A DNA stretch of 64,000 nucleotides from a virus (taxonomy: Duplodnaviria > Caudoviricetes): positions 1 to 64,000 of the IMG/VR virus record IMGVR_UViG_3300038443_000257; one strand, 5' to 3'. A model generated the notes under the pieces. It was not told the origin of the DNA and searched no databases. It was given only the letters and a program-made list of their open reading frames with translations. Positions 1 to 64,000 of this stretch are shown here, one piece after another. A program made the translations under genes and the position numbers. Each line of letters starts with the position of its first letter. Positions within the stretch are counted from its first letter, which is position 1.

Positions 1-57
1 GAACGCGCCACAGTAAGTTTTGGAGACTCACTCGCCAACCTTGGAACATTCGGGCCT
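1..57 (-). tRNA. tRNA-Trp(CCA), truncated at window edge
   Basis: Minus strand AGGCCCG...TGAGT-CTCCAAA-ACTTA anticodon arm, then start of T arm GCGCG-TTC at the edge. Confidence 0.8.
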
Positions 58-122
58 ATGTAAGTGCACTTTCGCGGCAAGAGCCGTCTCTGAAGACCGG
101 ATGCGGCTTACTTGTGCGTAGA

Positions 123-215
123 TGGTGGAAAGTATTAGATTCGAACTAATGGAGCCGTATAAATAGACTCGACAGGTTAGCAACCTGCTGCCTTAAGCCA
201 CTCAGCCAACTTTCC
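123..215 (-). tRNA. tRNA-Ser(GCT)
   Basis: GGAAAGT acceptor stem, CAGG-TTGCTAA-CCTG anticodon arm, long variable arm, TTCGAAT T loop, encoded CCA. Confidence 0.92.
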
Positions 216-216
216 G

Positions 217-304
217 TGGTGCTCACTGTTGGATTTTAACCAACGCGGGATTTCTCCTCCGGGTTACAAAGCCGGTGCAATCGAACGAACTATGCGAAGT
301 GAGC
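217..304 (-). tRNA. atypical tRNA, centred anticodon TGT (Thr), long variable arm
   Basis: GCTCACT/AGTGAGC-A-CCA acceptor, CCGGC-TTTGTAA-CCCGG arm, GGA-GAAA-TCC variable stem, T loop TTAAAAT. Confidence 0.7.
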
Positions 305-312
305 AATGATTT

Positions 313-500
313 TGTTTTCAGGACGCCTCTACTGCTACAAAGCTGATGAGGAGGGGCAACGACCCTGTAGAGGAAGCGTCTTGAAAACGGCCTCTTGTGG
401 AAGCCGAGTGCCAATTCTTGTGAAGGCTATGGCGAAAGCCTTAAAGTTGATGCGCTAGAGTCATGTGGCCGCATGATTTCAAGATCGACTCACTCAACAA
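313..500. ncRNA. candidate structured RNA(s) in tRNA operon leader
   Basis: Two multi-hairpin domains of nested inverted repeats between promoter 506-534 and the first tRNA. Confidence 0.4.
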
Positions 501-505
501 AACAA

Positions 506-534
506 ATTGTACACTGCTCTATGAATCTTGTCAA
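506..534 (-). promoter_or_regulatory. sigma70 promoter of tRNA operon
   Basis: TTGACA-17-TACAAT. Confidence 0.8.
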
Positions 535-902
535 ATCTTATTAACGTTACCCATGTCTACCACTTGTACATCTTGAGCAAATTCCGGGCTGATGTTGTCA
601 AAATCCAACGCTGGTGTATTATCGTCCTCTGCCGTGCTACCCTGACCGATAAGACCTGTTACTTTGATATCCAGCAACATTGCCTTAATCTCGTCAGCCC
701 TTTGGGCCTCTGCACTATCCATGTAAAACTTCAACAGTTTCTCAGCAGCAATCATCCTGACACGCTCGTCATTACTCGTTAACCCTGCTTCTAACACTTC
801 CACAGCTTTCTTACTAATCTTATTAAGCTGTTTTACAAGCTTGTCTAGTTCGTGCTTCTTTTTGAACAACGGTTTGGGTGTTGTACTCACCACATCACTC
901 AT
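531..902 (-). CDS. hypothetical protein, possible terminase small subunit
   Basis: 123 aa helical protein, strong SD AGGAGG, own promoter, position before tRNA cluster; function is positional inference. Confidence 0.5.
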   Translation of the reverse strand: MSDVVSTTPKPLFKKKHELDKLVKQLNKISKKAVEVLEAGLTSNDERVRMIAAEKLLKFYMDSAEAQRADEIKAMLLDIKVTGLIGQGSTAEDDNTPALDFDNISPEFAQDVQVVDMGNVNKI

Positions 903-931
903 ACTACCTCCTTAAAATTCTTAACAAGTGA

Positions 932-997
932 AGGATAGCATTTGTGCCCTATCTTGTCAATTTTAGGCTTGACAGCATCTAGAACAGGCTCTACAAT
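932..997. promoter_or_regulatory. divergent sigma70 promoter pair
   Basis: Minus TTGACA-17-TATCCT (932-960); plus TTGACA-17-TACAAT (969-997). Confidence 0.75.
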
Positions 998-1028
998 TCA
1001 GTCACTAACCACTTTCAAGGAGGGAACA

Positions 1029-1202
1029 ATGCTGAAAAATGTTAAGGTGTACTATCGTCAGAACGGTAAGCTAGCTTGTGTGAACCTAGATTATGCAGAC
1101 AGTTACAACCGTGCTATCTGGTGTGTACGAGAACAAGTACTTGGATGTAAAGACAACTGGTTCGATGTCAAAGGTCCAGCTATGGCTCTGGTGAACAAAT
1201 GA
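1029..1202 (+). CDS. hypothetical protein
   Basis: SD GGAGGG before ATG 1029; translationally coupled to next gene. Confidence 0.7.
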   Translation: MLKNVKVYYRQNGKLACVNLDYADSYNRAIWCVREQVLGCKDNWFDVKGPAMALVNK

Positions 1203-1369
1203 ACGACCTTGAACACATCCTATACGAAGTAGAGCAACAAGAACGAAACTTTGCCGACTTTGAAGACTTACGCTTTGCAGAAATCTTTCTGACAGACAAA
1301 GAAGCAAAAGGTAAGAAAATTGCGCTGTATGTAGGGCGCGCCCGTAACAAATCTAAACAACTCTTTTAA
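1199..1369 (+). CDS. hypothetical protein (56 aa, not in ORF track)
   Basis: ATGA overlap, MNDLEHILYEVEQQ...KQLF. Confidence 0.6.
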   Translation: MNDLEHILYEVEQQERNFADFEDLRFAEIFLTDKEAKGKKIALYVGRARNKSKQLF

Positions 1370-1378
1370 GGAGAAGCA

Positions 1379-1711
1379 ATGAGCGACATCATCGAAACCG
1401 AAGTTAAAGAAGGTGCTACCGAGTACAAAACTATTGTGACGCCAAGCTATGTTGAAAGTATGCTAGAAGCATTTAAACACAAAGGGTACGGCTGGGACAT
1501 CGATCCTCAACGTGAACCTTTCTTCAGCTATATCATGTACGAAGTGTATCTTATCCGCAACGCCAACACTATTGCTAAAGCCAAGCAGCAGCTTGAGTCC
1601 GCTGAGAGTGGTAGGGATGTTATGACGAAAGAAAAACGTCAAGAAATCATGGCTAAGGCTCGCGCTGCTAAGAAGATTAACAAAGGTGATAACAATGAAA
1701 ATCAAGGTTAA
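1379..1711 (+). CDS. hypothetical protein
   Basis: SD AAGGAG, 110 aa, basic C-terminus. Confidence 0.75.
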   Translation: MSDIIETEVKEGATEYKTIVTPSYVESMLEAFKHKGYGWDIDPQREPFFSYIMYEVYLIRNANTIAKAKQQLESAESGRDVMTKEKRQEIMAKARAAKKINKGDNNENQG

Positions 1712-1913
1712 ATTTGCCAATAAAGAAGTGAACATCAAGAATCTTGTACAAGGCTCTGTAGTCATTCAAGAAGAGGGTAGCGGCTTTCCTCCTACGTTCT
1801 ATCACATCCACCGCTTTAATACTCGCTGCGACGACGGCTCTATCGATTTGATCATTGCTGACGACTTTGGTAAGTGGGAGAAAAACTCTAAAGACCTTAT
1901 TTGGCCGATTTGA
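1695..1913 (+). CDS. hypothetical protein
   Basis: SD AAGGTG, overlaps previous gene. Confidence 0.65.
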   Translation: MKIKVKFANKEVNIKNLVQGSVVIQEEGSGFPPTFYHIHRFNTRCDDGSIDLIIADDFGKWEKNSKDLIWPI

Positions 1914-1938
1914 CAGATTAGATTGCAAGTGGTAAATT
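1910..1938 (+). promoter_or_regulatory. sigma70 promoter upstream of phoH
   Basis: TTGACA-17-TAAATT. Confidence 0.55.
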
Positions 1939-1996
1939 GGAGTGTCTAACATCGCTGTTGGGCATTCCTATTAACATTTTTACAAGAGGATAACTG

Positions 1997-2776
1997 ATGT
2001 CCAACAATGCTAAGCGTTTTACACGAAAGCAAAAGACGGGCGAAAAGCCTGTAGTTGAGGTTGTTGCTGGAGAGGTTGTTGTCCCTGTACAACAAAAACA
2101 ACTCGCTGTCAAACCTGCTAATCCTCGGCAGAAAAGCCTACTTCAATATCTGCAAGAAGGTCGTCAAGTGGTATTTGCTATTGGCTCTGCTGGTACAGGC
2201 AAATCGTTCCTTGCCGCCTACCACGGCTCCGAACTGCTACGATCCAAAAAGATTGATAAGATTTTTCTTGTTCGTGCTAACGTCTCTACAGGCAAAAGCA
2301 ATGGTGCGCTGCCGGGCACTTTGGAAGAAAAGCTGCTGCCGTTCTTCAAACAGACACTTGAGCATCTTGGCAAGTTCATGGGCAAAGGTTTTCTCGGCTA
2401 CTGCCTGACGAGTAAGAAAGTGGAGATGCTGAGTGTTGAGCACATCCGTGGTATGAGTATTGAAAATGCCCTTGTCATTGTGGAGGAGGCGCAGAATCTT
2501 ACGAAGGAAGAACTTGAAGCCATTCTTACTCGTATTGGCGATGGATGCCAACTTGTACTGACGGGCGACCAGAAACAGAATGACCTGAGGGGTAAGAGTG
2601 GGCTGATGGAGACAATCACAATGATTGACGACGTTGTGGGAGGCATGCCCGACTACCTGAGCGACGACGATTTGCAATGTATGTCACAAAACATCGGTAT
2701 CGTCACCTTTACACCAGAAGATGTCGTTCGCTCTGGCCTGTGCCGGGCTTTCGTCAAGATGTATTACCATAATTAA
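1997..2776 (+). CDS. phoH: PhoH-family ATPase
   Basis: GSAGTGKS Walker A, GALPGTLEEKL, IRGMS, EEAQN, TRIG, GDQKQND, DVVRS motifs. Confidence 0.95.
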   Translation: MSNNAKRFTRKQKTGEKPVVEVVAGEVVVPVQQKQLAVKPANPRQKSLLQYLQEGRQVVFAIGSAGTGKSFLAAYHGSELLRSKKIDKIFLVRANVSTGKSNGALPGTLEEKLLPFFKQTLEHLGKFMGKGFLGYCLTSKKVEMLSVEHIRGMSIENALVIVEEAQNLTKEELEAILTRIGDGCQLVLTGDQKQNDLRGKSGLMETITMIDDVVGGMPDYLSDDDLQCMSQNIGIVTFTPEDVVRSGLCRAFVKMYYHN

Positions 2777-2785
2777 GGAGGAAAT

Positions 2786-3472
2786 ATGCAACAATTCAAT
2801 AAAGAGCTTCTGAAGCTTCTGCGCAGTGAGAGCGAACCCTTCGCCGTCTACTCAGCACCAATCAACCAAGTACACCGAGTAACTATTGATGAGGAATTCC
2901 GAGATGTAGTCCAGTTTGCAGACTTGGTGGAGGTGCTGGACAATGCCCAAGAAGGTGATGTCGTACAAATTCGCCTGTCCACTGTAGGAGGTGCCCTCCA
3001 CGCCATTATCCCGCTTATCAATGCTATGAAGAATACAGAAGCATTCATTCATGTGCATGCAGAGAGCGATGTGTCGAGCGCAGGGACTATGATCGCAGCA
3101 CTTGCACACAATCTGTACGTCAATGAATATGCAACTTTCATGTACCATAATGTGCAATACTCGGCAGGTGGACATGGTGGGAACGTGGAAGCACAAGTGA
3201 GCCACATCACAGCATCCAGCAAGAAGATTATTCGTGATCTGTACGCTGGCCTGCTCACTCCTAACGAAATTGCTCGTCTGGAAGATGGCCTTGAACTGTA
3301 CATGGACGCCGATGAAGTTATGGATCGGTTCATTGCACGTCAGCAGGCTCGTATGCAAGTGCAGTGCACTTGCGGAGAGTGCGGAGTGGCAGAGGAAAAG
3401 CCAGCTAAGAAGCCTCGCAAGCCACGTAAGAAAGTTGTTGCAGAGCCTGCATTAGAAGAAATTGTAGAATAA
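2786..3472 (+). CDS. ClpP-like protease
   Basis: IRLSTVGG, VSSAGT (Ser), FMYHN (His), LYMDADE. Confidence 0.85.
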   Translation: MQQFNKELLKLLRSESEPFAVYSAPINQVHRVTIDEEFRDVVQFADLVEVLDNAQEGDVVQIRLSTVGGALHAIIPLINAMKNTEAFIHVHAESDVSSAGTMIAALAHNLYVNEYATFMYHNVQYSAGGHGGNVEAQVSHITASSKKIIRDLYAGLLTPNEIARLEDGLELYMDADEVMDRFIARQQARMQVQCTCGECGVAEEKPAKKPRKPRKKVVAEPALEEIVE

Positions 3473-3477
3473 GAGAC

Positions 3478-3503
3478 GCCTCAGCTTCGGCTGGGGCATT
3501 TTT
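3478..3503 (+). terminator. rho-independent terminator
   Basis: GCCTCAGC-TTCG-GCTGGGGC then T run. Confidence 0.8.
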
Positions 3504-3514
3504 ATTTGTACAAC

Positions 3515-3582
3515 AGAAAATCTTACGACATCTAAGAAAATCTTACAAAACACTTGCACACACAAGAATTTTGTACTACCAT
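3515..3582 (+). promoter_or_regulatory. promoter with upstream 12 bp direct repeat
   Basis: AGAAAATCTTAC at 3515 and 3535; TTGCAC-17-TACCAT at 3554-3582. Confidence 0.55.
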
Positions 3583-3610
3583 AGATTCGTCAACAAATTT
3601 AGGAGGGGCT

Positions 3611-4198
3611 GTGGTAAAAAGAAAATATGGTGTTTACAGAGAAGGTAAATACAAAGGCAGTATTAATGGGGTGCATACCAGAGAAAAAGAGTATTGGACC
3701 AAAATGCTGGCAAGGGCTTACCCCGGCAAGACTTGGGAGAAACGTCCAAGTTATATCGGGTGCTCATGTACACCGCTTTTTAATGAATTTCAGTTATTCG
3801 CCGAGTGGTGCAACAGTCAAGTAGGTTTCCATAATTTGGGCTGGCACTTGGACAAAGATTTACTCGTAAAAGGGAATAAAGTTTACGGGGAGAATACGTG
3901 TGTATTCTTGCCACCTGAGATTAACAATATGCTAGTTACAAGAAAAGATGAGCGAGGAAAGTACCCGATTGGTGTTACAATGCGTTGCAAGAAGACGCCG
4001 AGATTTATAGCACAATGTAATAATGGAACTGGAAAGCCGCAAGTTCTAGGTTATCACGACACCCCTGAAGAAGCCTTCTTGGCATACAAACAATTTAAAG
4101 AGTTTTACGTGAGGTCAGTTGCAGAGAAATATAGGAACGAATTAGACGAACGTGCGTACTTAGCGTTGTTAAATTTCAATGTGGAGATTACAGACTGA
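3611..4198 (+). CDS. HNH-like homing endonuclease with AP2-like C-terminus
   Basis: FQLFAEWC..Q.GF, LDKDLL, YGENTCVFLP, LGYHDTPEEAF; paralogue of 40722 and 55226. Confidence 0.8.
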   Translation: MVKRKYGVYREGKYKGSINGVHTREKEYWTKMLARAYPGKTWEKRPSYIGCSCTPLFNEFQLFAEWCNSQVGFHNLGWHLDKDLLVKGNKVYGENTCVFLPPEINNMLVTRKDERGKYPIGVTMRCKKTPRFIAQCNNGTGKPQVLGYHDTPEEAFLAYKQFKEFYVRSVAEKYRNELDERAYLALLNFNVEITD

Positions 4199-4716
4199 TG
4201 AGTGACTTCAAAATTAGCCTGTTGAATGGCGGACACTTCGATTTCTTGGAACCAGAAAAAAGTGTTTATGCTGTAGAAGATATTGCAAGAGGTTTGTCAC
4301 ACACCGCTAGATTTTCTGGGCAGACGCAGCGACCTTACTACGTGAGTCAACATAGCATTATTGTTAGTAAGATTGTTCCAGAAGAATTTGCACTAGAGGG
4401 TTTAATGCACGACGCGATGGAGAGTTTTATGGCTGATATTCCCTCCCCGCTGAAAAAACTCCTTCCGGGCTACATCGAGCTTGAGAAACGAGCAGAAGCG
4501 GACATGTGCAAGCGCTTTGGCATGAAATTTCCCTTCCATCCAAGTATCAAAGAAGCTGACATTCGTGTCTTTCTTGCAGAGCGTAGAGACATGCAGCCGT
4601 GTGTTACAGAGAAATGTTATGAAGGATATGAGGCTTATCCAAACAAAATCATTGCATGGGACAGCCACATGAGCTATATTTATTTTATGCGTCGTTTTAA
4701 GGAGCTTACGAAATGA
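4198..4716 (+). CDS. HD-domain phosphohydrolase (YfdR/5'-deoxynucleotidase-like)
   Basis: DIARGLSHTARFSGQ, VSQHS, LMHDAMES, DIPSPLK. Confidence 0.88.
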   Translation: MSDFKISLLNGGHFDFLEPEKSVYAVEDIARGLSHTARFSGQTQRPYYVSQHSIIVSKIVPEEFALEGLMHDAMESFMADIPSPLKKLLPGYIELEKRAEADMCKRFGMKFPFHPSIKEADIRVFLAERRDMQPCVTEKCYEGYEAYPNKIIAWDSHMSYIYFMRRFKELTK

Positions 4717-4883
4717 AACTGAACGATTTTTTCTACGCTGTTATCCTAGTTCTTATCATGCTGCTCGTCGGCATTGGCATTCTTCCTGATATGGTGGATG
4801 TATGAATATTTACGTTATCGGGCTGATCATGGGGTATATGATTGGGCAGATGTTGATTGAGATTTATTGTTAAGGGGGTTGTG

Positions 4884-5075
4884 ATGGCTATTATTGGATT
4901 TATTTTTCTTGTACTTATTGGACTGTTCTTAATTTACGCTGCTGGAGTGCTGTTCTTTGCAGGGATGTTCATGAATGATATGAGCGGAGCATTCATCCCT
5001 CTGATCTTAGCAGTAGTAGTGTTTTGGGCAGCATTACATTGGGCACCATTCACGATTACGTTTGTGGGAGGATAG
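4884..5075 (+). CDS. small membrane protein
   Basis: Two hydrophobic helices. Confidence 0.7.
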   Translation: MAIIGFIFLVLIGLFLIYAAGVLFFAGMFMNDMSGAFIPLILAVVVFWAALHWAPFTITFVGG

Positions 5076-5285
5076 ATGAAAGTTTGGGTTCTCACTAAGG
5101 AATACAACGATTACGACCAACACGGGGAATATTTCGTAGCAGTATTTGCTAACAAGCCCACAGCGAAACAAATTGCTGAGATTTGTAATATTTATGAAGA
5201 GTTTGCTGGTCATATTATTGACGGGGGAGGTAGGAAAGAATACGAAAATCTTTGGTATTGGTTGCGAGAGGAGGAATGTCAATGA
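5076..5285 (+). CDS. conserved-type phage hypothetical protein
   Basis: SD GGAGG; YNDYDQHGEYFVAVF..KP motif. Confidence 0.75.
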   Translation: MKVWVLTKEYNDYDQHGEYFVAVFANKPTAKQIAEICNIYEEFAGHIIDGGGRKEYENLWYWLREEECQ

Positions 5286-5506
5286 CTAACGACAAAGACA
5301 TCGTCCGTTACGAAGTGAATCAACATGGAGAACTCCCTCTTTCTTACGGCAGGTATGTTCGGTATGATGATTATGATGACCATGTGCAGTGGTTGCTGGG
5401 GAGGATTGAGAAGCTTGAGGATCAAATCAACAGCATGATAGGAGACTATTCTGATGGGTACGAAGATGGTTGGGAGGCAGCTAAGGAAGAAGAGAGGTGG
5501 AAGTGA
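5282..5506 (+). CDS. hypothetical protein (paralogue of next gene)
   Basis: SD GAGGAGG; GYEDGWEAAK. Confidence 0.7.
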   Translation: MTNDKDIVRYEVNQHGELPLSYGRYVRYDDYDDHVQWLLGRIEKLEDQINSMIGDYSDGYEDGWEAAKEEERWK

Positions 5507-5730
5507 CTGATTTTGACAGATACTACGTTAGGTATGAGAGTGAATACCTTGAGCATGACGTGGAAGGTAAGTTCATGTTGGTGGAAGACCATCTTGCGAT
5601 TGTTGAGAAGTTGAAGGCTGAGATTGAAAGGCTTGCGCTTGAACGTTTAAACGACGCTTACGATGAAATTTTCAACAGAGGGTATCAAGAGGGGTGGAAC
5701 GACGCTAAACAGTTTCTCAGGTTTGACTGA
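5503..5730 (+). CDS. hypothetical protein (paralogue of previous gene)
   Basis: GTGA overlap; GYQEGWNDAK. Confidence 0.7.
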   Translation: MTDFDRYYVRYESEYLEHDVEGKFMLVEDHLAIVEKLKAEIERLALERLNDAYDEIFNRGYQEGWNDAKQFLRFD

Positions 5731-5739
5731 CACTCACAG

Positions 5740-5789
5740 GCTCGCTGACAGGGATTGCACATTTCATGTGCGCTGTTGGCGGGCTTTTT
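5740..5789 (+). terminator. long terminator-like hairpin
   Basis: GCTCGCTGACAG...CTGTTGGCGGGC with inner GCAC/GTGC stem, then TTTTT. Confidence 0.65.
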
Positions 5790-5805
5790 ATTAATAAAGG
5801 AAAAT

Positions 5806-6315
5806 ATGATTGTTATTGACAAATACAAATGCTTTGAATGCGAAGCTCCTGCAACAGAACAACACCACGTAATTCCAGAAAGCTTCGGAGGAACTAAAAC
5901 TGTCCCGTTGTGCAGTAAGTGCCACTGCCTTGTACATGGCCTTGGAGGTAGGCGAGATCAAGTTAAAGAACTCACCACTCGCGGCCTGAATAAGAAGATG
6001 TCATTCGACTTCCACTATGTGTGGTGGCATCACTTCAAGTGTGCAGAAGAAGATGACTGGAAAGATGTGGAAGAACTCGCAGCAGACCTTGAAGTGGCTG
6101 TTAACCCTATTAAGAATCGTATCAAACGTCTGAAAGAGATGGATACTAGATTTCTTGAAGAACTTGTGATTCCTTATATTGGCGATGAGTATAAGGGGTT
6201 GTCGATCTTCAATCTTGAACCGTACGACCTTACAGACAATGACATTTTGATTCTCCAAGGTAACAGAAAGGAAATGTTTAAAAATTCTGAAGAAGGTGTT
6301 GCACAAACTACCTGA
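5806..6315 (+). CDS. HNH endonuclease domain protein
   Basis: CFEC...HHVIPESFGG..VPLCSKCHCLVH. Confidence 0.85.
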   Translation: MIVIDKYKCFECEAPATEQHHVIPESFGGTKTVPLCSKCHCLVHGLGGRRDQVKELTTRGLNKKMSFDFHYVWWHHFKCAEEDDWKDVEELAADLEVAVNPIKNRIKRLKEMDTRFLEELVIPYIGDEYKGLSIFNLEPYDLTDNDILILQGNRKEMFKNSEEGVAQTT

Positions 6316-6327
6316 TCTGTGTAAAAT
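6299..6327 (+). promoter_or_regulatory. promoter for serine recombinase
   Basis: TTGCAC-17-TAAAAT with TG extension. Confidence 0.6.
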
Positions 6328-6360
6328 GGCGTTCATCAAATATGTCAGTAGGAGAACAAC

Positions 6361-7065
6361 ATGAAGAACGTCATACTTTACGCACGAGTGTCGGGCCGTG
6401 AGCAGGGCAAGAGTGGGCTAGGTATTGCTCACCAGATGGAGGAAATGAAACGCTTCTGTGCTGCAAATGGGTTGACTATTGTTGGTGAATATCAGGAAGT
6501 GATTTCTGGTAAATATTATCTTGATCGTCGTCCTGTGCTGAAGCAAGCTGTTGACAAGGCTCAGCGTCTCTCCAATCGAAAGGATGGGGATTGCTATATT
6601 CTCACTAGCCGTCTGGATCGCCTATCTCGTGAAACTGGATTTATTTGCGAGATGCTGCGTCAAGACATTAAATTCATCACAGCCGAAACTGGCATTGATT
6701 GTGGGCCAATGCTCCTTCAAATTCGGGCGTCTGTGGCAGAAGAGGAGCGTCGTAAAGCAGCAGACCGCAGCAAAGGTGCTTGCTCTGTAAAGCGCCAACG
6801 TGGCATTCCTATGGGGATGAAGATTCCTGCTGTGCGCGCTCACAAGGAGCGCTCCCTAGCTCTGTGCAAAGAATCTATCGTGCAAGAGGCGGACAGCTTC
6901 GCTGATTTCATGAAGCCGACAATCGTGATGCTTCGTCAGAATGGCTACAGTGTGAATGCAATTGCAGACTATTTGAACATGCATAATTTCAAAACTCAAC
7001 GTGGTGGCAAATGGTGGGCAAAATCTGTGGCAAATATCATGGACAGGTGGGCAGATGTTAATTAA
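6361..7065 (+). CDS. serine recombinase (resolvase family) with C-terminal HTH
   Basis: LYARVS catalytic motif, RLDRLSR, AIADYLN...RGGKW. Confidence 0.92.
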   Translation: MKNVILYARVSGREQGKSGLGIAHQMEEMKRFCAANGLTIVGEYQEVISGKYYLDRRPVLKQAVDKAQRLSNRKDGDCYILTSRLDRLSRETGFICEMLRQDIKFITAETGIDCGPMLLQIRASVAEEERRKAADRSKGACSVKRQRGIPMGMKIPAVRAHKERSLALCKESIVQEADSFADFMKPTIVMLRQNGYSVNAIADYLNMHNFKTQRGGKWWAKSVANIMDRWADVN

Positions 7066-7145
7066 TATGCAACTTTAAATATCGCATGTAAGTGTGTTGT
7101 TTTAAAAGCAATTTATAATTGGTGGGTAGGTTGCTGCTATGTTTT

Positions 7146-7178
7146 GGGAGGGTGCTTTCTGGCATACCTCCCTTTTTG
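7146..7178 (+). terminator. rho-independent terminator
   Basis: GGGAGGGTGC...GCATACCTCCC-TTTTT. Confidence 0.75.
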
Positions 7179-7910
7179 CATTTTTCGATATAAAAATTTT
7201 TGGAAGGTGTGGTTTGTTTAGGGCAAATTGTGCGGGGTAGGTCGAGAATATCTACTTAGGCTGTCGTGGCATTTAACAGTGCCGAGAGGCAAGAAAGACC
7301 GCCGTAGAGCCATCCTAGAAATATCTGTGTGGGTGACAGCCACTTTCACACAACACGTCCCCTAGGCCCGTCTAGACCCCTTCCTGAGCCTGTGTAAATC
7401 CGTGTACGGCTGCACCATCTTACACAAACCACTGTATACCCTTCCATGCCGTCCTGATTGTGGGTCGATAGCCTACCCTCTGCCCCATCCCTCCGTCGCA
7501 CGCCTGCTCATCCCTCACACAATCCCACCCTCACAAATGCCCCTCTGACGCGAATACAGGCCCTCAGCGCCCCCTTTCTCCGTCCCTCTGTAGCTTCACC
7601 CCATCTCGCCATCACTGGCCCTCTGTTGCCCCTGTCCTGCTGCTGCGGGATGCCCTCTCACGCCCATAGCACGCCTGTCTGTGCGTACACCCTGTACTAG
7701 ATAGCACTTTGGCAATACATAACTCGTTGGTTATGAATGTGATCTGCATCACAATAACCCCTCGTTGATGCCCAAGGTCGTGCGATTACCGAACACGAAC
7801 GAGATTTTGTTAGACCACTCTGTCCCTATTAAATGTTTCCGAATAGCACTCTGTCCCCAATTAACTGTTTTGGCCTGCCGTACAGTCACACAGAAAGCAC
7901 TCGCACAATA
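7179..7910. other. non-coding gap, possible genome terminus / terminal repeat boundary
   Basis: Convergent transcription, A/T tracts, switch from G-rich to C-rich near 7340, repeats. Confidence 0.45.
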
Positions 7911-7935
7911 GCAAAAGCGCCCTCTATGGGGCGCC
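7911..7935 (-). terminator. terminator of early minus-strand block
   Basis: GCGCCC stem-loop followed by TTTTG on minus strand. Confidence 0.65.
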
Positions 7936-7960
7936 TGCTCTGTGTTGCTCTTACCTTGTC

Positions 7961-8407
7961 TCACACACTCTTTTGTGCATACTCCAAGCGTGCCTCATTG
8001 CTCATGGTGCGGAAGCATGCCGTCGTGTCGTACATGTTGCCAACACTGTATTCTTGCCCCTTGTCATCACGCACAGTCAGCACTTCATAAGCGCCCATAC
8101 TATCGCAGTACTTACCTTGCACGCCTACCACATCAACAAACTTACCATACACAACCTTTGCTACAGGGATACGCTTCTCTTGCACATCAAAGCGAAGGCG
8201 AAGGGTTTTAGTCAGGGTGCATTCTGCCACATCGTTATCAAAATACACTCGTGCATGGGCATACTTAGTACGGATAGCATCGCCATTGCCATACTTGACC
8301 AGTTCAGCTTGAATCACTTTCTTAGCTGCTGCAAGGGTGCCGATGAATTCGACAGTGATGCCGCCTTGCTTGTTACCGCCAGCGATGATGATTTCAAATT
8401 TGGTCAT
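7961..8407 (-). CDS. early hypothetical protein
   Basis: SD AGGAG, 148 aa. Confidence 0.75.
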   Translation of the reverse strand: MTKFEIIIAGGNKQGGITVEFIGTLAAAKKVIQAELVKYGNGDAIRTKYAHARVYFDNDVAECTLTKTLRLRFDVQEKRIPVAKVVYGKFVDVVGVQGKYCDSMGAYEVLTVRDDKGQEYSVGNMYDTTACFRTMSNEARLEYAQKSV

Positions 8408-8595
8408 GATAGGCTCCTAGAGGAAGTGGGGTTAGTGTTGCTGATGAATTCTATTATACTCACCCTACAGAGAAACACAAGCCCAATAAGCACATTATTT
8501 AGAACCTTCCCTCTAATCCCTACACTAACCCGTTCTTCACACAGCACGCTTTCCATGCTTCCTCTTGTGTGTCGTACTCTTGTTCCCCAGCATTG

Positions 8596-8769
8596 TTATT
8601 CCTTCAGCCAAGCGTGAATGATTTTAGACAACTTTGACCATTCTTCCTGTGTAATGTCGCCCTCTTCAAAATGATAGTCAATCTCAGCTAAAGCTGCCGC
8701 GAAGTAAAGCTTAGGAGTTGTCTTAAACTCAATGTTGGCATACTTCTTTTCTAGTTCTTGTGCTGTCAT
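8596..8769 (-). CDS. early hypothetical protein
   Basis: SD GGAGG, MTAQELEKK. Confidence 0.7.
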   Translation of the reverse strand: MTAQELEKKYANIEFKTTPKLYFAAALAEIDYHFEEGDITQEEWSKLSKIIHAWLKE

Positions 8770-8977
8770 GATTATTCCTCCAAATACCACTCTTCCACAT
8801 AATAGGAGTCAACATTTCCTGCGCGACCCTCAATTGCCCTTTCTGCCCCTTCCTTTGTGTAATGCACGCTAATTACAGCATCACTACCTTCGCAGAGGAT
8901 TTTACGTACCATATAAATAATCATAATTAGTTTCGAGAATGTTTATATTCGAGAAAGAGAGACATCGCTAGATGGCT

Positions 8978-9370
8978 CTATTCCTCCTTTCCAAACACCA
9001 TATAAAGTTTCCCCTTCCCATCTTGCCACACAGTTGCACTCCCTTTCGATCCTACCGTGTCATCATGGAACACCATCTTCAGCCCTTCATTCGACACAAG
9101 CTGTGTGTATTCGTAGCTATCCTTGTATGTGTTGATACGTGCTACAAGCTGCCTGACGATATTGATTTTTACACCATGCTTGCCGTTTCCCCGTCCCACT
9201 TTGCAACCAACATCTTCTAATGGTCGATTCTCATAACGTTGCATGTCAATGCAATATTCCATCTTAACCTGTAGGCCATTCATGGGATGACTCTGTGCAT
9301 AAGACTCGCTGTATGCTACAGAGCTAGACATTAGCACGATACACAAGAGGCAGAGGGAAATGAGTTTCAT
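8978..9370 (-). CDS. secreted hypothetical protein
   Basis: MKLISLCLLCIVLMSSSVAYS signal peptide. Confidence 0.65.
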   Translation of the reverse strand: MKLISLCLLCIVLMSSSVAYSESYAQSHPMNGLQVKMEYCIDMQRYENRPLEDVGCKVGRGNGKHGVKINIVRQLVARINTYKDSYEYTQLVSNEGLKMVFHDDTVGSKGSATVWQDGKGKLYMVFGKEE

Positions 9371-9505
9371 GTTAGGCTTTCTTGTTGTGTTTGGTGGGCA
9401 TTGAAGGATTCCAACCTTCACCTCCGGCTAGGTTTATAGAGATAATCCTCAGAGACTTCTAGAAGTCTCCCCTAGCCAGTAGACCCGCATGGATGCCCTA
9501 TAATA

Positions 9506-9709
9506 TTATTTCCAGCAATCAAAGTGTTTATCAAGCTTGCGATTCCAGACAGTAAACCAGTTGCCGTAAGGAGAAATAATCTCAACCTGAGTGCTAGTCA
9601 TCTTACGATTCTCAAACAGAATGTTAGCTTCTTCTTCGGTGTACATGTCGGAGAATTCATCTCCTGAAAAGTTGTACCAACGAAGTTGCCAATCTTTAAG
9701 CTGTTGCAT
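9506..9709 (-). CDS. early hypothetical protein
   Basis: SD GAGGGGG, promoter 9747-9775. Confidence 0.7.
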   Translation of the reverse strand: MQQLKDWQLRWYNFSGDEFSDMYTEEEANILFENRKMTSTQVEIISPYGNWFTVWNRKLDKHFDCWK

Positions 9710-9746
9710 GATGTTCCCCCTCTGTGTTTGTTAATCGAATAAGTCT

Positions 9747-9775
9747 AGTGTACACAAGCTTTCTAAGCACGTCAA
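9747..9775 (-). promoter_or_regulatory. early sigma70 promoter
   Basis: TTGACG-17-TACACT. Confidence 0.7.
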
Positions 9776-9884
9776 GAGTTTTATAGCACCAAGCAATTCA
9801 ACTGTTGAGCGCAAGCGAAACAGGCAGGATGCGTAGCAGACTACATCTTAGCCTCAAGCCTTTGAACACTATCTTTCTTAGCCA

Positions 9885-10082
9885 TTATGATTTCTCCTGT
9901 ACAACAACACTAACAACCCTATATTCGTCCACACAATCATTGTCTAAGCTACCTTGCTTCCACTTATCGCAGCTTTCAATAGCTCTATCAAATGCATGGT
10001 AAATCTCAAGCTGGCCTTTAGTGCTGCAAAAAAGCCATGTTTTACTTATGTTGTCATACCATTGAATTGCATACATAATCAT
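9885..10082 (-). CDS. early hypothetical protein
   Basis: SD AAGGGG. Confidence 0.6.
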   Translation of the reverse strand: MIMYAIQWYDNISKTWLFCSTKGQLEIYHAFDRAIESCDKWKQGSLDNDCVDEYRVVSVVVQEKS

Positions 10083-10276
10083 TCCCCTTTGCACACACAA
10101 TCGTTACACATCTTCCAACCGTAACACCAATCTGTGTAGCAGAATGTCCCTTTCATGTAAGGACAATCTTTCAGCTTAGCATAGCCGTACAATCTTGCGT
10201 TATATCCTACATTGTAGGCGAGTGACATGTAATGTCTCCGTTAGGAATGTTGTTTAGAGGATTAGTTTAACGAAAG

Positions 10277-10399
10277 TTAAACAATTCCTGCTACATGAAA
10301 ATCCCACCAAACAGCAAAAGGCAACCCAATAAATCCTACTGTCATAAGAATGATGAACAAGAGGAATAGGAAATTGTGCAGCTTGTCGAATGTTTGCAT
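10277..10399 (-). CDS. small membrane peptide
   Basis: SD GAGGAG, one TM helix. Confidence 0.6.
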   Translation of the reverse strand: MQTFDKLHNFLFLLFIILMTVGFIGLPFAVWWDFHVAGIV

Positions 10400-10412
10400 G
10401 TTAGTTGTCTCC

Positions 10413-10598
10413 TCATTCAATCTTACCGGCACATTCCAGAGAGTGGAACATGCAATAGCCATATTCTTCTGCTGCTTTCTGCCAGTCCAAACCTTTGTAT
10501 TCTTGTGCACCATACACAACCATATATTTGTACTTACTAGTTTGGTACAGCATCACTGGACAGTCGCCGTCGTTGAATGTAGTAAGAAGAGTTTTCAT
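10413..10598 (-). CDS. early hypothetical protein
   Basis: MKTLLTTF...VVYGAQ...EYGYCMFHSLECAGKIE. Confidence 0.7.
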   Translation of the reverse strand: MKTLLTTFNDGDCPVMLYQTSKYKYMVVYGAQEYKGLDWQKAAEEYGYCMFHSLECAGKIE

Positions 10599-10599
10599 G

Positions 10600-10842
10600 T
10601 CAGTTGCCTTTCTGCACGTTGTTATAAATCCATTGGTTAGCCTTGTACATAACACAAGCTTCCGCTTCTTCCTTGCTCAATCCTGCCGCTACAGTGCGTT
10701 GCCCTTCCGGCTTAGACGTATCATGTACAATGTAGCAGCCATTTAAAGGATTGCGATATTCTTTGAATGGGCTGTTTGCTCGTGCCTGAATTACGTCAGA
10801 GACGAAAGTGACACGTTGGTTTTTAAGCATTGTGATGTACAT
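10600..10842 (-). CDS. early hypothetical protein
   Basis: SD GGAG, promoter 10877-10905. Confidence 0.7.
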   Translation of the reverse strand: MYITMLKNQRVTFVSDVIQARANSPFKEYRNPLNGCYIVHDTSKPEGQRTVAAGLSKEEAEACVMYKANQWIYNNVQKGN

Positions 10843-10876
10843 GATATGCTCCGTTGTTTATTGTCTCAATGTGTGT

Positions 10877-10905
10877 ATCTTACCTAAGCATTCAAAGCAC
10901 GTCAA
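10877..10905 (-). promoter_or_regulatory. early sigma70 promoter
   Basis: TTGACG-17-TAAGAT. Confidence 0.7.
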
Positions 10906-10969
10906 CAAGAATTTATAAGAAATTTAGTGCGATATCATAACAAAAGAAAAGCGCCCCGTAGGGCGCCTG

Positions 10970-11122
10970 TCACAGAACAAATGCTGCAATGTCGTCGTCA
11001 AGCTTGTGAAGCTCTTTCAACTCGATCTCATACGGCAGATCGTTTCCGATACGATCACCAATCAGAGACAGCAGAACGCTACGACGAGCTTTCATGTATG
11101 CCAGAGTGATGTTTTTGCTCAT
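10970..11122 (-). CDS. 50 aa early protein in its own transcription unit (not in ORF track)
   Basis: SD AAGGGG, promoter 11194-11222, terminator ~10941-10967. Confidence 0.7.
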   Translation of the reverse strand: MSKNITLAYMKARRSVLLSLIGDRIGNDLPYEIELKELHKLDDDIAAFVL

Positions 11123-11193
11123 TTGAATCCCCTTTGTTGGTTAGTGGTTGTGCTCAACCGATTTGGTTTCACTTTCGCTCAACCGATGTGTGT

Positions 11194-11222
11194 ATATTAC
11201 CTAAGCTTTCTAAGTTGTGCAA
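11194..11222 (-). promoter_or_regulatory. early sigma70 promoter
   Basis: TTGCAC-17-TAATAT. Confidence 0.6.
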
Positions 11223-11293
11223 GCGTTTTCTTAAGATTGTTGTGTTTTCTTTTGGCTTGCTGGCGTCAGCCAGTCTACCAAGCCTGCAGAATG

Positions 11294-11322
11294 TTGACAA
11301 GAATCATGCTTGGGTATATAAT
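11294..11322 (+). promoter_or_regulatory. consensus sigma70 promoter of plus-strand island
   Basis: TTGACA-17-TATAAT. Confidence 0.85.
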
Positions 11323-11365
11323 TATATAGTTGAGCTATAGCTCTATTACTAGTTGAAAGGTTTGT

Positions 11366-11560
11366 ATGCCACGTAAGAATTTTAGTTATGCTAATGCCAC
11401 TGTAACGCAGATTGTCGAACATTTCAAGGGTTCATCTGCGCAAGCTATCCATCTTGCTAGGAAGACATGGAAGACTGACGAGGAAGTGTCTAGCAGGGTT
11501 GAGGAAGCGTACCGACTGTACAAGATTGCTAAGATTGATGAGAAGTTGTCTCAAAAGTAA
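11366..11560 (+). CDS. hypothetical protein
   Basis: SD AAAGG, directly after consensus promoter. Confidence 0.7.
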   Translation: MPRKNFSYANATVTQIVEHFKGSSAQAIHLARKTWKTDEEVSSRVEEAYRLYKIAKIDEKLSQK

Positions 11561-11572
11561 TTTCTGTGTATC

Positions 11573-11646
11573 TAATAGGTGTCGTTAATTGCTTTGCCTA
11601 ATTTTTGTGCAGAGTCTTCTTTAGTTATTTAATAGGTGTCGTTAAT
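11573..11646 (+). repeat. 17 bp direct repeat TAATAGGTGTCGTTAAT x2
   Basis: Exact copies at 11573-11589 and 11630-11646. Confidence 0.85.
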
Positions 11647-12226
11647 GGAAGTGTACGGCGTAAGTGTGTGGGAAGCGTGCAAACCGCTAGGGTATGACAA
11701 GCGCGAGCGTAAGCCGTTGCAGTGTGCGGAACTGACGCCATCAATGATGGAAAAGCTTAAGAAGCGCATACCTCGTTGGAAGCCTGATGCGGAATGGACG
11801 TATAAGATTAAGCCTGAACCTGAGCGCACAAAGGGACGTAAGCCTGTTGTGTTGGACAATGCTGACTTGGTGCAACTGTTTGATGGTGTTGTATTCAGCA
11901 TGAAGGAATCGACATTGCCGCCAGTGTTTGAGGATATCTTTTATGGCGTTGTGAGACTTGATCTCAATGGCAACACGCGCCCACTGTCAACCATGATCGT
12001 GTATCGGCTGCTGTCCAAGCTGGAAAAGCTTTCAACTGCTATCATTGCCGATGCTCTTGGGCTAAGTGACAGACAGGCGCAGAGATACATGCAAGCGTGC
12101 GGATTGGTGCAATTCTTGATTCGTCGGGAAGTGGTAAAACATCAACTATATAATGATGAGCTAATAGCACAAAACGACTGGGAAAAAGTAACAGAACTAG
12201 AACAAGAAAGGATGCAAGATGAATGA
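11645..12226 (+). CDS. HTH DNA-binding protein
   Basis: STAIIADALGLSDRQAQRYM helix-turn-helix. Confidence 0.7.
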   Translation: MEVYGVSVWEACKPLGYDKRERKPLQCAELTPSMMEKLKKRIPRWKPDAEWTYKIKPEPERTKGRKPVVLDNADLVQLFDGVVFSMKESTLPPVFEDIFYGVVRLDLNGNTRPLSTMIVYRLLSKLEKLSTAIIADALGLSDRQAQRYMQACGLVQFLIRREVVKHQLYNDELIAQNDWEKVTELEQERMQDE

Positions 12227-12782
12227 TACAGTAAAACGAATTGAAGTGACACGAATCACAAGAGTTACAACAGACGAGATTGATAACTTGCCCGGTATTT
12301 ATTGTGTGTATTGTCCTAAGACTGGATTTACAAAGTTTGGACGTGCAAGCAAACTGCGCGACAGATTGCAAGACTATAATACAATGTGTCTTAATGGTGG
12401 TGGAGTGGTTATCATGACTAAAACTATGTCTCCCCGCATGATCGTATGCGCAGAGGAAACATTGTTGTCCATTGCTACTACTCGGCTTGAACATGTTGAT
12501 AAGAATGAGTATTTCTTGTGTGAAAGCGAAGATGTTGCAAGAAAGATTCTTGATGATAGCTTAGCATATCTGACACGGTATTACGTGACTCTGCGCGATA
12601 TCATGCAACCGCTTCTAGATGATCTTTCTAAAGCTGTTAGCAATTCTGAGACAGTTGAGGATTTCCAAAAGCAAGCAAGTGATTTTTGGTCGGCAATATT
12701 TGCTGGCTTGCGAGACGCAAAGCAAGCCGAACATATGGAGATTTATTATCTCACAAAGTCGGCTGCTATTGAAGATGAATAG
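12219..12782 (+). CDS. GIY-YIG (T5orf172-like) domain protein
   Basis: GIYCV...TKFGRA..LRDRLQDYNT...AEETL...NEYF. Confidence 0.75.
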   Translation: MNDTVKRIEVTRITRVTTDEIDNLPGIYCVYCPKTGFTKFGRASKLRDRLQDYNTMCLNGGGVVIMTKTMSPRMIVCAEETLLSIATTRLEHVDKNEYFLCESEDVARKILDDSLAYLTRYYVTLRDIMQPLLDDLSKAVSNSETVEDFQKQASDFWSAIFAGLRDAKQAEHMEIYYLTKSAAIEDE

Positions 12783-12784
12783 CA

Positions 12785-12991
12785 CTACTCCAAAACAGGA
12801 AACACATATTCCGCCATCTCTTGCCCACGAACGAATCCAATCTCCTCCATAGTGAATGCATCACCTAAGCTAGCATGCTGACATTCCCAAGCATGCATAA
12901 CGCAAAGCTCCGATTCAGTGTAGCCCGAAGCATCACGATTGATAAGATATGGCGCCCAAAACAACGGAAGAGTGTATGTAACTGTTTTCAT
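12785..12991 (-). CDS. early hypothetical protein
   Basis: SD GAGGA; LPLFWAPYLINRDASG. Confidence 0.7.
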   Translation of the reverse strand: MKTVTYTLPLFWAPYLINRDASGYTESELCVMHAWECQHASLGDAFTMEEIGFVRGQEMAEYVFPVLE

Positions 12992-13129
12992 GGCTTATCC
13001 TCTCATGCTGGCTTCTTAACCCAACCCACACCTTTAATCCAAACCAGCTTACCCTCTTTGTCTTGCTTGTCGTAGATATATCCGTACTTACGGCAGTAAC
13101 CAACGCGTTCCATGATAATCTCCTTGAGA

Positions 13130-13399
13130 TTAGATTTTAGCAGGGTACATCTTTTTAGAAAGCTTGTCAACAGCATACTGCGCGGCAATCTGTGCCATCT
13201 CTGGCATGTAGCCACGATCAATAAGCACAGCTTTAGTTTTGTTGTAAAGATTATCTGCACCGCTGTTAGTGGCACGAAGCTTGTGCAACTCCTTCTCTGC
13301 ATTTTCTGCAATGACGCTTGCGATGTTTTCCGCATACTCGTCGCTCTTGTCCCAACGGGATTCACTCTTAACTTGATCTTTGATTGCTTGCATGCTCAT
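13130..13399 (-). CDS. early hypothetical protein
   Basis: SD AGGAG, promoter 13437-13465 (TTGCAA-17-TATGAT). Confidence 0.75.
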   Translation of the reverse strand: MSMQAIKDQVKSESRWDKSDEYAENIASVIAENAEKELHKLRATNSGADNLYNKTKAVLIDRGYMPEMAQIAAQYAVDKLSKKMYPAKI

Positions 13400-13470
13400 G
13401 ATGTTCTCCTAGTTGGTTAGTGCTGCCGATGTAAGAATCATACCGCACCTCACAAAGCATTGCAAGCACT

Positions 13471-13860
13471 TTATTTGTCATCACTCCCATATGTCGCCCT
13501 AGCCTCTGCCAGCTTTTTCCTCACATCCCACAAAGAAGCCTCACACGATGCCATGCGGTCTTTACGGTTAGCTTTGGTGTGCGCTAGCAAAGCTAATTCA
13601 TAATGCTCAATCTGTTTCAAGTATCGACGTTCCAACCCCTCCAAAATCTCCTTATTCGTCATCGGCTGTTCGTACGTGACGCAAGAACTAATATCTACTC
13701 CGTGCGTATCTTCTTCCATTGCGTAAGTATATACTAACACATGCTCAGGAGAGAGTGTTTCGCTCAGCGTGCTAAGATATTCGATAGCCTCTTTCACAGT
13801 GCGCCCGTCAATGGCATTCAGCCAATCGATGTCTTGTGTGATTGTTTTGGTGTAGGTCAT
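13471..13860 (-). CDS. early hypothetical protein
   Basis: 129 aa ORF in block orientation. Confidence 0.7.
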   Translation of the reverse strand: MTYTKTITQDIDWLNAIDGRTVKEAIEYLSTLSETLSPEHVLVYTYAMEEDTHGVDISSCVTYEQPMTNKEILEGLERRYLKQIEHYELALLAHTKANRKDRMASCEASLWDVRKKLAEARATYGSDDK

Positions 13861-13862
13861 GA

Positions 13863-14003
13863 TTAGTGTAAATTGTCAATACGTTTAATATCCCACTCAG
13901 TTTTACCAGTGGCCTTAATGAATGCCTCTATTGCGCTAGAAAGCAGCATTTGGCAAGGTGCTTCCCACGTACTGCCATTATACATCGTGAATTTCCAGAT
14001 CAT
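13863..14003 (-). CDS. early hypothetical protein
   Basis: SD GGAGGGG. Confidence 0.6.
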   Translation of the reverse strand: MIWKFTMYNGSTWEAPCQMLLSSAIEAFIKATGKTEWDIKRIDNLH

Positions 14004-14086
14004 GTTATCCCCTCCCATTCCGGCCTCGCCCTCTGCGCTGCCCATGAACGTATAATCTCACATAAACTTAAGCACGTCAAGCACTT

Positions 14087-14350
14087 TTAAACTGATTCTG
14101 AGTTTGGCCTAACCTTGTTGTCATCGTAAGTTATGAGCCAGCACGAATCTCTATCAATCATAGTGCTTGCAGTCATCATATCTGCCCCGGCATCCCAAAT
14201 CTCTGCCATGTACCAGCCCTCAGGATGGATATGGGCATGACCGGCACCAAATAAAATCTCAATTCCATCAGGCATGCTGTCAAGATGCTTTTGTAATTTC
14301 TTTGCCCATGCTATTTGTTCCCGAGTCATCACAAATTCTTCGTATTTCAT
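14087..14350 (-). CDS. early hypothetical protein
   Basis: SD GGGAG. Confidence 0.7.
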   Translation of the reverse strand: MKYEEFVMTREQIAWAKKLQKHLDSMPDGIEILFGAGHAHIHPEGWYMAEIWDAGADMMTASTMIDRDSCWLITYDDNKVRPNSESV

Positions 14351-15377
14351 ACATTCTCCCTTCAAACACTCTCAACACTAAATCCTTGCATTCCATGCAC
14401 TACAGATATTTGCGAGCCGTTCGGAAAGGTTTACTTTCCTTCAAAGATTGCCAATTCTTCTTTCCCTTCTAACATGTCGTACAATTGAAACAGAACGTCT
14501 GTAGAACGATTGTAGGAAGCTGTTGCAATCATGGCTCTATAGTTTGGTGTGGCTCTGCAACGAGCTAGGATTAACTTTAGGGCTGTTTCTGTGTATTTGG
14601 TCATTTAATCTCCGTCCGCACGTTAACAAATCCCAACATAGCCGCCCCATCTAAAAGCTTATTTGCCAAGTGCACTGCTTCCACTTTATTAAGAGTGACA
14701 CTAAACACGCTGTCATCTGCCAATTTAATTTCAATGTCGATGTATTCGCCATCGATAAACACTTGCGGGGTCATTTGATATTTTCCTCCTCTTTCCTAGC
14801 TTTCAAACAATATAGCGCAGAAAGAAACTCTTGTGCATCGATATAAGGCTGTGCACCATATGGGTAGCAGATGCACTCTTTCAACACTTCAATTAACTCG
14901 TCAATTTCAATTGTCATATCACCCTCACACATTCAACATAATCACACAAATTGTCACGAATGCAACAAATGCCAATATGGCAATGATTATAAAAACAGCG
15001 CCCTCATGCTCGCGTATGAATTTGCGTATCATTGTCTCCTCGCGTTTAGAGCCTCATCAGGTGCTCAAAGTTGTTTAGGCTACCACCCTACAGGCCGCAT
15101 TGTGTTGTGGCCTTGTGGGCATCTCCTACGCCTTGAATCGTCATTATCACATCATTGCAAGAATCACTCTCCCCACATCGGCTCTTGCTCATACCAATTG
15201 CCCCGCCCATCACTCCAACGATACTCTACATTTCCTGTATCCTTGTGGATACGCATGGACATGTCTTGATTGTAATACCATTTGCTTGCAAACAGATGGG
15301 AAAGGAATTGTTTGATGGTGTTCATGATGTTCTCCGTTTTGTTGAGTGTTTGATGTTTTCAACATCTGTGTGGACAT

Positions 15378-15407
15378 AGCTTAATAGGCTTAGAGTGCTT
15401 GTGTCAA
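15378..15407 (-). promoter_or_regulatory. early sigma70 promoter
   Basis: TTGACA-18-TAAGCT. Confidence 0.6.
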
Positions 15408-15583
15408 GCGTTATTTGCAAGATCGTTAGCAATGTCCATATCAAATGCCGTTCTCAATTGCCCATTCAATGGCAAACGTTTTTGTGCCTGTGTATTGCAC
15501 CTTGTTTTTGTTTGAAATAAGCGTGACGATGTAGCGCGAGCCGGATTTAAAGACGGCGTAGATACTGTTGGTGAAAATGGGCT

Positions 15584-15934
15584 TCATTCTTCATTCTCCA
15601 TGATGTAACGTTTGATTGCTTCGTCTGCAATAATACGTGCCATCGTAATCGATTCACAAATGCCACGGTTAATACGCAGAATTTTTTGCAAATCATCATC
15701 AGTAAAGTCGCTTTTCGGATATTCCTTTTTTGGTTTGATTCGGTATTCATCTGTATCATGCCATCCCGGATGGGGGCAATCCCGCCATTCTTCAGGCTGC
15801 GACCTGTACTTATACTGAATTTCTGCCCCATCGGCCCATAATTTTATAAGTGCTGCGTGTTTTTGTGGTGTATTCTTCGAATGTTTGTTCATTTCATCCG
15901 CCAAATTCAATAAAGCCTTTTTCGGATAATTCAT
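15584..15934 (-). CDS. hypothetical protein
   Basis: HAALIKLWADGAEIQY...P.W....EYRIKP, a common phage motif. Confidence 0.75.
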   Translation of the reverse strand: MNYPKKALLNLADEMNKHSKNTPQKHAALIKLWADGAEIQYKYRSQPEEWRDCPHPGWHDTDEYRIKPKKEYPKSDFTDDDLQKILRINRGICESITMARIIADEAIKRYIMENEE

Positions 15935-16142
15935 TTAATCCTTTTTGTATTATGAGACATGCTTGTCCCTTTTCCCAATCAAGACTTGGTGCACCTTGTA
16001 TAAGATTCATTTGCTTAAATGCTTCTATTGCAGCATGTCGCAACAGTTCGGGGATATTTACATGTGCAGATTTACCGTGCTCAACAAGAGTTGGAACGAA
16101 TTGCGCACATGCAATTAACACAACATCTTTATGATAATTCAT
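15894..16142 (-). CDS. hypothetical protein
   Basis: SD AGGAGG. Confidence 0.65.
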   Translation of the reverse strand: MNYHKDVVLIACAQFVPTLVEHGKSAHVNIPELLRHAAIEAFKQMNLIQGAPSLDWEKGQACLIIQKGLNELSEKGFIEFGG

Positions 16143-16655
16143 TTATTCCTCCTTAATGGCATATCCATAAATCATATTCCAATTGCAAAAGTAGTGTATA
16201 TTGACTTTTGTAAAGCGCAACACACCGCTGTCTAAACTTACATTTGACGTACCTTTATATGTTGTACTGGTATTATCCGAGTATGTAATTTCAATAGTGT
16301 ATGTTTTCTTTTTAAACATCATTCCCCCGTTATTTCGTCAATAAATTTATACAAAGCATTTCGTGTGCGGTCACGCTCTGCAAGTGCAACATCCCATTCA
16401 GCTTGTTCCTTGTTCCTCAAGAGGGCAAGCATGGCTGTTGCTTCAGAGAAAAGGGCTATCTTGAGTTTCAATTCGTGTGCTTGTTGTTTGTTCATTTTTG
16501 AGCCTCTTTCAACTCATCGCAGGCGTCGCACACATCATTAATACTGTCCGGACTTTCGCACCAAATAACCAATTCATCTAACACGCCATGATCTGTAGCT
16601 TGTTGTAATGCTTTAATCAGGTTGTCTAATGCAATACTTTGAATATGATTGAGTT

Positions 16656-16979
16656 TCATTTCTTCTCCTGTAGCAACATAGTTGCAGCAAATTTAATCGC
16701 GGTATCTTCCGGGTTCCACTCGTAATGTGGTTTGCTAATCTCACCTTTCATGTTGCGCGATTGGCTATAATAAAGCTGCTCCGTGTCTGCGTCCAACACT
16801 TCCGCATACGAGGCCCCATATTTATTAATTTGGAGATTTCTCATAACGTTAAGGCCAGCTTCAAACAAGTTTGTTCCATGCGTCACTTTGACGACTTCAT
16901 TGCGGAATACATAACGTGTTTTTAGCTTTGTTGGAGCATTCTTTGTGGCTCCGTTGTTCATTACTATTTTACTTGTCAT
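16656..16979 (-). CDS. early hypothetical protein
   Basis: SD AAGGG, promoter-like TTGACA upstream near 17055. Confidence 0.7.
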   Translation of the reverse strand: MTSKIVMNNGATKNAPTKLKTRYVFRNEVVKVTHGTNLFEAGLNVMRNLQINKYGASYAEVLDADTEQLYYSQSRNMKGEISKPHYEWNPEDTAIKFAATMLLQEKK

Positions 16980-17067
16980 GATAACGCCCTTGGTAGAGTT
17001 GACATTGCTCACGCTCTGTCTATGTGCTTATTATTGCTTGTATTGCTTACCCATGTCAAGAGAAATT

Positions 17068-17259
17068 TTAGTCATTCTCTTCAGGCTGATTCCAAGAGAT
17101 GACCAACACGTCATCTGACAAAAGTTCAATCTTTCGAATATTACTTTCCAGAGCCTTTAATCTAAAAAGTACGCCCATTTGTGCTGCATCCATTCCCTGA
17201 TGTTCGTACGGCATTGCATCAGGCGCTTGTGACGAATACCACCATTTAAGAACTAGCAT
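17068..17259 (-). CDS. early hypothetical protein
   Basis: SD AAGGGG. Confidence 0.65.
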   Translation of the reverse strand: MLVLKWWYSSQAPDAMPYEHQGMDAAQMGVLFRLKALESNIRKIELLSDDVLVISWNQPEEND

Positions 17260-17272
17260 GTTAGCATCCCCT

Positions 17273-17404
17273 TTAGCCAACGTCACCAGCAATACCCGCC
17301 AGAACGAGAATAACGGCGCCTGCTAGGAATGCCATCAACACTACGATAATTTGTAGCACAGAGGGAAGGCGTTCCGGCTTGTAGCTTTGTGCATATGTAT
17401 TCAC
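17273..17404 (-). CDS. 43 aa membrane peptide (not in ORF track)
   Basis: GTG start, IIVVLMAFLAGAVILVLAGIAG TM helix. Confidence 0.55.
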   Translation of the reverse strand: MNTYAQSYKPERLPSVLQIIVVLMAFLAGAVILVLAGIAGDVG

Positions 17405-17406
17405 GA

Positions 17407-17661
17407 TTATTTTTCCTTCGTAGAAACAATTGCATCAATGTCAGCTTGCGAGATGCCAGCTTGTTTAAGCTGCCCGGATAGTTCAGCACGTTCGATACAA
17501 TGCGGCCATTTACGGAGCCATCGCAGCGGCTGAGAACGTTCGCTATAAATGCGCGCAACCACTTCACCGGACAAGTCACGCACAGTTACAGATGCTTTCT
17601 GTGAGCCTTTCTTGCTCGCGTTGGACGAGTAAATGAGTAGGTTGTTAATTTGCTCTGCCAT
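17407..17661 (-). CDS. early hypothetical protein
   Basis: 84 aa, coupled to upstream gene. Confidence 0.7.
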   Translation of the reverse strand: MAEQINNLLIYSSNASKKGSQKASVTVRDLSGEVVARIYSERSQPLRWLRKWPHCIERAELSGQLKQAGISQADIDAIVSTKEK

Positions 17662-17664
17662 GAC

Positions 17665-18207
17665 TTATTCCCCAAAGTAAAACTGTTGGCAATATTGTAA
17701 CAGAACATCTTGCGAGATGATGCCGGGGGCTTCCGTCCAAGATGTGCCCCAATCTTGGAATTCGATCCATGCGCGGCAAGGCTCACAATAGTCGTTCAGT
17801 TCGCCTATGATGCGGCAAGCGGGACCGCCAGTGCACAACAGAATGTAAAACTCTGACGGGCCGTCGCCCTCGCCTTTGCTGCATGGGTTATACCAATCAG
17901 ACCTAACTTGCACTTCAAGAGCATCATCAAGGATAGCTTCGCGTGCTTCGTCTTCGGATTCGTTGCCGTTGGCGGCCTCTTCCAATTCGCGAAGTTCGTC
18001 TTCGTGTGATTGCAACCAATCTGTAAGCGCTTTACAAGCTTCGACGTGCTCATTGTCGGATTTTTCGATATCCGCGCAATCGTCCCGCAGGTTATCGCGT
18101 TCGTCTTTCAACTCTTCCAGCCGATCATAATCAACGTTCAAAGCCGCCACCATTGCGGCGATGCTGTTTGCTTGTGCTTTGGCTTGTTCGCATGCATTGT
18201 CAGACAT
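17665..18207 (-). CDS. highly acidic early protein
   Basis: SD AAGGAG, D/E-rich, ILLCTGGPA and QDWG motifs, promoter 18255-18283. Confidence 0.8.
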   Translation of the reverse strand: MSDNACEQAKAQANSIAAMVAALNVDYDRLEELKDERDNLRDDCADIEKSDNEHVEACKALTDWLQSHEDELRELEEAANGNESEDEAREAILDDALEVQVRSDWYNPCSKGEGDGPSEFYILLCTGGPACRIIGELNDYCEPCRAWIEFQDWGTSWTEAPGIISQDVLLQYCQQFYFGE

Positions 18208-18340
18208 TTTGTTCTCCTTTGTTAAGCGCCCTATGCGCTGCATCCATGTGAAGCATCTTACGTCGGAACTAAAAGGCAGTCAAGCAACCAAAGCAATAAA
18301 AGTTAGAGGGACGCTTCTAAATTCTTTCGCAAGATTCTTG

Positions 18341-18490
18341 TTGACATAGCAGGCGTAAGAGTGATATTCTGTACTCACTTTCGGAAGAGGGACAATAGCC
18401 AAGTTTGCTAAGCTGCCGGGAAGTTAATCCGCCCCTGCGCGAGTGATTTGTAAGTGAACAAAAAGAAAAGCCCGCATGCGCGGGCGTCTT
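18341..18490 (+). ncRNA. candidate small RNA with promoter
   Basis: TTGACA-18-TATTCT with TG extension, ~110 nt ORF-free transcript, ends at hairpin 18470-18485. Confidence 0.5.
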
Positions 18491-18660
18491 TAATGCACTT
18501 GCCAACTAGGTACGTAACAATCATACCCTAGACAATTAACAATCATCATGTGTCGCCCCTTCCACAGCTTGTAATTACCGTTTGGCAACAGTTGATAATC
18601 GTAACCGATAGAAAGGCGGTATTCTACAACAGACTGTTGCTCTGGAGTAAGGAATATCAT
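18490..18660 (-). CDS. 56 aa hypothetical protein (not in ORF track)
   Basis: ATGA overlap with upstream gene, MIFLTPEQQ... Confidence 0.65.
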   Translation of the reverse strand: MIFLTPEQQSVVEYRLSIGYDYQLLPNGNYKLWKGRHMMIVNCLGYDCYVPSWQVH

Positions 18661-18893
18661 TCTACCTCAATCGTATGTCCGCAAATTTCGTCAGGGTTGA
18701 AAGCTTGCACAATACCGTCTGTACGCTTGCCAAAGATTGGCCCGCAATCAATTTCTTGGTCAAATGCAACGTACATCTTAACCATAGTAGGATGCATCTT
18801 ATGTGGGCGCATCATCGTCACTACGCCAGTGTACGGCACGCCATGAAACAAACCTTTTACGCGCTGGCCTTCGGTGAAGTATTGAGCATTCAT
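18657..18893 (-). CDS. early hypothetical protein (SH3-like beta fold likely)
   Basis: FTEGQRVKG..GVPYTGVV; promoter 18930-18958 TTGACA-17-TAAGAT. Confidence 0.75.
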   Translation of the reverse strand: MNAQYFTEGQRVKGLFHGVPYTGVVTMMRPHKMHPTMVKMYVAFDQEIDCGPIFGKRTDGIVQAFNPDEICGHTIEVE

Positions 18894-18965
18894 TTTGTTT
18901 CCCTTCGTGTTTGTGTTGTCGATGTGTGTATCTTACGCAAGCAAACGAAGCGTGTCAAGCACTAA

Positions 18966-19205
18966 TTACAAATATTCTTGTAGTTGCTCACTCGTCAAAC
19001 TCCGCGCAATCGTCGTGTCAACCATGAATTCAGAAATAGCTTGCCCCATGAATTCATGCGTTACAAGATATTCAATCTTAACTGTGTTTCCCTTGCTATC
19101 CGTCGTCGTGTAGATGTCAACAATACAGTATTCGGTGCGCTCTTTCGCTTTGGCATACCGATAGTGTTGGAACACTAGGCCGATTGGGAATCGTGCGGTT
19201 TTCAT
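18966..19205 (-). CDS. early hypothetical protein
   Basis: SD GAGGAG; promoter 19240-19268 TTGACA-17-TAAGAT. Confidence 0.75.
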   Translation of the reverse strand: MKTARFPIGLVFQHYRYAKAKERTEYCIVDIYTTTDSKGNTVKIEYLVTHEFMGQAISEFMVDTTIARSLTSEQLQEYL

Positions 19206-19269
19206 TTGATGCTCCTCTATGTGTTGATCGAATGAGTACATCTTACAGACTCTCGTTTTCGGTGTCAAG

Positions 19270-19800
19270 CACTTTAAGACAAACAAGCCCACATAAGCAC
19301 GATTCCGCAAGATTGGCTAAGTATGGCCCTAACATGCAAGCACAAACAGGGACATCTGGCACAGCTAGTGACATCTAGCACGTTCAGACAGATTTAGTAC
19401 GTTGATGCCGCTCTATATAGACTTTGTTCTAGAGGGATGTTCGCGCGCACCAAATTCCCCTATCGCACAAATCGTTATCACGATAAGCATCTATCAAGCA
19501 CGCCGCCCCACATTCCAAAACGTGTTTCCCGCCCACAACAAAAGGAAAAGCCCTGACACCATTACAGTGTAGGGCAAAATTTCCACAGGGCCTCGTGTTT
19601 CCCAAGGGGCAATGCACCCCCGCTCGGCCCCCAATTTCTCCATCTATTCGTCTGTTCAATTCCAAAACCATTTCTAACGCCCTGCCAAAATAGCCTCCCG
19701 CTTTTCTTTCAAATGGTGTTCGTATTGCGCCCAATCCGCAAAAGCAATGAAGCAAACCATCCCAATTCCGATTGCAATAAAAGTTTTCTTCACGTCATTC
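19270..19800. other. non-coding gap, possible second terminal-repeat boundary
   Basis: No credible ORF, short A/T tracts, GACATCTRGCAC direct repeat, terminator ~19543-19575. Confidence 0.45.
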
Positions 19801-19802
19801 TC

Positions 19803-20078
19803 CTAATAGTAAAGGCACATAAGACCGATGAGTGTCACTACAGTGCCTAGCCCAACAAGCATTGGCGATAGCTTATAATCTTTCGTAGTGATTAGCTCGT
19901 AAGACAAATACCCTGCGAAGGTAATAATTGCAAGAGACAGCACCTTTGCCAGATTGTTTAGCTCTTGCGCCTGATTCAAAAGTAGCAAGCCAAACGAGTA
20001 AACGAACAGCGTTGCAAGTGTGTATGCAAAATGCTTTACTGTCACAATTGTATTATCCACAACATTCTCCTTATTCAT
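19803..20078 (-). CDS. membrane protein
   Basis: Three hydrophobic segments. Confidence 0.7.
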   Translation of the reverse strand: MNKENVVDNTIVTVKHFAYTLATLFVYSFGLLLLNQAQELNNLAKVLSLAIITFAGYLSYELITTKDYKLSPMLVGLGTVVTLIGLMCLYY

Positions 20079-20284
20079 GCTGCATTCCTTTTCACTCGTC
20101 GGGCTTCCATACCTTGAAAGCTCCAATAGAAGGGATCAATACTCATGTGCGTATTGATCAGCCTAACACGGCCCCTTGTGCCATAGTTTTTAAGCACAAC
20201 GTATTCTTCGTCGAATAAGGTTATAATCTCCTCCCGCTTAAAAGGCTCCTCCTTGTTAGTGGTGCCAATTGCATTTCTCATCAC
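20075..20284 (-). CDS. hypothetical protein
   Basis: SD AAGGA, ATGA overlap with next gene. Confidence 0.65.
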   Translation of the reverse strand: MMRNAIGTTNKEEPFKREEIITLFDEEYVVLKNYGTRGRVRLINTHMSIDPFYWSFQGMEARRVKRNAA

Positions 20285-20422
20285 ACTTCCTTTCCTTCAA
20301 ATAATCTCGCCACAATCTATGACGCTCGTTCACATCGTTCTCGCAATAGATTATACCTAAGAAGAAGCCCGCAAGGAAGCACACAACCATCAAAATAATA
20401 ACGTACAAAATTGATAACTCAT

Positions 20423-20632
20423 TCATGGCATGATAAGCAGATAACGAGCAGCTTGGATGAATGTTTTCATTTGCGATGGTAGATCGTATGTGGTGTCGAA
20501 CTCAAACACTGTACCATCGTGATAAATCTTAACAGGCCATTCTTTACCAAGTGAATGTGTCTTAATATATGCGTACAACTCTGAATCGGTAGCCCCCATT
20601 ATTGTGATTTCATCCCTAGATAGTTCAGCCAT
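20423..20632 (-). CDS. hypothetical protein
   Basis: SD AGGAG. Confidence 0.6.
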   Translation of the reverse strand: MAELSRDEITIMGATDSELYAYIKTHSLGKEWPVKIYHDGTVFEFDTTYDLPSQMKTFIQAARYLLIMP

Positions 20633-20696
20633 TCCGCTCTCCTGTTTTGGTATATGCACATGGTAGGGCGGAAACGGTTGTTAGTCAAGTGGAAAC

Positions 20697-21227
20697 TTAG
20701 CTATTTTTGAAATTGTCTATGTATGCGATGAGGGCGGCGCGGGCTTTCTGAATCGCCTGCCTCTTGCTGAAGATATAGTCGTTCTCGCAAGGCCCAAAGC
20801 GGTCAACCATCGTTTGCAGCGCCTCGCGTACGGCATCGGGCGACGCTTCACCAGTGCTCGCCGTCTTCCGTTCTGCCAGCTCGCGCTCAAGTTGGCGGAT
20901 ACGCTCGGCATACGGGGCGACAACAGCGCGAAGCTGATCGGCGGTGTAGCCGCATTGCTCGGACCGCATGCCTTCAATCAGCACGTTCATTTGCGGATAT
21001 TTCGGCAGCGGCAGTTCTTCCACGATAGGGGCGGAGACAGGAGCGGTTGTATCCACTGACGTGTCTACTGTGCGGCGGGCGGCTTGCCAAATGGTCCAGG
21101 CGTCTTGAATTATGTGGCCCCTGTAGGTTTCGTCCGGGCATCGATCGAAGTCCGTAGGCGCCCAACGTTGGCTCATGTGTGCTTCAAACGCCGCGCGCTC
21201 TGCCTCCATGTTCAGTTCAGTGTTCAT
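20697..21227 (-). CDS. prophage-type modular protein (Ead/Ea22-like region)
   Basis: ERAAFEAH...AWTIWQAAR, YTADQLRA, ARAAL modules; GC-rich. Confidence 0.7.
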   Translation of the reverse strand: MNTELNMEAERAAFEAHMSQRWAPTDFDRCPDETYRGHIIQDAWTIWQAARRTVDTSVDTTAPVSAPIVEELPLPKYPQMNVLIEGMRSEQCGYTADQLRAVVAPYAERIRQLERELAERKTASTGEASPDAVREALQTMVDRFGPCENDYIFSKRQAIQKARAALIAYIDNFKNS

Positions 21228-21481
21228 TGCGGTCCTTTCTGTTCTACTTTGACTGATGGGCGCTCCATTCCCGGAACCCATTCAGTGACGCCGCCTTCTT
21301 CGGCTGCAAGTTCTTGCATTGCTCCATAGCATTCAGGGTGCATCTTTACGGTTCCTACATCGCCACCATCAAAGAACCGATAGCGCTGGTACGTTTCGCC
21401 GGATTGGATGCGCTGCCAACACCATGTGCATCGATGGTTTTTGTTTGCTACATGGGAGGTAGTTTCGGTTTGAGCGCTCAT
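21224..21481 (-). CDS. small Zn-binding protein
   Basis: ANKNHRCTWC...GETY...KMHPEC. Confidence 0.75.
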   Translation of the reverse strand: MSAQTETTSHVANKNHRCTWCWQRIQSGETYQRYRFFDGGDVGTVKMHPECYGAMQELAAEEGGVTEWVPGMERPSVKVEQKGPQ

Positions 21482-22392
21482 TTCTTCTTCTCCTGTTCAG
21501 CGCTTGCGGCGATAGCTGCGATTTCTTCCAGCGTGCTGGCGCATATCATTGGATTACCCTCAAAAGAGCAGACTTCACCCATTCGCTCGTAATTGGCCCA
21601 CGCTTCCAATACTCGTTTGCGAAGCTCGGTATCCTCGCCAGCATTCGATGCATGGGAGTTTGTCACTGGCGTGCCATGTGTGCCCTTGCCCAGCAGGGCT
21701 GCGCGCAGGTCGGCGATTTCGGCTTCCATTGCGGTTTGAATGTTGCGATTGCCCGGATTGAATAAGCGCTGCGCCCACGGTTTTACGTAATCTGGTGACA
21801 ACGGGTCCAACGGTGCAGCATCCCGACTGGGTGCTGGGGCGCAAAGCAATGCTGCAATCAATTCATACATCAACTGGTGTGGCTTGTTGTTGTAGCGGGT
21901 AGCCAGAGGTCCGACGCCAGACGGGGCATTCCAATAATCGTCCAGTGGATACTGAAGCGGCATCGGTTTAACAGTCTGACGAAGTTCTTCGCTCGCGCTT
22001 GCCGTGGTGGCCACAGGGGGTTCGGCGCGCCCTTCTTCGTAGCCATGACGGTAGCCGGTGCGGTACTGTTCGACCAATTCCCTTGCTCGTTCAGCCGCTC
22101 CTGCCTGCTGTGCGGTCGATGCGATACGCTTGTGCAAATAGTCGATGTACTCCAGTTGCGAAATCACAATGCCGTCCACCGTGTAAGTGATCTGATCGGC
22201 AGGTGCTTCGGGCGCGGCTCGCTCTGAAACATCCTTAAAATGCTCAAGCATGATTTCAACAGCGGCATGTCGAGCGTCACGATGGCCTAGTTTGTATGCG
22301 TGATATTCTTTGCTGTACTTCGGGCATTTGCTCTCGTCAGGAACACTTGGAATATTCATGATTGCCATGTTAAGCTTGTCAATATCATACAT
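21478..22392 (-). CDS. mosaic hypothetical protein
   Basis: AYKLGHRDARHAAVEI module joined to Ala/Pro-rich prophage-type modules. Confidence 0.75.
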   Translation of the reverse strand: MYDIDKLNMAIMNIPSVPDESKCPKYSKEYHAYKLGHRDARHAAVEIMLEHFKDVSERAAPEAPADQITYTVDGIVISQLEYIDYLHKRIASTAQQAGAAERARELVEQYRTGYRHGYEEGRAEPPVATTASASEELRQTVKPMPLQYPLDDYWNAPSGVGPLATRYNNKPHQLMYELIAALLCAPAPSRDAAPLDPLSPDYVKPWAQRLFNPGNRNIQTAMEAEIADLRAALLGKGTHGTPVTNSHASNAGEDTELRKRVLEAWANYERMGEVCSFEGNPMICASTLEEIAAIAASAEQEKKK

Positions 22393-22393
22393 G

Positions 22394-22639
22394 TCATTCT
22401 CCCTTGTTCTTCATTGCTCGGATTTTAGCCGCAGCCTCGTGGCAGTTTTCCACCTGCATATCACCGGGCTCGACATAGGTTTCATCGCAAACACTTGCAG
22501 CACGCTCCAACACAGCATCCTCAATGGCACGAGCAAGATAAATGGATGGATGAACAGAGACGCCAGCCTCATGTTTCTGGAATTGCTCGATAGCTTCTGT
22601 CCAGAGTGTGCCTATACACTCGTCGGTAAGTTTGGTCAT
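22394..22639 (-). CDS. hypothetical protein
   Basis: LTDE..ARAIE..LERAASVC..AAKIRAMK. Confidence 0.7.
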   Translation of the reverse strand: MTKLTDECIGTLWTEAIEQFQKHEAGVSVHPSIYLARAIEDAVLERAASVCDETYVEPGDMQVENCHEAAAKIRAMKNKGE

Positions 22640-22807
22640 TTTATTCTCCACCAGTGAGGTTAATTCGTGCCATACGTTCACGAAGCTCAATACATTCTTT
22701 CGACTTAGCTTCAGCACGGCTCCAACCTTGATCAGCCCGCAGCTTTTCGGAAGCTAGTTGTCGATGTAGAGAAAGGATTTCATTTTTGAGTTTGTCAACA
22801 TCAGTGT

Positions 22808-23035
22808 TCATTTTGTTCCCTCAATCAACACAAGTTTCTTGTCGTTGTATTTTCCTACGGTTTCGGCAAGCCCTTTTTCTTTCAGGGCATTCGCAGCAGA
22901 AGTGACACGTTTGGAGTTGTCAGATCGAAAGTAGTATTCGGTTGGATTAAATCTGCCCATGTACGGCATGTAGTGCACAATGACTCCTGCCTTCATCGCA
23001 TCGTACAGTTCCTGTTGTGTTTTGCTTAGTTTCAT
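22808..23035 (-). CDS. small winged-helix-like protein
   Basis: MKLSKTQQEL...ANALKEKGL; promoter 23067-23095 TTGACA-17-TACACT. Confidence 0.7.
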   Translation of the reverse strand: MKLSKTQQELYDAMKAGVIVHYMPYMGRFNPTEYYFRSDNSKRVTSAANALKEKGLAETVGKYNDKKLVLIEGTK

Positions 23036-23177
23036 GCTCCCCTCGTATGTTTGTTAAGACAGAATAAGTGTAGCGATAAGAATCTTAGCTGTCAAGAGAA
23101 AAATTGAGCACAAAAGAAAAAGCCTCTCCGAAGAGAGGCAAATGCACAACGAGGGTTGTTGTCGTCTTGGCGGGCCG

Positions 23178-23948
23178 TTAGAGGGCTCCAGTGTTCGACT
23201 TCAGAATCTTCGCAATCGCAGTTGCAAGCTCCATCACAGCAGCATCATACTCCTGCGGAGTCGCATTGTGAGCAACAGGTTGCATGATAGTAGGAGACTG
23301 AGCAGCCGTCTTTTGCAACTCATCCTGATATCGGCGAAGCGCGGCGAGCGAACGGGCAGACTTTTCTTTCTCACGCTTCTGATAAGGTCGCTTCTTCTGT
23401 TTCTCTTGTTCCGTGCGCTTGACCGTTGCACCTTCCGGCTTCTCGGCAGATGCTTTCTGTTCTGCAAGCTTAGCTTCCGGCTTAACATCATCTTTGCGCT
23501 TGTTGTGAGCATCGTGCAGAGCCTGTGCCATCGAAGTGAGGTTATCATTCGTCTGTGCGCCCCTCACATCTTTAGCCAAATCTTCAAGTGGCTTTAGCGC
23601 AGCGTCAATTTTAGCCTGATCCTCTTGCTTGTCATTCTTCACAAGCGTGAGGTTGGTTGCAGCACTATCGTCAAGCTTGCGGGCTTTGATGTTAGTTTTG
23701 GGCAGACGGGCGCGCACCAAGAATTCCTCCGCTGGGAGATTATGTTGCTTTGCATACTCCTGCACGATCTTGTGTGCGATGCTGATATCGACCGGGGAGC
23801 TAGCACGAAAATAGTCGATCCCGATTTCAGTCTCAGTATCCCGATCACTGAAGATAGCCTTGAGACGACCATTGTTCAGAGAGTTTGCGTCAACGAACAT
23901 TGGAACGTTGGACACAGGTGCCAGTCGAACAACCATTTGCTTTGCCAT
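23178..23948 (-). CDS. Lys/Ala-rich hypothetical protein, monocistronic
   Basis: SD AAGGAG, promoter 24052-24081, terminator ~23111-23139. Confidence 0.8.
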   Translation of the reverse strand: MAKQMVVRLAPVSNVPMFVDANSLNNGRLKAIFSDRDTETEIGIDYFRASSPVDISIAHKIVQEYAKQHNLPAEEFLVRARLPKTNIKARKLDDSAATNLTLVKNDKQEDQAKIDAALKPLEDLAKDVRGAQTNDNLTSMAQALHDAHNKRKDDVKPEAKLAEQKASAEKPEGATVKRTEQEKQKKRPYQKREKEKSARSLAALRRYQDELQKTAAQSPTIMQPVAHNATPQEYDAAVMELATAIAKILKSNTGAL

Positions 23949-24081
23949 GATGTTACTCCTTATATAGTGTTTGATTACGTTAGATTGCTTTGCCAGCTTC
24001 GACAGCTTTGCTTCTTGTATTGCATCGCTGTGTTGCGCTGTCGATGAATGCATCTTATCGCTACTTATATTCGGCTGTCAA

Positions 24082-24729
24082 GAATTTTTTCGTACAACCC
24101 CTATCTTTCTGTTCAGAATCGTGCTAGGCAGTGAATTTCCACATCTCACCTGTATGCATAAACAGTTGTTATACTGTCCACGTAAGCCAACTCCTACAAC
24201 ATTCTTACAATTCTCACCAAAAAGCGTGAGAATTTGCTGTACATCCACAAAAGAAAGGCGTAACGTGATTGTAATTCTTACGAACCCTATCTTCTGTGAG
24301 GTAGATAACGCTCAAACAACGATGACGCCCTATCAGAACTACTAGGGCACATGTGGAACATGTCTCGTCACACAGGCGTAACATGACATATAGGGGAAAT
24401 GTCTCCCAGCTTGTTAACTCTCTTGGATGAGGGTAAGGGAGAGTATTGTCCGCAGGGGCACAGCCACTGAGGAATTCAGTGGGTAGGGCGATCTATCGTC
24501 TTTTGAAAGCTGCTCTAGAAGCGGCAGGGGAGGGGCTTGCCCGGAGAGAGGAGAAATGGATAGGGATGGTACGTTTTCAGAAACGTGTTTTTGAGGATGA
24601 TGAACGGGCAAGAGGGGCAAGCTCCACACAGTTTCCCGGTAGAGCCTACCCTATGCGTTGATCCCAAGGGTGCTACGTCAGTGGTTCGGCACCTAATTTT
24701 TACTTGTATTCATTTCTAGGATTTAGAAA
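24082..24729. other. repeat-rich and structured non-coding region (origin or ncRNA candidate)
   Basis: Direct repeats 24099-24386 and nested inverted repeats 24417-24693. Confidence 0.45.
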
Positions 24730-25359
24730 TCATTTATTAGCCAGAGCAACCATACGCTGCCCAAAAAACACAACTTTCTGTGCGTCGTACAAACCATCAT
24801 CGTAACCTTTCTTTGCCACGCCAAGTTTACGGGCAGCACAAGAGCGCCAAATAGCCTTGAACGCATTCCCTTCTGCGTAGTTCATACCAAGAGCTTCAAT
24901 GATATCGTTACACTCAGCGATGTACGGGTCTTTGTCAGGATCGGTTGGTTTGTCTACGGGCACGGTGTAGTAGCTGACGGAACCACCCGTGTACTCATCG
25001 TCTTGTTGTTCCACTTCTTCCTCTACAATTTCAAATCGGTGTTGCGACCAAGAGCATTTCATACCTTCAAGATAGAAATCGCATGCATCGTTCCACACGT
25101 TTTCGCCAATCGCAGTGTAAACTTTTCCTTCCTCAAGCTGTTCTTCTGCGTTCATGTTGTCAATGCAACGTACACGGAACGGAAATTTTAGTTGCTCTTT
25201 AATCACTTCGCAATGCTCAGGGCCAATACCTACGTTCTTATCCTCTACAAGTGGGTAGTAATCATAACCGCCTCGGTGCACTGGCTTGCTCTCCACTTCG
25301 TATTCTTCCCCCACTTTGTACCAGTTGTCATCTGTGACACGGGTTACTCGTACTCGCAT
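24730..25359 (-). CDS. DUF3310-like domain protein with tandem N-terminal SH3-like repeats
   Basis: ECNDIIEALGMNYAEGNAFKAIWR. Confidence 0.7.
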   Translation of the reverse strand: MRVRVTRVTDDNWYKVGEEYEVESKPVHRGGYDYYPLVEDKNVGIGPEHCEVIKEQLKFPFRVRCIDNMNAEEQLEEGKVYTAIGENVWNDACDFYLEGMKCSWSQHRFEIVEEEVEQQDDEYTGGSVSYYTVPVDKPTDPDKDPYIAECNDIIEALGMNYAEGNAFKAIWRSCAARKLGVAKKGYDDGLYDAQKVVFFGQRMVALANK

Positions 25360-25391
25360 GATTCCCTCCTAAAATTGTTGTGAACGGGTGT

Positions 25392-25494
25392 ATGATGGCA
25401 CAGAACAACATTCGTGTCAAGAGTATTCTGCGTAAGAATGTTAGATCAAACTCTTAAAAATGTTGTTGACATGCGCTTCGTCGCAGCCTACAAT
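25392..25494. promoter_or_regulatory. divergent promoter pair at strand switch
   Basis: Minus TTGACA-17-CATCAT (25392-25420); plus TTGACA-17-TACAAT (25466-25494). Confidence 0.7.
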
Positions 25495-25521
25495 AAGCGA
25501 ACATTTTGATAAGGGGGATGT

Positions 25522-25791
25522 ATGAAAGGGTATCCAGTAGGTAGTTTGGTTGTTTTGCAGAACTGTACAAGGATTCCGGAGTTAAATGATGTGGAATGTA
25601 CAATCACAGCACCACTTGAAAGTAGGCTTACAATGATAGGGGAGATAGAAGCTTATCTAGTAGATTTTAAATATCATGGACACCAAGTAGCTCCGCAGAG
25701 GTGTCAAGTGCGCCTTAAGAAACTTCCGCCCGACGAAGCATTTGATAAGTTTCTTAACAACCTTAAGCAGCCAGTGGAGGAAACGGTATGA
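25522..25791 (+). CDS. hypothetical protein
   Basis: SD AAGGGGG. Confidence 0.7.
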   Translation: MKGYPVGSLVVLQNCTRIPELNDVECTITAPLESRLTMIGEIEAYLVDFKYHGHQVAPQRCQVRLKKLPPDEAFDKFLNNLKQPVEETV

Positions 25792-26087
25792 GTGTAGACG
25801 AGCTTAAAAACGATCTGTTTGATCGGGCATGGAACAACGAGTGTGACGGGCTTTGTGAAGAACATAGAGGCGAATGTAAAGTTGTGAGTGTAAGGGCTTG
25901 TAAGGTAGATTGGTGGTTCTCATACTGTGACGTAGCTATTGCAGAGGACACACGCAGAGGGTTGATTGTTACTGTGCATAATCTTGCCAAGATGTCTCGT
26001 GTAGAAGATACCCGCACACCAGATCAACGTGCCAAGGACGAGCTTTCCCATAATTTGCAGAAGCCTTACAACGTAGATGACCGATGA
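25788..26087 (+). CDS. hypothetical protein
   Basis: SD GGAGG, ATGA overlap. Confidence 0.7.
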   Translation: MSVDELKNDLFDRAWNNECDGLCEEHRGECKVVSVRACKVDWWFSYCDVAIAEDTRRGLIVTVHNLAKMSRVEDTRTPDQRAKDELSHNLQKPYNVDDR

Positions 26088-26149
26088 CACAAACTTGACA
26101 TCAACTCAATGTTGTGGTAAGATAACATCTTTAACGATAAGAGGATGTT

Positions 26150-26338
26150 ATGGACTACAAGAATTGTACCGTCGAAGAGTTGGCAGACTACGTAGAGCAA
26201 AGCCCAGCCGCGCGCATCACACAACAGATGATTTACTATCGTGATCGAGGCGTGCAGGAAATGGTTGACAAGATTGCTGAGGCTCGCAAGATTGTAAAGC
26301 GCCGTAAGCTCAAACGCCAGTTGGAGGCGATGGAGTAA
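26150..26338 (+). CDS. hypothetical protein
   Basis: SD GAGGA, promoter 26095-26123 TTGACA-17-TAAGAT. Confidence 0.7.
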   Translation: MDYKNCTVEELADYVEQSPAARITQQMIYYRDRGVQEMVDKIAEARKIVKRRKLKRQLEAME

Positions 26339-26339
26339 G

Positions 26340-27095
26340 ATGGTTAGAGTTGAACAAGACCCGTTCATAGGGCAAAGGTTTGGTGAGGAGGGGCAGTTAG
26401 AAGTTATAGGGAAAAGTGACAGGCGATATAGGGATTGCTTTCCTTACTATTTCGTCCACTGTACTATATGTAAAAATGATCCAGAGCTTCATGGAGATGC
26501 CATTTACGAGTGTTTCAAGTCAGCATTAAACAATGGCAAGTACCCTTGTGGATGTAGTTCCAGACCTTTCTGGAGTCAGGCGCAATACCGAACACTTATT
26601 AACAGGGCCTGCGAAAAGAAGCGTGTAAAATTAATATCCGCTGACGATATTATAACAGCAGACTCAAAGCTTACACTTTGTTGCGAAGCAGGACATATTT
26701 GGAGCACTACGAAGGTCGTAACTTTTGTAAGAGACAAGCACACTTGTGCATCTTGCTCGCAGAGAGGTTTTGACAAAAACAAGGCAGGATACGTCTACAT
26801 ATTGAAAATTTGCTCTGAAAGCCAAGGGTTTACCGGATACGGTATTACCGGGAATTTAAATAAAAGGCTCAGCACCCACGCAAGAAATCTTAAAAAGTTA
26901 GGAATGTCTATAGTAGACAGCCGAACGTTTGATATTGAAAGCGGAACGGTGGTGCAAGAAGTGGAAGAATCAATAAAAAAGATGTTTCCCACAGTTCGGC
27001 AGAACGTAGAGGGTTTTGCTAAAGAGGCCACTTATTTGGATTTATATGAAGATGTAGTGACTTTTGTAGAGGAGAAGATTTGTGAACTTATTTAA
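26340..27095 (+). CDS. zinc-ribbon / GIY-YIG-like homing endonuclease
   Basis: CTIC, PCGC, CASC, GFDKNKAGYVYIL, YGIT..LNKRL. Confidence 0.75.
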   Translation: MVRVEQDPFIGQRFGEEGQLEVIGKSDRRYRDCFPYYFVHCTICKNDPELHGDAIYECFKSALNNGKYPCGCSSRPFWSQAQYRTLINRACEKKRVKLISADDIITADSKLTLCCEAGHIWSTTKVVTFVRDKHTCASCSQRGFDKNKAGYVYILKICSESQGFTGYGITGNLNKRLSTHARNLKKLGMSIVDSRTFDIESGTVVQEVEESIKKMFPTVRQNVEGFAKEATYLDLYEDVVTFVEEKICELI

Positions 27096-27122
27096 ACTTG
27101 GCTTTGGAAATGACAGGGAGCG

Positions 27123-27293
27123 ATGATGAATTACAACGGTGACACAGAAGAGGACGTAGAAGCAAATTCTGTTGTGTCGAAGCTTATGGGTGACGATGAT
27201 CTTGAGGGAGTGCAGAAGTTTATTGCGGCAGACTATTTTGCTTGGGGTTGGGAAGCTGCTATGGATTTCGTGAAGAAGAAAGGGCAAAGTTGA
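27123..27293 (+). CDS. 56 aa hypothetical protein (not in ORF track)
   Basis: SD GGGAG, overlaps next start. Confidence 0.55.
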   Translation: MMNYNGDTEEDVEANSVVSKLMGDDDLEGVQKFIAADYFAWGWEAAMDFVKKKGQS

Positions 27294-27706
27294 GCACAAG
27301 CAATGCCCTGCTTCTGGCCCTCATGCTTGCAACAGGTGCAAATACGAAAGCTGCTGACGACATCTGCCTCAAGGCTGTAGCGTACAAGGAAGCAGGGAAT
27401 CAGCCAACACGAGGGGTCGCAGCCGTGATTCAAACTATCCGACACAGGGCCAAGAAACGTAAGAAGAGCGTGTGCAGTGTTGTGCGTGAGTCACATCAGT
27501 TTTCCTCTGTAAAGCGTGGCATGAATCTTAAGGCTGTAAAAATTCCTAAAAAGTTCTTGCACAAGTTTGCAGAGGCGAGTAAGATGCGAAGCGTTGTCAG
27601 GAGTTGTGTTGACAGTTTTCACTCAGGGGCACCGCCTAGTTGGGCAAGCAAGGGTAAGTTCGACAGGCGGATTGCAGATCATTCATTTTATTGTGTTGGT
27701 GTGTAG
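27290..27706 (+). CDS. SleB-like cell wall hydrolase (Hydrolase_2)
   Basis: Signal peptide, CLKAVAYKEAGNQ, VCSVV...QFS, IADHSFY. Confidence 0.88.
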   Translation: MSTSNALLLALMLATGANTKAADDICLKAVAYKEAGNQPTRGVAAVIQTIRHRAKKRKKSVCSVVRESHQFSSVKRGMNLKAVKIPKKFLHKFAEASKMRSVVRSCVDSFHSGAPPSWASKGKFDRRIADHSFYCVGV

Positions 27707-27714
27707 GAGGGGTT

Positions 27715-28050
27715 ATGTCAGTAAGTCACAGTGCGTTTCTTGGCATTGGTCGTCGGCTGTCAAGTGAAGAAGAGGTAAAGGAATTTCTGTTAGAGCATTA
27801 TAACGGGCTTGCAAAATGTCATGTTGAACAACTGAATGCAGGTTGGGATTTTGATGAGCTTCTTCCCTATCTGGAGGTCGATGTAAATTGCCTTGATTGC
27901 TATAATGGCGATGATTGGTTTGTTGGCTTTCGTGTTGGCAAAACTCAACAGGCTAATGAGCTTTCTGACAACGTGGCAGATGCAGTAAACCTTTGGGAGC
28001 AGGGGTTTCCCGGTGTTGAAAGTCGTGTTATTTCAGTGATTTATAGCTAA
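27715..28050 (+). CDS. hypothetical protein
   Basis: SD AGGAGG. Confidence 0.75.
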   Translation: MSVSHSAFLGIGRRLSSEEEVKEFLLEHYNGLAKCHVEQLNAGWDFDELLPYLEVDVNCLDCYNGDDWFVGFRVGKTQQANELSDNVADAVNLWEQGFPGVESRVISVIYS

Positions 28051-28066
28051 TTTTAAGGAGAAGAAG

Positions 28067-28261
28067 ATGACGAAAGAAGAAGCACAAAAAGCCATTGCAT
28101 ACAAACTGGCTGAGATTAGTGTTCTGTACCAAGAATGTGCAGAAATCGCAGAGAAAGCAAACGTGTATTTTCACTATAATGGTCCAGCAGGTTACGGTGA
28201 TGGTGGTTCGTACTGGCCCGGTTACGATGAGGGCTGGTCTGCTTCGTCCCAAAGCTGCTAA
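28067..28261 (+). CDS. small protein ending GWSASSQSC
   Basis: SD AAGGAG; paralogue of next gene. Confidence 0.8.
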   Translation: MTKEEAQKAIAYKLAEISVLYQECAEIAEKANVYFHYNGPAGYGDGGSYWPGYDEGWSASSQSC

Positions 28262-28289
28262 CAATTTAAATTTTTTTAAGGAGAAAATA

Positions 28290-28736
28290 ATGCAAGAAAT
28301 CATTATTGATGGTGTAAATCTGAACGAGATGAAGGTTAAGCATGATGCTCTGCAAGCTGAGATGCAACAGGCTCGTAACAGTATTCGTCAAGGTGCTGCT
28401 AAGTTCATTGCTGAGAAGATTGCAGAGGGGAAGAAAATTGTAGATGAACTGCTTGAGGAAGAAAACGATAAAGAAAAGGTTGAAGACCTTGCAAGTAAAG
28501 CTTTTGATCTTTTGTCCGCAGCAAGTTTTGTTAGCGATGTTGCTGGTGTTGCGTTCGACCTGCCTTACTATGACCGTCAAAGCGATTATTACCCTGACGG
28601 TACTCCTTACAGCAATCGCTTTGACGACAACGAGAATGGGCTGATTGAGTACGACAATCCTGCTATCAGCAAACTTTGGGGTTTGCTTGAAAGCATGGAA
28701 TCTGAAGTTCAAGATTGGAACACATCTTATTGCTAA
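28290..28736 (+). CDS. acidic protein ending DWNTSYC
   Basis: SD AAGGAG; shares helix-strand segment and C-terminal motif with previous gene. Confidence 0.8.
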   Translation: MQEIIIDGVNLNEMKVKHDALQAEMQQARNSIRQGAAKFIAEKIAEGKKIVDELLEEENDKEKVEDLASKAFDLLSAASFVSDVAGVAFDLPYYDRQSDYYPDGTPYSNRFDDNENGLIEYDNPAISKLWGLLESMESEVQDWNTSYC

Positions 28737-28753
28737 TGTAAAGGAAGCTTGAC

Positions 28754-29662
28754 ATGATTTTGATTGGTAGCTGCGCGTTGCAGCAGCATGTAAAACTGCC
28801 CGATGGACGTAAGATTTCTGACCAAGACTACGTGGGTACTTACGAAGAAGCGATGGAATTGCGTAAGCAAATCAATGCAACCGTATGCTTTCCAATCAAC
28901 GGGGGAAAGTCTATCTATATGCGTGGCAAAGACGGCTCTATCGTAGAAGTGGAGATCGCTTGGCCTGACAGTATGGCAGAGCGACTTGTCAAGTTTGTTG
29001 AGTCTCAGGAGGATAATCTTACCAGTTATATTGATGTCATTATTCCGTCCCTTGACGTGCTGTACTTGTTAAAGCTTTCGCACAGGTACAAAAAAGATTC
29101 TCCACATTGGTTGAAGACTCTTCGTGACATTCAGTTCATGCGAAAGCTTGGTGCTAAGATTCGTCCTGAGCACGAAGAATTCTTAAAACAGCGGGAGAAG
29201 GAAACTTACGATAACATTCTGCCAAAACTGAGCCAAAGTAAAAATGGATTCTTTAAAGATGACATCTATACGTGGGACCACGATACTATCCATCAAGCAG
29301 TTGCTATTGGCAGTCGTCCAGCGTATCTGGAATTCAAACCTGCGGATAGCGAAGTTATGGTGAGTAAGAAGATGTGGGACGAATGTTCTGACCAAATCAA
29401 GCTTAATGCTGCGTATGAAGAAATCTGTGTTTTATGCATTGAGCGTGCGCTGGTGCCTTTTCCTGATAAGTGGCCCAACCCTAAAAAAGCATTTGATCTT
29501 GCACACATGAAACTCGGGAGCAGCATTAGTGGCGGGTGGTTTCGCGAGTTCGTTTACGAGAGGTACGACGACATCCAAGCGATGTACAGCGACGAGTTTG
29601 TAACTAAATTTGAACAAGGGCTTGCGACAGGTGTTGTTAAGCCACATAGAGGAGGTAAATAA
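28754..29662 (+). CDS. Pol-beta superfamily nucleotidyltransferase-like protein
   Basis: LIGS.AL...SDQDY motif, third acidic VEVEI, LKLSHRY, DHDTIH. Confidence 0.75.
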   Translation: MILIGSCALQQHVKLPDGRKISDQDYVGTYEEAMELRKQINATVCFPINGGKSIYMRGKDGSIVEVEIAWPDSMAERLVKFVESQEDNLTSYIDVIIPSLDVLYLLKLSHRYKKDSPHWLKTLRDIQFMRKLGAKIRPEHEEFLKQREKETYDNILPKLSQSKNGFFKDDIYTWDHDTIHQAVAIGSRPAYLEFKPADSEVMVSKKMWDECSDQIKLNAAYEEICVLCIERALVPFPDKWPNPKKAFDLAHMKLGSSISGGWFREFVYERYDDIQAMYSDEFVTKFEQGLATGVVKPHRGGK

Positions 29663-29874
29663 TGAAATCTTATGTAGAAGTGGCAGTAACAATCTATAAG
29701 AATATTCTTGTTGAGGTTGAACATGGAGCTGAACACCACGAAGACGAGATTGTTGATATGGCTGTGGATGCACTGGATGCACCTGCCGATTCTGTGATTG
29801 AGGTGACGGGAGTGCTAGACAAGAAGCCTAGCGATAGAGACATGGCACTGTATGATGAGTTTCAGGAGGTATGA
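29662..29874 (+). CDS. acidic hypothetical protein
   Basis: SD GGAGG. Confidence 0.7.
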   Translation: MKSYVEVAVTIYKNILVEVEHGAEHHEDEIVDMAVDALDAPADSVIEVTGVLDKKPSDRDMALYDEFQEV

Positions 29875-30077
29875 TGAACGACAACCTAATGAAAAACTTT
29901 GAAGCACGTATGGCAGACAAGAAAGCTAACAAGCCTGTGCTGCACGACTTCACGGCAGAATTCAAAATTGGGCTGAAAGCGATTGACGAAGAGACGGCAC
30001 AACAAACTGTCGATATCATTAGTAAGCATCTTGAGAGTTTTGAGGATATTGAGAGTGCTAAGGGGGTGTTGAAGTGA
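29871..30077 (+). CDS. hypothetical protein
   Basis: Coupled ORF. Confidence 0.7.
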   Translation: MMNDNLMKNFEARMADKKANKPVLHDFTAEFKIGLKAIDEETAQQTVDIISKHLESFEDIESAKGVLK

Positions 30078-30388
30078 AAAAGACAATCCGAGTCGTCATC
30101 GAAAAAGAATACGAAATCGAACTGAAAGACAACATTCTTACACAAGAAAACATCAAAGAGTTTGAGTCTTACATGTGGGAACTTGATGGTGATACGCTGG
30201 AAGCGAAACAGGAAGAACTGTTCAAGTTTGCTGCACGCCAAATTGCAGAGTATGACGTAGATTTTGTAGAAGGTTTGGGCAACGTCTGCAAGGCTAGTAT
30301 GGTGGGGTATTATGAACGAAACGGCGCTGTCATGAATGTTGTGTGGAATGACACGTATGAAGATGTTGAGACGGAGGTGGTGGGGTGA
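30074..30388 (+). CDS. acidic hypothetical protein
   Basis: Coupled ORF, FVEGLG motif. Confidence 0.7.
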   Translation: MKKTIRVVIEKEYEIELKDNILTQENIKEFESYMWELDGDTLEAKQEELFKFAARQIAEYDVDFVEGLGNVCKASMVGYYERNGAVMNVVWNDTYEDVETEVVG

Positions 30389-30681
30389 CACACGAAGAAC
30401 GCCTAGCAGGCCTAGACCGCTATGATCTTACAAATGTTATCGAGCTTGCAAAGAAAAAGCTTGCTGTGTTGCAAGACGCAGATAAAGAAGAATATTATGT
30501 TGTGTCCGATGAATGGACCAACATTGGATTTTTCCGCAAAGATAATCTTGAGGGCGCTATTAAGATTATGACAGAGGTGTTACGTGGTGGTGCTGTCAAG
30601 GAGCGGGGAGATTATGTGCAGATTCAACTGCAACGTTGGTATGCGGATGAAGTGGAAGATTTGGTAAAGGGGCATGAATGA
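30385..30681 (+). CDS. hypothetical protein
   Basis: Coupled ORF. Confidence 0.7.
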   Translation: MTHEERLAGLDRYDLTNVIELAKKKLAVLQDADKEEYYVVSDEWTNIGFFRKDNLEGAIKIMTEVLRGGAVKERGDYVQIQLQRWYADEVEDLVKGHE

Positions 30682-31658
30682 TTGAATGTAGAGGTAAAGG
30701 AAGTGTTGCACGAATCCTCAAGGACAGTGTAAGTCCTTCCGGACATCGGCTTACGACGATGGAAATTGAAGTGCCCCGCATTGTATGGTGCGAATTCCTC
30801 ACACACGGCATGCTTGCTCGTAATGCACATAGTAGCCGAGCTATTCCGTTCAATAAGATGATTGAGCAGCTTACGGGTAAGCCTGTGCGATTTGGCGAGG
30901 CTAACAAAGGTATGCAGGATAAGGGCGAAGAGTTTGGCAACCTCATCAAGATTGTTCGGCACTCCGGAACTTATTTGTACACCCCGCAAGAAGCATGGGA
31001 ATTAGCTAAAGAAGATGCTGTTGAGTGGTCAAAAGCATATTATGAAGCGGGATACCATAAACAAGTTTACAACCGCCTAACTGAAGCATTTCAAATGATT
31101 AAGGCTGTTGTGTCTGCTACGGAGTGGGACAACTACTATTGGCTTCGTGACGATGTTGCAGCCGATCCAACTCTTCACGATCTGGCTAGTACAATGCGTA
31201 AGGCTCATGAGCAAAGTGTTCCGCAACTGCTTCAACCGGGTGAATGGCACCTACCGTACGTCGATGAAACTCGGGTAAATGGACAACAGTTTTTCTATAT
31301 TGTAGATGCTGAAGGTGTTGAACATTTTGTATCACTGGAGCAGGCAATTAAAGTATCTTCGGCCCGAACAGGCGCAGTTTCGTTCCGTGCTGTTGATTAC
31401 GGCCTTGAACAATGTTTGCGAGTGTACGACAAGCTTGTTGGTGACGATAGGAAGCATGCTTCTGCTATGCAGCATCAGGCAACGCCGATGAAAGATGCGC
31501 ATTTCCTTAATGGTGTCAATATTGCAGGCATTGCTTCTACTTGGGAGCCCGGTGTTAGCCACGCCGACCGTGAAGGTGGCCTTTGGAGTGCACAGTTCTG
31601 CGGATGGATCATGAATCGTAAACGTATTCCGGGCGAGAATTACAAGGCACCAAAATAA
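30678..31658 (+). CDS. thyX: flavin-dependent thymidylate synthase-like protein
   Basis: EFLTH...RNAHSSRAIP, HKQVYNRL, HASAMQHQATP. Confidence 0.85.
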   Translation: MIECRGKGSVARILKDSVSPSGHRLTTMEIEVPRIVWCEFLTHGMLARNAHSSRAIPFNKMIEQLTGKPVRFGEANKGMQDKGEEFGNLIKIVRHSGTYLYTPQEAWELAKEDAVEWSKAYYEAGYHKQVYNRLTEAFQMIKAVVSATEWDNYYWLRDDVAADPTLHDLASTMRKAHEQSVPQLLQPGEWHLPYVDETRVNGQQFFYIVDAEGVEHFVSLEQAIKVSSARTGAVSFRAVDYGLEQCLRVYDKLVGDDRKHASAMQHQATPMKDAHFLNGVNIAGIASTWEPGVSHADREGGLWSAQFCGWIMNRKRIPGENYKAPK

Positions 31659-31662
31659 GGTG

Positions 31663-31691
31663 TTGACAAGCCTCTCAACCTCCGCCATAAT
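31663..31691 (+). promoter_or_regulatory. sigma70 promoter
   Basis: TTGACA-17-CATAAT. Confidence 0.75.
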
Positions 31692-31743
31692 TCTTTCGTG
31701 CTCTACAAGGCACATTTCTAAAACAACTAAGAAAGGTAACACC

Positions 31744-32103
31744 ATGAAGAAAATTATCACCGCTCTGTTCCTGTCCATGCTGGCCTCGTCGGCATTCGCG
31801 CAAATCGCTGTCTCGGCATCTTACGAAGCCCCTACACTGGCATCGGATGCAAAAGATGGTCGGCGCCCTGCTCCGTCGCTGAGCGATTGCTGTGGCGTTC
31901 CTGTGTCTGCTACGGCTGTTGCTTCGGATGTCTCTGCCCCGTCCGTTGGCGCAATGGGCTGCTGCGGTGTCCCTGTCTCGGCTCCTCAGTATGCCAAGAA
32001 AGATGAAGACAATTCGGATTCGTTGGCAATGGCAGGCTTGGGCTTCGGCCTGTTTGGTCTGGTAGGTGTGAGCAAGCTGGCTCGTCGGAAGAAGCAGAAG
32101 TAA
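31744..32103 (+). CDS. secreted, C-terminally anchored protein resembling PEP-CTERM proteins
   Basis: Signal peptide ..SSAFA, CCGVPVSA x2, Gly/Leu TM helix, ARRKKQK tail. Confidence 0.8.
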   Translation: MKKIITALFLSMLASSAFAQIAVSASYEAPTLASDAKDGRRPAPSLSDCCGVPVSATAVASDVSAPSVGAMGCCGVPVSAPQYAKKDEDNSDSLAMAGLGFGLFGLVGVSKLARRKKQK

Positions 32104-32118
32104 TGTTCTAGCGAACAT

Positions 32119-32145
32119 AGAGGGCCGAAAGGCTCTCTTTCGTTT
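32119..32145 (+). terminator. rho-independent terminator
   Basis: AGAGGGCC-GAAA-GGCTCTCT then T-rich. Confidence 0.8.
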
Positions 32146-32161
32146 AATTTGAGGAGGTTGT

Positions 32162-32395
32162 ATGCAGGAAATTAAAGGGAAGCTGTTGTATTATTCATAT
32201 AACGAGGAAGATGTTCTCTTCTGCTATCCGCCCAATGAGAAGTGGTTTTTAGAGGTGTATCCTTCCAGTCTTGAATTGTGGGAGAACTCCGACCCGGCAG
32301 AGTTCATTGAAAGATTTGCACCGGAGGACTTTGAAAAAGCGATCAGTAAGGCCGAAGGTATTTTTGGCGATCTTCCTGCACGTTTTGGTAATTAA
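32162..32395 (+). CDS. hypothetical protein
   Basis: SD GAGGAGG. Confidence 0.7.
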   Translation: MQEIKGKLLYYSYNEEDVLFCYPPNEKWFLEVYPSSLELWENSDPAEFIERFAPEDFEKAISKAEGIFGDLPARFGN

Positions 32396-32404
32396 GGAGA
32401 AATC

Positions 32405-32641
32405 ATGAAAAAGCTTATCACAATTGCAGCAGTGGCTGTCACCCTGACGGGCTGTTCCAGTTACGACCACAACGAATGCCGTAATAGTGTCGTGCGAGAC
32501 GTTGGCACGCAGGACGTTGTAGAAGTTCACTCTTGGCGTTTCGTTGCTCGTGATGCTCATGGTGCGATCTGGTACTACGAGACGATGAATCAGTTGGATA
32601 CGCGAATTAGCAAGAAACAGCCTTTGTTTGCCGCACCATGA
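32405..32641 (+). CDS. lipoprotein
   Basis: MKKLITIAAVAVTLTGC lipobox. Confidence 0.8.
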   Translation: MKKLITIAAVAVTLTGCSSYDHNECRNSVVRDVGTQDVVEVHSWRFVARDAHGAIWYYETMNQLDTRISKKQPLFAAP

Positions 32642-32798
32642 AATCCTACAAAGTGGTAGTGGAGCACGATGACCATTTGTACAAGATTGGTACGATTGTT
32701 AAAGTGGCCTATTATTGTGGCTCTGGCGAGTACGCTTGGTATGTAGATGACGAGGGCACTTGGCAGATCTTACATTCTAGTGAAATTGAGGAGGTTGT

Positions 32799-33026
32799 AT
32801 GATTTTGATCTTACTTGCAGTAGCGGGATTGGTGCTTGTATGGGGTTCTGTCTCCATCGTTAGGCTTGGAATTGTGCATAATCATATCTGCCATAGAATC
32901 GACGAAGTTTATGAATCAGAGGATTGGTACAAATACCCGATAGACGTTGATGGCACGTACAATTTAGCGCTATGGGATTATCGCAAATGGTCTTACAAAC
33001 AATTCTTTCCAGAGGAGGTTGTATGA
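32799..33026 (+). CDS. membrane-anchored hypothetical protein
   Basis: N-terminal TM helix, SD GAGGAGG. Confidence 0.7.
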   Translation: MILILLAVAGLVLVWGSVSIVRLGIVHNHICHRIDEVYESEDWYKYPIDVDGTYNLALWDYRKWSYKQFFPEEVV

Positions 33027-33174
33027 AAGAAGTCTTTGAAGATTTAATCTTGCTACTCAAGCTCAACAGCGACCAGTATTTCTACGAAGCTGAGGACGGT
33101 TCAGATGTGTTCGATGCTACAGCGCTCTACTCGGAGATTAGAGGGTTTGCTGAGGAATTTCAGAAGAGGATTCA

Positions 33175-33384
33175 ATGAATATCATCGATAAAATCGAGCA
33201 ACAGTGGCTTTCGTACGTGGGTGAGACAGGACGTATGCCAAAGTATCTCTACATGGGTCAACAAGAGGCTACAGCACTAGACAAACTCAAGGGCATGTTC
33301 GTCATCTCGCACAAGGATATGTTTGTTGTTATGGTGGAGAAGGATTCGTGGCTGAGTGTTGGGGATCGGTATGAAGAAGCCTGA
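33175..33384 (+). CDS. hypothetical protein
   Basis: SD GAGG, coupled. Confidence 0.65.
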   Translation: MNIIDKIEQQWLSYVGETGRMPKYLYMGQQEATALDKLKGMFVISHKDMFVVMVEKDSWLSVGDRYEEA

Positions 33385-33556
33385 GCGCAAGGATTTTGTT
33401 ACGGATGCTCTGTACGATGCTGCGCTTGATGCGTTTATTACGTATTCGTTGACTAAGATTTTTGACAGCCTTATCTCTGAATGAGAGTCAATGGACTCAG
33501 AAATAGCTGCTGTGCTGATGGACAATTTGTGGGAACTCTACGAGGATTAATGGCTT

Positions 33557-33730
33557 ATGAACAAATATAAGATTCATATCGAAGATGGCGTTATCACTGT
33601 GTGCCTGATTAAAGAAGAGTCTGTTCGCGCATTCTACTTCGATGCAGGCGGTGATGAGGAAGGCACTGCACAAGAGATGTACGATTTGCTTTTGAGTACG
33701 GGTGTCGATGTGGATGAGTGGGAGGGTTGA
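33557..33730 (+). CDS. hypothetical protein (paralogue of 33911, not in ORF track)
   Basis: AQEMYDLL...EG stop. Confidence 0.65.
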   Translation: MNKYKIHIEDGVITVCLIKEESVRAFYFDAGGDEEGTAQEMYDLLLSTGVDVDEWEG

Positions 33731-33900
33731 TGGGTTATCAAACTAATAAAGAGGAGTTGTGTCAAGACTCATATTGGGTACAGCAAGGGCACACTGAAGA
33801 TGAAGACGGAAATCCTTTAGTAAGTCGTTGTGAATGGGTGGTTGACAGTACGTACAGCGATGTTTGTAAAACTTGTGGTGCTATAGCTTGGTATGGATAG
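33730..33900 (+). CDS. small Cys-containing protein
   Basis: C..CEW..CKTCG. Confidence 0.6.
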   Translation: MGYQTNKEELCQDSYWVQQGHTEDEDGNPLVSRCEWVVDSTYSDVCKTCGAIAWYG

Positions 33901-33910
33901 TGGGGGATTG

Positions 33911-34093
33911 ATGCAAGATAAATTTGAAATTGAGGTGCACGGTGATGGTGTACAAGTGTGGGCCATCAATTGGAAAGGTGGGGCTGGACTAGCCTCGGAA
34001 TTCTACAAGTCCCAAACATTCCATGAGATTGCACAAGAACTTTATGACTTGTTGGCAATGAGTGGGCACGAGGTGAAGTTTAAGGAGGGTTGA
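33911..34093 (+). CDS. hypothetical protein (paralogue of 33557)
   Basis: AQELYDLL...EG stop. Confidence 0.65.
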   Translation: MQDKFEIEVHGDGVQVWAINWKGGAGLASEFYKSQTFHEIAQELYDLLAMSGHEVKFKEG

Positions 34094-35875
34094 TTGTCTG
34101 AGATTGCTGAAAAGTACGGCATAGACTTAACGAGGGACCATAAAACGGGTTGCCCTCGCTGTATTCGTGAAGGTGGTGACAATAGCCGTAACAATCTTCA
34201 TGTGTATGGCAGTACAGAGAGTGCCTATTGCTTCGCCTGCTCTTGGACAATTCCTAGCAGGGAACATCGTGAAGCGATGGGATGGGTTGAGGAAGATGAA
34301 GAATGTGAAGGGGGTGAAGTAGTGACAAAAGAACGGATTACTCCAGAAGAAAACGAAGCAATCAAGAAATACACGTCCACTAAGTCTAAAGGATGGCGCG
34401 GCATCAGAGATGAATCCAACGTGGCTTACGGCATTCGCTATGAGTATGACAAAGAGACTGGCGAACCTATTAAGCAGTACGTCCCAACCACGATTAATAA
34501 CGAGCTTGTAGGATACAAGACTCGCAAATTCCCGAAAGACTTTGGCGCACCCATCGGCATCACGGGGAAGGAGTGCCAACTTGCAGGGCAGTTCCGCTAC
34601 AAAAACGGCGGTAAAACTGTTCTGATTGTCGGCGGAGAAGTCGATATGGTTTCTGCTGAGCAAATGTTACGAGAGAATCAAGAGCGTCGTGGTTATGGTG
34701 ACTACGAGGCTTTTGCTGTTGTTGCCCCTACGATTGGAGAGAGTGGCGCTGACAAGCAGATTCAAGCGCAGTATGAATGGTTGAACAGCTTCGATAAAAT
34801 TGTTGTGGGGTTGGACAACGATGATGCTGGCAAGAAGGCTACGGAGAAGATTCTTAAAGTTCTTCCTCGTAACAAGGTATTCGTTGCAGAGTGGAGCCTG
34901 AAAGACCCAAACGAGTTTCTTGTTAAAGGCAAGGAAAAGCAATTCGTCAATGAGTTCTGGAAAGCCAAGCCGTACACGCCATCTGGTATCGTCAGCAGCA
35001 CATCCATCTATGACGAGATTGTAGAGCGAAGCAAACAGCAGAAGTTGCCATTTCCACCAATGTTGAATAAACTGAATAAGATGCTTGCTGGAGGTATCAA
35101 TTGGGGCTATATCGTCAACATTCTAGCTGGTTCTGGCAGCGGTAAATCGTCCCTTACTAATCAGTGTATCGCTTACTGGATGGAAGAGTGTGACCAAGCT
35201 GTTCTAGTTGCCAGTCTAGAGGCGGAAGCAGCAGAATTCGGTGAAAACCTACTGAGCTACAAGATGGGTCGTAAAATTGCTATGATTTCTGATCCTCAAG
35301 AGAAGATCGATTTCGTTGGCAGTAAAGATGCTGAAGAAGCTGCGTACAATCTGTTCAACAAACCTGATGGTACTCCGCGTCTGTATCTGCTGGATGATCG
35401 AGGCGACTACAGCAAGCTTCAGGAAAAGATTGAAGAGGTTATTGTGTCTTGTGGCGTCCGTGTCTGTGTTATCGACGTTATCTCGGATGTGTTCAGCGGC
35501 ATGTCGATTGAGCAAATTGACCTGTGGATGGCTTGGGAGAAGAAGCTTGTCAAGCAGTACAATTGTATTCTTGTACAAGTGGCGCACACCCGCAAGGGCG
35601 GAAGTGGGGAGAAATCTGCAAGTCAAGGTAAGTTTCTTACTGAGGAGAGTATCATTGGCTCGGGTACGCAGTATCGTTCGGCAGGTATCAATATCGCTCT
35701 GCAACGTGACAAAACTGCCGAAGACTTCTTGGTACGCAACACCACGCAAGTGCATCTGCTGAAGTCGCGCGCTACGGGCATGACTGGCTTGGCTTGCGAG
35801 TTATTCTATGACGCCGACGCACACGTACTTTGGGACAAGGATGAGTATATGATGGCCCATCCGCAGGAGTTCTGA
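34094..35875 (+). CDS. T7 gp4-like primase-helicase
   Basis: CPRC..CFAC zinc finger, TOPRIM GGEVD / LDNDDAG / KDPNE, Walker A AGSGSGKS. Confidence 0.93.
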   Translation: MSEIAEKYGIDLTRDHKTGCPRCIREGGDNSRNNLHVYGSTESAYCFACSWTIPSREHREAMGWVEEDEECEGGEVVTKERITPEENEAIKKYTSTKSKGWRGIRDESNVAYGIRYEYDKETGEPIKQYVPTTINNELVGYKTRKFPKDFGAPIGITGKECQLAGQFRYKNGGKTVLIVGGEVDMVSAEQMLRENQERRGYGDYEAFAVVAPTIGESGADKQIQAQYEWLNSFDKIVVGLDNDDAGKKATEKILKVLPRNKVFVAEWSLKDPNEFLVKGKEKQFVNEFWKAKPYTPSGIVSSTSIYDEIVERSKQQKLPFPPMLNKLNKMLAGGINWGYIVNILAGSGSGKSSLTNQCIAYWMEECDQAVLVASLEAEAAEFGENLLSYKMGRKIAMISDPQEKIDFVGSKDAEEAAYNLFNKPDGTPRLYLLDDRGDYSKLQEKIEEVIVSCGVRVCVIDVISDVFSGMSIEQIDLWMAWEKKLVKQYNCILVQVAHTRKGGSGEKSASQGKFLTEESIIGSGTQYRSAGINIALQRDKTAEDFLVRNTTQVHLLKSRATGMTGLACELFYDADAHVLWDKDEYMMAHPQEF

Positions 35876-36456
35876 TGAGGGCGCCTGCTAAACCCCTGCC
35901 TACAAATTTGGACGAGCATTTCGTGTACGATGAAACCAGCCCGAGTGCCCTTCGTTGGAAAAGTGACAGGTACGCTAACGGGCTAATCAAGAGGTTGGTT
36001 GTTCGTGCTGGAGATGTTGCAGGGCATCTCCGCAAGGATGGATACTGGGCTGTGAAGCTGTTTGAAGAAGCTATCAAAGTTCATCGGATTGTTTACCAGC
36101 TTCATAATCCGGAGCGTGATATGTCTGATATAATTCTTGACCATGTTGACGGAGATAGTAGCAACAACACGTACAGCAATCTTAAGCCCTCGTCGGACTA
36201 CAGCAATGGAAAGAACAAGGCCAAGTACAAGAACAATTCTACAGGTGTTTCTGGAATATATCTCAAGACTGGTAACTATGCGGGAAGCTATGTTGCCACT
36301 TGGCGCACTCTTGATAAGATTCCTATGCGGAAGTTGTTCTCGATTTCCAAGCTAGGCAACGACGAAGCTTTTCGCCAAGCCTGTGAATATCGTGCTAAGA
36401 TGATTGCTGAACTAAACGAGCAAGGTGCTAACTACACAGAGCGTCACGGCACTTAA
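35875..36456 (+). CDS. HNH homing endonuclease
   Basis: VHRIVY..DHVDGDSSNN..NL, NNSTGVSGI, RKLFSISKLG. Confidence 0.88.
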   Translation: MRAPAKPLPTNLDEHFVYDETSPSALRWKSDRYANGLIKRLVVRAGDVAGHLRKDGYWAVKLFEEAIKVHRIVYQLHNPERDMSDIILDHVDGDSSNNTYSNLKPSSDYSNGKNKAKYKNNSTGVSGIYLKTGNYAGSYVATWRTLDKIPMRKLFSISKLGNDEAFRQACEYRAKMIAELNEQGANYTERHGT

Positions 36457-36524
36457 ATTATCGATTGACACGAGCGTACAGAGTTTGCTATAATTCTTAC
36501 GCTCTAACATTTTAAGGAGGGAAG

Positions 36525-37067
36525 ATGTCACATTTGAAAAACATGAAAATTCGCCTGACAGAACAGCACAATTTTGATGTTGTCAGTAGAGCTTTGGCGG
36601 ATGCTGGATATGAAAATGTTGTTGGTCAAACTGTGTTTGACGACGCTACAGAGTTATACGTCTACTCTTCCGGGTCGGTGTTGAAGACTACTAAGGAAAG
36701 CGGAAGTGGGGATTATTTCAAGCGGCATGTCAATGAAGAGTACTTTCTTACCCCTGCTGGATTTGTGCCTAAGGATTACTTTAAACAACCTGAAACCAAG
36801 CTCAACATTCTAGAACGATTTGAAAATCCTGTCACGGACGAGGATATAGCTGTGGAGGGTGCTTTTGATGCAATAATTGAGGGCATGTGCAAACCTACTC
36901 AACTGCCCTCAAAAGCTGAGCACGAACGACTTCGTAAGGTTGCTATTCTGAAGGCTATGCTGTACAATCTTGAGAACAAGAAAGATGTTCCTACGGAGTG
37001 GCACGAAGAGTTGAACGAGCTTCTGTGGCAAGAGGTCAATCGCAAGCAATTTATTAAGGATGTGTGA
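36525..37067 (+). CDS. hypothetical protein
   Basis: SD AAGGAGG; promoter 36465-36494 TTGACA-18-TATAAT. Confidence 0.75.
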   Translation: MSHLKNMKIRLTEQHNFDVVSRALADAGYENVVGQTVFDDATELYVYSSGSVLKTTKESGSGDYFKRHVNEEYFLTPAGFVPKDYFKQPETKLNILERFENPVTDEDIAVEGAFDAIIEGMCKPTQLPSKAEHERLRKVAILKAMLYNLENKKDVPTEWHEELNELLWQEVNRKQFIKDV

Positions 37068-37224
37068 TGAACACCAACTACAAAGAAATCGTTTATAATT
37101 GTTACGACTACGGTATGCCTGTAGAAGAATGCCTGAATGTGCTCAACACGGAGATTGGCGGATTCACTTGGTGGCAAGTGGCAGATATGTACATGGAAAT
37201 CGAATGTGAAGAGGAGGGGAAATA

Positions 37225-37584
37225 ATGGGCTATTGTGAAGCAATGGAAGCAGCAGGGGCAAAAGTTTTGGCCTACGAAAGTTTCGGAAGCTATCAAGGTG
37301 AATGGTTCGCTAAAGTGGATTACAATGGTGATGTAGGATGGGTCACAGGTTCGTTCGGCTCTTGCTCATACTGCGATGCTTTTGAAGGGGAGTTTGGTTG
37401 GAATGACTACGAATCTCCAGACTACGAACAACGTCTTGCAGATTTTGGTCGTACGTATCTTGATACGATTCTCCCACAAGAGAAACAAGAAGAGTTGTTG
37501 CAATCTGCTTTGGATGGACGAGAAGGTCATTGGTATTATGAAGATGTCGAAGCAACCTACGATTTTGTGAAAGAGAATCGATAA
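37225..37584 (+). CDS. conserved-type phage protein
   Basis: GSYQGEW, GSCSYCD motif. Confidence 0.75.
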   Translation: MGYCEAMEAAGAKVLAYESFGSYQGEWFAKVDYNGDVGWVTGSFGSCSYCDAFEGEFGWNDYESPDYEQRLADFGRTYLDTILPQEKQEELLQSALDGREGHWYYEDVEATYDFVKENR

Positions 37585-38021
37585 TGAAAGCAGCACTGAT
37601 TCAACGACAAATCAAACTGAACGAGCAAATCTTGACGGGCTTGCACGAGGAATATAAGAACCTTCGTGAGGCTCGTAAGATGTATAACGAACGTGCTGAT
37701 GAGTGCTTTAAGCAGATGATGATTGCAGACGATCAACTTGACTTTGACGCCTCGCATCAGTACACCACGGAAGGTGAGGCCAATCGGGAACAAGCATCGA
37801 TGTTCACACCCTATATTCGCAAGTTCAAGAAGAAGATTGCTGCTGTAGAGGAAATTCAAAGGTGCCTCAAAGATGACCTAAAGGGGCAACAAGCTTTGGA
37901 AGCGTGGATTGTTGAAGATGATGCCTTCTGGATTCAGCAGGCTTATGTTGCACGACAAGAAGGTTATAGTGTGACGTACAGCTTTGACGAGGCTGCTAAG
38001 CTGTTTGTTGGGGAAGGGTGA
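37584..38021 (+). CDS. coiled-coil hypothetical protein
   Basis: Coupled ORF. Confidence 0.7.
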   Translation: MKAALIQRQIKLNEQILTGLHEEYKNLREARKMYNERADECFKQMMIADDQLDFDASHQYTTEGEANREQASMFTPYIRKFKKKIAAVEEIQRCLKDDLKGQQALEAWIVEDDAFWIQQAYVARQEGYSVTYSFDEAAKLFVGEG

Positions 38022-38362
38022 TGAACAATCTACATTTCTTTATGTTCTCTTCTGGTGAGTACAGCGACTATTGCGTTGGCGGTATGTACGTTTGCGATCA
38101 TGTTGTTACTACAAGTGAGTGGGAGCAGTTTGCGGAGGACAAACTGGCACAGCGACAGAAGGCTCGGAGCGACAGCATTGTTGCATATCGTAACCGTAAT
38201 GGTGAGACTACTGATATTTACGCAGGATATCCGACAGGTTGGTTTGGTAGCAAAGAATACGAAGGTTGGCTGGCGTATTGCGAGGACAACAATTCACAAG
38301 ACTTATTCATCAAGGCGCATAACATGAAACGTGTTGAATACACGGAACTTTGGGAATATTGA
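38018..38362 (+). CDS. hypothetical protein
   Basis: SGEYSDY motif. Confidence 0.7.
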   Translation: MMNNLHFFMFSSGEYSDYCVGGMYVCDHVVTTSEWEQFAEDKLAQRQKARSDSIVAYRNRNGETTDIYAGYPTGWFGSKEYEGWLAYCEDNNSQDLFIKAHNMKRVEYTELWEY

Positions 38363-38375
38363 TTAGGAGAAAACC

Positions 38376-40448
38376 TTGAACAAGAAGTGGATTTGGGACA
38401 TCGAAACTTACCCTAATGTGATGACCTTCAGTGTGGTTCGTGAGGATGGAAGATTCGCTAATACGTTTGAAGTAAGTCATCGCACGAATGAAGTTGACAG
38501 GATTTTTGCTTGTCTTGATTATCTACGCGATCAAGATGACTTCTTAGTAGGCTTCAATTCTTTGCAATTCGATTACCCTGTTGTCCACAAATTGTTGAAG
38601 CTGCGAGACGGTAAGATGCCAGTTAAAGGTGAAACTATTGCTCGCAGGGTGTACGGCTACGCACAAGAACAGATTGAGAGTATGAGAGGTGAATTCGCCA
38701 ACACCGTGAAGGCTGAAGAACGCCATTGCAAACAAATCGACTTGTTCAAGGTACACCACTTCGATAATAAAGCCCGTATGACCAGTCTTAAAATGCTGGA
38801 ATTCAACATGCGTTCTCACAACATCGAAGACCTTCCTTTTCCTGTCGGAATGGAACTTAGCAACGAGCAGATTGACGAGCTTAAGCGATACAATGCCCAC
38901 GATGTTCGTATGACTTTGGATTTTTATAAACACAGTATTCCAAACATCGAACTTCGCGAGACTCTTACTGCGAAATATGGTCGTGACTTCATGAACCATA
39001 ACGATACTAAGATCGGTAAGGACTACTTCATTATGCGTCTTGAAGAGTCCAAGATTCCGGTCTATAAGATTGTTAATGGTAAACGCCAGATCAACCAGAC
39101 CAAACGGGATGTAATTCGTATTAAAGAGTGCTTGTTCAATTATTACGACTTCAATCGTCCAGAGTTCATTGCAGTCATGGACTGGCTATCTAAACAAGTC
39201 ATTCGTGAAACGAAAGGTGTGTTCACAGACATTGAAGAACATAAGCTTGGTGATGTAGCGAAGTACGCTGAGATGGTTGTGAAGCGCAAGAAGCTTAAAG
39301 GTGAACCATCTAAGTCAGAGTATGACGCATTTCGCAGAGAACATCCTTGTGGATGGGTTGACAAAGTTGAGTTGAAAGCAAAGAAAAAAGGTGAGATTCA
39401 ATATTCTTATTGGGCTTGCTGGAAGGTGGCTGAAACTCTTAACGTTGTTATCGAAGGCTTCAGGTTCGACTTTGGTACAGGTGGCATTCATGGCAGTCTC
39501 AGTAGTAAGATTGCTAAGAGAACTTCTGTGTACGATATTGTTGACGCTGACGTAAGTTCCATGTATCCTAATATTGCCATTGCGAACAAAGTGTACCCTC
39601 AACACTTAGGGGTAAAGTTCTGCGACATTTACGAGGACGTTTACGAACAGCGAAAATCTTATCCCAAAGGCAGTGCCGAAAACGGTATGATGAAGTTGGC
39701 GTTGAACGGTGTGTATGGCGATAGTAACAATCAATTCAGCCCGTTCTACGATCCAGCATACACCATGAAGATTACGATCAATGGACAGCTTTCGTTGTGC
39801 CTGTTGGCTGAAAAGCTGCTTGAAATTGAAGGGTTGAAGCTGATTCAGGTGAACACTGATGGTGTTACTGTGGCACTTCGCAAAGACACCCGTGCTCAGT
39901 ATGATGCAATATGTGAAGCATGGCAGAAGCAAGTTGGTTTGCAACTAGAGTTTGCTGAGTACGAAAAAATGTTCATCCGTGACGTGAACAACTACATCGC
40001 CCTCTACACGAATGGCAAGACAAAGAATAAGGGCGCTTATGAGTACAAGGACTTGGGATGGCATAAGAACCACTCGTCTCTGGTGATTCCGATGGCTGCT
40101 GAGGCTGCGATGCTTCACGGAACAGATATTCGTGAATTTGTCATGAACCACAAGGAGCGATTTGATTTTATGCTTCGTACTAAGGTTCCTCGTAACAGTC
40201 GTCTTGTTCTTGTTATGGATGATGGCAGCGAAGTTCTGCAACAAAATATTTGTAGGTATTACCCTAGTAAATCGGGTGGTAAGCTTGTAAAAATCATGCC
40301 CCCTCTTGAAGCTGGCGGTGAAGAACGTAGGCTATCAATTGATTCGGAATGGAAAGTGCGTCCTTGCAACAATATGGATGACTTTGACGGAGATATCGAT
40401 TATGATTACTACGTAGCTGAAGCAGAGAAACTTGTTATTAAACCATAG
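38376..40448 (+). CDS. family B DNA polymerase
   Basis: Exo DIETY, GFNSLQFDYP; pol DVSSMYP, KLALNGVYG, NTDG. Confidence 0.92.
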   Translation: MNKKWIWDIETYPNVMTFSVVREDGRFANTFEVSHRTNEVDRIFACLDYLRDQDDFLVGFNSLQFDYPVVHKLLKLRDGKMPVKGETIARRVYGYAQEQIESMRGEFANTVKAEERHCKQIDLFKVHHFDNKARMTSLKMLEFNMRSHNIEDLPFPVGMELSNEQIDELKRYNAHDVRMTLDFYKHSIPNIELRETLTAKYGRDFMNHNDTKIGKDYFIMRLEESKIPVYKIVNGKRQINQTKRDVIRIKECLFNYYDFNRPEFIAVMDWLSKQVIRETKGVFTDIEEHKLGDVAKYAEMVVKRKKLKGEPSKSEYDAFRREHPCGWVDKVELKAKKKGEIQYSYWACWKVAETLNVVIEGFRFDFGTGGIHGSLSSKIAKRTSVYDIVDADVSSMYPNIAIANKVYPQHLGVKFCDIYEDVYEQRKSYPKGSAENGMMKLALNGVYGDSNNQFSPFYDPAYTMKITINGQLSLCLLAEKLLEIEGLKLIQVNTDGVTVALRKDTRAQYDAICEAWQKQVGLQLEFAEYEKMFIRDVNNYIALYTNGKTKNKGAYEYKDLGWHKNHSSLVIPMAAEAAMLHGTDIREFVMNHKERFDFMLRTKVPRNSRLVLVMDDGSEVLQQNICRYYPSKSGGKLVKIMPPLEAGGEERRLSIDSEWKVRPCNNMDDFDGDIDYDYYVAEAEKLVIKP

Positions 40449-40463
40449 GACAAACAGCAACAA

Positions 40464-40658
40464 ATGAAATCGAAATTCTACTACGAGGGTCGTGCAGCAT
40501 ACGCCCTCGGCATCACGAACAACCCGCACACTAACGGAGATTGCGACAGTGCAGCATACGAATGGGAAATGGGCTACGACGACGCAGAGCAAGAAGCCCT
40601 CGACAAAGAATACGTCACAAACGTACGGAGCAGGAATGCGCAACAATTTTACGAATAA
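40464..40658 (+). CDS. hypothetical protein
   Basis: YYEGRAAY..NPH..WEMGYDDA. Confidence 0.65.
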   Translation: MKSKFYYEGRAAYALGITNNPHTNGDCDSAAYEWEMGYDDAEQEALDKEYVTNVRSRNAQQFYE

Positions 40659-40721
40659 TCGTGATCTTGCTTTCAACGGGGATACGTGGCAGACGGTTCC
40701 GAATAAATACTTTGTGGAGGA

Positions 40722-41309
40722 ATGATGGAATTTGAGACAACAGGAGCCCCTGTTTATTTCAAATCCTACTACAAGGATGGGATTCAGATCGCTACCCGAG
40801 AGGGATACCTTTGGGCTGGAATGAATCAGAGAACTTTGGTAGGAGGGGAGTACCAGAAGATAAAACCTACCTATATTGGGGTGGAAACTTCTGACAATTT
40901 TAAAAATTTTCAATACTTTGCAGAGTGGTGCCAGCATCAGATAGGATTCTTGTGTAAAAACGGCAATGGCTCGTACTGGCAATTAGACAAGGATATCGTA
41001 GGGAACGGAAAACTTTACAGCGAAAATACATGTGTTTTTGTTCCGAGCCACTTGAATTCGTTTTTATCAGGGCCACGGATTTCTAAACATGGGCTGCCCA
41101 CAGGTATAACAAAAGTAGGAAACGGCTTTAAGGCGCGCTGCTCGGACGGGCGGGGCGAACGAATTTATCTAGGATATTTTCATACATTAGAAGAAGCCGC
41201 AGCTAGTTACAAGTCGGCGAAGGAGAGGGCCGCTCGCGAGATGGCTGCTATCTGGCAAGGCAGAGTTGATGATCGAGTTGTTGAGAAGTTGTTGGAGTTT
41301 GAGTTGTGA
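40722..41309 (+). CDS. HNH-like homing endonuclease with AP2-like C-terminus
   Basis: FQYFAEWC, WQLDKDI, YSENTCVFVP, YLGYF.T.EEA. Confidence 0.8.
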   Translation: MMEFETTGAPVYFKSYYKDGIQIATREGYLWAGMNQRTLVGGEYQKIKPTYIGVETSDNFKNFQYFAEWCQHQIGFLCKNGNGSYWQLDKDIVGNGKLYSENTCVFVPSHLNSFLSGPRISKHGLPTGITKVGNGFKARCSDGRGERIYLGYFHTLEEAAASYKSAKERAAREMAAIWQGRVDDRVVEKLLEFEL

Positions 41310-41704
41310 AGACGCCCACCAGATTCAAGCCCACTTCTGCACACAAAGCCACTACTCGCGAGGCAACAGATGCAGATTATACAAAACTTGCGGTAGTAGT
41401 TTTGACTGCGATAGTAAACAAGCAACGTGATGTGGTTATAAAACTGCCATACTTTGTTAAGATTAGTGACGACATGCCGAAAGGAGTCTGCATCAAGAAG
41501 GATGGACGCTACAATTGGTATCGCGCCAAGGCGTTCAAGATGATGGATTGGCTCTACAAGCACGGGCATGCAGCACAGGATGCAAAGGCTGTTGTAAAAA
41601 GTCTACGTGCTGTCAACAATCTTATCGGAGAGATTGATAGGATGCTTGTAAATCCTGAGAAAACAGTGTACAATGACGTGTTAGTTATTAAGGACGATGT
41701 ATGA
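41306..41704 (+). CDS. hypothetical protein
   Basis: Coupled ORF. Confidence 0.7.
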   Translation: MKTPTRFKPTSAHKATTREATDADYTKLAVVVLTAIVNKQRDVVIKLPYFVKISDDMPKGVCIKKDGRYNWYRAKAFKMMDWLYKHGHAAQDAKAVVKSLRAVNNLIGEIDRMLVNPEKTVYNDVLVIKDDV

Positions 41705-42103
41705 CCAAAGAAGAAATTCAGGCTCGTATCGACGTTCTCTGTGATGAGATGGATGCCAACGAAGAAGAGAATCGTATGATGCAGAGCGAAGTGGATCAAC
41801 TGTACAAGATGCTAGATAAAATGTATGAATTGGAGAACGAAGATGCCTAAGCAAGTGTGGCAAACTGAAGATGGAAATATCTTTCAAAGTGAGCAAGAGG
41901 CTGTAAACTGGGAAGACCACGTCAAGCACGTGGACGATATTGCGCAATACTTATACAACTCTACAGTCGGACTTTACGTTAATGATTGTAACGAAGCTGC
42001 TAGGGTGCTTTTAGAAAAATACACGGTAACACTAAAATGAATGAGCTAGCCTACAAATGGATGCTCATCAAAATTGACTTAATTCTTATGTGGGAGGACA
42101 TTC

Positions 42104-42367
42104 TTGAGTTATTCCGATCAAAGTAAACAGTTTTCTCCGAGTTTCTTCACTCGTAAAATCGTTTTACGTGGAGTTGAACTCGAAGTAGAATTCAGGTTCT
42201 ACCAAGCCATTCCTTCAACGGCAGATGAGCCTGAATCCCCAGAGGAAGTGATTATCGAAGCAGTGTATGTCGATGATATTGAAATCAGCAATCTTATTGG
42301 CACGAAAGCTTGGGATGAGATTGAAGCTGAAATTTTGAAACTTTATGATAGTAAGGAGGAAGTATGA
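42104..42367 (+). CDS. acidic hypothetical protein
   Basis: SD GGAGG, TTG start. Confidence 0.65.
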   Translation: MSYSDQSKQFSPSFFTRKIVLRGVELEVEFRFYQAIPSTADEPESPEEVIIEAVYVDDIEISNLIGTKAWDEIEAEILKLYDSKEEV

Positions 42368-42681
42368 AAGTTGATGTGCTGAAGAAATCCAAGGATGAGT
42401 CGCTTACGACACTTGTAGGCCAAGTTTTGTTGGTTCTTGGCTCCAGTGTTTACAAAGCTTGGGTGGTAACTGTTTTGTGGGCATGGTTTGTTGTATCAAT
42501 CTTCGGTGCACCTCCGCTCGGGATTGCCGCTGCAATGGGATTGACGCTGTTGGCACGATTTATGGGTGTTCCTAGCGTTGATTTCAAGGTGCTTGACACT
42601 GTTGGAGAGTATGTTGCTGCATCCGTAATCCTGTCTACGGTTGTTCTGGCTGCTGGATATATTGTGCATATTTGTGTGTGA
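42364..42681 (+). CDS. membrane protein
   Basis: LWAWFVV..FGAPPL..AAAMGL. Confidence 0.75.
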   Translation: MKVDVLKKSKDESLTTLVGQVLLVLGSSVYKAWVVTVLWAWFVVSIFGAPPLGIAAAMGLTLLARFMGVPSVDFKVLDTVGEYVAASVILSTVVLAAGYIVHICV

Positions 42682-42690
42682 GGTGGAATA

Positions 42691-42900
42691 ATGCTATTGA
42701 TCTATTTGTTGTTTTCAATGTTCTGTGTATTTACATACTGTCTCGCAAGTAAGAAGGTTGATGAACAAGATGTTACTATCGGTCTGATGGCTGGTTATGT
42801 CATCCTGAGCTTAATTCCTATTTTGAATATCGTGTCAGTTTTGTATTGTTTGTTCTACACTGCACACCACACGGGGTTCTGGAATAAAAAGTTGTTCTGA
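42691..42900 (+). CDS. membrane protein
   Basis: SLIPILNI TM motif. Confidence 0.7.
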   Translation: MLLIYLLFSMFCVFTYCLASKKVDEQDVTIGLMAGYVILSLIPILNIVSVLYCLFYTAHHTGFWNKKLF

Positions 42901-42993
42901 TGCGTCCTGCATTCTCAGGACAAAGCCTGCGCTGGCTCTAGCGCTTAAGAGTGTGCTTGCGCACAACAATTTACTCTAAAGGAAATATAATTT

Positions 42994-44037
42994 ATGAAAC
43001 CACGCAATATCAACGCTCCTGCACGTAACGAGAACACTGAGCAGAAAGCATTCGTGCCGATCATCCCTGAAGAGGGTTTGGTTCCTGTTCAAGTAGGTCT
43101 GCTGGTCGACCTCGGAAGCCATAAGAAGCTGCCGAAGTTTGCTAAAGATAGTGCAGGCAAGCGTGAGCAAGATAAGGTGACGGGAGAGGATAAAATCCTG
43201 TGGCCTAAAGCTGACGCTGTTGAGCAAAAGATTGCCTGCTACATCGACCTGTTGGACCAGACTCATGATTACGAAGGTGACATTGGTGTGAAGAACATTC
43301 GCCTGCCGCTGCACGCTGTCACGCGCGGTATGTCGGAAGGTCTGAACTTCACCACTGTTGCGCCTCGCGATCCTGATGGCAATTACATCAAAGGTCGTCC
43401 GTGGATTCTGGCGAGTACGTCCAACTTCTACAAGATCGCTGGCGTGACCAAGTATGAAGATGGTACGAAAGTCAGTGATGTTATCTTTAAGCCGGACTAC
43501 AAGAATCCTAAGCTGAATGACATCTCGCAACTGCTGGCCAAGCCGTTCATGTTCAATCTGGAAGTGAAGGTGCAAGAGAAGGATGACAAGAAGTTTGTCA
43601 ACACCAAGCTGAAGTCGCCCGTCCCACTCGGTAAGAACATGAAGGTTGATCCTGCGTTGATGCCTGCTGTATCTGTTGGCTTCGAAGACGAAGATCTTCT
43701 TGAAGAAAAGGAAGAATTTGGTGGCATTGCTAAGATTGACCTGCTCCGTATTGCAGATATTCGCAAAATTGTCCTTGCTGAAGAGTATGTTGGCAGTAAG
43801 ATGCAAGAAGCAATCGTAGAACGCAATGGTGAAGATGGTGAAAAAGAGATCATTGCAAAGGCTAAAGAGATTATGCAGAAGGTTGTCGAAAACGACCGTG
43901 AACTGCAAGAAATTTTTGCTAAGTTCCCTAACGGTCCTGTTGGTAAAGAGGTTGCACATGATGCAGTGGTAGCTCAGCCAAAAACTCCGAGTAAACCTGC
44001 GCCTAACTTTGATGATCTGGAAGATACGCCTTTCTAG
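42994..44037 (+). CDS. probable ssDNA-binding protein
   Basis: Between polymerase and exonuclease, VDLG.H motif, acidic-aromatic tail FDDLEDTPF. Confidence 0.65.
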   Translation: MKPRNINAPARNENTEQKAFVPIIPEEGLVPVQVGLLVDLGSHKKLPKFAKDSAGKREQDKVTGEDKILWPKADAVEQKIACYIDLLDQTHDYEGDIGVKNIRLPLHAVTRGMSEGLNFTTVAPRDPDGNYIKGRPWILASTSNFYKIAGVTKYEDGTKVSDVIFKPDYKNPKLNDISQLLAKPFMFNLEVKVQEKDDKKFVNTKLKSPVPLGKNMKVDPALMPAVSVGFEDEDLLEEKEEFGGIAKIDLLRIADIRKIVLAEEYVGSKMQEAIVERNGEDGEKEIIAKAKEIMQKVVENDRELQEIFAKFPNGPVGKEVAHDAVVAQPKTPSKPAPNFDDLEDTPF

Positions 44038-44044
44038 GATGTAG

Positions 44045-44578
44045 ATGGAGACGCTAGTAAATAAGACGTGCTTTAAGTGCGGGGAGATTAAACCTCTCTC
44101 CGACTACTATAAGCATCCAGAGATGGCTGATGGTCACGTCAACAAATGTAAAGAGTGTAACAAGCTCGATGTTCGCACAAACCGTAAGAAGCGTGAAGAG
44201 TATTACAACGCCTATGATAGATTGCGCAGCACAGAACCCGAACGCAAGCAGCAAAAGAAGTTGAGGGAATCCAAACCTGAAGTTAGGGCAAAGATTGCTG
44301 AATACAGAAAAAGTTACACTTACGACAAAGAGAGGAAAGCTGCGACCACAGCAGTTAACAATGCAGTTCGGGATGGCAAATTGACCAAGCTGCCCTGCTG
44401 GGTTTGCGGCACGACAGAAAATGTCGAAGGGCATCATGTTCATTACGACATGCCGCTTGATGTGATTTGGCTGTGTACTAAGCATCATGCGGAAGTGCAC
44501 CGTGATTACGACCACGAGCAAGATCGTTTGACACTAAAAGCAACAGAGAAAGGTAGTCGTTGGAAGCAAGACGACTAA
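44045..44578 (+). CDS. zinc-finger HNH endonuclease
   Basis: CFKC..KPLSDYY..CKEC; PCWVCG..EGHH..WLCTKHH. Confidence 0.8.
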   Translation: METLVNKTCFKCGEIKPLSDYYKHPEMADGHVNKCKECNKLDVRTNRKKREEYYNAYDRLRSTEPERKQQKKLRESKPEVRAKIAEYRKSYTYDKERKAATTAVNNAVRDGKLTKLPCWVCGTTENVEGHHVHYDMPLDVIWLCTKHHAEVHRDYDHEQDRLTLKATEKGSRWKQDD

Positions 44579-44583
44579 CACAA

Positions 44584-44613
44584 GCCCTGCTCCGACAGGA
44601 GTGGGGCATTTTT
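44584..44613 (+). terminator. rho-independent terminator
   Basis: GCCCTGCTCC-GACA-GGAGTGGGGC then T run. Confidence 0.75.
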
Positions 44614-44629
44614 ATTAAGGAGAGTCTTA

Positions 44630-45397
44630 ATGCAGCATGCGAAAGAATTGCAACAAATCAAACAGGCAGCATCTCATTTCATGCCGAAAGGTGCTTTTAT
44701 TGCAGGAGGAGCACTGACATCTGCTTTCACAGGCCAACCGATCAATGATGTAGATTTCTATTTCAAAACCAAAGAAGATTTCATCAATGCCGTGGCAGAT
44801 GCATATGATGAGAGTCTGTGGTGTGTCTCTGCAACAGACCGTGCTGTGACGTTTGTATATAAAGACAATGTTATCCAACTTATGCATTTTGATTTCTTCC
44901 CTACTGCTGAAGCTGTGTTCGGTGCATTCGACTACACTGCTGTGATGGGGGCATACGACATTGACAAAGAAGATTTTGTGTTTCACGAAGACTTCTTCAA
45001 ACACAATTCGCAACGCTTCCTACGATTCCACAGCGGCACGCGATACCCCTATGGCTCGTTGATGCGTGTGCTCAAGTATCAAGACCGAGGCTATAAGATT
45101 GGTAAAAGTGATCTGCTTCGTATTGGTCTTGCTTGCCAGAAGGTTGAACTCAACTCGTGGGATGATCTGGCTAAAGCGATTGGTGGACAGTACGGCGAGA
45201 AGGCTGCTATTGAGACAGATAAAGAATTCTCCCTCGACAATGCACTTGATCTGTTCAAAGATGCTGAGATCACTACGCCAGAGGCTGCTAAGTCCATGCC
45301 TGACAATGCGTATGAATTGTTGAAGAGTGTTGGTATCGAACACGAAGAGTGGAAGAACGAAGAGAAGCCGTTTGGACCTAAGAGCTATTGGGGTTGA
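44630..45397 (+). CDS. nucleotidyltransferase (CCA/poly(A) polymerase head-like)
   Basis: FIAGGALTS...INDVDFYF, FDYT, RVLKYQDRGY. Confidence 0.85.
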   Translation: MQHAKELQQIKQAASHFMPKGAFIAGGALTSAFTGQPINDVDFYFKTKEDFINAVADAYDESLWCVSATDRAVTFVYKDNVIQLMHFDFFPTAEAVFGAFDYTAVMGAYDIDKEDFVFHEDFFKHNSQRFLRFHSGTRYPYGSLMRVLKYQDRGYKIGKSDLLRIGLACQKVELNSWDDLAKAIGGQYGEKAAIETDKEFSLDNALDLFKDAEITTPEAAKSMPDNAYELLKSVGIEHEEWKNEEKPFGPKSYWG

Positions 45398-45398
45398 T

Positions 45399-46355
45399 AT
45401 GACAGAACGACTAGCCGTTGTGGACGGCGATCTGCTCGCGTACCGTTGTGCAGCCGCCACGGAGAAGCGAAGTGTAATCGCAACACACAAAGAAAATCTT
45501 ACAGAGCTTGAGTTCGACACTGTTACACTATTCAAGGAATGGGCAGGCAGCGAAGCTGGGGATTACGATCTTAAGCCTGTACAAACGCCTGAACCAATTG
45601 CCAACACCATCTATGCAATGAAGCAAATGCTTAAGATGATTTTGGATAAGACTAAATGTACCGCTTATCACATCGTTGTATCAGGCCTGAGTGATGGCAA
45701 CTTTAGGAAGCATCTGCCCTTACCTACACAGTACAAAGATAATCGGACTAACATTTCTAAGCCAATTAATCTTGAAGAGGCTAAGCAGTACCTTGTCGAT
45801 AAGCACAATGCTGAGGTGGCTGTAGGTGAAGCAGATGATCTGATTGCAGCTTATAAATACCAAGGCTATCGCAAGAAAGAATACGTTGTATCCGTAACAA
45901 TCGACAAGGACGATAATGCCACTCCGGGTTGGCAATTTAATTGGTTGCATATGGAGGAGCCTGAGTTTGTAGATGGGTTTGGTAAGCTGTACTTGAATGA
46001 CAAGGAAGAAGTGAAGGGATACGGCAGGGTGTTTGCCTATTTCCAAATGCTGTTCGGTGATCCAGCAGATTGCTATAAGCCGTCCGAGATTGCTAAGAAA
46101 AAGTTTGGCGAGAAGGGTGCGTATAAGCTTCTTAAGGATTGCGAGACGGACAAAGAGGCTGTGCAAGCTGTTGTAAATCAGTACAAAAAATGGTATCCTG
46201 AAGAAATCTATTACACAGCATGGGACGGTTCACGACACAAGGCAGATTGGCTTACCATCTGGCAGATGTACGCAGATTGTGTGCACATGCGTAGGTGGGA
46301 AGGTGACAGGCTGGATGTGAAGAAACTCTGTGAAAAATTGGAGATTGAACTATGA
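45399..46355 (+). CDS. 5'-3' exonuclease
   Basis: VDGDLLAY, NFR..YKDNR, EADD, IDKD, GDPADCY. Confidence 0.9.
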   Translation: MTERLAVVDGDLLAYRCAAATEKRSVIATHKENLTELEFDTVTLFKEWAGSEAGDYDLKPVQTPEPIANTIYAMKQMLKMILDKTKCTAYHIVVSGLSDGNFRKHLPLPTQYKDNRTNISKPINLEEAKQYLVDKHNAEVAVGEADDLIAAYKYQGYRKKEYVVSVTIDKDDNATPGWQFNWLHMEEPEFVDGFGKLYLNDKEEVKGYGRVFAYFQMLFGDPADCYKPSEIAKKKFGEKGAYKLLKDCETDKEAVQAVVNQYKKWYPEEIYYTAWDGSRHKADWLTIWQMYADCVHMRRWEGDRLDVKKLCEKLEIEL

Positions 46356-46567
46356 ACAAGAAAATTACTATCGTAACAAACGAAGACGATTGGGAAGGTT
46401 TGTACATTGACGGAAAGATCGCTGTGCAAGACCATAAGCTTAGAGTAGAAGATGTACTCGATGCACTTGGAATCTGCGCGGAGAGTGTTACGTGCGACTA
46501 CGATTGGCTTTTCGACCAAGGATATCTGCCTAGCGACCTCAAAGATGTGGTGGTGCAAGATGACTGA
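46352..46567 (+). CDS. hypothetical protein
   Basis: DDWEGLYIDG motif. Confidence 0.7.
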   Translation: MNKKITIVTNEDDWEGLYIDGKIAVQDHKLRVEDVLDALGICAESVTCDYDWLFDQGYLPSDLKDVVVQDD

Positions 46568-46740
46568 GCAAAAATCTTTCCCAGTGCGATATATGGCAAT
46601 TCACACGTGGTATGGTTGGAAGGTGATCGATACACTGTCATCAAGACCGCGAGTTGTGCGCAGATTTTTAGGTGGCTTTAGTGGCCTTAAGATTCTTGAC
46701 GTGTACAACTATGTCCGCAACAAGAACGAAGCGGAGGGAT

Positions 46741-47631
46741 ATGTCTACAAGCCGTAAAGATATCCATACATTTTTATATTGGATTCACGACATTAAACAT
46801 TCCGACATCTATTCTGAAGGCTATGTCGGCATCACATCTGTGAGTGTACCAGTTAGGTTTAAGCAACATGTTTCTTGGGCGAAAGCTGGCACCTATAGTG
46901 AAGATTTCGCTAAGGCACTCCTGCAATCTCAATCACTGATGTACGAGACAATAATGGTAGGAACACGTGAAGAGATGCTAGAGGCAGAGAACCACTTCAG
47001 ACCTGAGCCTTACATCGGCTGGAACAGGGCATCAGGTGGTGAAGGTGGATGTGTGATTAAACATGGACTCACCGGACACCCCATCAAGCCGATCTACTAC
47101 AACATGTTTACAAGGGCAGCGCATCACGGAGTGTCTGTCGCTGATGAATGGTGTGGAGAGGGAGGTCTTGAAAGGTTTTACAAAGATATGGGAGATTGCC
47201 CTAAAGGCTACAATCTCACGCGCTACGATCTTAATGGGGGTTACGGTCCGGGTCTGTGTATGTGGGAGTCTAGGAAGGATTTCTTGAATCGGATAAGTAG
47301 AGCCAGCGACATTGAATATAACGGCGAGAAATATAATTATGTTGTACTGGCAGAAAAACTCGGAGTCAAGCCGAACACTCTTCAATATAGAATTATCCGA
47401 GGTTGGACCGTCGAGGAAGCTGTGGTAGGTAAGCGAGAGGGGCGGAAAATATTGACTCTTGATGCCACAGAAATTCCTTATAGCGGAGCCCTCTCAGACC
47501 AAGCTATACGAGAAATGGTGTGGCTGAGGTTGGAGGGATTAGGTATTGTAAAAATAGGAGAAATCATAGGAATTGACAGCAGCCAAGTTAGTCGTCTATG
47601 TGCTAAAATGGGAGTTAAGATTGAAAAATAA
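46741..47631 (+). CDS. GIY-YIG homing endonuclease with HTH domains
   Basis: LYWI..GYVGIT..RFKQH..GWN...GG; RF..DMG.CP; LQYRIIRGW. Confidence 0.8.
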   Translation: MSTSRKDIHTFLYWIHDIKHSDIYSEGYVGITSVSVPVRFKQHVSWAKAGTYSEDFAKALLQSQSLMYETIMVGTREEMLEAENHFRPEPYIGWNRASGGEGGCVIKHGLTGHPIKPIYYNMFTRAAHHGVSVADEWCGEGGLERFYKDMGDCPKGYNLTRYDLNGGYGPGLCMWESRKDFLNRISRASDIEYNGEKYNYVVLAEKLGVKPNTLQYRIIRGWTVEEAVVGKREGRKILTLDATEIPYSGALSDQAIREMVWLRLEGLGIVKIGEIIGIDSSQVSRLCAKMGVKIEK

Positions 47632-48154
47632 AAATCTTACTCGGTGCAGCCAAACTATGACCGAATCTCAGTATCTAGCCTTCATTCGTTCAGCACTCCG
47701 CTCCAAATGGTTGAGATGGAAACCTCGCTCGGACGCATTTTTGGCGGCACGCAGAAAATCTGAAAGCGATAATAAAAAGTTGAAATGGGAGTTTCAATGC
47801 AGCCTGTGCTCTCAATGGTTTTGCCAAAAAGACTGTGAATGCGATCATTACCCGAAAGATGCAGGTAGTATTCTTAGTGTGCAAGACATCGGGCAGTTTT
47901 GCGAGAATCTTTTTTGTGAAACTGATAATTTACGTATCTGCTGCAAGCCTTGTCACTCTGCTTGGACTTATGCCTCTGCTAACGGAATCAGCGTAGATGA
48001 AGCGAAATTGCAAAAAGAAGTCATTGCCATCTGTAAGAAGTCTGTGAAGGATGTAAAGCAATTTTGCTACGATTACGGCTACACAGATGCTCATCTTAGC
48101 AATCCTGACAAGCGCCGCAGTGTAGTAGAGGAAATTCTTCGCAGTGTAAAATAA
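47621..48154 (+). CDS. HNH-type endonuclease
   Basis: FIRSALR, CSLC, ECDH, NLRICCKPCH. Confidence 0.8.
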   Translation: MKNKNLTRCSQTMTESQYLAFIRSALRSKWLRWKPRSDAFLAARRKSESDNKKLKWEFQCSLCSQWFCQKDCECDHYPKDAGSILSVQDIGQFCENLFCETDNLRICCKPCHSAWTYASANGISVDEAKLQKEVIAICKKSVKDVKQFCYDYGYTDAHLSNPDKRRSVVEEILRSVK

Positions 48155-48392
48155 CCCTTGCGCATATGCAAGAACAAGAGTAAAATACGTTTGTTGTGCA
48201 ATCTTAAGGAGAACAAATGAAATACGAATTCTATGTAGAGGATGAGGGAGACTGGTACGGTGTGTTCTTGGAGGGTGCAAGTTACATCTGTGTACAACAG
48301 GACGTGGCACAACCGTTTGCAACTGCGTACCCTTGCAATAATGATCCTGAGAATTGGATCAACTTTGTACAACGATATCCGACTAAGGAGAA

Positions 48393-49004
48393 ATGATGAA
48401 ACAGCTTCCAGACAAATTTCAAATGCGTACTTACGGTTTTCCCGGATTCACTCACACTGTAAAGCTCAACCCGCATGGTGACTACGAAGTGACGTGGGCA
48501 CGAGGGTTTGATCGCAAGAGCTATTCGATGGGCAAAATGCTGCCGAATGTTGTGTTTACGGAAGAAGAGGTGCGGAAAAACGTAGCGGGTTGCTTGTGGT
48601 ATGTTGTGGAGGACACACCGGCGCAAAAGGAAATGAGTGCTAGTATGCCTGATGAGTTCATTGCGAGCAATACATTCAGTCGTAGTAGTTGGTCCATGAA
48701 GAAAGACGGCGCCACTTGGCGTGCATACTGCTTAGAAGGCGGGACACTTCTCTCAATTAATTATTACAGCGAAGATGATGTTCGCAACTACATTAAAAAA
48801 GGCACTTGGACGATTCAAGAGCGGGTCGCACTCACAGCCGAACAGCAACGCGCTCTGAAAGAGTTCAAAGAACAAGTCGCACAACTCGACCAATCTATCA
48901 AGCTGAATGAACAGGACATCGCTCACAAGGAACATCTCATTGGAAACTATCGTCAACGTCAAGATGATCTTCGCAAGAAGATTGAAGAACTGGAGGGCAA
49001 ATGA
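48393..49004 (+). CDS. hypothetical protein with internal duplication and coiled coil
   Basis: Two LPDKF/MPDEF...EEEVR/EDDVR...W units. Confidence 0.75.
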   Translation: MMKQLPDKFQMRTYGFPGFTHTVKLNPHGDYEVTWARGFDRKSYSMGKMLPNVVFTEEEVRKNVAGCLWYVVEDTPAQKEMSASMPDEFIASNTFSRSSWSMKKDGATWRAYCLEGGTLLSINYYSEDDVRNYIKKGTWTIQERVALTAEQQRALKEFKEQVAQLDQSIKLNEQDIAHKEHLIGNYRQRQDDLRKKIEELEGK

Positions 49005-49951
49005 ATATTGCAGATAAAGATTGGGCAGTGGAAGCCGTACGACTTGCCAATGAGCATCCTGATATGTCGTGGCGTGAAATCTCTCGCCGGATCGGTGTTG
49101 CGAAGTCTACTGTGTCGGACAACCTGCGCAAGTACTTCAAGTTCCGCGAAACTGAAGTGGAAGCTGTAGAAGGTGTTGTTCCAAAGGGTGCTAAGATTCT
49201 TCTGCTTGATATCGAGTGTGCCCCTACTACAGCATATGTGTGGGGCCGTTGGGATAACAATGTTAGCCAGAAGCAAGTTGTACACGAGGGTTATCTGCTG
49301 ACGTATTCTGCCAAGTGGCTTGGTGAGCCAACTATTGTGTCGAATCGAATCTACGAAGCTCGCAACGATGAAGTGCTTGTACGAGAGCTTGCAGACCTGA
49401 TGAGCCAAGCGGACCTGTGCGTGGCACACAATGCGCAGAAGTTCGACATTCCACTCATCAAGACTCGCATGGTTGCTCTTGGGATGACGCCTCCTGCATC
49501 TAGTAAGATTGTAGATACGCTTCGGATTGCTAAGGCCGAGTTCCGCTTCCCAAGCAACAGTCTTGACAGTATTGCAGCATATCTTGGCCTGCAACGTAAA
49601 GCAAGCCATAGCGGCTTTGAACTGTGGACTCGCTGCATGGCTATGGACGATGAGGCATTTGACGAGATGCTTGAATATAACATTCAGGACGTCGTAGTGC
49701 TGGAGGAAGTGTATATGCGTTTGCGCCACTGGAGTAAGACACATCCCAATGTAGCCCTGTATGAACCTGCTGGAAAGCTGCGTTGTGTTTGCTGCGGTAG
49801 TGAAAAGCTGGCGGAGATTGATAAGAAATATTACACTGCAACATCTGAGTTTATGCTGTATAATTGCCTTTCTTGTGGGAAGCAAAATCGGGGACGTAAG
49901 AATGTCTCTGAACACAAGAGCGATAACAGTCTTACGAACGTGGGGAGGTAA
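49001..49951 (+). CDS. HTH plus RNase H-like (DEDD) exonuclease
   Basis: SWREISRRIGVAKSTV; LDIE, HNAQKFD, DTL, YNIQDV; C-terminal zinc ribbon. Confidence 0.88.
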   Translation: MNIADKDWAVEAVRLANEHPDMSWREISRRIGVAKSTVSDNLRKYFKFRETEVEAVEGVVPKGAKILLLDIECAPTTAYVWGRWDNNVSQKQVVHEGYLLTYSAKWLGEPTIVSNRIYEARNDEVLVRELADLMSQADLCVAHNAQKFDIPLIKTRMVALGMTPPASSKIVDTLRIAKAEFRFPSNSLDSIAAYLGLQRKASHSGFELWTRCMAMDDEAFDEMLEYNIQDVVVLEEVYMRLRHWSKTHPNVALYEPAGKLRCVCCGSEKLAEIDKKYYTATSEFMLYNCLSCGKQNRGRKNVSEHKSDNSLTNVGR

Positions 49952-49952
49952 A

Positions 49953-50144
49953 ATGTCAACAATTGATATCCGAGATAACCCTGTAGTTACAAGAATCAAG
50001 TTTAACGATTCTCAGGGTGTTTACATGGCAGGAAATAATTTGATGATTGAGGGCGAAAGTGTTGCTGCTAAGATTCCTAAAGCTGACGTAGAAAATCTCA
50101 TCAAAGCCTTGCAGAAAGCTGTTGAGCTTGGGTGGACGAAATGA
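49953..50144 (+). CDS. hypothetical protein
   Basis: SD GGAGG; NLIKALQKAVELGW. Confidence 0.7.
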   Translation: MSTIDIRDNPVVTRIKFNDSQGVYMAGNNLMIEGESVAAKIPKADVENLIKALQKAVELGWTK

Positions 50145-50335
50145 AAACTCGTGTCTACAAATACGGCAAGTACTATTATCCTCAGTACAAAGGTTGGTTC
50201 GTTTGGCATTTCATGCACGAGGCAATGACGTTTGAAGATTGTGTGGTACATTTTGACACTGCTGAAGAAGCCATCAAGTATGTACAAGATGGTAATTGGG
50301 CTAAATATGAAGCAGTTGTATGGGAGAGCAAATGA
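50141..50335 (+). CDS. hypothetical protein
   Basis: YYPQYKGWFVW. Confidence 0.7.
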   Translation: MKTRVYKYGKYYYPQYKGWFVWHFMHEAMTFEDCVVHFDTAEEAIKYVQDGNWAKYEAVVWESK

Positions 50336-50787
50336 ATATTCAAAAGCATTATGACGAAGTGTTGAAATTTAATAAGATCGGCAAGTCTTTCGACGAGCCA
50401 TTTGAGGCAGTTTGTCTGTATGTAGACCTTATTAAAGAGGAGCTTGCTGAGACAATTACCGCTTTACACGCAACCGGAGACAGCGTAGAACTTCTTGACG
50501 GGGCATGTGACGTGTTTGTTGTTACATGCGGACTACTGCAAGCTATGGAGAAAGCTGGATTCAATGTGGACGAAGCACTACGTCGAGTGACTAAGAACAA
50601 TAATGATAAGTTTGTTCCGTCCCTCTTCATGTCTGACTATCCGTCTGACTACTCTTTTGAAGACAACGAAGAGTACGGAGTCATTGTCATTAAAGATAAC
50701 AAGGGCAAGATTCGTAAGCCTGTTGGTTTTGAGCCCGTTACCTTAGATGATCTTGTGCCCGATAATTTCTTCGGGGGTGAAGCGTGA
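50332..50787 (+). CDS. MazG-like NTP pyrophosphohydrolase
   Basis: LIKEELAE, ELLDGACD, V..NN.DK, GKIRKP. Confidence 0.85.
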   Translation: MNIQKHYDEVLKFNKIGKSFDEPFEAVCLYVDLIKEELAETITALHATGDSVELLDGACDVFVVTCGLLQAMEKAGFNVDEALRRVTKNNNDKFVPSLFMSDYPSDYSFEDNEEYGVIVIKDNKGKIRKPVGFEPVTLDDLVPDNFFGGEA

Positions 50788-51356
50788 AAACTATCTCGGT
50801 AACAGATTTGAAGCTTATTGATGGCCTTAGTCATCTTAACTACATGGAAATGGTGCATCCCTCCAACGACCAATTAGTTGGGAAGTACCTTGACATGATC
50901 GGCATTGATATTACTAAACCATTGGAGTACCGGGCGTACCAACACAGAAATTTGCAAGGTAAAGTGGTTGTTAATTTTCTTATTGCAGGTGACTTGAAGC
51001 TTGACCGCAAGAGTCTTACAAGTCAGTTTAGTACGTACGAAGATCGCCTAATTGCCTCAAGCATCTACGACCGATCCTTGTTTGAACAACTACATGAACT
51101 CGGCAACACTTCGCCTACATACGGCGGCACAGCGCCTGATGAGGATGTCCCAACAAGGGAATCGGAAGAGTGTAAAGAAGATGAACTAAAGATTGCAAAA
51201 GAGATTGCCATGCTGGAAGATATTCTGTACCATATCCGGGGCAGTCAAGTGAACCCCGACGGATCATTCAAGACGATGGATGAGTATGTGAATCCTCGTC
51301 CCGTTGACAAACCTCGTAAGAAACACAAATCGCGTAAGAATGTAGAAGGAGTTTAA
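50784..51356 (+). CDS. hypothetical protein
   Basis: 190 aa, QHRNLQGKVV. Confidence 0.75.
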   Translation: MKTISVTDLKLIDGLSHLNYMEMVHPSNDQLVGKYLDMIGIDITKPLEYRAYQHRNLQGKVVVNFLIAGDLKLDRKSLTSQFSTYEDRLIASSIYDRSLFEQLHELGNTSPTYGGTAPDEDVPTRESEECKEDELKIAKEIAMLEDILYHIRGSQVNPDGSFKTMDEYVNPRPVDKPRKKHKSRKNVEGV

Positions 51357-53594
51357 ATGACTGAGAAGCATATTATGGTTACTAAGCGGGATGGTTCTGT
51401 TGTCCCGTTTGATCCTGAGAAGCTTACTCGTTGGGCAAAGTGGGCAGGTAACATCGGTGTGGATTGGTTTGGCATTGTTGCTGACACCTATCAAAAGCTG
51501 CCCGACACTTGCACGACTAAGGACTTGCAGCAAGCTATGATTCAGGCATGCATGGATTATGAAGATACTCCGCATATGCTGATGGCTGGCCGTCTGCTGA
51601 TTGGTGATGTGTATAAGCAAGCGTTTGGTGGGCATGAGTGTGTTCCAGAAGTGCGGTATATGTACGCCCACATGGTCATGGACGGCTTATGGGAAGATAT
51701 GGGATATTCCCTTGATGAGCTTGACGAGGCGGAATCCTTCATCAACCACGAGCGCGATTTGAATAGCGTCTACTCTGTCATCAATCAGATCACGACCAAA
51801 TACGCTATCAAGGATATCGAGAAGAACATTGTGTTGGAGTCGCCTGCATTCGTTTGGATGCGCATGGCTCTTGGGGTGTGCAAAGATGAGCCTAAGGCCA
51901 CTCGCATGCAGGAAGTGCGAGCATTCTACGAAGATTACGCAACTGGTCGCATCAATGCGCCTACGCCTAACATTAACAATCTTGGCACTCCTAAGCGAAC
52001 TTATGCTTCTTGCTGCGTTTACAAGAGTAACGATGAACTTGGCAGTTTGGCTGCTGGCGATCACATTGCTACGATTATGACAGCATCTAGTGCTGGTATT
52101 GGCGGCATGCTGATGACTCGTAGTAAGGGGGATGGTGTTCGTAAGAATACTATTCGCCACGGTGGGAAACTGCCATACTACAACGCACAGGCAAGTGCTG
52201 TGAATGCCAACCTGCAAGGCGGTCGTGGCGGAGCGGAGACGATGCACATCAATGCTCTTGATCCTGAGATTGAGACGCTGCTGCGCCTTCGTCACCCAAC
52301 TACTGTTGCATCGAAAGCAGAGCGACGACTCGACTACAGTTTTGGCTTCCACCCTCTGCTTGCAGAGAAGGCTGCTAAGAATGAACAGTGGATGAACATC
52401 AGCTATAAGGTGAATCCTAATCTGTGGGAAGCTATGTACCGTGCAGACGGCAGCTTTGAGAAGCTGTATGAGGAACACGAAAAGAGCAGCAAGCGTAAGA
52501 AGTTTATTCCTGCGCGTAAACTTGCTCTAGAGTTCCTTCGTATGGAAGAAGAGACGGGTCGGATGTACGAGCACAATACGTATGAACTGAACCGCCATAC
52601 GCCGTTCAAAGACCCTGTGTATAGCTCTAACCTTTGCCAAGAAATCGGCCTGCCGACACAAGGCTACAAGGATGTTACCGAGCTTTACCGAATGGACGAT
52701 GATGTGCAGGGTGAGATTGGTCTGTGCAATCTAGGTGCAATTGTTGCAGGGCGTGTGACACCTGAAATGTATGAGGAAGTGGCGTACCGCACTCTCAAGA
52801 TGGTTGACAACGTGATTTCGATCATGGACTACCCGTTCCCGCATCTGAAGTACACTGCACAGGCTCGTCGTTCTGCTGGCATTGGTATCACAAACCTTGC
52901 ACATGATATGGCAGTTAAGGGGCTTCGATACGATACGGCAGAGGGTAAAGCTTACATGCACCGACTAGCTGAGATGCATTCTTACTGGCTCCACAAGGCT
53001 AGTGTGCGTCTTGCCAAGGAGCGTGGCAAGTGCGATTGGTTCCACAAGACGAAGTATGCAGATGGCTGGTTGCCTATTGACACCTACTGCAAACACATCG
53101 ATAATGTGACGAATCAACCCCTTCTGTGTGATTGGGAAGGTCTTCGTAAGGAGATTGCAGAGCACGGCATGCGTAACAGCGTTCTTGAAGCGTATATGCC
53201 TGTCGAATCAAGCAGCATTGCTGGCAACACGACCAATAGTATTTATCCGGTTCGTGAGCTTGTGGTTGTTAAGACGAGTGGCACTAACAAAAATGTGTTT
53301 CTTGCACCGGACTTGGAAGAATTGAAAGATGCGTATCAGTTGGCTTGGACTGTTCCAGCTAAGGATATTGCTGAGATGTACGGCATCTTCCAGAAGTTCT
53401 GTGGGCAGGCTATTAGTGCTGACAAGTACCGTGCTTTCCCTGCGGGTGTGACGCCTAAGATTAGTGCAACGGAGATGTTTGAAGACTGGCTCTACCGCAT
53501 TACGTGCGGCCATAAGTCCGGATACTATTCCAACACCAAAGCTGGCCTCACTCTTGAAGAAAATGAGGCTGAGTGCGAAAGCTGCAAATTGTAA
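51357..53594 (+). CDS. nrdA: ribonucleotide reductase class I alpha subunit
   Basis: ATP cone VTKRDG, PTP..NLGT, ASCC, SNLCQEI, C-terminal CESC. Confidence 0.95.
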   Translation: MTEKHIMVTKRDGSVVPFDPEKLTRWAKWAGNIGVDWFGIVADTYQKLPDTCTTKDLQQAMIQACMDYEDTPHMLMAGRLLIGDVYKQAFGGHECVPEVRYMYAHMVMDGLWEDMGYSLDELDEAESFINHERDLNSVYSVINQITTKYAIKDIEKNIVLESPAFVWMRMALGVCKDEPKATRMQEVRAFYEDYATGRINAPTPNINNLGTPKRTYASCCVYKSNDELGSLAAGDHIATIMTASSAGIGGMLMTRSKGDGVRKNTIRHGGKLPYYNAQASAVNANLQGGRGGAETMHINALDPEIETLLRLRHPTTVASKAERRLDYSFGFHPLLAEKAAKNEQWMNISYKVNPNLWEAMYRADGSFEKLYEEHEKSSKRKKFIPARKLALEFLRMEEETGRMYEHNTYELNRHTPFKDPVYSSNLCQEIGLPTQGYKDVTELYRMDDDVQGEIGLCNLGAIVAGRVTPEMYEEVAYRTLKMVDNVISIMDYPFPHLKYTAQARRSAGIGITNLAHDMAVKGLRYDTAEGKAYMHRLAEMHSYWLHKASVRLAKERGKCDWFHKTKYADGWLPIDTYCKHIDNVTNQPLLCDWEGLRKEIAEHGMRNSVLEAYMPVESSSIAGNTTNSIYPVRELVVVKTSGTNKNVFLAPDLEELKDAYQLAWTVPAKDIAEMYGIFQKFCGQAISADKYRAFPAGVTPKISATEMFEDWLYRITCGHKSGYYSNTKAGLTLEENEAECESCKL

Positions 53595-53602
53595 GGATGA
53601 AC

Positions 53603-54697
53603 ATGACTGTATTTAACCAAGATAATGATGAATGGAAGACTGGCAAGTACAGTTTGTTTCTAGGGCAAGCCCCCGGACTGTACGATAGCATCAACGTAGC
53701 ACACCCTAAACTGTTTAAGTATTACAAGGATCAAAAGTCCGCTGATTGGTCCGAAGATGAAATTGATCTTGAGCAAAGTCGTATCGACATGCTCACTTGC
53801 AAGCCGGAAGCACGAGAAATCATGCTTGAGAATCTTGCGCTTCAGTGGGAGACTGACAGCTTTGCTGCCCGCAGTATTGCACCTCTATTCGCACCGTTTG
53901 TTACAAACAGTGAATACTGGGCAGCACTGCTGAAGATTAGCGAAATTGAAGTGCTGCACGCTCTAACCTACTCGGAAATCGTTCGGGTGTGCATGGAGAA
54001 TCCCAAAGACATCTTTGAGCGCATCATGAAGAACGATGCCATCATTGGTAGGCTTGAAGCTGTCTCTAGGGCATTCAATGAATTGAAGTACGCAGGTGCA
54101 GCCTACACTTTGAGTTTGATTGCAAAAGAGGATGCCTACCCTGTTGTGATGCGTGCTGTAGTGGCGTTGTACTGCCTTGAACGCCTTCAGTTTGTGGATT
54201 CGTTCGCTGCGACGTTCGGTGTGGTGGAAGGTGAGCAATGCTTTCAAGGCATCGGCAAGCTGGTTCAGAAGATTATGCAGGACGAACGTTTTATCCACGC
54301 CGAAGCTGGTAAATATGTTATCAAGCACGAACTGAGTACTGATCGCGGTGCGGCATGGTTTGAGAAGGACAAAGACATCATCCGTAGCATGCTGGACGAG
54401 GTTGTTCAGGCAGAGTATAAGTGGAACACCTACCTGTTCAGCAACGGTCGTAAGTGTGTTGGCTTCACTGAGCAAAGTGGAATTGACTGGATCGACTACA
54501 ACGCACAAGAAGTGTATGAAGTGTTTGGCTTTGAGCCGCCACGCAAGATTGAAAAGAATCCTTTGAAATATATGGAGAACTGGCTTGATCTGAACAAAAC
54601 TCAGAATGCCAACCAAGAGGGCGACCAAGCAAACTATCGCCTTAATATTATTATTGACGATCTTGGTGACAAGATTATTGAATGGAGCTATCGATAA
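53603..54697 (+). CDS. nrdB: ribonucleotide reductase class Ia beta subunit
   Basis: W.EDE, TDS, EVLHALTY, LERLQF, DERFIH, C-terminal QE...NY. Confidence 0.93.
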   Translation: MTVFNQDNDEWKTGKYSLFLGQAPGLYDSINVAHPKLFKYYKDQKSADWSEDEIDLEQSRIDMLTCKPEAREIMLENLALQWETDSFAARSIAPLFAPFVTNSEYWAALLKISEIEVLHALTYSEIVRVCMENPKDIFERIMKNDAIIGRLEAVSRAFNELKYAGAAYTLSLIAKEDAYPVVMRAVVALYCLERLQFVDSFAATFGVVEGEQCFQGIGKLVQKIMQDERFIHAEAGKYVIKHELSTDRGAAWFEKDKDIIRSMLDEVVQAEYKWNTYLFSNGRKCVGFTEQSGIDWIDYNAQEVYEVFGFEPPRKIEKNPLKYMENWLDLNKTQNANQEGDQANYRLNIIIDDLGDKIIEWSYR

Positions 54698-54945
54698 TGC
54701 TAGTTGTATATAGTAAGAATAATTGTCCTGAGTGTGCCAAGGCTGCTGCATTGCTGGATGCGAAAGGTGTAGAGTATAAAACGGTAAAAGTGGATGAAGA
54801 CCCTGTAGTCCGGGCAATGCTCATGTCGATGGGGCATCGATCTGTTCCGCAAATCTACATGGAAGGTCAAAATGATGCAACGCTGGTAGGTGACTACAAA
54901 GCTCTTACCAAGCTTACCGACGAACAGTGGGCTGCTTTGAAATAA
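54697..54945 (+). CDS. glutaredoxin
   Basis: YSKNNCPEC, RSVPQI. Confidence 0.92.
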   Translation: MLVVYSKNNCPECAKAAALLDAKGVEYKTVKVDEDPVVRAMLMSMGHRSVPQIYMEGQNDATLVGDYKALTKLTDEQWAALK

Positions 54946-55035
54946 ATTTTAAAATTCTTGTTGACAAGGGCCAAGCTCATCAGTAGAATAGCTCTTGTCG
55001 ATTTAGACGAAACACAAATCTTAAGGAGAAATCGT

Positions 55036-55218
55036 ATGAACATTGTTAAACAAATTGCCGACCGTGTAAACGCCATCCTGCGTACGGGCGCATCGAAAGA
55101 GAAAGCTGCTCGTTACATCAATGCCGAGTTCCACGCTTGTGCGTATGTTGGTAAAGGTAAGCTGTGGGCTTCGTTCACTGGCGAAGATGGCAAACAGCGT
55201 GTGCAGGTTTTTGCGTAA
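55036..55218 (+). CDS. hypothetical protein
   Basis: SD AAGGAG; promoter 54961-54989 TTGACA-17-TAGAAT. Confidence 0.7.
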   Translation: MNIVKQIADRVNAILRTGASKEKAARYINAEFHACAYVGKGKLWASFTGEDGKQRVQVFA

Positions 55219-55225
55219 GGCGAAA

Positions 55226-55825
55226 ATGGCTGTCCCTGACTACAAAGGTTTAGATGGAAGGTGGGTAAGGTCTACAGGTCGAGGTAAAAATCAAATCTAT
55301 ACCAGAGCAGGCAACATTTGGCGCTGCGTACAGACGCGATGTAAACTTGATGGGCAGTACCAAAAAGATCGCGACACATACAAAGGTGTCCGAAATGAAT
55401 TTATAGATTTCCAACACTTCGCAGAGTGGTGTCAAAAACAGATTGGTTACTCTTCAGATGAAGTTTGGCAAATTGACAAAGACCTGCTATACAAGAATTG
55501 CAAAGTGTACTCGGAAGGCACCTGTTTGTTTCTACCTATACAGATTAATAATTTTTTAATCCAAGCGAACATGCGGAGGGGTAAACTGCCAATTGGTGTA
55601 AAAATGGAAAAGAAGGTTACTGCACGGTATAAGGCACAATGTGCACCTTCTGGAACAGATTTTAAAAATTATATAGGCAATTTCGACACCCCGGAAGAAG
55701 CCTTCTACGCTTACAAGACCCGCAAAGAGTGTATCGCAAAAATTTTGGCGGAAAGATGGAAGGACAAGATTGACCCACGGGCATATGAAGCCCTACAAAA
55801 TTTTACCGTAAATATTAACGACTAA
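55226..55825 (+). CDS. HNH-like homing endonuclease with AP2-like C-terminus
   Basis: FQHFAEWC, WQIDKDLL, YSEGTCLFLP, FDTPEEAF. Confidence 0.8.
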   Translation: MAVPDYKGLDGRWVRSTGRGKNQIYTRAGNIWRCVQTRCKLDGQYQKDRDTYKGVRNEFIDFQHFAEWCQKQIGYSSDEVWQIDKDLLYKNCKVYSEGTCLFLPIQINNFLIQANMRRGKLPIGVKMEKKVTARYKAQCAPSGTDFKNYIGNFDTPEEAFYAYKTRKECIAKILAERWKDKIDPRAYEALQNFTVNIND

Positions 55826-55837
55826 GGAGTTTTAAAA

Positions 55838-56101
55838 ATGACCAAGCATGTTACCGTAGATCAGGCAACCTTTGATGCGGCAGACCTTACCAAGTTTTTG
55901 CAACGGGGTATCAATGTTCTTGCCGAAGAGGCTGCGTTGAAAGACGACTTCAAGGCTCTTGTCGAAGAAGCTGCCAACGCAACCAAGATTGAGAAGAAGA
56001 TCATTCGCAAGTTCATCAAGTCTCGCTTTGCTGTCAAGACCAAAGACATCGTTGCGGAAGCTGAAACTCTCGATGCTCTGAGCAAAGCTGTGGACGAATA
56101 A
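55838..56101 (+). CDS. dsDNA-binding protein (T4 DsbA/GapR-like)
   Basis: LKDDFKALVEEA...IEKKIIRKFIK helical pattern. Confidence 0.6.
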   Translation: MTKHVTVDQATFDAADLTKFLQRGINVLAEEAALKDDFKALVEEAANATKIEKKIIRKFIKSRFAVKTKDIVAEAETLDALSKAVDE

Positions 56102-56196
56102 GCAGTTCTTGCAGGCAAGCTATGCTGTCAATGCAACAATGTCACAAGATTATGTATATGTCGTTTTAATGACACGCAATAAATCACGAACATTTC

Positions 56197-56226
56197 TTGA
56201 CAGCACATCTTCTGTAGGCATACACT
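56197..56226 (+). promoter_or_regulatory. sigma70 promoter
   Basis: TTGACA-18-TACACT. Confidence 0.65.
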
Positions 56227-56361
56227 TACATCAATGCTGATTCGGAACATGCCGTTCCCTCTGAATCTGCCAATAACAAGAAGCCGTAAGGCCGCGCAGT
56301 ACGTTTATATAAACAATCTTTGAACAAATCTACCAAGCTAACATAAGGAAAGCTAAACACT

Positions 56362-56634
56362 ATGAACATCATTGCAACCGCAAACATCATCCTGACCCTG
56401 CTGCCTGTTGTGAGCGACACTGTTAAGAACGTTGAAGCGTTCGCAGGTACGGGTAACGGCGCAGCTAAACAACAAGCTGCCCTCGGCATCATCAAGTCGC
56501 TGTACGAAGCATCCTCTCCCCCGGTTCCGTTTGAGCAGATCGTTGCACAAGTCACTCAACTGATCAACGAAGTTGTTGTGTTTTACAATGCTATCAAGGC
56601 ATTTAGCCGCTCTGCACACCAAGCAGCAGCCTAA
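56362..56634 (+). CDS. small protein, LL-H holin-like motif
   Basis: Hydrophobic N-terminus, VKNVE...G.GAAK. Confidence 0.6.
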   Translation: MNIIATANIILTLLPVVSDTVKNVEAFAGTGNGAAKQQAALGIIKSLYEASSPPVPFEQIVAQVTQLINEVVVFYNAIKAFSRSAHQAAA

Positions 56635-56639
56635 TAAAT

Positions 56640-56738
56640 AAAAAAGCCCCAACACTTTCGTGAAGGGGCGAACGAACTCTCTACCAAGAGTTGCTAAGGA
56701 AAGCGTGAGGACCGAGCTAAGGTTGTCTCACGCTTTTT
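56640..56738. terminator. convergent terminators
   Basis: GCCCC/GGGGC hairpin with A run (minus); AAAGCGTGAG/CTCACGCTTTTT (plus). Confidence 0.7.
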
Positions 56739-56782
56739 AGTATAGTCGACATTTCAAAGAGATGTCAATGCCTTTGACACTA

Positions 56783-57247
56783 TCAAGCATCATTCGATAG
56801 GCCGTTTGTTGTGCTATGCTGTCTTGCCCATTCAAGGGCGCGAGCACGTACGTCGTCATCAATTGATGCATTAACAATTCCTCGTCCAGCATCAGGTGCG
56901 ATTTCAGCTTGCACGTTGGCGGGCTTTTCTTCGGCAGGCGGCCCATCGCTTCGCACAGTCTGTTCGGTTTCTCGTACGGCTCCCGATGGCAATCCGTGGT
57001 CTTTGGAGGTTGCGATGTTGATGCCGATGTTAATTGCACTGAGCAAACCAATAGCGATGTCAGCACAAGTCTGCATGTCGATACCAAAGTCATAACCAAA
57101 ACTCCGCAACAGGGAAACAATAGCAAACAGCAGTGCAGCTATCATGTTCGCACTGATCTGATGGCCCACCCACTTCTTCTTGTCGGCAACTTCTTCGCCT
57201 GCCTTAAACACTGAATATAGTGCTTTAATCTTTTCAATACTTAGCAT
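56783..57247 (-). CDS. lysis-associated membrane protein (putative holin)
   Basis: Two TM helices, directly after endolysin. Confidence 0.6.
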   Translation of the reverse strand: MLSIEKIKALYSVFKAGEEVADKKKWVGHQISANMIAALLFAIVSLLRSFGYDFGIDMQTCADIAIGLLSAINIGINIATSKDHGLPSGAVRETEQTVRSDGPPAEEKPANVQAEIAPDAGRGIVNASIDDDVRARALEWARQHSTTNGLSNDA

Positions 57248-57783
57248 TTCAATACCTCTCTTGCTTTCTTAAAGTAAGCTTGCCTTGCTGTCCACCCATT
57301 AGGCAAACCCGTCACTTTGTTCTTTCCGTTTACGTGGATGCTCAATGTCAAAAAATCTTCAGAATCTGCCAAGGCGTTTAGTCCACGATCCTTAAAAAAC
57401 CATGCCGCCGACCTACAAGCATTCTCAGGGAGGGACAGCAACTCCGGATGCTCTACACAATCAATCCCCAGTGCCATCATCGTTTTAAGAAAATTGAAAT
57501 ACCCCGTTGTTTGGATCAACCCTCTTCCTTTGTACAACTTACCCCATCCGGGATGCACATTGCCTAAGTCCTTCCGACCTTCATACGCCTCTCCAGAAGC
57601 AATCTCCTCTGTGTAACGAAGCTCTACTGATTCGTGGGCCACTTGGGCTAAGAATGCTGCCATGCGGAGGGGTGTATTAATCTCAAATTCTGCCATAGCA
57701 GCATTCAACGGAGCCAAGAAAACACTTGCACGATTCTTGGCATATGGCATAATGGCAGTAAGTTGTGCAAGTGTGATGTCCAT
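57241..57783 (-). CDS. endolysin, glycoside hydrolase family 19
   Basis: AAFLAQVAHES, YKGRGLIQTTG..N, SAAWFF, VNG..NG..AR. Confidence 0.92.
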   Translation of the reverse strand: MDITLAQLTAIMPYAKNRASVFLAPLNAAMAEFEINTPLRMAAFLAQVAHESVELRYTEEIASGEAYEGRKDLGNVHPGWGKLYKGRGLIQTTGYFNFLKTMMALGIDCVEHPELLSLPENACRSAAWFFKDRGLNALADSEDFLTLSIHVNGKNKVTGLPNGWTARQAYFKKAREVLKC

Positions 57784-58067
57784 CAGTGCTCCTTCTGGTC
57801 AATCATCTTGTTCAGACGTTCCTCTAGCCGATCAAGACGCATGTCAAGTTTTGTTCCATATGCCTCAAACGCTTTATTGATGTCTCGCAGAGCTTCTTTT
57901 AGTTCTGTGCTAGATGCGTAAGTCTCTGCCACATGCACCTTGTACGTTGCAAGATCGTTTTCCACCTTCTCCGCTTTCTTTTTTGTTTCTGTAAGATTTG
58001 CCCACAGCACGGCACACAGAGCACCCAGCAGCGCTTGCACTGGTCCCAACAACATGTTAAAATCCAT
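57783..58067 (-). CDS. membrane-anchored coiled-coil lysis-region protein
   Basis: N-terminal TM, YKVHVAETY, RLDRLEERL. Confidence 0.65.
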   Translation of the reverse strand: MDFNMLLGPVQALLGALCAVLWANLTETKKKAEKVENDLATYKVHVAETYASSTELKEALRDINKAFEAYGTKLDMRLDRLEERLNKMIDQKEH

Positions 58068-58068
58068 A

Positions 58069-58578
58069 TTAATCTCTCTCTACAAAGGTGAGTGTGTAGC
58101 CCTTAGAAAGAGCTTTTTGTACTACAGCAGCAGGCGTTGCGATCGACCCTAAATCCAGAGAAGACAACCTGCGCATAGAAATGGTAAGCTCGCTGCACTG
58201 CCAGCGACGATCTTGTGCAATGTCTAACATGTGAAAAAATCCTTCGACTGCTTGGACCTTACTGTAATTGTCACCAACATGGGACATCCCGTAAGCCTCT
58301 TCTTCTTTACTCATTGGTTTGTCTGTAGTGGCAATGTGATAGAAGCCGTGATCTAAATACTTCGTAAGTGGACTTACAGATACTTTAGGCACCACTGCCT
58401 CTATCACATGAGGCTCGCCACTCTTATCCTTCCAAACAACCGCAACATGGCTGTATTCGGACTCTGTTGCCATTCTCACAATCTGACTTTCTACGTCAGC
58501 AATAGTATCCCACTCTTGGTGGCTAACCGCTACAATGTCACCACTTTGACAGACATCTTTAAATTCAGAGTACTTCAT
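58069..58578 (-). CDS. permuted papain-like (NlpC/P60) enzyme
   Basis: GDIV, SEYSHVAVV (His), IEA, QCSEL (Cys), TP. Confidence 0.85.
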   Translation of the reverse strand: MKYSEFKDVCQSGDIVAVSHQEWDTIADVESQIVRMATESEYSHVAVVWKDKSGEPHVIEAVVPKVSVSPLTKYLDHGFYHIATTDKPMSKEEEAYGMSHVGDNYSKVQAVEGFFHMLDIAQDRRWQCSELTISMRRLSSLDLGSIATPAAVVQKALSKGYTLTFVERD

Positions 58579-58590
58579 ATAGTATCCCCA

Positions 58591-59403
58591 TTAAATTTCT
58601 TCCACGTCAATCTTAGCAGCCATAAAATTGAAGTACGGCGTCAACATCGCGGCGTTAGTAGACAGCCTCCCGTACAACATATGGGCCTGCTCTTTCTTGG
58701 CCTCAGTATTGTCCGGGAAAAGACTCAGGAACACTGGCTTCACCATTCCATTGTTGTACAAGATAGACCACAAAGCTGCCCTGTCATTGGCATCCAACGA
58801 GGGCATAGAAATAGACTGCTTACGGAATCTAGGCTTGACTGTAACTCGCATATCACCACTATATGTGCGGGACTGCTCACTCATGTCATTCATCGTCATC
58901 GATGTGTTACCTTGCTCCGCTCCAACAACAGACTCCCAATAGTTTCCAACGATGAGTCGGCCTGCCTCTACATACCCTTGTGTGTTGCCTGCGTCAGAGA
59001 TAGTGATAACTAGCTTTTGCACTGTTACGCGCTGAGCAAACCAGCAACGGGCATAAATACCACCACCATAAGCAAAATAATTTACACCCCTATTCGTTGC
59101 TACACCTCCGCTTGACGCTGTTACAGACGTAGAGTACACTGGTGTTGTGTCTCCACTGTTAGTATAAGCATTCACCGTGATAGTGGCATTGTCTGTGCAG
59201 TTAGTGAATGCAAACATAACACCACCAATTGTTTCTGCTGTAGTCCATGTCGCGGTAACGGTGAGGGATGTTGTGGTAGACCTGCACACATCAGACTTCA
59301 AATCTGTGGTAAGCTTAGTTACATCCAACCCTGTAGCTGTTGCTGTGGAAGAAAGGGTTGCCCTATCTGCCGCATTGTCATAGATAACTCTAAGGTTTGC
59401 CAT
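58591..59403 (-). CDS. tail protein
   Basis: Beta-rich, GYVEAGRLIVG; tail context; promoter 59443-59471 TTGACA-17-TACAAT. Confidence 0.7.
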   Translation of the reverse strand: MANLRVIYDNAADRATLSSTATATGLDVTKLTTDLKSDVCRSTTTSLTVTATWTTAETIGGVMFAFTNCTDNATITVNAYTNSGDTTPVYSTSVTASSGGVATNRGVNYFAYGGGIYARCWFAQRVTVQKLVITISDAGNTQGYVEAGRLIVGNYWESVVGAEQGNTSMTMNDMSEQSRTYSGDMRVTVKPRFRKQSISMPSLDANDRAALWSILYNNGMVKPVFLSLFPDNTEAKKEQAHMLYGRLSTNAAMLTPYFNFMAAKIDVEEI

Positions 59404-59477
59404 GATACCCTTTCAAAAATGAGCTAATAAAATCCTTAGAAGATTGTATCACGGCAAACACTTCTTGTCAAAACAGC

Positions 59478-59993
59478 TTACATCGTTTCGATAACAGTTT
59501 TATCCGTGTTGACAATGAAAGTGCGATAAGACTCCCAAGTATCATCGGGGATAAGATTGGCTTTCACAAGATTCGCTTTGTAAAGCTTAGACAGCGTGAG
59601 TGCATCTTGGATTACAAGAGGGGAATCAGGATGGCTAGCAAGAGCCGCATCATTCCAAGCTTTCGCTGCATCATCTTCTGAGCAAGCGGGATTTGCTTTA
59701 ATAAAGTCTATTGCCGCACTCTTAGCAGCAAATCTCTCCGATTCCACCAACTGTGTGATGACAGATTTAGGACCATAATCTGCGGTAATTCCCGGCCCAG
59801 CCCCAGCTTCCAATGCAATCAATTCATCTTGAGCAGACGCCAAGGAGATTTGAGCATCGCTGTTGACACTGTTTAAGCGCTGCACCAAAGATGCAGTAGC
59901 ATTCATAGAGCCTTGTAGCCCAGCGATTTTTTGTCGAAGCTCTTGGCGACGTGCTTCGTTCGCCAATGCTGTTTGTACATCAGTGTTATTCAT
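59478..59993 (-). CDS. hypothetical protein downstream of tail fibre
   Basis: N-terminal coiled coil plus helical domain; SD AAGGA. Confidence 0.7.
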   Translation of the reverse strand: MNNTDVQTALANEARRQELRQKIAGLQGSMNATASLVQRLNSVNSDAQISLASAQDELIALEAGAGPGITADYGPKSVITQLVESERFAAKSAAIDFIKANPACSEDDAAKAWNDAALASHPDSPLVIQDALTLSKLYKANLVKANLIPDDTWESYRTFIVNTDKTVIETM

Positions 59994-60005
59994 ATTGATT
60001 CCTTA

Positions 60006-63000
60006 TTAGACAGATTTTGTGTTGTGGCAAAGGAGCCCGCCAGCGAAATAAGTACCCGCGCCTTCGACACGGAAGCTAACTACTTGACCTTCTCCAACAG
60101 CTAGCACAGACTCCACAATGCTTTCCTTCAGGCCGAGAATCTGGTCGCCGCCGCGAAGGTTTTGTACAGTCACCCAGCCACGCTCGGCTACAGCAAATCG
60201 GTGATTTTCACTCCACTCCGTTGCTTCGCCGTTAGTAAGCTTGACACGATAGCGCTGTGCCCAAATGGTTGCCAAGTCTCGCACAGTGCCGCCTTGTGGC
60301 AAAGCCTGCATAGTTGAGTCATTGATAGCTGCTAGTTTAGCTCCGTTATGAAGTTCAGACGCATTGACTTCTTTACCGTTCAACAGCTTCACTTTCACCC
60401 AAGGAGCGGGGCACGCACCACCTTGGCTACCAGAACCTCCGCCACTAGAGCCTGCAACACCTGTGATTGTTCCCGTAGGAAGATTGGCATTATTCTGGTA
60501 GCTGTTTGAGTTAGACCCTGATACTCGCGATCCGTTGGGGGCAAAATCCTGCGTTGCAGACCAACCGTAACTATTTGCAATACGGATGCGCAAATAACCA
60601 ATATATACATACTGGCCACCTCCATTATTGGTGTCAAACACCACGTTCGGAGCAACCCCCGAAAGATTTGGATTGGAAGCAGAAGGATACGGAGAGTTGG
60701 CCAGAGAACTTCCGTTAAAAAAGAAGCCTAGTGCCCATGTCCCCCGAACGGTTCCAGTAGCACCGTCATACGTACGCGAAGGGCAGGCCGCGTATAGTTC
60801 TATGAACGGAGACAAATCGGTAGGCTTTGCAAAAAACTGCACATGTATCTGGCTCATCGCATCCAGATTATCTGTATTGCCAGAGTAAGATGTAGGGGTA
60901 AGGGCATAACTGTGGTAGACAGATATGCTTCCAGATGCATCACCCTGCCACTGTTGGTTTAAGTTGTTTGTGGTGAAGTTCACCATAGCTGGTTTTGGAA
61001 TAACCGACAAACAAGCGATATTTGGTGCACCACCCCTCGTCGTCGCATCGTTGTTGCCCCTCCAGATAATCCTGCCGTTAGCAATATTACCGTCAACTCC
61101 TTGCAGCAATCGGAACCAGTAGTCTGACAGAACCTGTGTACCGACTTGCATAGAGTTGGCTGCAACTTTCAATGCTGTGCCAGTGGACGCCAACTTAGCA
61201 CCCGCAGTAGGATTACCAATACCATCTTCCGCATAATTCGTTGTGCGCAGATCAGAAATATGCACAGAGTTGATAGCCTGATTGGCAATTAGAGTGGACG
61301 AGTTGGAACTAGTAATCTGCCCATTAACGTTCGTGCCAAGCGTTGCACCCACCGTGGCGTTGTCCGCAGGTTTGCCTGTGCCGGACACACCACTCCAAGT
61401 TGAAGTTGTCGATGCAATCGAAATATCCGCTGAAGTGTCTTCTGGAGCAGGCGTCCACGCCGTACCTTTATTACCCTCTTCAATTTGAATGGCATCTACG
61501 GCCATCCAGGCATACGTTGTGCAATGAAAACCGAACCTAGGCTCTATGGTTGTTACGCCAGAAGGACAAGTCCAAACCAAAGAGGCTTTTGTCCAACTGT
61601 CTTGATTCCCAAATACAACCCCGAAGTTCGCACCACCTATATGGGTTCCGTTTGACAATCTCCAAAAGGTACTTGTATTTGTAATTCCGCCCGCAGATTT
61701 ATAATAGAAACTAAGTGTGTATGCCTTTCCCGGTGTAACTTGAGCTAGCGGGCCACCCAAGTAAAGATATGCATCCACTTCAGCACCCCCTGTAGGGTCG
61801 CTATCAAAAAACAAAAACTTACTTCCTACGTAGGGTGATGTAGCCCCTGTATCGATTACACCGCCTGTTTGAGTGGCACGGCTAACACTTCCAGATGTTT
61901 CCGAGCAAGGGTGTTGTCCACGCTCAAATCCAGAGTCTTGTAGCAAGTTCCTTCCGCCCACAACAATATCAGCATTAAGTGTACCGGGCGCGGCATTATT
62001 AGGATTCAACTGTGCGCCAGCCGCCAACAATACTGAGCCATCTGGATTATATATAGTGGCAGATTTCATAGTGACACCACCTGAAGCATCCACTGCAAAA
62101 TTACCATTTGCAGAACTAATTGTCCCACTTACAGTTAAGTTGCCCGTATTTTCTGAAACAGAGTTAAGGCTTCCCACTTTCAACGAAGACCAATATGGAA
62201 TCGACCACGTCACTTTGTTCGTAGTGGGGTCATAAATACCGTCAGATTGATACAGGTATTGTCCAGAAGTTAGCGATGGTACTGTGCTGCTCCACGTCCC
62301 AGTAATACCTCCATCGTTCGTAGCAGGTAAACTTGTATTGCCGGTTGTCTGTGCGGGAGTTGTGGTAGTTGTGGCTGTAGCAGACGCACAGTAAGCTGTA
62401 ACGTACGATGCACCCTGTTGCCCCGTATTGCCGTTGCTGCCTGCGTATCCTACAGATGAAACAGATGCAGATGTCCAATTGAAACTTGTTTGTGTTACGG
62501 TAGCTGAGTCTACGAGATAGACCTTTGCCTCCCAAAGAGTCATCCCCGGAGTAGGAGACACCCCTGCCGAGGCAGACCAACCAGAAGGAAAAGAACTTAC
62601 TGCCCTGTTGCTCCATGTATAAGTTGCTGTACCAGAAGGGCTTGCTGGGATGCTTGCTGCCCATTGATAGACTGCTGTAGATGCACTCTGTACACCACTA
62701 TCACCTTGAGGGCCAGTTGCACCGTTCTTGGTCCACGCTTGAACAGTGGCGCTTGAATAGCTCACAGAGCTTGATGTTGTTCCAGATGCGGCTACAATCT
62801 GCGCAATAGCCACAAACAGACTAAGATTGGCAGTACCCGGATTCGTAGGCACAGTGGTGCTCCAACCATCACCTGTCACGTATCCCGTGTTAGCACCAGT
62901 TGACCAGTTATAATTAGATGTCCCTGTCGGATTTGCTGGAACAGTTGCCGCCCACTGATACAAGAAAGCCGTAGCGTATTGATTAGCTGGCGTGCCTGCT

Positions 63001-63977
63001 ACACCTGTCTTAGACTTAGCAAGAGTCACTGTGAGCGGAATCGTAACTCCGTTATAAACTGCTTGCAGAACAGCACTCGCTGTATCTGCTGACATTGCTG
63101 TGATGCTATATACACCCGAGGTATTAATAGTAATCGTACAATTGTTTTGTGAGGCAACAGAGTAAGTTACGCTTGCGCCAGTCTTATCAGTAATACCATC
63201 ATACACTTTGAACGTACCTGTAGCAGATGCATAGCTACCTACGGTGCCATCAGTTGCTGCTGCAAGTGTGATGGATTGATTGGTCAAGAAGCCACTAACA
63301 GAATTTGTACCACCTGTCACTTGCACAAGCGTCATTTCATCTACATAGACGCTGCCGTTAATCGTCGCCTGTACACGATAATTACGCGACGATGTAAAGT
63401 CTCCAGATGCCACCTCATATGTCGCGGAAGTGGCCCCGCTGATGTTCGTCCAAGTAGTACCGTTCCAATATTGCCACTGGAATGATGTCGCGTTATTACC
63501 GTACGGTGTTGCATTCAGCACAATAGATGTGGGAGTGAATGCAGATGTTGCAGTTGGGCGGCTAAACACTTGTCCACCAAACGTGGAGATTTCAACCCAA
63601 GCAGCAGACGAGCCAGTTTGGCCCGCAGAGCCGTCTACAACTTTAGTGAGAGTTGTACTAGCATTGTACGTAGAACCATTTCGTGTTACACTTGCAGTAA
63701 TAACAGCACTGCTCCCCGACATGCCGTTGTACGCTACAGTGGCAGTGTTATCTCCATTATCTGTAATAGTTGCACCAGCGGCGGTGAACGAAGCTGTACC
63801 AATAATGTTGAGGAGGTGGGCGGTAACAGTAATGTAGGAGGGATTGGTTGTCCCAGTTGCACTTACGTGGAATGTAGGAGAATCACTCGTAATTAGAATT
63901 GTTGCATCTTGAGAATTTACGTCTCGTTGAGTTATCCCCAACAAAAGTACATCCCTATCATTCATTACTGTTGCCAT
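60006..63977 (-). CDS. tail fibre / tail tip protein with C-terminal Hint domain
   Basis: Ser/Thr-rich Ig-like repeats, Gly-X-Y linkers, CBM-like GGRNLL...WTPAPED, C-terminal C-PAP...SENH...CHN-TKSV. Confidence 0.88.
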   Translation of the reverse strand: MATVMNDRDVLLLGITQRDVNSQDATILITSDSPTFHVSATGTTNPSYITVTAHLLNIIGTASFTAAGATITDNGDNTATVAYNGMSGSSAVITASVTRNGSTYNASTTLTKVVDGSAGQTGSSAAWVEISTFGGQVFSRPTATSAFTPTSIVLNATPYGNNATSFQWQYWNGTTWTNISGATSATYEVASGDFTSSRNYRVQATINGSVYVDEMTLVQVTGGTNSVSGFLTNQSITLAAATDGTVGSYASATGTFKVYDGITDKTGASVTYSVASQNNCTITINTSGVYSITAMSADTASAVLQAVYNGVTIPLTVTLAKSKTGVAGTPANQYATAFLYQWAATVPANPTGTSNYNWSTGANTGYVTGDGWSTTVPTNPGTANLSLFVAIAQIVAASGTTSSSVSYSSATVQAWTKNGATGPQGDSGVQSASTAVYQWAASIPASPSGTATYTWSNRAVSSFPSGWSASAGVSPTPGMTLWEAKVYLVDSATVTQTSFNWTSASVSSVGYAGSNGNTGQQGASYVTAYCASATATTTTTPAQTTGNTSLPATNDGGITGTWSSTVPSLTSGQYLYQSDGIYDPTTNKVTWSIPYWSSLKVGSLNSVSENTGNLTVSGTISSANGNFAVDASGGVTMKSATIYNPDGSVLLAAGAQLNPNNAAPGTLNADIVVGGRNLLQDSGFERGQHPCSETSGSVSRATQTGGVIDTGATSPYVGSKFLFFDSDPTGGAEVDAYLYLGGPLAQVTPGKAYTLSFYYKSAGGITNTSTFWRLSNGTHIGGANFGVVFGNQDSWTKASLVWTCPSGVTTIEPRFGFHCTTYAWMAVDAIQIEEGNKGTAWTPAPEDTSADISIASTTSTWSGVSGTGKPADNATVGATLGTNVNGQITSSNSSTLIANQAINSVHISDLRTTNYAEDGIGNPTAGAKLASTGTALKVAANSMQVGTQVLSDYWFRLLQGVDGNIANGRIIWRGNNDATTRGGAPNIACLSVIPKPAMVNFTTNNLNQQWQGDASGSISVYHSYALTPTSYSGNTDNLDAMSQIHVQFFAKPTDLSPFIELYAACPSRTYDGATGTVRGTWALGFFFNGSSLANSPYPSASNPNLSGVAPNVVFDTNNGGGQYVYIGYLRIRIANSYGWSATQDFAPNGSRVSGSNSNSYQNNANLPTGTITGVAGSSGGGSGSQGGACPAPWVKVKLLNGKEVNASELHNGAKLAAINDSTMQALPQGGTVRDLATIWAQRYRVKLTNGEATEWSENHRFAVAERGWVTVQNLRGGDQILGLKESIVESVLAVGEGQVVSFRVEGAGTYFAGGLLCHNTKSV

Positions 63978-64000
63978 TGTTTTCCTTTAAATTAAAACTT

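Follow-up and report, generated by a model that had tools for sequence, protein, structure and literature searches.

Why would a phage carry a gene for a predicted nucleotidyltransferase directly behind two small genes whose products both end in Trp-x-x-Ser...Cys? The question is raised by three tandem genes in the window, the whole 64,000-nt stretch of phage DNA that was analyzed. A preliminary description had reported two small genes (sp1 and sp2) and an enzyme gene in this order, a strong AAGGAG Shine-Dalgarno sequence for each small gene, and the shared ending of the two small proteins. A direct reading of the sequence bears this out, with the small proteins ending in GWSASSQSC-stop (sp1) and DWNTSYC-stop (sp2). 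The features are as follows.

28055-28060, + strand: ribosome-binding site AAGGAG of sp1, 6 nt ahead of ATG 28067, read directly from the sequence
28067-28261, + strand: sp1, first of the three tandem genes, 64 aa
28235-28258, + strand: sp1 tail, W-S-A-S-S-Q-S-C and then stop, W-to-C distance 7
28278-28283, + strand: ribosome-binding site AAGGAG of sp2, read directly from the sequence
ATG 28290 to stop 28736, + strand: sp2, middle gene of the three, 148 aa
28716-28733, + strand: sp2 tail, W-N-T-S-Y-C and then stop, W-to-C distance 5
28741-28746: ribosome-binding site AAGGAA of the enzyme gene, read directly from the sequence
28754-29662, + strand: enzyme gene, third of the three, 302 aa, predicted Pol-beta nucleotidyltransferase core plus helical domain
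28766-28771, + strand: nucleotidyltransferase motif I, G5-S6 (G in 73/75 homologs, S in 72/75)
28820-28828, + strand: nucleotidyltransferase motif II, D23-x-D25, metal ligands by analogy (each D in 73/75 homologs)
28946-28948, + strand: third acidic residue, E65 (E in 69/75 homologs, D in 5/75)

Operon boundaries are suggested by the tight gene spacing alone; a promoter and terminator scan of positions 25300-32200 gave counts no higher than shuffled controls and lends them no support. Megablast of the whole locus against phages returned zero matches. The module sits within variable early-gene regions, with homing endonucleases adjoining.

Is the shared tail more than a coincidence? In the entire 87.5-kb genome, the pattern W.{0,3}S.{0,4}C is found at the end of 2 of 966 ORFs of at least 30 aa, and these two are sp1 and sp2. 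In related loci, the same pattern ends 158 of the 812 ORFs that lie on the same strand within the 2-kb upstream zone, versus 26 of 5801 elsewhere. The tail observation is confirmed as real, far above chance expectation. Its conservation is also independent of the search that finds it. Specifically, a profile built without the tail matches 1,153 cluster representatives of the small-protein family, and among the best 150 of these 1,153 matches, 138 have the strict W-x-x-S...C ending and a further 4 have the tail followed by 1-3 extra residues. The Ser at W+3 is present in all 274 tails of the two main registers (224/224 with the sp1-type W-to-C distance of 7, 50/50 with the sp2-type distance of 5) and is never Thr, Ala or Gly; the distance from this Ser to Cys is fixed at 2 or 4 residues. 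W57, S60 and C64 are invariant in an alignment of 26 sp1 relatives (A2), as are W143, S146 and C148 in an alignment (A4) of sp2 with 19 of the 20 relatives that phmmer finds among locus ORFs at E <= 3.7e-7. About 6% of homology-defined members of the family have 1-4 residues beyond Cys, meaning that a free carboxylate is not essential. The emphasis on the terminal Cys as the handle needs tempering, given the invariant Ser at W+3 and the members that extend past Cys. In the sp1 model, the tail has low pLDDT (58 and 50 for the last two 10-residue blocks).

The claim that sp1 and sp2 are paralogs holds at the level of the family but not of the pair. Both are members of phrog_899 by HMM match (E 4.5e-10 for sp1, 1.6e-6 for sp2), both match the C-terminal half of that profile, colinearly, and the two fall into a single cluster under BLAST single-linkage, also when the last 10 residues are left out. 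A direct BLASTP comparison is not significant (E 0.19) and covers a different stretch from the alignable segment first proposed. That segment roughly agrees with the colinear PHROG matches, but hhalign pairs other residues (sp1 1-23 with sp2 31-53, 77% probability). sp1 is acidic (pI 4.5) and represents the short core type of phrog_899, modeled as a helix (residues 3-31) plus two short strands; sp2 is very acidic (pI 4.2, net charge -17) and represents the long type, with an additional N-terminal helical region. sp1 and sp2 had no above-threshold match in Pfam, NCBIfam or PADLOC, Foldseek of the sp1 model against the PDB gave nothing at E <= 0.001, and tblastn of sp2 against phages gave no match at 1e-3.

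How closely is the small-protein family tied to the enzyme? Of 73 non-redundant related loci, 66 have 1-5 tailed ORFs in the same orientation and no more than 2 kb upstream; the other seven comprise three without upstream DNA, two with tailed ORFs elsewhere in the locus, one with a variant tail and one with none. Tailed ORFs are also found in 6 of 7 genome-bin loci. When this window is added to the 73, the enzyme is present in all 74 loci, the small proteins in 63 and the next family in 16; just two gene families are conserved, with no third conserved gene. The synteny is tight across enzymes that are 36-77% identical. In four of five whole phage records, every strong phrog_899 match adjoins the enzyme gene, and the fifth (H101) has a single weak match, away from the enzyme, such that none of the five has a strong match elsewhere. 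The enzyme was found in 726 deposited phage genomes, including that of the laboratory phage RB69, where the module consists of ORF134c with ORF136c-138c. Phage groups with the module include T4-like phages, Phapecoctavirus, a 344-kb Ralstonia phage and Pseudoalteromonas H101. A scan of 185,579 species genomes found 7 enzyme loci, all in metagenome bins; the enzyme family is essentially confined to phage genomes. Recurring as it does in hundreds of widely differing phages, the pairing has the look of an enzyme-plus-substrate module that has yet to be described.

Such a pairing could also arise if the two families have independent chemistry, with the tail serving as a docking, metal-binding or host-read stability signal, the enzyme acting elsewhere, and the genes traveling together as a mobile early-gene cassette. 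The variable early-gene setting beside homing endonucleases fits this explanation, as do phages in which the tailed genes lie more than 1 kb from the enzyme or on its downstream side, and nucleotidyl transfer would leave the Trp and Cys unexplained. Nevertheless, we consider it quite unlikely. The association survives enzyme divergence to ~36% identity across very different phage groups, and in the phages checked, strong phrog_899 matches are confined to the neighborhood of the enzyme. Similarly, the 17 tblastn matches of sp1 are all to Stenotrophomonas or Pseudomonas phages, and the enzyme is present in the one of these that was checked by a whole-record search.

What kind of enzyme is it? 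It was initially described as a Pol-beta nucleotidyltransferase with an additional helical domain, and the family, motif and fold evidence agrees. Only two Pfam families pass threshold: DUF7277 (residues 1-80, E 2.9e-13, 50.8 bits) and DUF7275 (residues 102-279, E 4.4e-55, 186.9 bits), each with a curated cut-off of 27 bits. The enzyme is also a member of phrog_2141 (E 1.7e-83). It begins MILIGS and has DQD at residues 23-25, and the superfamily motifs hG[GS] and [DE]x[DE] and the third acidic residue, on the next strand, are all present. G5, S6, D23, D25 and E65 are invariant or nearly so in the enzyme alignment (A1), and with these positions kept in 69-73 of 75 homologs, the enzyme looks active. 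The LKLSH and DHDTIH stretches noted earlier were found, and a second conserved cluster (H110, H118, H176, D177, H180, E222, E223) lies outside the nucleotidyltransferase core. In the AF2 model (pLDDT 92.5), residues 1 to ~150 align to eight nucleotidyltransferases at Z 8.0-9.5, consistent with the alpha-beta-alpha-beta-alpha-beta core fold of the superfamily. Structurally, the enzyme is matched best by MenT1, MenT3 and MenT4 (8an4, Foldseek E 5.6e-5 and VIA Z 9.5; 6j7n, Z 8.5; 6y56, Z 8.1), and ANT(2'') (Z 8.6) and LnuA (Z 8.2) are also matched. The alignments with MenT1 (Z 9.5, 150 residues spanning 1-271) and TglT (Z 8.5, spanning 1-270) may point to a similar two-lobe structure, although a Z of ~8 can reflect a common arrangement. 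There is no sequence-level link to any characterized enzyme: the A1 profile has 0 matches to PDB sequences at E up to 10, and neither PF08843 (AbiEii) nor PF14907 (NTP_transf_5) matches at E up to 1. A search for fused, longer forms of the enzyme scored none and counts as weak evidence. A HEPN-like reading of the SHRYKKDSPH stretch, suggested by the Rx4-6H motif, was dropped.

What, then, might the enzyme do with the tail? Our preferred reading, to which we assign a probability of roughly 40%, is that the flexible tail is the target of the enzyme, with nucleotidylation or phosphorylation of the invariant Ser the most likely modification and maturation of early effectors the outcome. The module would be self-contained, with two components. 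First, a Pol-beta-fold nucleotidyltransferase, probably of the MenT/AbiEii/ANT(2'') structural neighborhood and with its own conserved helical domain. Second, small acidic clients encoded immediately upstream, two in this phage and 1-5 at other loci. The enzyme would recognize the C-terminal tail of the client (W-x-x-S, then Cys 2 or 4 residues on) and modify it covalently, most probably by placing a nucleotidyl group on the Ser hydroxyl; alternatively, a phosphoryl group could be transferred to Ser, as in MenT autophosphorylation. The part of each client that does the work would be its variable N-terminal body; the clients would be effectors expressed early and directed at host targets, for host takeover or counter-defense.

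The steps of this reading differ in strength. A dedicated enzyme with a carrier or substrate, as the preliminary description proposed, is strongly supported by comparative genomics (synteny, two conserved families, tail conservation). By comparison, we infer the contact between enzyme and tail, the residue and group used, and the biological role. The many clients per enzyme and the poorly ordered tail fit substrates better than a 1:1 inhibitor. The hydroxyl acceptor is on a small molecule for ANT(2'') and LnuA and is an RNA 3'-OH for MenT; by analogy, the fact that the nearest folds act on hydroxyl groups may be counted in favor of Ser modification. MenT1 is also described as able to phosphorylate protein Thr, such that phosphorylation of protein hydroxyls is documented in the MenT clade (PMC11375011). 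Counting against the preferred reading, the best single match to the predicted structure is a tRNA-modifying toxin rather than a protein modifier. The invariant Trp and Cys have a role that is unexplained by simple Ser nucleotidylation. The lack of a sequence-level link to characterized enzymes counts on the same side, as do the members that extend past Cys. So does a short-form branch of the enzyme (phrog_6944), whose small neighbors (phrog_18295, 8206, 13591) are of other kinds and are without the Cys tail. Complex prediction for the enzyme (A1) with sp1 (A2), run without controls, scored 0.00 in both runs, which speaks neither for nor against the reading. An anti-defense role is pure inference; in PADLOC, neither the enzyme nor sp1 matches a family, and sp2 has at best a 0.039 match to gop. 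Overall, the interpretation in the preliminary description is partly supported. A conserved W-x-x-S...C tag next to a dedicated enzyme is the hallmark of a post-translational system, and mass spectrometry can test this directly. If the tails are modified, this would be a new protein modification in phage biology and a protein-directed use of the MenT/AbiEii-type nucleotidyltransferase fold, and the tail would serve as a handle by which a large set of early effectors could be found.

The match to a tRNA-modifying toxin raises the possibility of a regulator pair resembling MenAT. The substrate of the enzyme would then be RNA, e.g., tRNA 3' ends, with the small proteins acting as its regulators or antitoxin-like partners. 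They might bind via a long N-terminal helix, switching the enzyme off or retargeting it, while the tail plugs the active site or triggers autophosphorylation of the GS serine. Indeed, MenT1, MenT3 and MenT4 lead the structural matches, the order of a small gene and then a nucleotidyltransferase resembles MenA1-MenT1, and the predicted structure of sp1 is dominated by a single long helix (residues 3-31). MenA1 is described as meeting MenT1 by a single extended alpha-helix and inducing its autophosphorylation (PMC11375011). More broadly, MenT1/MenT3/MenT4 and AbiEii (DUF1814; MenA/AbiEi partners) have a small partner gene upstream, as the phage enzyme does, and may share with it the layout of an N-terminal nucleotidyltransferase lobe followed by a helical lobe. 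Even so, this explanation, including the helix-mediated binding and the proposed roles of the tail, seems unlikely to us. There are 1-5 partner genes per enzyme, not one, and they have in common a conserved Cys tail; it is this tail, not the helix, that is invariant. The enzyme family is near-neutral rather than basic (median pI 6.3, median net charge -3.5) and not obviously RNA-binding. The enzyme also lacks sequence membership, with no match to the Pfam AbiEii family (PF08843) and no PDB profile match, and its family is phage-borne, with all 7 loci among the 185,579 species genomes being in metagenome bins. If the small proteins do regulate an RNA-modifying nucleotidyltransferase, phages would carry their own MenT-like translation modifiers.

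Other known systems offer partial parallels for the preferred reading, in which the tail is the substrate. MntA-HepT and GlnE/GlnD are Pol-beta-fold enzymes that AMPylate or UMPylate the Tyr hydroxyl of a dedicated partner protein; their acceptors are Tyr residues inside folded domains, with one partner per enzyme, whereas here the proposed acceptor is a Ser in a C-terminal tail. The nucleotidyltransferase cores of ANT(2'')-Ia, LnuA and LinB superpose on residues 1 to ~150 of the phage enzyme (Z 8.2-8.6), and their transfer of NMP onto a substrate hydroxyl is the chemistry proposed for it. However, their substrates are small molecules, they are without the DUF7275 helical domain, and the phage module has no genomic link to resistance. 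A precedent for a C-terminal Ser target may be PsmN of the pseudomycoidin lasso-peptide cluster, an NTP_transf_5-type, nucleotidyltransferase-fold protein that its authors modeled on ANT(2''), and whose DxD pair is described as required for decorating the C-terminal (phospho)Ser of a ribosomal peptide (PMC6993621). As described there, PsmN differs in being bacterial, in working with a kinase, a leader peptide and an exporter, in adding a hexose onto the phosphate, and in having short peptides as clients rather than folded 60-150-aa proteins (PMC6993621). NTP_transf_5 is a distant Atlas neighbor of the enzyme (feature score 0.90, TM 0.43).

Could the tail become a reactive group? In an extended version of the preferred reading, which we regard as improbable, the module would be a private phage maturation system in which one nucleotidyltransferase-like enzyme turns the W-x-x-S...C tails of small effectors into a covalent warhead. 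The warhead might be a Ser-nucleotide ester or, in the boldest version, a dehydroalanine formed from Ser and joined to the terminal Cys in a thioether ring. If true, phages would be applying RiPP-type chemistry to folded proteins of their own, and phage-host conflict would involve modified effectors of a new class. Ring closure as such would require nucleotidylation of Ser as a leaving group, elimination to dehydroalanine by the helical, His/Asp-rich domain of the enzyme, and addition of the Cys thiol to form a lanthionine-like ring on a folded protein. It would account for a Ser at W+3 that is never replaced by Thr, Ala or Gly, for the fixed spacing to Cys of 2 or 4 residues, and for the second His/Asp/Glu cluster outside the nucleotidyltransferase core. 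In addition, some members have residues after Cys, which suggests that what matters is the thiol and not the carboxylate. Ring closure is nonetheless very improbable and wholly conjectural: in the whole-model search, all matches to residues 165-300 of the enzyme have Z < 4, with no lyase or cyclase fold detected, and we know of no precedent for nucleotidylation-driven dehydration.

Has the module been described before? PHROG 899, PHROG 2141, DUF7277 and DUF7275 contain the genes of the window as catalog entries, with no function, pairing or tail recorded. Literature searches on DUF7275, DUF7277, the phrog identifiers, the PF numbers and the RB69 ORF names found nothing on the module. A search of the phage literature for a C-terminal cysteine with a nucleotidyltransferase and small proteins gave, judging by title and abstract, no report of it among the matches listed. 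Hence, no described function for the enzyme and the tailed family was found in the searched literature. This is so despite the scale of the module, with 726 deposited phage genomes having the enzyme and the tailed family comprising at least 1,153 clusters at 50% identity.

Three consecutive genes on the same strand, separated by intergenic gaps of 28 and 17 nt, lie within the 64 kb that the window takes from the start of an 87,495-bp phage contig. They encode two small acidic proteins, sp1 (pI 4.5) and sp2 (pI 4.2), followed by a predicted Pol-beta nucleotidyltransferase (NTase):

28067-28261, + strand: sp1, 64 aa, C-terminal end GWSASSQSC
28290-28736, + strand: sp2, 148 aa, C-terminal end DWNTSYC
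28754-29662, + strand: enzyme gene, 302 aa

The preliminary description placed a Trp-x-x-Ser…Cys end on both proteins encoded before the NTase and an AAGGAG in front of each small-protein gene. Both features can be read in the sequence, and AAGGAA precedes the enzyme gene. Among 966 ORFs of at least 30 aa in the whole genome, called from the longest start and hence over-estimated in length in some cases, 30 have Cys as the last residue, and only sp1 and sp2 have the end W.{0,3}S.{0,4}C.

As judged from sequence comparison, sp1-type and sp2-type small proteins are one family with a conserved tail. Pairwise BLASTP of sp1 against sp2 is not significant. Both match phrog_899, and their ortholog alignments, compared with each other by hhalign, match at 77% probability across 23 columns. 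BLAST single-linkage clustering of all same-strand ORFs of at least 60 aa from 74 loci puts sp1 and sp2 in one 151-member cluster; with the last 10 residues removed from every ORF they still fall together, in a cluster of 127 members (118 tailed). In the sp1 model, residues 3-31 form a long helix, accompanied by two short strands; confidence in the tail is low (58 and 50 for the last two blocks), and the model has no fold match in the PDB.

How well is the tail conserved? The expectation of a terminal Cys holds for 141 of the 151 members of the homology-defined cluster; it does not hold for the other 10, most of which carry the tail motif and then 1-4 extra residues. A profile of 26 sp1-type sequences with the tail removed, searched against 1.84 billion representatives, gave 1,153 matches at E ≤1e-3 and 379 at ≤1e-10. 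Among the best 150 of the 1,153, the strict tail stands at the end in 138 and is followed by 1-3 residues in 4; the other 8 have no tail, and several of these terminate directly after the Gly-rich loop. The distance from W to C in 288 unique tails is 7 in 224, 5 in 50 and different in 14. W+3, a position left unconstrained by the tail regex, is Ser in 224/224 tails of distance 7 and 50/50 of distance 5. Since this Ser is invariant and there are two main registers, the tail core is W-x-x-S and, 4 or 2 positions beyond the Ser, Cys. In some variant tails (L076:3262-3480 at a related locus; small-protein matches P0143, P0188, P0258 and P0259) another 1-3 residues stand after the Cys, which suggests that the conserved feature is the thiol and not a free C-terminal carboxylate.

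A search with the enzyme by tblastn returned 726 phage records, every one below 60% identity, from phages of Escherichia (260 records), Acinetobacter, Aeromonas, Pseudomonas, Vibrio, Gordonia and Streptomyces, among other hosts. A profile of 40 enzyme relatives (41-77% identity) retrieved 80 IMG/VR loci, whose enzymes share 36-77% identity with the query. Together with Ralstonia RsoM2USA, Phapecoctavirus DE16 and Pseudoalteromonas H101, which have 2, 3 and 1 tailed genes directly upstream of the enzyme, these gave 73 non-redundant loci. The proposed co-occurrence is borne out: 66 of the 73 have 1-5 strict-tail ORFs on the same strand within 2 kb upstream of the enzyme. The remaining 7 comprise three loci with 0-365 bases of upstream DNA, two whose tailed ORFs lie at other places in the locus, L076, where a variant tail places Cys two residues from the end, and L059, which has no tailed ORF. 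Across related loci, the tail regex matches 158 of 812 ORFs within the upstream zone versus 26 of 5801 outside it. A third conserved partner was not found among 74 loci, where the next commonest neighbour family, the only other one in more than 10 loci, occurs in 16, at a median of 1.7 kb upstream. Its member in the window is:

27242-27706, + strand: 154-aa ORF

The locus sample is blind to tailed proteins living without the enzyme because it was chosen through the enzyme; only 17 records from an sp1 search and 5 whole records bear on that point. Strong phrog_899 matches all adjoin the enzyme gene in 4 of the 5 whole phage records, H101 has a single weak match away from that gene, and none of the weaker matches in the five extends beyond the profile's N-terminal part. 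Pseudomonas phage SYP, retrieved via sp1 alone, has the enzyme 1.4 kb downstream. A 185,579-species genome collection held only 7 enzyme loci, all in metagenome bins, and 6 of these have tailed ORFs.

The enzyme matches DUF7277 (residues 1-80, E 2.9e-13) and DUF7275 (residues 102-279, E 4.4e-55) in Pfam and phrog_2141 in PHROG (E 1.7e-83), with no match in NCBIfam or PADLOC. In the 40-relative alignment, G5, D23, D25 and E65 never vary and S6 almost never does. Another conserved set is formed by K107, H110, R111, H118, K121, T122 and D125; H176, D177 and H180; E222, E223, E230 and R231; and K253, S257, G261 and R264. Among 75 locus homologues, G5, D23 and D25 are each kept in 73 and S6 in 72, and position 65 is E in 69 and D in 5 more. 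The profile found no PDB chain by sequence at E up to 10.

The AF2 model of the enzyme is confident (pLDDT 92.5, pTM 0.86). Foldseek against the PDB ranks the toxin MenT1 first (8an4, E 5.6e-5); behind it come a fungal NTase-like protein, CCA-adding enzymes, TglT/MenT3, JHP933, ANT(2'')-Ia and LnuA. An exhaustive VIA search with the whole model gives MenT1 a Z of 9.5 (150 residues aligned, enzyme span 1-271), ahead of 5uvd (8.6), ANT(2'') (8.6), TglT (8.5), LnuA (8.2) and MenT4 (8.1), and no structural match above Z 4 for residues 165-300. In the ESM Atlas the enzyme has as neighbours clusters of AbiEii, DUF6036, DUF2204, Aminoglyc_resit and NTP_transf_5. The main rival explanation, a MenAT-like regulator pair whose substrate would be RNA, draws on this best fold match and on the helical partner, but there are many small-protein genes per enzyme gene, the conserved part is the tail and not the helix, and the enzyme family is not basic (median pI 6.3 in 75 homologues).

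What might the module do? The data fit one enzyme with several putative clients recognised via a common flexible tail. The enzyme would modify the invariant W+3 Ser of the client tails, and the client bodies would serve as early effectors. Modification of this Ser is the favoured reading, with a probability of about 40%, because the nearest folds transfer NMP onto hydroxyl groups and because of two precedents. MenT1 is also able to phosphorylate protein, on a Thr of its own active site (PMC11375011). PsmN, whose NTase fold resembles that of ANT(2''), is described in PMC6993621 as required to decorate a peptide's C-terminal phospho-Ser. Modification of the Ser leaves the roles of Trp and Cys unexplained. 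The boldest alternative is a route on the tail from Ser through dehydroalanine to a thioether. Judged by title or abstract, none of the papers listed by the literature searches deals with the module, though a supplementary file may mention it.

In RB69 the module comprises ORF134c with ORF136c, 137c and 138c, inserted between e.2 and e.3. ORF139c has the family helix and Gly-rich loop and no tail, and the 33-aa ORF138c, which overlaps its end, bears the tail; four stop codons lie inside the phrog_899 match across the two (L084:2021-2327), which looks like a broken or frameshifted small-protein copy. A short-form enzyme branch (phrog_6944, ~250 aa) keeps GS…DxD and DUF7275 in Streptomyces phage Blueeyedbeauty, Gordonia phage Culver and Vibrio phage VH7D (L095:2330-3780, L096:2312-3863, L097:2043-3100). 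Cys-tailed neighbours are absent at these three loci, which are flanked by a different small-protein family (phrog_18295, 8206, 13591) with a GGGEG stretch and a Tyr/Ser/Trp-rich segment. BFVD matches of model m6d97cd754cc3 include split forms in phages, namely a 168-aa DUF7275-only protein in Stenotrophomonas phage IME13 and a 117-aa DUF7277-only protein in Pseudomonas phage KIL2, and DUF7275 proteins modelled in the giant eukaryotic viruses Sylvanvirus (508 aa) and Satyrvirus (571 aa).

Other genes in the window include:

26340-27095, + strand: 251-aa protein, CapR homology domain (E 6.5e-17), weak GIY-YIG, phrog_681 'endonuclease'
30678-31658, + strand: 326-aa protein, phrog_85 'thymidylate synthase' (E 2.3e-69), Pfam Thy1 (ThyX) only at E 0.075
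123-304, - strand: tRNA-Ser(GCT) and tRNA-Thr(TGT), adjacent

The 251-aa protein is probably a homing endonuclease, encoded 1 kb upstream of the module. The 326-aa protein, 1 kb downstream, is by its matches a predicted divergent ThyX-like enzyme; a thymidylate synthase likewise lies near the enzyme gene in H101 and VH7D.
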